From: a virus | Length of the DNA: 5,101 nt | Virus record (IMG/VR): IMGVR_UViG_3300014637_000001 | Location: 1 to 5,101 of that record | Reading direction: 5' to 3' (one strand) | In this document: one piece after another, positions 1-5,101 of the stretch | Layout: every line of letters begins with the position of its first letter | Numbering within the stretch: the stretch's first letter is position 1 | The notes under the pieces: model-generated | Told to the model about the DNA's origin: nothing | The model's input: only the letters and a program-made list of their open reading frames with translations | Database searches by the model: none | Made by a program: the position numbers and the translations under genes

Positions 1-118
1 ATATTATACATTATACGAAGCGGTAAAAATAACTATGTGTAATGTATAGTTTTATTTCGGTTTTCCGAAGATTTCAGGATGTGCAATGTTACTTGCACCA
101 TCCTCATCCAAGACATCA
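1..118. repeat. Direct terminal repeat, copy 1 (identical to 4984..5101); marks circular closure or a tandem junction of a 4,983-bp unit
   Basis: Base-by-base comparison of 1..118 with 4984..5101 shows 118/118 identity (offset 4983). Confidence 0.97.
76..104 (-). other. Imperfect hairpin immediately downstream of the gene V-slot ORF (possible transcript 3' structure or origin element)
   Basis: aggatgtgcaa (76-86) pairs with ttgcac-c-atcct (93-104): 6 bp, a 1-nt bulge, then 5 bp, with a 6-nt loop tgttac. A second mini-hairpin ttcgg-tttt-ccgaa lies at 56-69. No U-tract follows on the minus strand. Confidence 0.4.
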
Positions 119-122
119 ATCA

Positions 123-419
123 TTAAATTACCTTTGGCAACTCAACTTGTTTAACGACATACTTCATAGATTTTCCTGAAGTAACCATTTCAAATGTGAT
201 GTCAGCTTCTAACGGAAATTTATGTTGCTTAAGCAACACTAAATTAGTTCGGTCTTGCCAGTTAAATACTTCACAAGCATTGCCAACAGCATTACCTTGA
301 GATTGATCAAGCGGAACCTCACAGTACAAAGCTACATGATCATAATGACGACCATCGTCAGTTTTAAAATCAACAGCCTTAGCACCTAAGATTTTCACTT
401 TGTTTTTAAATTGCATCAT
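123..419 (-). CDS. 98-aa protein in the gene V position; putative ssDNA-binding protein (assigned by synteny only)
   Basis: ATG at 417-419 lies 2 nt after the Rep stop (TAG, 422-424). GGAGA sits 8 nt upstream. Size and position directly after the initiator match inovirus gene V / rstB-slot proteins. No motif I can recognise with certainty. Confidence 0.55.
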   Translation of the reverse strand: MMQFKNKVKILGAKAVDFKTDDGRHYDHVALYCEVPLDQSQGNAVGNACEVFNWQDRTNLVLLKQHKFPLEADITFEMVTSGKSMKYVVKQVELPKVI

Positions 420-421
420 TG

Positions 422-1579
422 CTACATTCTCCGAGCAGTTATAAGCACATGATCCAACCGCTTCGGATAAGCGAATTGATCAGAGCAAGAAATAATATTG
501 ATTAACTCTTCAGGTTCAAAAACCTGTTTAAAAACATTGATATACTTGCCATATTGGTGTTTAAGATTTTTAATAGCAGTATCAAAGTTAATGCGTGCAA
601 CCTTTTGAATTGTTTCAATTCTTGCAGGTTGAATATCTTCAGATAGAAATGCGAAACATGGATATGAGGCTATAAAATACTCACTTGGAGCCAACAACAT
701 ATCGAACGGTAAAACGCGATCAATTGATTTAAATTCAACTTCAGCACGTTGCCAGTTATCATTCGGATCACCCTCAGCACGACCTTTCTCGTACAAACGA
801 AGCATCTTGCCTGATTCACGTGCACCGACCATTAAAGTGCGTCCTTTACCGTTTGGACGTTTCCAATTGCCTTTATGTTCGATATTCGGCATACGGTTAC
901 CACAGCTAAAACCGCCTAAACCATCTTGCATATTGCCCCAGTCAACATTGATCTTTTTACCTTCAAAATCGTCATGTGCAATATCAACACGAGTTAATTT
1001 AGCTCGTTTGGCCATAGTTACTAAGAAGTTGTAAAGTCTTAATTCCCAACCACTTTTAGCAAAGTTGCAACCACGACCGTTGATCATAATTAAGATGGTA
1101 TTTCGTTGACCGCCAATGCAGACAAATCCGAAATCTTCACCTAGTACATAGCTTTCTTTATAGAAATTAAGACCACCATGACGGCATGCAGTCGTTGAGA
1201 ATCCAAAGATGTGGTGTAACTGGTGGTCCAGTTCTTCTACAGCAGCCGTCCAACGGTGTGTATCGATGATGTATTCGTCTTCATTCCAATACTTGTCACC
1301 TAAAGTCTCAATTCCGATTGTGAAATTTACCCAGTCAATCACGGCAATTTCATTGTCAGCAGGCAAACGGCATTGAACTGGTTTAACACCTGAAGATGTC
1401 ATCACCATATGAGCATATGGAATTGTGTATAACGAATGCTCTTGATACGGGAGATCGGCGTCTTGCAGTTGCGTATCGGATGTCTTTACCCCCATCTTAT
1501 TAATGGGGGTTACAACCATCGCATTTTTCAATCCCCCCGATAAAGCTGTGGGGTTTGGTTGTTTTTTATACTTATCCAT
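422..1579 (-). CDS. Rolling-circle replication initiation protein, Rep_trans (PF02486-like) family, as in CTXphi RstA and many inovirus pII analogues
   Basis: 385-aa ORF with GGGGA 5 nt upstream of the ATG. Motifs typical of the family as I recall it: KLTRVDIAHDDF, GRTLMVGARESGKMLRLYEKGRAEG, WQRAEVEFK. Confidence 0.88.
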   Translation of the reverse strand: MDKYKKQPNPTALSGGLKNAMVVTPINKMGVKTSDTQLQDADLPYQEHSLYTIPYAHMVMTSSGVKPVQCRLPADNEIAVIDWVNFTIGIETLGDKYWNEDEYIIDTHRWTAAVEELDHQLHHIFGFSTTACRHGGLNFYKESYVLGEDFGFVCIGGQRNTILIMINGRGCNFAKSGWELRLYNFLVTMAKRAKLTRVDIAHDDFEGKKINVDWGNMQDGLGGFSCGNRMPNIEHKGNWKRPNGKGRTLMVGARESGKMLRLYEKGRAEGDPNDNWQRAEVEFKSIDRVLPFDMLLAPSEYFIASYPCFAFLSEDIQPARIETIQKVARINFDTAIKNLKHQYGKYINVFKQVFEPEELINIISCSDQFAYPKRLDHVLITARRM

Positions 1580-1745
1580 TGCATTCCCCAGATTTAATAA
1601 TCATGTCGTAAGATTGACGAATAACAATCAATTCACGAAGAACTGGATCCGTAAATGCAACAGAATCGTTGTGCATGAGAGATTCAATTAAATCCATTAA
1701 CTCAGATCGATGTCTAACAATCAGATCCATTTGCTCTTTATCCAT
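1572..1745 (-). CDS. 57-aa hypothetical helical protein (hand-found ORF, absent from the ORF track)
   Basis: My translation: MDKEQMDLIVRHRSELMDLIESLMHNDSVAFTDPVLRELIVIRQSYDMIIKSGECNG. Its ATG (1743-1745) shares one base with the TAA of the upstream 93-aa ORF (TAATG). Its TAA (1572-1574) lies inside ATGGATAA at the start of rep. GGGGA sits 7 nt upstream of the ATG. It fills an otherwise non-coding 165-bp gap. Confidence 0.6.
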   Translation of the reverse strand: MDKEQMDLIVRHRSELMDLIESLMHNDSVAFTDPVLRELIVIRQSYDMIIKSGECNG

Positions 1746-2026
1746 TAGCAAATCCCCATAGAGCGAAAATTGTCATTCTCAGCTTTCAACATGTCGTAGT
1801 ACTCCGCTACTTTGGCAGACTTATAGCCCCACTCCACCATGCACATTTCTATGTGACGTAGAACAAGCTCCGACTCGTAAGCAGGATTTCCCCCAACAAC
1901 TAACGTGCAGGCTCTATCGAAAATGATCTTAGCCACGATCTCGAATGCTTGTTCTTTATCCATATATGATTTATCACAAATGATATTTTGTGTTTTTATA
2001 ACATCTAATTTGTGATTTAGCAACAT
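1745..2026 (-). CDS. Hypothetical small protein (93 aa maximal; possibly 72 aa from the internal ATG at 1961-1963)
   Basis: First ORF downstream of the divergent promoter region. Neither candidate start has an SD. A sigma70-like promoter (TTGCTA-17 nt-TATAAA on the minus strand, plus coordinates 2018-2023 and 1995-2000) overlaps the upstream ATG, which favours the MDKEQ start. Confidence 0.6.
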   Translation of the reverse strand: MLLNHKLDVIKTQNIICDKSYMDKEQAFEIVAKIIFDRACTLVVGGNPAYESELVLRHIEMCMVEWGYKSAKVAEYYDMLKAENDNFRSMGIC

Positions 2027-2036
2027 ATCATAAAAT
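1973..2036. promoter_or_regulatory. Divergent promoter/operator region between the replication operon (-) and the RHH regulator gene (+)
   Basis: Minus strand: TTGCTA (2023-2018), 17 nt, TATAAA (2000-1995). Plus strand: TTGTGA (2010-2015), 15 nt, TAAAAT (2031-2036). The TTTGTG(AT) motif occurs three times: ATCACAAA at 1973-1980 (inverted), TTTGTG at 1987-1992 and TTTGTGAT at 2009-2016. The first two form the palindrome cacaaa-N6-tttgtg. Confidence 0.45.
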
Positions 2037-2077
2037 ATAAATCAGATATGATGTGTCACCTTTTAGGAGTAAGACAA

Positions 2078-2272
2078 ATGGCAGTTACAGTTAGACTTAG
2101 AGACGAAGAAGAAGATATGGTCAAAGAAACGACCTTAGAAATGATGTTCGAAACAAAAATCCGAATTAAAGAATCGGATGTACTTCACACTTTAATAAGA
2201 AAGTATTTAAAAGACATCAAAACTGAAGATGTGATGAAGTACCGAGCGGAAGTACTTAAAAAAGACGATTAA
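2078..2272 (+). CDS. 64-aa ribbon-helix-helix (CopG/Arc-like) transcriptional regulator; candidate phage repressor (functional analogue of rstR)
   Basis: AGGAG (2065-2069) sits 8 nt upstream of the ATG at 2078. The N-terminus MAVTVRLRDEEE fits an RHH beta-strand, followed by two helices (DMVKETTLEMMFE; SDVLHTLIRKYLKD). It is the only + strand gene and is divergent from the rep operon. The track start at 2048 lacks an SD. Confidence 0.6.
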   Translation: MAVTVRLRDEEEDMVKETTLEMMFETKIRIKESDVLHTLIRKYLKDIKTEDVMKYRAEVLKKDD

Positions 2273-2319
2273 TTGTTTATATTGATCCAGAGTACTAACT
2301 GCCCCCTGCTCTAGCCTTC

Positions 2320-2418
2320 AGATCGCATAATGCCGACTATGTAAAAAAACGCCGATTTGCCCACAGGAATGGTTGCAAATCGGCTATGTTACATAATCTG
2401 GCATACATTATGCGAACT
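2320..2418. other. ~99-nt imperfect hairpin built from two inverted dif-like half-sites; candidate folded ssDNA attP (CTXphi-like), alternatively a packaging signal
   Basis: Plus strand 2320-2347: AGATCGCATAA-TGCCGA-CTATGTAAAAA. Minus strand 2418-2386: AGTTCGCATAA-TGTATGCCAGA-TTATGTAACAT. The arms pair 2320-2330/2408-2418 (10 of 11) and 2338-2344/2389-2395 (7 of 7). The central part pairs with 4-nt and 1-nt bulges. The inner stem is 2351-2360/2375-2384 (10 bp). Confidence 0.5.
2343..2384 (-). terminator. Rho-independent terminator for the 73-aa gene (minus strand); may also stop the convergent RHH transcript
   Basis: Perfect 10-bp stem gccgatttgc/gcaaatcggc with a 14-nt loop. On the minus strand it is followed by g + T7 (A7 at 2343-2349 on plus). 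It lies 43 nt downstream of the 73-aa ORF stop. Confidence 0.6.
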
Positions 2419-2426
2419 TTCAGTCA

Positions 2427-2648
2427 TTAATTTTTAGGCAAAGAATTATCTGCAAAGGTGGTTACTTGCTCTAAAATATCAAACGCTTTATTAATACTTT
2501 CTTTATCAGTTAAGTAACCACATTTCACTAAAACATCAACTGCACCAGATAACTCGTTTAGATTTCTTAAACAATCCAAAGGTAATAAAGAAGTATCTAT
2601 CACTTGGCTTGCTTTTTCTTCCAAATATTCAAAAACTTGTTTTGTCAT
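2427..2648 (-). CDS. 73-aa acidic, soluble hypothetical protein
   Basis: ATG at 2646-2648 with GGGGGA 3-4 nt upstream. It has its own upstream TATAAT (2700-2695 on minus) and downstream terminator. There is no hydrophobic segment, so it is not a pVI analogue. Confidence 0.65.
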   Translation of the reverse strand: MTKQVFEYLEEKASQVIDTSLLPLDCLRNLNELSGAVDVLVKCGYLTDKESINKAFDILEQVTTFADNSLPKN

Positions 2649-2662
2649 ATATCCCCCGTCAA

Positions 2663-2748
2663 AGTGTCTAGACTACGCCTTGAGACACTCAAAAATTATA
2701 CAAGATTTAATTGTTTACTCGATGTGTCTCAATTCCCCTGAAGACACT
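2663..2748. promoter_or_regulatory. Two copies of an inverted-repeat unit GTGTCT-N12/13-AGACAC in the pIII-like/orf73 intergenic region; candidate operators flanking a TATAAT -10
   Basis: agtgtct 2663-2669 pairs with agacact 2683-2689. gtgtct 2724-2729 pairs with agacac 2742-2747. Unit centres are ~60 bp apart. A minus-strand TATAAT at 2700-2695 lies between the two units. Confidence 0.4.
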
Positions 2749-2864
2749 TCTCTGTTAATTCTACGTCACACCGAAGAGCCGGTTTTTGTAATCAAAGAGG
2801 AAGATTTTCAAGTCTTTACAAATCCCAATTTGGATCGCGTTCAAGCCCCCTTTGTATATAATTT

Positions 2865-4283
2865 TCAGCGTATTGAATTGGTTGCTGACGTGGTTGTGTC
2901 TGCTCCAGCTAGAACCGCAGGCTTAAAGAAAATAAGAGCATTACAAACAGGTTGATAAGGTAATTCAATCGTATAACTTTGCCCCATCACCGTAAATTGA
3001 ACAGAATCCTTAGGACAATCATTTGAGCCTGTAAGAGTGACTTTTTCTGCTGATACATCATCATCATTAATTTCAGCTTCTTCTGGATCAGAATGATCTG
3101 GATCTTCTTTCATCCACTCATCTGTCTTTTTCCAGTCGTCATACCATTCGCACATCTTAAATGCCCATTCACAGAAGACAGGAAATTCAATAGAAATAGA
3201 CTGGCCACCAGTAGGATTACCATCAGCATCTTTTATTGGTTCTGATTTACCATCAGCAGTACCGCCATCATCTTTCCAAGAGCGGTCATTTACGTTAGGT
3301 TGTGATGAAGTTGGAGGATTTGAATAACGTGGATCACCAAAAGGTGCAGGCTGACCATCTGGAGTTAATGGAGCATTTTTAATTTTATCATCCATTTCCT
3401 TAGCAAGATCATCGCCAATACCCGTTGGATCATGCTTATATGCGTCTGCAACAGATTCATTCATTAAACCAGTGTTAACACGTGCATCAAGTGTTGGATC
3501 AACTGGGTCGGTGTAACCTTCACCGAGCATTGCAGCACCCAACAATTCAGGCGTTAAAGGTATCTTTTCTTTAGCAGCGTTAGGGTCAAAATCAGGATTT
3601 TTATATTGCAGAATTGCTGAAGAACCAGTAGTCGTAGTAGTAGCACCATTTTTCCAAGTGAATTTACAAGTTAAAGGTCTTTCAGTTGAAGAGCTATAAG
3701 TATAGTTACGGCCAGGTAAGACTTTATTTAAATACTGCATTTCGAGCATACAAGAATCTCGCGCAGTACATGAAGATGTATTAGCTTGTCCACCATTCTG
3801 AGCATAAACAAGGAATTCACATTCTTTATTAACACGCTTGTATTTAACGTATCCACCCTCAGTCATCACCCAACCAATGCCCTCGATTAGTTGCTGTACA
3901 GCATAAACACCAAGCAATTGCACACCCGGATTTCTTGCATAAAAAGCTACACGTTGAAGCATTGTTGCGCCGACTTTGCTAGCAGTAGGTACTGTTTCAG
4001 CAATAGCAATTTTAGTAACAGTCCTACTTTTAGCTGTTACAGGATCAGATTCTAGAAATGAACGCGCAGAACGTCCGTAGACACGTTTTGCGTAACCCTC
4101 ACGATTTTGCTGTAATTTAATTTCACGCTGTAGCCACCAGTCACCGTCATCAACTGCATTGGCTTCGTTCATTAGAATTATTGGTGAAAGGATAATTGAG
4201 ATGGATAAGTAAAAGCGGATTGTTGTTGAAATTGTTCTTTTTAAAACATTTTTATACCAATATAAATCATCATTAATAGCCAT
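2865..4283 (-). CDS. 472-aa secreted protein in the gene III slot; putative minor coat / host adsorption protein (pIII-like)
   Basis: Signal peptide (KNVLKR..FYLSISIILSPIILMNEANA|VDD). N-terminal domain with 4 Cys, then a long Pro/Asp/Gly/Thr-rich linker. C-terminal Cys/Trp-rich acidic domain (FCEWAFKMCEWYDDWKKTDEW) with a modestly hydrophobic tail (CNALIFFKPAVLAGA). It lies directly downstream of the major coat gene. No Walker A motif. Confidence 0.62.
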   Translation of the reverse strand: MAINDDLYWYKNVLKRTISTTIRFYLSISIILSPIILMNEANAVDDGDWWLQREIKLQQNREGYAKRVYGRSARSFLESDPVTAKSRTVTKIAIAETVPTASKVGATMLQRVAFYARNPGVQLLGVYAVQQLIEGIGWVMTEGGYVKYKRVNKECEFLVYAQNGGQANTSSCTARDSCMLEMQYLNKVLPGRNYTYSSSTERPLTCKFTWKNGATTTTTGSSAILQYKNPDFDPNAAKEKIPLTPELLGAAMLGEGYTDPVDPTLDARVNTGLMNESVADAYKHDPTGIGDDLAKEMDDKIKNAPLTPDGQPAPFGDPRYSNPPTSSQPNVNDRSWKDDGGTADGKSEPIKDADGNPTGGQSISIEFPVFCEWAFKMCEWYDDWKKTDEWMKEDPDHSDPEEAEINDDDVSAEKVTLTGSNDCPKDSVQFTVMGQSYTIELPYQPVCNALIFFKPAVLAGADTTTSATNSIR

Positions 4284-4314
4284 ATGTACGCCCCAATATC
4301 ACCCATGCTTCACC

Positions 4315-4358
4315 CCGTAAACGCGACTGCGAGCCCTCGCGCGTTTACGGTGGCTCGC
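4315..4358. other. GC-rich structured element between the coat and pIII-like genes (two competing stems)
   Basis: An 11-bp perfect stem ccgtaaacgcg (4315-4325) / cgcgtttacgg (4340-4350) with a 14-nt loop. gcgagcc (4329-4335, inside that loop) is complementary to ggctcgc (4352-4358). No U-tract follows on the coding (minus) strand. Confidence 0.5.
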
Positions 4359-4375
4359 ATGTAATACATTGGTTC

Positions 4376-4594
4376 TTAGAATGCAGAACGGATGTATTTA
4401 AATACTTTAATACCTAGCGGAATCAAAATTGCAGCAGCAGCAACAGCAGCCCCCGCAGTTGCAGCACCTGATAACTCACCAGTAATTGAAGTAGTATCTA
4501 CAGCAGCATTAGATGCAGCAGCAGCCCCCGCAGCAGACGCTACTACAGCAGCTTGTTTTAAACGTTGAATCATTGCTTGTTTTTTAGTGTTCAT
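4376..4594 (-). CDS. Inovirus major coat protein precursor (pVIII-like), 72 aa
   Basis: AAGGAG sits 6 nt upstream of the ATG at 4592-4594. Leader MNTKKQAMIQRLKQAAVVASAAGAAAASNA ends in an A-x-A-type cleavage site. The ~42-aa mature part has an acidic N-terminus (AVDTTSITGE), an Ala-rich hydrophobic core and a basic C-terminus (KVFKYIRSAF), which is the classic pVIII layout. The track TTG start at 4615 is unlikely. Confidence 0.88.
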   Translation of the reverse strand: MNTKKQAMIQRLKQAAVVASAAGAAAASNAAVDTTSITGELSGAATAGAAVAAAAILIPLGIKVFKYIRSAF

Positions 4595-4604
4595 GATGAA
4601 CTCC

Positions 4605-4799
4605 TTACTTTTCAAAATTTTGCACCCGTATGACTTTTATGGCCCATACGACTGCGAGACATAACCAAAAAGCGCCCCCAATTTGTGTTGCTTCGGCGTA
4701 GCTCATTGGTGGTAAATAAAGGTCAGCTTGACCCCATGTAAGACAGGTCTGCACCCCATTAGCATCGGATGACGATAATTGCTTACAGACCATATCCAT
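4605..4799 (-). CDS. 64-aa small membrane protein with one C-terminal TM helix; possible minor virion or assembly protein (pVII/pIX slot)
   Basis: ATG at 4797-4799 with GGGGA 9 nt upstream. TM segment IGGAFWLCLAVVWAIKVI. Its stop TAA (4605-4607) overlaps the coat gene SD (agTAAGGAG), implying coupled expression. Confidence 0.6.
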   Translation of the reverse strand: MDMVCKQLSSSDANGVQTCLTWGQADLYLPPMSYAEATQIGGAFWLCLAVVWAIKVIRVQNFEK

Positions 4800-4819
4800 T
4801 TCTTAAAATCCCCAATAAA

Positions 4820-4855
4820 TTGCTGGCTTGCGTTCCCGCCCCCAAAAGCCAGCAA
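4820..4855 (-). terminator. Stem-loop just upstream of the structural module (terminator/attenuator-like, or a DNA-level element)
   Basis: A 10-bp stem ttgctggctt (4820-4829) / aagccagcaa (4846-4855) with a G/C-rich 16-nt loop. On the minus strand it is followed by TTTATT and then the GGGGA SD of the 64-aa ORF. Confidence 0.4.
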
Positions 4856-4860
4856 ATCTG

Positions 4861-4950
4861 TTATTTACACTTATAAAAATGGATGCAGTAACTTGAATGT
4901 TTTGTAAACCCTGCACCGCACTTCTTGCATTTATAAACGTATTCTGTCAT
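4861..4950 (-). CDS. Possible 29-aa mini-ORF with a C2HC zinc-finger-like pattern (low confidence as a real gene)
   Basis: My translation: MTEYVYKCKKCGAGFTKHSSYCIHFYKCK. It fits Y-x-C-x2-C-x3-F-x5-Y-x2-H-x3-C. The stop lies 5 nt before the 4820-4855 hairpin. No SD upstream (tatttttaatATG). Confidence 0.3.
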   Translation of the reverse strand: MTEYVYKCKKCGAGFTKHSSYCIHFYKCK

Positions 4951-4976
4951 ATTAAAAATACACGCAAGTTATTGAT

Positions 4977-5004
4977 TTTTAACATATTATACATTATACG
5001 AAGC
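4977..5004 (-). other. 28-bp dif-like XerC/XerD recombination site (candidate dsDNA attP)
   Basis: Minus strand reads GCTTCGTATAA-TGTATA-ATATGTTAAAA. Against E. coli dif GGTGCGCATAA-TGTATA-TTATGTTAAAT this is 8/11, 6/6 and 9/11, total 23/28. The TTCGTATAA XerC arm resembles Acinetobacter pdif-type sites as I recall them. The site spans the circular junction, so 1..21 repeats its XerC-side part. Confidence 0.6.
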
Positions 5005-5101
5005 GGTAAAAATAACTATGTGTAATGTATAGTTTTATTTCGGTTTTCCGAAGATTTCAGGATGTGCAATGTTACTTGCACCATCCTCATCCAAGACATC
5101 A
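4984..5101. repeat. Direct terminal repeat, copy 2 (identical to 1..118)
   Basis: Same comparison as copy 1. The repeat runs to the last base of the window, so its true length could be limited by the window edge. Confidence 0.97.

Follow-up and report, generated by a model that had tools for sequence, protein, structure and literature searches.

The window analysed here, 5,101 nt of viral DNA (positions 1 to 5,101 of IMG/VR record IMGVR_UViG_3300014637_000001), carries at its termini an exact 118-nt direct repeat (1–118 identical to 4984–5101, 100%, spacing 4983), as the first-pass annotation had described, and closure at this repeat gives a 4,983-bp unit that is predicted to be a circle. A tandem prophage array, which is common in the Af-type family of filamentous phages, would yield the same terminal repeat. 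All credible genes are located on the minus strand, the sole exception being an ORF at 2048–2272 (+). The replication module contains a 385-aa rolling-circle replication initiator of the Rep_trans type (422–1579, minus strand; PF02486, E 2.4e-18; phrog_453, E 1.5e-82), for which 99% identical proteins are encoded on many IMG/VR contigs of 6.1–7 kb, followed directly in the gene V slot by a 98-aa protein (123–419, minus strand; phrog_4994, E 2e-20). AlphaFold gave an OB-fold for this protein (pLDDT 88.7), the top matches of a Foldseek search of the model against the PDB were PriB and SSB (TM 0.5–0.6), and the protein thus models as an ssDNA-binding protein with an SSB/PriB-like OB-fold. The exact 98-aa protein occurs in 2,555 indexed blocks of the collection; at the 10 places listed, it follows Rep_trans directly within filamentous prophages of Acinetobacter chromosomes. 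Upstream of Rep, two small ORFs of the replication/regulation module (1572–1751, 59 aa, and 1745–2026, 93 aa; both minus strand) are colinear with relatives, their sole PHROG match being weak (phrog_20873, E 5e-5). The divergent 74-aa ORF at 2048–2272 (phrog_5219, a PHROG of unknown function, E 2.6e-17) is, judged from its position, a putative regulator; at its place relatives carry an opposite-strand ORF of 64–68 aa, and in some of them the region 2303–1964 is swapped for other sequence. At the left edge of the replication module lies a second dif-like site with a degenerate XerD arm (AGTTCGCATAA-TGTATG-CCAGATTATGT, 2391–2418, minus strand), at which the tandem module-only units of relatives break.

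The structural genes include a 72-aa (from ATG) major coat protein precursor of the pVIII type with a signal peptide (4376–4594, minus strand; Phage_Coat_B, PF05356, E 1.9e-11), and the length of 72 aa was also called in relatives, L004 and L009 among them. In all relatives, as in the window, the coat gene is preceded by the gene for a small, hydrophobic-tailed protein of 64 aa (4605–4799, minus strand; phrog_13391 and phrog_9110, E about 1e-8; phrog_4644 'tail protein', E 1.4e-5), by its position a probable minor virion protein. The intergenic region (4800–5101, minus strand) is colinear with the parental phages and strongly structured (ssDNA fold z = -3.9), and its hairpins are candidates for the origin or the packaging signal. 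It contains an attP-like dif site (GCTTCGTATAA-TGTATA-ATATGTTAAAA, 4977–5004, minus strand), predicted to be an XerCD/dif-type attachment site as in Af-type phages and with the same sequence as the internal site of prophage L079; a perfect XerD arm (TTATGTTAAAT) is present in the right-end (hybrid) sites of L079 and L085. The order of Rep and ssDNA-binding protein and the Coat_B-type coat protein are features of inoviruses, and the Rep_trans initiator, gene V-slot protein and pVIII-like coat precursor of the first-pass annotation were all borne out.

The same annotation had stated that the window lacks pI/Zot, pVI and secretin, and the profile search it had proposed agreed: none of the 19 window ORFs scanned matched the Zot, DUF2523 or secretin families, even at E <= 1. 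When the Zot and pVI proteins of relatives were compared with the window by tblastn, nothing was found beyond a C-terminal Zot remnant of 22–30 codons. This remnant (2816–2905, minus strand) comprises the last 29 codons of zot/pI and the stop codon (…EQTQPRQQPIQYAENYIQRGLERDPNWDL, stop), without start codon and without ATPase domain; it was detected with the Zot of L001 at E 0.003, and the Zot of L008 ends in …QRQQPIQYAENYIQRGLERDPNWDL, stop. The latter, a parental Zot, clears the Pfam Zot (PF05707) cut-off of 20.3 bits with 42.8 bits. A conserved 73-aa ORF without Pfam match (2427–2648, minus strand) sits immediately behind zot in relatives of full length and is no substitute for pVI or pI. 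The exact 73-aa protein was read on 9 contigs, and in the 5 listed places with upstream sequence (L077–L080, L082) the ORF came downstream of Zot, in L077 separated from it by an IS.

The window had been credited with its own adsorption gene, and the 472-aa ORF at 2865–4283 (minus strand) indeed has homologues in the 'TspB C-terminal domain-related' proteins that occupy the pIII slot of Acinetobacter inoviruses (phrog_7568, E 1e-85), but the gene is not intact. Bases 2906–4283 correspond to pIII codons 1–459, signal peptide included, and bases 2865–2905 to 13 out-of-frame, zot-derived codons and a stop. In protein alignments the ORF leaves all homologues exactly after …PAVLA, where these run on …AVLAVGAITSAFIVAGINVKGED, stop, and the window instead reads …AVLAGADTTTSATNSIR, stop. 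The last 20 residues, which contain the second half of the membrane anchor and are present in every close homologue, are missing, and the best 19-residue Kyte-Doolittle window reaches 1.13 in the tail of the window protein compared to 2.11 in the parent. The inovirus arrangement of an anchored pIII with pVI (DUF2523) behind it is absent: the anchor is truncated, and neither HMM nor tblastn searches of the window detected DUF2523. The 472-aa ORF therefore encodes a pIII that has lost its anchor and is joined, in another frame, to a remnant of zot. The statement that no ORF carries GxxxxGK[ST] was literally incorrect, in that GGTADGKS in the Gly-rich linker of pIII fits this pattern, and correct in substance: the stretch is conserved linker sequence in pIII homologues and was rejected as an NTPase motif.

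Both gene fragments meet at a deletion junction (2905/2906; minus-strand reading …GCGGTTCTAGCTG/GAGCAGACACAACC…), at which the window is 1,493 bp shorter than L007/L008. Near-identical longer relatives had been named in advance as what would reveal a deletion, and L009 (independent run ERR12362600) is such a relative: it is 99.905% identical to the window from 5017 to 2906 (2 mismatches over 2,112 nt) and past base 2906 continues with the last 20 codons of an intact pIII (the anchor), a 94-aa DUF2523/pVI protein and a Zot with the Walker A motif GQPRNGKS. L007/L008 align to the window from 3603 to 2906, stopping 59 nt before the pIII stop, and again from 2905 to 2434 (92.4% identical), with the start of this second alignment 90 nt ahead of the zot stop. 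Identity to the nearest parents reaches just 92–96% on the zot side of the junction. Downstream of 2905 the window is colinear with many full-length relatives, and the same lone break was seen against L021, L023, L030, L079, L085, L093 and others, whose Rep module is 95–96% identical; in every relative, colinearity ends no more than 3 nt from the junction (2906 or 2903). Microhomology at the junction is 0–1 nt, and no junction-spanning 31-mer is shared with any relative. Restoring the 1,493 bp gives ~6.48 kb, the norm of the family, and with this the argument that the unit is smaller than any autonomous inovirus genome falls. Among the compared relatives, 42 pIII tails directly precede pVI, a further 3 are separated from it by an IS, and a truncated pIII was found in the window and L004 only. 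Besides this contig, only Logan contig SRR1748910_1113 (100% identical to the window over 2,119 nt, junction spanned) had the exact fusion ORF, which places it in 1 sample among about 15 billion proteins; the two assemblies probably stem from this one sample and are not independent biological observations.

The window is very probably a spontaneous internal-deletion derivative of an ordinary ~6.5-kb XerCD/dif-type Acinetobacter filamentous phage, and the absence of Zot/pI and pVI appears, from these alignments, to be a recent internal deletion and not a design. It is possible, if doubtful, that the same deletion resides in a defective prophage copy within a tandem array at the chromosomal dif, the array making the terminal repeat. 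Af-type relatives commonly form tandem arrays at dif and carry duplicates of the replication module there (also PMC11209303), and the attP-like dif site within the contig's repeat is the internal junction site of integrated L079; the contig, however, has no host flank, and because a replicative form and a tandem prophage assemble identically, sequence alone cannot separate the two. We consider it very unlikely that the junction is an assembly or library artefact, i.e. a chimeric join in a sample that really contains full-length phage only. It was seen at contig level, in one sample, and the project contains many related phages (L007/L008; IMG/VR samples 33000111xx-119xx), which makes graph tangles plausible. 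Logan contig L004, moreover, ends inside family-conserved sequence, at window position 2720 in a stretch that shares 31-mers with 28 relatives, and this end point is the sole hint of a co-resident relative. Against an artefact, the JGI and Logan contigs, made by different assemblers, are identical across the junction, which the Logan contig crosses unbranched, and the joined sequences share no k-mer, so that a graph could have joined them only via real reads. Since no shared 31-mer bridges the junction, a de Bruijn graph is unlikely to have misjoined co-resident phages. An evolved helper-dependent satellite mini-inovirus that keeps its coat and receptor-binding protein and parasitises a helper's pI, pVI and secretin, as had been proposed, is extremely unlikely and unsupported: pI and pVI are truly missing, and Rep, ssDNA-binding protein, coat protein and intergenic region are kept and colinear with functional relatives, but both breakpoints are intragenic (pIII anchor lost, out-of-frame tail gained, 90-nt zot stub left), an intact parent exists at 99.9% identity (L009), the architecture is unique among the compared relatives and limited to one sample, and there is no divergence of the sort that marks a lineage.

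In the internal-deletion derivative, a single 1.49-kb deletion begins 20 codons short of the end of gene III and stops 30 codons (29 and the stop) short of the end of zot. Lost with it are pVI (DUF2523) in its entirety, half of the membrane anchor of pIII and, except for a 90-nt stub, the Zot/pI ATPase. With the retained set (Rep_trans, OB-fold protein, regulatory ORFs, an intergenic region that carries hairpins and the dif-like attP, the 64-aa protein and the coat), the element would be able to replicate by the rolling-circle mode as a plasmid-like replicative form and probably to integrate via XerCD as well. The element is presumably replication-competent and helper-dependent, its DNA being either a free circle or a tandem prophage. 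Ff genetics has established that virions are not extruded if any one of pI, pVI and the C-terminal pIII anchor is missing, and on this ground the element is predicted to be unable to extrude virions without help. Exit from the cell would be expected only if a co-resident full-length Af phage gave pI, pVI and anchored pIII in trans, the way in which phagemids and the miniphages of Ff and Pf are exported.

The parents of the window are, judged from DNA identity and gene order, the Af filamentous phages of A. baumannii, which were described in 2024 together with tandem prophage arrays flanked by Rep modules (Viruses 2024;16:857, PMC11209303). One of these, CP027246.2 (L084/L085 of this analysis), is the group C prophage in strain WCHAB005078 and the record of Figure 3B in that study (PMC11209303). 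The window shares with Af phages gene order and homologues (regulator, Rep of the Rep_trans/NicK type, 98-aa protein, 64-aa protein, CoaB, CoaA as the TspB-like pIII, and the 73/74-aa ORF), as well as the dif-like attP and Rep-flanked tandem arrays; the 98-aa protein is an exact match, and both the 98-aa and the 73-aa protein have exact matches in Acinetobacter genomes. CP027246.2 is 96% identical to the window DNA in the Rep module and 74–84% in the structural module, and the retained genes are colinear with L085 and many others at 74–96% DNA identity, L009 reaching 99.9%. Unlike Af phages, the window lacks the 1,493 bp with the end of coaA (gene III), pVI (DUF2523) and zot. Such a deletion form is not reported in PMC11209303, which mentions 'complete or incomplete prophage copies' in general terms.

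Miniphages are known from Ff (M13/f1) and Pf4/Pf5 (Griffith & Kornberg 1974; Enea & Zinder 1975; Hewitt 1975; Horiuchi 1983, via PMC11996451). They likewise arise by spontaneous internal deletion of a full-length genome; they keep the cis-acting intergenic region, for which that of the window is a candidate counterpart, lose trans-acting virion or assembly functions and are exported by a full-length helper, with Ff miniphages losing nearly all cistrons and Pf5 miniphages the capsid genes and pfsE. The window, in contrast, has lost the assembly end alone (pIII anchor, pVI, pI) and kept its rep, ssDNA-binding and coat genes, and its packaging and its co-occurrence with a helper are putative. It shares with miniphages an internal deletion that ignores gene borders, with 2906/2905 lying inside gene III and zot. 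The Vibrio cholerae satellites RS1 and TLCphi form conserved lineages that carry no structural genes, depend on a helper for morphogenesis and are linked to XerCD/dif. The XerCD/dif link and, putatively, the dependence on a morphogenesis helper are common to both and the window, whereas the latter is a one-off deletion with coat genes kept; a recurrent conserved lineage without morphogenesis genes of the RS1/TLCphi type was not found, the junction and fusion ORF occurring in one sample only. The true RS1-like counterpart in the Af-type family is the lone replication module, tandem or solo (L014, L016, L017, L026).

The element is a defective, "miniphage"-type derivative of an already described phage, neither the smallest inovirus nor a new satellite strategy, and has little importance beyond bookkeeping. 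It illustrates that a 'complete circular' call from terminal repeats is not equivalent to a functionally complete genome, and that, where a hallmark gene is absent from a small viral contig, close relatives should be checked for intragenic breakpoints before a biological reading is given. An unlikely further reading is that the metagenome has caught a 'cheater' miniphage that circulates in an environmental Acinetobacter population and replicates with its own Rep and ssDNA-binding protein, and which would overproduce coat protein, be packaged by a co-resident Af phage and perhaps block superinfection through anchor-less pIII secreted into the periplasm. If a full-length helper coexists with the element at high relative depth, this would be a modest case of natural miniphage cheating outside the laboratory, and the cheater, if true, would represent a natural, non-laboratory defective interfering inovirus with a deleted assembly module.

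The first and last 118 bases of the window (1–118 and 4984–5101) are 100% identical, giving a unit length of 4,983 bp; G+C content ranges from 35 to 45%, and every credible gene except one divergent ORF lies on the minus strand. Profile searches identified a Rep_trans initiator of 385 aa (422–1579, −; E = 2.4e-18) and a Phage_Coat_B coat gene (4376–4615, −; E = 1.9e-11), and PHROG families of filamentous-phage type matched the 472-aa ORF (2865–4283, −; phrog_7568, E = 1e-85), the 98-aa ORF (−; phrog_4994), the 64-aa ORF and the divergent 74-aa ORF. No record matched the 385-aa Rep exactly, probably because a different start has been called for this gene. The predicted structure of the 98-aa protein, built with 23 homologues (pLDDT 88.7), is an OB-fold matching the ssDNA-binding proteins PriB and SSB, which supports its assignment to the gene V slot. 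None of the 19 scanned window ORFs matched the Zot (pI), DUF2523 (pVI) or secretin families, even at E ≤ 1, and as a description the gene inventory of the first-pass annotation (Rep_trans, coat protein, gene V-slot protein, no Zot, pVI or secretin) is borne out. Its statement that no ORF carries a GxxxxGK[ST] P-loop does not strictly hold, as a P-loop-like string, GGTADGKS, exists in the 472-aa protein; the only other such string in the window falls in a 25-codon frame. GGTADGKS does not mark a hidden ATPase, as the site is a Gly-rich linker conserved among pIII homologues, and neither the 73-aa ORF (2427–2648) nor the 64-aa ORF substitutes for pVI, as full-length relatives have both beside a true DUF2523 gene. 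A 29-aa ORF in the intergenic region (4861–4950, −) gave weak zinc-ribbon/C2H2-like matches (E about 0.004–0.007, all below Pfam cut-offs) and may be a chance ORF.

Comparison of the unit with the collection of deposited phages by blastn gave no match, the relatives being filed as plasmids and prophages: the unit matched Acinetobacter 'plasmids' of 6.4–6.7 kb and a tandem insertion in plasmid pC9_1. A DUF2523 gene and then a Zot gene come immediately after the pIII homologue in pC9_1 and a 6.6-kb A. baumannii plasmid, and in an A. johnsonii plasmid Zot comes after pIII with no annotated pVI between them. Window positions 2645–2810 are homologous to DNA just 3' of zot in two of these plasmid records, and tblastn with the Zot proteins of these records located a C-terminal Zot remnant at 2896–2831, in a frame other than that of the 472-aa ORF, which itself lacks the hydrophobic C-terminus present in its homologues. 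Among 5.8 billion proteins, the 472-aa ORF has 161 homologues, mostly Acinetobacter entries annotated as 'TspB C-terminal domain-related'. All eight aligned close homologues end in …LPYQPVCNALIFFKPAVLA-VGAITSAFIVAGINVKGED and a stop; in the same alignment the window ends in …PAVLA-GADTTTSATNSIR and a stop. At the DNA level, two full-length contigs, L007 (JGI 3300011536) and L008 (Logan SRR1748657, 6,708 nt), align with the window in two pieces, the first of which (3603 to 2906) stops 59 nt before their pIII stop codon, while the second (2905 to 2434, 92.4% identity) begins 90 nt before their zot stop codon; L007 and L008 carry 1,493 bp between the two. The minus-strand sequence across the junction is …GCGGTTCTAGCTG/GAGCAGACACAACC…, with a microhomology of at most 1 nt. 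The last 13 codons of the '472-aa protein' are the 3' end of zot, read out of frame, and in its own frame the zot stub reads …QPRQQPIQYAENYIQRGLERDPNWDL and a stop, the same as the Zot of L008.

Clustering at 90% grouped the 472-aa ORF with a single other protein, P0121 (478 aa), with two substitutions ahead of the junction and a complete anchor. From 5017 to 2906, the contig encoding it (L009, Logan ERR12362600) differs from the window by 2 mismatches over 2,112 nt. It departs exactly at 2906, beyond which come the pIII anchor, a gene for a 94-aa DUF2523 protein and a Zot gene, the N-terminus of which contains the Walker A sequence GQPRNGKS. In IMG/VR, a 34-mer from the pIII side of the junction occurred at two loci, both with an intact pIII end: 3300011152_000007, in which pVI follows, and the 13.7-kb contig of L007; the 34-mer had no match in the metagenome or genome collections. 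Another contig, L094, shares its pVI with L009 at 100% identity and was ruled out as the complete parent, being only 78–87% identical to the window. The first-pass annotation had proposed a helper-dependent mini-inovirus and had itself named near-identical longer relatives as evidence against this; L009, departing at 2906, is such an intact parent, and the proposal is not upheld. The new satellite strategy it envisaged, in which an element with its own coat and adsorption genes borrows an assembly machine, is unsupported, given an intact relative with a 99.9%-identical structural region and breakpoints within pIII and zot. The underlying observation was largely correct, and the window is a one-off deletion derivative (defective or miniphage-type) of a common, published phage family.

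A graph misjoin is unlikely to be the source of the junction, since none of the 31-mers shared with any relative spans it and the two sequences that it joins are unrelated. Only two records contain the exact fusion ORF: the 5,101-nt JGI contig and the Logan contig SRR1748910_1113 (L004). The latter is 100% identical to window 4838–2720 and crosses the junction. Both assemblies probably stem from the same sample, as the same JGI/SRR1748xxx pairing is seen for L007 and L008, and would thus demonstrate assembler independence rather than a second biological observation. The junction 34-mer was absent from JGI metagenome contigs and IMG/VR, and a 40-mer from the zot stub from IMG/VR and GTDB genomes; these negative results are weak, because the collections evidently do not include the window's own contig. 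L004 ends at window positions 4838 and 2720, the latter inside a region (2400–2770) with exact 31-mers common to 28 relatives, as expected of a graph branch due to a co-resident related phage; this is a hint, short of proof, of a possible helper. As to the form of the molecule, a tandem prophage array would also yield a terminal repeat like that of the window, and the repeat contains an attP-like dif site identical to the internal site of an integrated array (L079).

Dozens of IMG/VR contigs, mostly 6.1–7 kb long, encode copies of the Rep protein with 99% identity, and the exact 98-aa protein is present in 2,555 indexed blocks of the assembly collection. Relatives carrying both the replication and the structural module (among them L015, L018, L020, L021, L023, L028, L030, L079, L085 and L093) are colinear with the window except for one jump at 2906/2905. 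On A. baumannii chromosomes the genes have the canonical order regulator, 72 aa, Rep_trans, 98 aa, 64 aa, coat, pIII (about 483 aa), DUF2523, Zot and 74 aa, and an additional copy of the replication module often comes next. Among all fetched relatives, 42 pIII tails lead directly into pVI and three are separated from it by an IS element; a truncated tail abutting the zot C-terminus occurs only in the window and L004, which is the same element. In an otherwise related prophage (L077, L028 and L107; CP033754.1, IMG 2938828005), an rve-family IS separates gene III from the pVI gene and a second one follows zot, IS insertion being another route to a defective assembly module. The parents belong to the 'Af' group of A. 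baumannii filamentous phages published in 2024 (PMC11209303). The Figure 3B example of that paper, CP027246.2, corresponds to L084/L085, and replication/regulation modules at the flanks, arrays in tandem and a probable integration by XerCD/dif are already noted there. Interrupted zot genes are mentioned in a 2025 paper on Egyptian isolates.

Judged by sequence identity, the genome is modular, with a structural module (2906–5017) set against 1–2807. The former shares 99.9% identity with L009, against only about 84% (coat side) and 74–79% (pIII) with relatives that have a 95–96%-identical Rep_trans module, and the same structural-module type is paired with a different initiator family, Phage_CRI/G2P_X_C, in L005–L008. 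Three relatives that are otherwise 95–96% identical (L015, L017 and L023) carry a replacement for the segment at 1964–2303, which contains the divergent 74-aa ORF, whereas L016 and L093 keep it; the segment resembles an exchangeable cassette for regulation or immunity, similar to rstR of CTXphi. Two dif-like sites in direct orientation (4977–5004, − and 2391–2418, −) bracket the replication module, which runs from 2416 to 8 (about 2.2 kb). Relatives carry this module on its own in several forms: L014 is a 2,212-bp circle or tandem unit (DTR 387), L017 and L026 have two copies in tandem, and in L016 a solo module lies in a 14-kb contig without structural genes or Zot. It is also found beside full prophages, and the arrangement is like that of RS1 and CTXphi. 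The replication module alone is the true satellite-like entity of Af-type phages; the accessible part of PMC11209303 mentions flanking modules, though it describes no module-only circles or arrays. Chromosomal arrays in L086, L088 and L089 (e.g. CP144563.1) alternate Rep_trans + 98 aa and Phage_CRI + 107 aa modules in tandem beside complete prophages, suggesting that several filamentous phages stack at one dif locus.

The deletion derivative has retained Rep_trans, the OB-fold ssDNA-binding protein, the small regulatory ORFs, the structured intergenic region (ssDNA fold z = −3.9) with a dif-like site, the 64-aa protein and the coat gene, and is missing the pIII anchor, pVI and pI. In Ff phages, genetics has established that pI, pVI and the pIII C-terminal domain with its anchor are each essential for assembly and release, from which we infer that the element would not be exported alone. 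At best it would be maintained by replication, as a plasmid or replicative form, or by integration, and export would occur only with a co-resident Af phage supplying the missing pIII-anchor, pVI and pI functions, by analogy with the helper-dependent export of Ff miniphages and the Pf4/Pf5 'cheater' miniphages (PMC11996451 and the classical papers it cites). The anchor-less pIII, with its signal peptide kept, would be periplasmic; an effect such as a superinfection block is speculation.

Follow-up and report, generated by a model that had tools for sequence, protein, structure and literature searches.

A dif-like hairpin as a probable CTX-type folded attachment site in an Acinetobacter filamentous phage

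In the literature surveyed, the integration of single-stranded DNA by host XerCD recombinases via a folded attP has been described only for CTXphi and RS1 of V. cholerae. The CTX type is defined in this literature by inverted partner sites, their spacers, the fold and the junction at dif, all of which are seen in the V. cholerae array GU942563.1, which we scanned with the same pattern as the loci described below (the CTXphi record KJ619459.1 does not include the attP region). Each RS1/CTX unit of this array begins with AGTGCGyATTA|TGTGGCGCGGCA-TTATGTTGAGG, with a spacer of 12 nt, and is accompanied, about 150 nt further downstream, by a partner site in inverted orientation whose spacer is 7 nt, while the array end reads AGTGCGTATTA|TGTATG-TTATGTTAAAT. 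The attP(+) of CTXphi, when folded with the tool used throughout this study, forms an arm duplex, a 5-nt bulge, a short pairing, a 1-nt bulge and a XerD-arm duplex.

Tandem filamentous prophages flanked by replication modules have been reported in Acinetobacter, with the involvement of XerCD/dif suggested by analogy, and Xer-bounded modules are common in this genus. No definition of an attP or of a hairpin was found in the surveyed literature on Acinetobacter filamentous prophages and pdif modules, a survey that did not extend to Renda et al. 2016. In A. baumannii, cleavage of dif by XerC is independent of FtsK, whereas XerD depends on it, and the motif ATAA-central region-TTAT has been reported to be essential.

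The window, that is, the whole analysed stretch of 5,101 nt, represents an inovirus of Acinetobacter of about 4983 bp, as a circular or tandem unit. Its positions 4984..5101 are an exact 118-nt repeat of positions 1-118, which sets the unit genome at 4983 bp. The nearest relatives of this genome are Acinetobacter prophages and IMG/VR contigs; megablast against GenBank phages gave no match, and an Rfam search returned nothing relevant. The genes and long ORFs lie on the minus strand and encode an ssb-like small protein (123-419), a Rep_trans replication protein (422-1579; Rep_trans 2.4e-18; PHROG 453, 1.5e-82), the products of orf59 and orf93 of the replication and regulation module and, in the structural module, the product of orf73 (2427-2648), a pIII-like protein of 472 aa (2865-4283), the major coat protein of the Inovirus coat B type (4376-4615; Phage_Coat_B 1.9e-11) and the product of orf64 (4605-4799). 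Only orf74 (2048-2272, plus strand) has the opposite orientation, and it occupies the position of rstR in CTXphi. Between the divergent orf93 and orf74 there is an imperfect inverted repeat of 30 nt (1961-1990 and 2021-2050, 77% complementary), which could be an operator of this regulatory region. In inoviruses, the genes lie on the strand that is packaged, and for this reason the minus strand of the window is taken as the presumed viral strand.

The replication protein shows remote homology to RstA of CTXphi (28.9% identity, E = 1e-12). Pfam and profile annotation of the window revealed neither an integrase nor a transposase, and no Pfam match to a XafT/XafV-like factor. A filamentous phage with a rolling-circle Rep and without an integrase of its own is what is expected of integrative mobile elements exploiting Xer (IMEX) of the CTX type. 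Exact look-ups of the ssb-like protein and orf73 returned records (for orf73, these were loci L084, the complete chromosome CP033754.1, and L087), while that of the Rep protein returned none. About 1.4 kb of the 6.2-kb relatives, with the genes of DUF2523 (pVI-like) and Zot (assembly ATPase), is missing here at window positions 2807-2906, and with these genes missing the assembly of virions without a helper appears improbable.

According to the original prediction, two inverted dif-like sites at 2320-2418 fold into one long hairpin in which XerC-like and XerD-like arms become duplex around 4-nt and 1-nt bulges. Both sites lie where they had been placed. Site A (2418-2386, minus strand) reads AGTTCGCATAA-TGTATGCCAGA-TTATGTAACAT. 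Its XerC-binding-like arm, AGTTCGCATAA (2408..2418), opens the stem at its 5' end, as read on the presumed viral strand, and the 3' edge of this arm, 2408|2407, is the crossover point. The arm is followed by a top-strand central region of 11 nt (2397..2407), partly bulged in the fold, whose first three nucleotides, TGT, match the dif central region TGTATA, and by a XerD-binding-like arm (2386..2396) that shares 9/11 bases with the dif arm TTATGTTAAAT. The inverted partner, site B (2320..2347, plus strand), reads AGATCGCATAA-TGCCGA-CTATGTAAAAA, and its complement makes up the bottom strand of the stem, where the arms are separated by 6 nt. Two XerC/XerD site pairs in inverted orientation, A on the minus and B on the plus strand, are a further feature of CTX-type IMEX. 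The pattern TTCGYATAA-N6-13-WTATGT has two matches in the window (the second one at 4982-5002) vs. 0.00 expected from 200 shuffles.

Folding of the minus strand of 2310-2425 as ssDNA gives the predicted structure, with an energy of -26.9 kcal/mol (z = -5.5; 0/200 shuffles as stable). The XerC-arm duplex is followed by a 4-nt bulge (TGTA), paired TGCC/GGCA, a 1-nt bulge and the duplex GATTATGTAA/TTACATAGTC; between the duplex XerC-like and XerD-like arms there are thus 11 nt in the top and 6 nt in the bottom strand. In silico, this layout is shared with CTXphi attP(+), and duplex arms around a centre that is only partly paired are what characterizes the single-stranded fold of CTX-type IMEX. 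Since the plus strand folds about equally well (-25.5 kcal/mol, z = -6.4), folding alone does not pick the strand. The tip of the fold is an inner stem-loop (2343..2384, minus strand) made of the 10-bp GC-rich stem GCCGATTTGC/GCAAATCGGC (2351-2360 with 2375-2384) and T7 (2343-2349). This stem and the T-run come after orf73 in the sequence, and the tip of the putative attP hairpin probably serves as the orf73 terminator as well; a terminator scan limited to loops of 8 nt did not call this stem, whose loop has 14 nt.

The dif of Acinetobacter has the form xxTTCGyATAA-TGTATA-TTATGTTAAAT (the ADP1 copy is GATTCGTATAATGTATATTATGTTAAAT), and the arms of the hairpin are therefore dif-like for the correct host.

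Every long-spacer site was folded across 70 related loci (denoted L below), and the plan of the hairpin recurs in at least five diverged families, in which loops and spacers vary. It comprises a XerC arm, a top spacer of 7-13 nt that is partly bulged, a XerD arm, an inner hairpin, the XerD-arm complement, 6-7 nt and TTATGCGAA. In the families nearest the window, the top spacer begins with TGT. The arms are always 6-7 nt apart on the bottom strand, but at a variable distance on the top strand, the inner loops range from 40 to more than 100 nt, and the inner hairpin has been swapped wholesale between families, with the stem and T-run retained. Some of the hairpin families replicate by a Phage_CRI protein and not by Rep_trans.

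For the analysis of covariation, 23 distinct diverged hairpins were aligned and compared with a structure hand-drawn from individual folds. With this structure, 94.2% of cells pair, vs. 28-42% with the partners slid, nine pairs are altered on both sides, and 0/500 shuffles reach the observed values; RNAalifold, applied independently to the aligned hairpins, arrives at the same outer stem. Position 7 of the arm switches between C-G and T-A, and position 4 is T-A, A-T or G-C. Integration places the covarying partners at opposite ends of the element, and only in the circular form are they adjacent. This pattern of substitutions indicates that the fold of the hairpin is under selection. The arm cores TTCGyATAA and GATTATGT are invariant in all 23 hairpins, which points to recognition by a protein and not to pairing alone.

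To map the breakpoints, the sites were sorted by their upstream 45 nt. The junctions come from relatives whose hairpins are 92-97% identical to that of the window, and they are resolved to the interval ATAA|TGT. In Acinetobacter prophage arrays at dif, homology breaks between the XerC arm and the top-strand spacer, which corresponds to window 2408|2407. The end of the replication module, ...TTATTTTTACC GCTTCGTATAA, precedes six different sequences (the window-type spacer, three other hairpin spacers, the sequence of site C described below, and dif itself), and the switch occurs directly after ATAA. Conversely, the window-type spacer is preceded by many unrelated contexts, with the break always right after ATAA. 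The XerC arm thus moves with the upstream context, and everything 3' of the arm moves with the downstream element. In L014, a foreign element of 2.25 kb interrupts the sequence exactly at the arm: window position 2407 is on one side of it and 2417 on the other, and each of its ends carries a copy of the arm.

Both prophage ends could be identified in relatives. At attL, the chromosomal arm TGTTCGTATAA is joined to the window-type spacer TGTGTGCCTGA; the conserved left chromosomal flank, ...CTAyATAAT TGTTCGTATAA|TGTGTGCCTGA-TTATGTAACAT, lies beside fimbrial genes (L072-L075, L080, L085), and this left junction is an attL made with the hairpin family of the window. In L003, L020 and L010, a scaffold gap or contig end precedes the left chromosomal flank. 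At attR of L084 and L087, the identical 40-nt context of the window and AGTTCGCATAA are joined to TAGAGA-TTATGTTAAAT, and the 1000 nt past this junction share 98-99% identity with the sequence flanking dif on the right in L085 and L067. The central region directly after the phage XerC arm is TAGAGA and not TGTATA at both of these sites (L084 8231-8258; L087 345-372), which counts against the reading of the hairpin as attP. A relative without site C yields a matching attP and attR: ...GACTG ATTTCGTATAA|spacer is found in L061, and the identical context is joined to TGTATA-TTATGTTAAAT after the Zot gene in L060. The array in L020 consists of five elements head to tail (2145, 2776, 2776, 2229 and 2229 bp), each with a spacer at its start and its own arm at its end, the last arm being joined to TGTATA-TTATGTTAAAT. 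The rep gene is always on the top strand of dif, as it is in the CTXphi array. Integration at dif, a junction at the XerC position and a dif regenerated with the arm of the element, as in the CTX type, are thus found in close relatives.

Prophage junctions beside dif had been expected at 2407/2408 or at 2330/2331. The former position is seen in the prophage arrays and in L084 and L087, while the latter was never seen in the arrays and prophage loci examined, the upstream context of site B being the same in every copy; this fits the use of only one strand.

Several further observations were made at these loci. In L083, IS transposase genes (rve family, HTH; 3780-7640 and 8280-9605) interrupt the structural module of one CP033754.1 prophage copy. 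The contig of L001 (DAMDNS010000362.1), binned as Ureibacillus, carries an Acinetobacter-type Rep, a hairpin and a perfect Acinetobacter-type dif, and is probably mis-binned. To the right of dif there is a different element, bounded by AAGTCGCATAA-CTTCATT-TTATGTTAAAT with a 7-nt spacer (L003 11540-13783; L004 11545-14011; L023 2666-10175; L079 10427-17936), which has 2.2 kb in some genomes and is a 7.5-kb inovirus with genes on the opposite strand in others. Its crossover appears to be on the XerD-arm side.

Results of our analysis suggest, with a probability of roughly 0.78, that the hairpin at 2320-2418 is an attP(+) of the CTX type, which most likely allows this small filamentous phage of Acinetobacter to integrate as single-stranded DNA at the dif of its host. 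In the circular ssDNA (+) genome, presumably the minus strand of the window, A and B would fold back on each other, and the stem would offer duplex arms to the host XerC and XerD around a centre whose bottom strand has 6 nt and whose top strand has 11 nt, partly bulged. XerC would cut the top strand after ...CGCATAA (2408|2407) and exchange it with the top strand of dif, helped by the common TGT, and the junction would then be resolved by replication. Catalysis by XerC only is presumed here, and the FtsK-free cleavage by A. baumannii XerC is compatible with such an exchange, no more. At the left end of the prophage, the phage spacer and hairpin would follow a XerC arm of foreign origin, and at the right end, the centre and XerD arm of dif would follow the phage's own XerC arm, so that dif would be regenerated for the next element. 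As the site would be masked in duplex DNA, elements would pile up as arrays, and new genomes would arise by rolling-circle replication across neighbouring copies, as in CTXphi/RS1. The positions of the junctions do not separate a folded single strand from a duplex site, and ssDNA is favoured as the substrate because of the conserved partner site, the covariation and the spacer of 11-13 nt that a duplex site would have.

A canonical duplex dif-like site that the original prediction did not include, site C (4977..5004, minus strand; partly repeated at 1-21 via the terminal repeat), separates the ssb-like gene from the structural genes and reads GCTTCGTATAA-TGTATA-ATATGTTAAAA. Sites A and C split the genome into a replication and regulation module R of 2.4 kb (11..2407, minus strand), with the hairpin, orf74, orf93, orf59, Rep, the ssb-like ORF and its own XerC arm at 11-21, and a structural module S (2408..4993, minus strand), with orf64, the coat protein, the pIII-like protein, orf73 and a terminal XerC arm. 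Some relatives carry R alone, as tandem satellites of about 2.2 kb with the hairpin, regulators, Rep and ssb (L011, L020, L075 and L076; e.g., L020 9330-13787), and the same arrays include hairpin elements of 2.1-2.8 kb that have a Phage_CRI replication protein instead. The identity to relatives changes across C from 98% to 63-83% and across A, in L007, from 65% to 95%, from which it follows that the modules have separate histories, with breakpoints at both Xer sites.

The presence of site C raises the possibility that the full-length phage enters mainly as a duplex replicative form via C, in the manner of VGJ- or TLC-type phages, and that the hairpin serves only the R satellites. In site C, the XerC arm is good, the central region does not differ from that of dif and the XerD arm has 9/11 matches, and the site is a mosaic breakpoint. 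Most arrays, moreover, read R-(S-R)n and end with ...ssb-arm|TGTATA-TTATGTTAAAT, as would be the case if a satellite had integrated first and the replicative form had followed through C. This order of modules has two equally possible readings: either a phage integrated by its hairpin and a satellite came next, or a satellite was there first and a duplex then entered via C. However, none of the arrays begins with a chromosomal arm joined to TGTATA-ATATGT, and no junction that requires site C was found in the arrays examined. The XerD arm of C begins in every copy with ATAT and not TTAT, and its first base thus departs from the motif reported to be essential. The hairpin route is favoured for the full phage because every visible left end is of the arm|spacer type, including the chromosomal left flank in the six loci beside fimbrial genes, and because the full-length prophages of L084 and L087, and likewise that of L060, end with S directly at dif. 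It is also favoured because the S-end arm AGTTCGCATAA is the better pairing partner for the bottom strand of the hairpin (10/11, vs. 7 pairs and 2 G-T with the R-end arm), so that the hairpin appears tuned to the full-length genome. We therefore regard entry of the full phage via C as rather unlikely. Site C itself may be a second duplex attachment site, or may serve the resolution of replicative-form dimers or the loss of S against a regenerated dif.

A different possibility is that site A is an ordinary duplex Xer site, and that its partner B and the fold are irrelevant to recombination. Junctions at the XerC arm of A would be formed whichever form of DNA recombined, and in some families the top spacer has just 7-8 nt, a length tolerated by duplex sites such as cer. 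In the family of the window, however, the spacer of such a duplex would be 11-13 bp, vs. 6 to 7-8 bp in dif, in attP2 of CTXphi and in the bottom strand of the hairpin. Site B is kept in every family, with changes that compensate those of A even where the two sites are at opposite ends of an integrated element, and it is the bottom strand that holds 6-7 nt between the arms as the top strand varies. This makes an ordinary duplex site quite improbable. Finally, although the hairpin is intergenic, lies between convergent genes, includes a terminator-like inner stem with T7 and resembles hairpins held by intergenic regions of inoviruses such as the Ff phages, the idea that it acts solely as a terminator, packaging signal or minus-strand origin and resembles dif incidentally has very little to recommend it and a sole terminator or packaging role is rejected, given arms that are invariant while loops are replaced, a motif not expected by chance and breakpoints exactly at the arm edge beside dif. 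An additional function of the hairpin in termination or packaging is possible.

The R satellite is bounded exactly by both Xer sites of the full phage, which suggests that it can arise by Xer recombination. Tentatively, and as a possibility that we place well below even, the phage may be a composite of two modules that is switched by its host's dimer-resolution enzymes, in which a self-replicating and self-integrating R is combined with the structural cassette S. Such switching would account for arrays of the form R-(S-R)n, for the exact satellites of 2.2 kb and for mosaic breakpoints at A as well as at C. Xer recombination at both sites, including that of C against a regenerated dif, would then shed, capture and swap structural cassettes, and phage and satellite would be converted into each other.

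What would be new here is a CTX-type folded attP outside Vibrio, in Acinetobacter, of which the added second site C may make a variant. The same design occurs in this genus, to which A. baumannii belongs, on several unrelated small replicons and in long arrays at dif. If the hairpin acts as proposed, integration via a folded attP would be a general strategy and not an oddity of Vibrio, and the tandem filamentous prophages of A. baumannii flanked by replication modules would find an explanation. The proposal bears on the movement of Xer-bounded modules in Acinetobacter, and the hairpins would provide ready-made substrates for the already purified XerC and XerD of A. baumannii.

Among known systems, the Acinetobacter filamentous prophages (Af phages, CRAphi) and the pdif modules share the host genus with the phage described here, but pdif modules are duplex sites in inverted pairs on plasmids. 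The hairpin itself fits neither the VGJphi nor the TLCphi class. A VGJ-type attP is a single duplex of about 29 bp with a centre of 6-7 bp, while A has an 11-nt spacer and needs B. In the window, only site C is a single duplex dif-like site like those of VGJphi and TLCphi, and it resembles TLCphi attP in its good XerC arm, dif-identical centre and deviant XerD arm. The R-only relatives are similar to the RS1 satellite in their size of about 2.2 kb and their tandem position beside full-length prophages, but differ from it in that no RstC-like gene was identified in them. The greatest likeness is to CTXphi, and the CTXphi-style architecture proposed originally has gained comparative support from the fold conserved in relatives and their junctions at dif; for the hairpin of the window, this likeness is one of sequence and folding. 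As in CTXphi attP(+), inverted dif-like sites are brought together in one stem, with spacers of 12/7 nt in CTXphi and 11/6 nt in the window, a bulge is located beside the XerC arm, TGT is common with dif, and the junction is between the XerC arm and the spacer. Shared with CTXphi are also a dif regenerated with the arm of the phage, arrays at dif, the lack of an integrase and an RstA-like Rep. The phage differs from CTXphi in its host genus and arm sequences, in the size of the stem-loop (~100 nt vs. ~150 nt) with a single inner hairpin in the family of the window, and in the extra canonical dif-like site between the replication and structural modules, which has no counterpart in CTXphi.

Follow-up and report, generated by a model that had tools for sequence, protein, structure and literature searches.

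A linear dif-like site as apparent secondary recombination site and module junction in Acinetobacter inoviruses that also carry a foldable attP

What might a filamentous phage do with two dif-like sites, one of them linear and the other complete only once folded? The question is raised by a stretch of 5,101 nucleotides from a virus, i.e., positions 1 to 5,101 of IMG/VR record IMGVR_UViG_3300014637_000001, the whole of which is referred to here as ‘the window’. The linear site is designated LIN, a 28-bp, double-stranded Xer site, and the foldable site is designated simply as the hairpin. The two kinds of site are known separately. It is one phage carrying both, that is, a CTX-type site together with a canonical double-stranded site, which is what is new here.

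The window and its two sites

The window is a circle of 4,983 bp, with positions 1-118 identical to 4984-5101. LIN spans the ends of that circle (4977-4983 plus 1-21), such that the copy at 1-21 is the same DNA as that at the window's other end, and the arbitrary start of the contig (window position 1, or 4984) falls within the LIN XerD arm. All sizeable genes are carried by the minus strand. Read along that strand, small regulators (~1572-2272) lie between the hairpin and a Rep_trans initiator (422-1579), which is followed by a 98-aa, ssb-like analogue of gene V (123-419), with the latter two genes, both with Pfam and PHROGs matches, forming the core of a replication half (123-1579). This core along with the regulators makes up the hairpin-to-LIN segment that is duplicated at the ends of prophage arrays. 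The structural half (2427-4950), located between LIN and the hairpin, consists of a 29-aa zinc-finger micro-ORF of C2HC/C2H2-like form (MTEYVYKCKKCGAGFTKHSSYCIHFYKCK; 4861-4950), a 64-aa ORF (4605-4799), the 79-aa Coat_B major coat protein as recognized by Pfam/PHROGs scans (4376-4615), a 472-aa TspB-like adsorption protein (2865-4283) and a 73-aa ORF (2427-2648). That the two sites divide the circle into a replication half (regulators, Rep and ssb-like gene) and a structural half had been said already in a preliminary description of this DNA, and that division holds.

Pfam and PHROGs scans of the ten largest ORFs returned only Rep_trans, Coat_B, and phage structural or unknown families, with no integrase or transposase domain among those ten. 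[quoted passage not shown] Homologues of its Rep at 60-99% identity are nearly all from Acinetobacter, in agreement with the host that had been suggested from the sequence, and the window is the genome of an Acinetobacter inovirus. Megablast of the entire circle against GenBank phages gave no match, and exact look-up of the window's Rep and 79-aa coat ORF gave no record; relatives were reached via P0001, a Rep that is 99% identical to the window's. CRAphi of A. baylyi ADP1, the Af phages, and M02 of A. baumannii belong to the same phage group, and both M02 and the ADP1-like prophage carry LIN as well as the hairpin, as does the window.

The window differs from those phages in lacking pVI (DUF2523) and Zot. 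It is collinear with A. baumannii prophages but without ~1.5 kb, consisting of the TspB 3' end, pVI/DUF2523, and Zot residues 1-384, and without another 0.43 kb as well, and the 3' end of its TspB-like gene is fused to the last 30 zot codons. By this comparison the window is a defective deletion derivative of an inovirus of ~6.8 kb, one whose assembly would need a helper phage. The deletion points are at window 2434-2436 and 2905-2906, as compared with 11387-12881 and 13351-13786 of an A. baumannii prophage (L088), with a 75-aa gene also lost. The fused 472-aa protein recurs on an independent Logan contig (L086).

LIN itself is found on the minus strand at 4977-5004 and reads GCTTCGTATAA-TGTATA-ATATGTTAAAA, with XerC arm at 4994-5004, centre at 4988-4993, and XerD arm at 4977-4987 in plus-strand coordinates. 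It matches E. coli dif at 23 of 28 positions, including all six of the central bases, exactly as described preliminarily. Alignment with the dif of candidate hosts, which had been proposed as a check, gives 25 of 28 with the published A. baylyi ADP1 sequence (PMC2731167; 2009) and 24 of 28 with a reconstructed A. baumannii dif. A search for E. coli dif allowing three mismatches misses a site with five, and a shuffle test was used: with the circle shuffled 2,000 times such that dinucleotide counts were kept, the highest score against each of the three dif sequences was on average 17.3-17.6 and at most 22, i.e., none of the 2,000 attained the observed score, and the similarity consequently stands up to the comparison with shuffled sequence that had been suggested as a means of refuting it. 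The TGTATA centre of LIN is identical to that of host dif and the inner ATAA of its XerC arm is conserved. The XerD arm matches the host arm at 9 of 11 positions (7 of 11 in the ATATGTAAATA subtype), and departs from dif by a conserved T-to-A change at XerD-arm position 1.

The foldable site is found, also on the minus strand, at 2323-2415. Its arm A, (AGT)TCGCATAA-TGTATG-CCAGATTATGTAACAT, pairs with an inverted arm B, and folding of 2300-2440 as DNA yields -27.5 kcal/mol (z = -4.1 relative to shuffles). The site is conserved in related phages, with loop and stem sequences that differ. As two inverted dif-like sites that fold stably on what is presumed to be the packaged strand, 2323-2415 is a good CTXphi-type attP. 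LIN and arm A both run XerC to XerD on the minus strand, that is, they are directly oriented.

Prophage junctions and array layout

On the contigs that were reached via P0001 the phage is integrated, and the linear site is present in two forms. The internal form, GATTCGTATAA-TGTATA-ATATGTTAAAA, is followed by phage DNA, and the form found at the boundary between phage and chromosome, GATTCGTATAA-TGTATA-TTATGTTAAAT, is followed by host DNA adjoining an RND efflux operon. Internal copies from A. baumannii, ADP1-like A. baylyi, A. bohemicus, and metagenome contigs read XerC arm-TGTATA-ATATGT[TAAAA or AAATA], and the right ends of arrays read phage XerC arm-TGTATA-TTATGTTAAAT with non-phage DNA beyond. 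The exact 28-mer of the window is internal in six A. baumannii genomes, found via the TspB-like protein, with the complete chromosome AP023077 among them. Four of these (L088, L089, L092, L093) have arrays that terminate on the right with GCTTCGTATAA-TGTATA-TTATGTTAAAT. In the remaining two (L090, L091) what follows directly on the LIN XerC arm is the hairpin centre belonging to a second phage, one with a Phage_CRI-type Rep, indicating that the LIN/dif hybrid itself serves as an attachment site. A. baylyi displays both internal and junction forms (type strain, L010, and an ADP1-like complete genome), and the junction form is seen, each time with its own XerC-arm variant, in A. bohemicus, A. 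halotolerans, A. tjernbergiae, and a contig labelled as a Ureibacillus MAG (L008), which probably is mislabelled.

These two forms can be told apart by a single base. Among loci retrieved through proteins, and so unbiased by site, XerD-arm position 1 is A in each of the 22 phage-internal sites, which share the flank ATCAAYAACTT, and is T in each of the 21 host-junction sites (19 with TTATGTTAAAT, 2 with TTATGTCAAAT), where the DNA beyond is non-phage. This A/T switch implies that crossover always occurs inside the XerC arm plus centre, as Xer recombination predicts. On the basis of such comparisons LIN would seem to be a genuine Xer-type site, and one that is used in vivo.

Left ends are different, as they derive from the hairpin. 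There the host contributes its XerC arm, TTCGTATAA, and what follows is arm A of the hairpin, from its centre through its 3' part, with internal hairpins having TTCGCATAA. In three arrays the two copies of the 2.2-2.5-kb replication half are identical except for the T/C by which TTCGTATAA differs from TTCGCATAA. By analogy with CTXphi, these left junctions look to be the signature of an XerC-mediated single-strand exchange between dif and a folded single strand. Such integration has a primary right junction as well, in which the hairpin XerC arm plus phage flank are joined to the host centre and XerD arm. That junction was predicted and then found, in a metagenome scan, as the Zot C-terminus, ...ATGAA-AGTTCGCATAA-TGTATA-TTATGTTAAAT, followed by A. 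baumannii-type host flank (L203); a single crossover on the XerC side of the hairpin is what is seen, that is, both at the left junctions and in L203. Another metagenome match to the primary junction (L204) turned out to be an unrelated, GC-rich organism's own dif. Relatives that possess LIN itself or a near-identical site are located at the chromosomal dif of A. baumannii, A. baylyi, A. bohemicus, and others, and bear dif/attP hybrids at both of their ends, as IMEXs do.

The search for attL and attR hybrids that had been recommended preliminarily thus has a divided outcome, with right-hand LIN/host hybrids present in several species but a left-hand equivalent missing. That is, a junction between a host XerC arm and the LIN XerD arm is absent from all fetched loci, matches there being phage-internal, and its A. 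baumannii version is absent from the IMG/VR scan. This argues that LIN is not the primary integration site, as the preliminary description had allowed it might be.

All arrays, as seen directly in the assembled loci, start at the hairpin and end at LIN. One form consists of a replication half (hairpin to LIN), a structural half, and then a second replication half, and is seen in A. baumannii, in ADP1-like genomes, and in L002/L003. The other, seen in L001 and L027, is apparently a replication half alone, though these are draft or MAG assemblies that possibly skip a repeat-bounded loop. Arrays consequently amount to ~1.3-1.4 genomes or instead to ~0.4-0.5 genome, but never to an integer number, implying that two different sites must have been used. 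This fits the suggestion, made earlier for the window, that one site might integrate and the other resolve or excise.

Several observations can be made as to assemblies and host flanks. A number of IMG/VR contigs (e.g., L096, L106, L138, L166) contain LIN, structural genes, and hairpin only, which is what an assembler can produce when the replication half is a repeat, and on that view the circular window too may represent the loop of a collapsed array and not an episome. The GenBank record of phage M02 (L094, OQ693633) has LIN, the hairpin, and a junction-type site with host-like flank (at 113, 3891-3982, and 5929), and that ‘complete circular genome’ probably takes in a joint between prophage and host that was left by collapse of an array. 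In the ADP1-like chromosome CP104736 (L205), the phage array of which is presumably CRAphi, the host XerC arm ACTTCGTATAA is located at the left junction, 9.6 kb from the LIN/host hybrid. That hybrid (18558-18585 of L205) is GATTCGTATAATGTATATTATGTTAAAT, i.e., the sequence which was published in 2009 as ADP1 dif.

To the right of dif in several non-baumannii Acinetobacter there are two palindromes and then, ~100 nt away, an inverted dif-like site reading TTTC[T/G]GCATAA-C[T/G]TATA-TTATGTT... (L010 11637-11660, L011 11643-11666, L027 11630-11653, L205 ~18683-18706, and, as three copies, L015). This is the same geometry as the left junction of a folded attP, such that the ‘host’ flank may be an old integrated element. 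Within 10 kb to the right of the A. baylyi junction no further dif-like site was found. In L015 (6750-16390; Acinetobacter sp. A7.4) the second dif-like site is found at 7782, 9149, and 16246. The spacing of 1,367 bp between the first and second of these represents short tandem units, of which other repeats indicate three copies, and the ~7.1 kb between the second and third holds a phage with a Rep at 60% identity to that of the window. It seems to be the second dif-like site, rather than dif, that is used in this lineage.

Alternatives, and a possible two-site life cycle

LIN, as read from these sequences, quite probably is a functional double-stranded XerC/XerD site of Acinetobacter filamentous phages, employing host Xer with no integrase encoded. 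How it might be employed can be described as follows. The packaged single strand would fold at 2323-2415 into a dif-like hairpin, and XerC would swap one strand with chromosomal dif, as in CTXphi, yielding the left junction (host XerC arm/hairpin centre) along with the primary right junction (hairpin XerC arm/host centre plus XerD arm). LIN then would lie ~4.5 kb upstream of a regenerated dif, in direct orientation and possessing the same TGTATA centre, and would recombine with it, either removing the distal structural half or instead releasing and re-inserting whole phage circles. The array would end, as a result, with a replication half, the terminal 17 bp of which (the XerC arm and centre of LIN) run directly into the host XerD arm, and this LIN/host hybrid would then be both the cell's dif and the attachment site for further phages. 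The resulting layout, i.e., replication half-LIN-structural half-hairpin-replication half, places two replication regions to either side of a full genome, as in CTXphi-RS1, and would permit a complete circle to be excised by Xer. Different phages, when stacked at dif, would share LIN between their ssb-like and coat genes, with LIN x LIN exchange able to reassort modules.

The junction sequences, array layouts, and mosaic breakpoints are observed. In this scheme we infer Xer to be the enzyme, as we do also the order of steps, their reversibility, and the identity of the packaged strand. XerCD of A. baumannii does recombine dif, in an FtsK-dependent manner (PMC11705084). Tandem hairpin integrations combined with LIN x dif deletion give the same arrays as does re-integration of circles via LIN. 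Counting against efficient LIN x dif recombination is that an internal LIN and a hybrid dif that are 6.8 kb apart should collapse, yet such arrays are seen frequently. It may be that the LIN reaction is dampened by the conserved T-to-A change, which adjoins the position of XerD cleavage. The life cycle as a whole, that is, irreversible hairpin integration after which LIN allows XerCD to excise and re-insert circles, leaving a replication-half scar as working dif and swapping modules between stacked phages, is offered tentatively, as something that might well be so but which we would stop just short of expecting.

Several other explanations of LIN can be weighed against this one. That LIN resembles dif by chance has a vanishingly small likelihood: the window is 39% G+C and dif is AT-rich, but no shuffle in 2,000 was as good, LIN is kept in more than 100 related contigs, and hybrid junctions map to it, which together refute the idea. 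LIN instead might be a primary attP of the VGJphi kind, with the double-stranded replicative form entering a naive dif and the hairpin being secondary. LIN does have both arms and a centre that is identical to dif, and its XerC/host XerD hybrid is exactly the right junction that would be expected. The matching left junction, however, is in no array examined, nor, as the A. baumannii version, in the IMG/VR scan; left ends all stem from the hairpin, and one primary right junction of hairpin type has been seen (L203), all of which leave this explanation disfavoured and unlikely. Less likely still is that LIN is kept for some other purpose, such as replicative-form dimer resolution, regulation or packaging, or as a Xer decoy, with LIN/dif joints arising through RecA or illegitimately via the shared 15-17 bp. 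Its position is intergenic, between the ssb-like gene and first structural ORFs, which is where inoviruses keep cis-acting signals, and dimer resolution is compatible with dif recombination. The same joint nevertheless recurs independently across species having GCTTCG, GATTCG, ACTTCG, ACTGCG, ATTACG, and ATTTCG XerC arms, the point of switching is invariably between the arm plus centre and XerD-arm position 1, and 15 bp is far below the length of an efficient RecA substrate.

A further explanation concerns an inverted, imperfect copy of the LIN centre and inner XerC arm (tgtgtaatgtata; plus strand, 5019-5031, equivalent to 36-48), which together with LIN could form a single-strand hairpin showing XerC arm and centre as a second folded site. 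The copy is present as described preliminarily, though shifted by one base from the 5020-5032 given there. Pairing of the copy with 4988-5000 on the plus strand involves 11 Watson-Crick and 1-2 G-T pairs, with the G-T pairs becoming C-A mismatches on the minus strand, which is the coding strand and presumably the one packaged. Considered purely as a repeat, the copy is moderately unusual, equalled in 22 of 5,000 local shuffles with a 17-nt arm-plus-centre target and in 102 of 5,000 with the whole site, and an 11-of-12 inverted match less than 20 nt away, seen in 0.4-2% of local shuffles, speaks for its having a function. So too do inverted repeats of 6-8 bp that abut the XerC arm in several other lineages (5-8 bp across other lineages as a whole) and, in L087, a perfect 20-bp palindrome that includes lineage-specific arm bases. 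The predicted fold, however, is indistinguishable from that of shuffles (-3.4 kcal/mol and z = 0.06 for the minus strand; -5.2 kcal/mol and z = -0.83 for the plus), no XerD arm is offered, and the copy is kept only within the same Rep/ssb lineage, where the whole upstream region is 94-96% identical. Over 30 lineages, inverted repeats by the XerC arm have a mean stem of 5.7 bp versus 4.6 bp in shuffles, a weak enrichment. A short hairpin that presents the XerC side, as had been envisaged, thus finds little backing in its stability or its single-lineage conservation, and we consider it rather unlikely to be functional.

LIN as a module boundary, and known systems

The window is ~97% identical to an A. 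baumannii prophage (L088) up to LIN and ~82-86% identical directly beyond, and more generally the replication-half core has 96% DNA identity to A. baumannii prophages as far as LIN. In the L002 phage, homology to the window ends 15 nt past LIN. In L087, a phage with a Rep of a different family (Phage_CRI), homology to the window begins inside LIN and continues through the structural genes. Loci that were compared have window-like flanks upstream only, downstream only, or on both sides, with homology stopping at LIN, and among more than 100 related contigs the flanks of LIN assort independently, implying that LIN is a module breakpoint as well. Natural variants with swapped halves, which had been proposed as something to look for, therefore do exist, with their breakpoint at LIN. 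Xer exchange between LIN copies of dif-stacked phages would give exactly such a mosaic pattern, and homologous recombination within the conserved 28 bp could also supply the breakpoint.

The possession of both site types, which initially was thought unusual, instead is standard in a large group of Acinetobacter inoviruses, as it is found with GenBank phage M02 and in most of the LIN-bearing contigs from an IMG/VR scan. That scan yielded 108 contigs with internal-type LIN (64 with CRI Rep, 22 with Rep_trans, 22 with neither detected), of which 78 match the hairpin pattern, including a few false matches that start at LIN itself. LIN can be described as what appears to be a secondary recombination site and module junction within a two-site system that is standard for this group.

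Two further observations concern the neighbourhood of these sites. The regulator region (window 1590-2300) is ~80-86% identical or else unrelated in phages with Rep and ssb-like genes that are 96% identical, and is matched at 94-99% by L141, L190, and L136. It is a third exchangeable module, probably for immunity, and is reminiscent of rstR of CTXphi. The zinc-finger micro-ORF begins 26 nt 3' of LIN, and in related contigs a short reading frame (20-60 codons) comes after LIN at 131 of 135 sites. The majority of these ORFs retain C-x2-C...H-x3-5-C despite having diverse sequences, with a hydrophobic peptide of 36-37 aa replacing the zinc-finger ORF in a minority lineage (including the L002/L099 type). 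Matches of the micro-ORF in Pfam are to zf-C2H2 and are all sub-threshold. That the encoded micro-protein is an accessory or control factor for the LIN reaction is speculation.

Among known systems, the attP of VGJphi is like LIN in being a linear 28-bp dif mimic with both arms on a double-stranded phage genome without integrase, in generating dif hybrids at a prophage end, and in being potentially reversible in its reaction. LIN has recognizable XerC and XerD arms of this kind, with its 24-25 of 28 matches to Acinetobacter dif. The VGJphi centre, though, differs from dif on its XerD side, with only XerC exchange productive, whereas the LIN centre is the host TGTATA and LIN deviates instead at XerD-arm position 1 (A versus T). 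Unlike with VGJphi, where attL and attR both derive from one site and the prophage is a single genome opened at attP, only a right hybrid derives from LIN, there is no left hybrid, and LIN coexists with a CTX-type hairpin in the same genome. The attP of TLCphi, by comparison, has a defective XerD arm and relies on an activator, XafT (DUF3653). LIN is like it in that recombination is between a double-stranded site and dif, after which a functional dif is available to the next element of an array, but LIN keeps its XerD arm, with 9 of 11 positions matching the host, and a small zinc-finger ORF is always adjacent in place of XafT, with no DUF3653/XafT-like protein detected in a scan of the window's ORFs. 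LIN thus is not of TLCphi type. Of the proposal that LIN is a dsDNA XerCD site of VGJphi/TLCphi type, what survives is that it is double-stranded with hybrids mapping to it, and what does not is the hallmark centre of VGJphi along with the features of TLCphi.

Resemblance to CTXphi lies with the hairpin, as in attP(+) too it is two inverted dif-like sites that fold on a single strand, with left crossover on the XerC side; we know of no second, linear site in CTXphi. CTXphi-RS1 is like the Acinetobacter arrays in having an extra replication/regulation unit downstream of a full prophage. RS1, however, is a separate satellite which is integrated through its own hairpin, whereas the extra replication half of the Acinetobacter arrays stops at LIN and has the same sequence as the copy upstream, and therefore looks to be a product of LIN recombination rather than a separate element. 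The pdif modules, to which the window also had been likened, are bounded by an XerC/D site and an inverted XerD/C site, the centres being usually of GGTGTA type, and are carried by Acinetobacter Rep_3 plasmids. They have in common with LIN the same genus, the same recombinases, and Xer sites that bound exchangeable modules, but the geometry of the window is wrong for one: its sites are directly oriented, one has two complete arms only in its folded state, the centre is TGTATA as in the chromosome, and the replicon belongs to an inovirus.

Papers on Acinetobacter filamentous phages have noted flanking replication modules and have suggested XerCD (PMC11209303; PMC12285184), with neither of the two sites identified in them and the flanking duplication unexplained. 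No description of a phage combining both site types was found in the literature, the original CRAphi account aside, and a two-site Xer life cycle in Acinetobacter inoviruses has, to our knowledge, not been described. The sites considered here would supply a base-pair explanation for those duplicated replication modules, reported earlier from filamentous prophages of A. baumannii and A. baylyi without a mechanism. The working dif of many Acinetobacter strains, the published ADP1 dif included, is a phage/host hybrid. In combining the two best-known ways of hijacking XerCD, a single phage would represent a natural system for the Xer field, one in which the exit of a CTX-type prophage, and module exchange, are testable both in naturally transformable ADP1 and in a priority pathogen. 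If the two-site life cycle is true, then the ‘no way out’ problem of CTXphi-type integration would be one that is solved by the phage itself.
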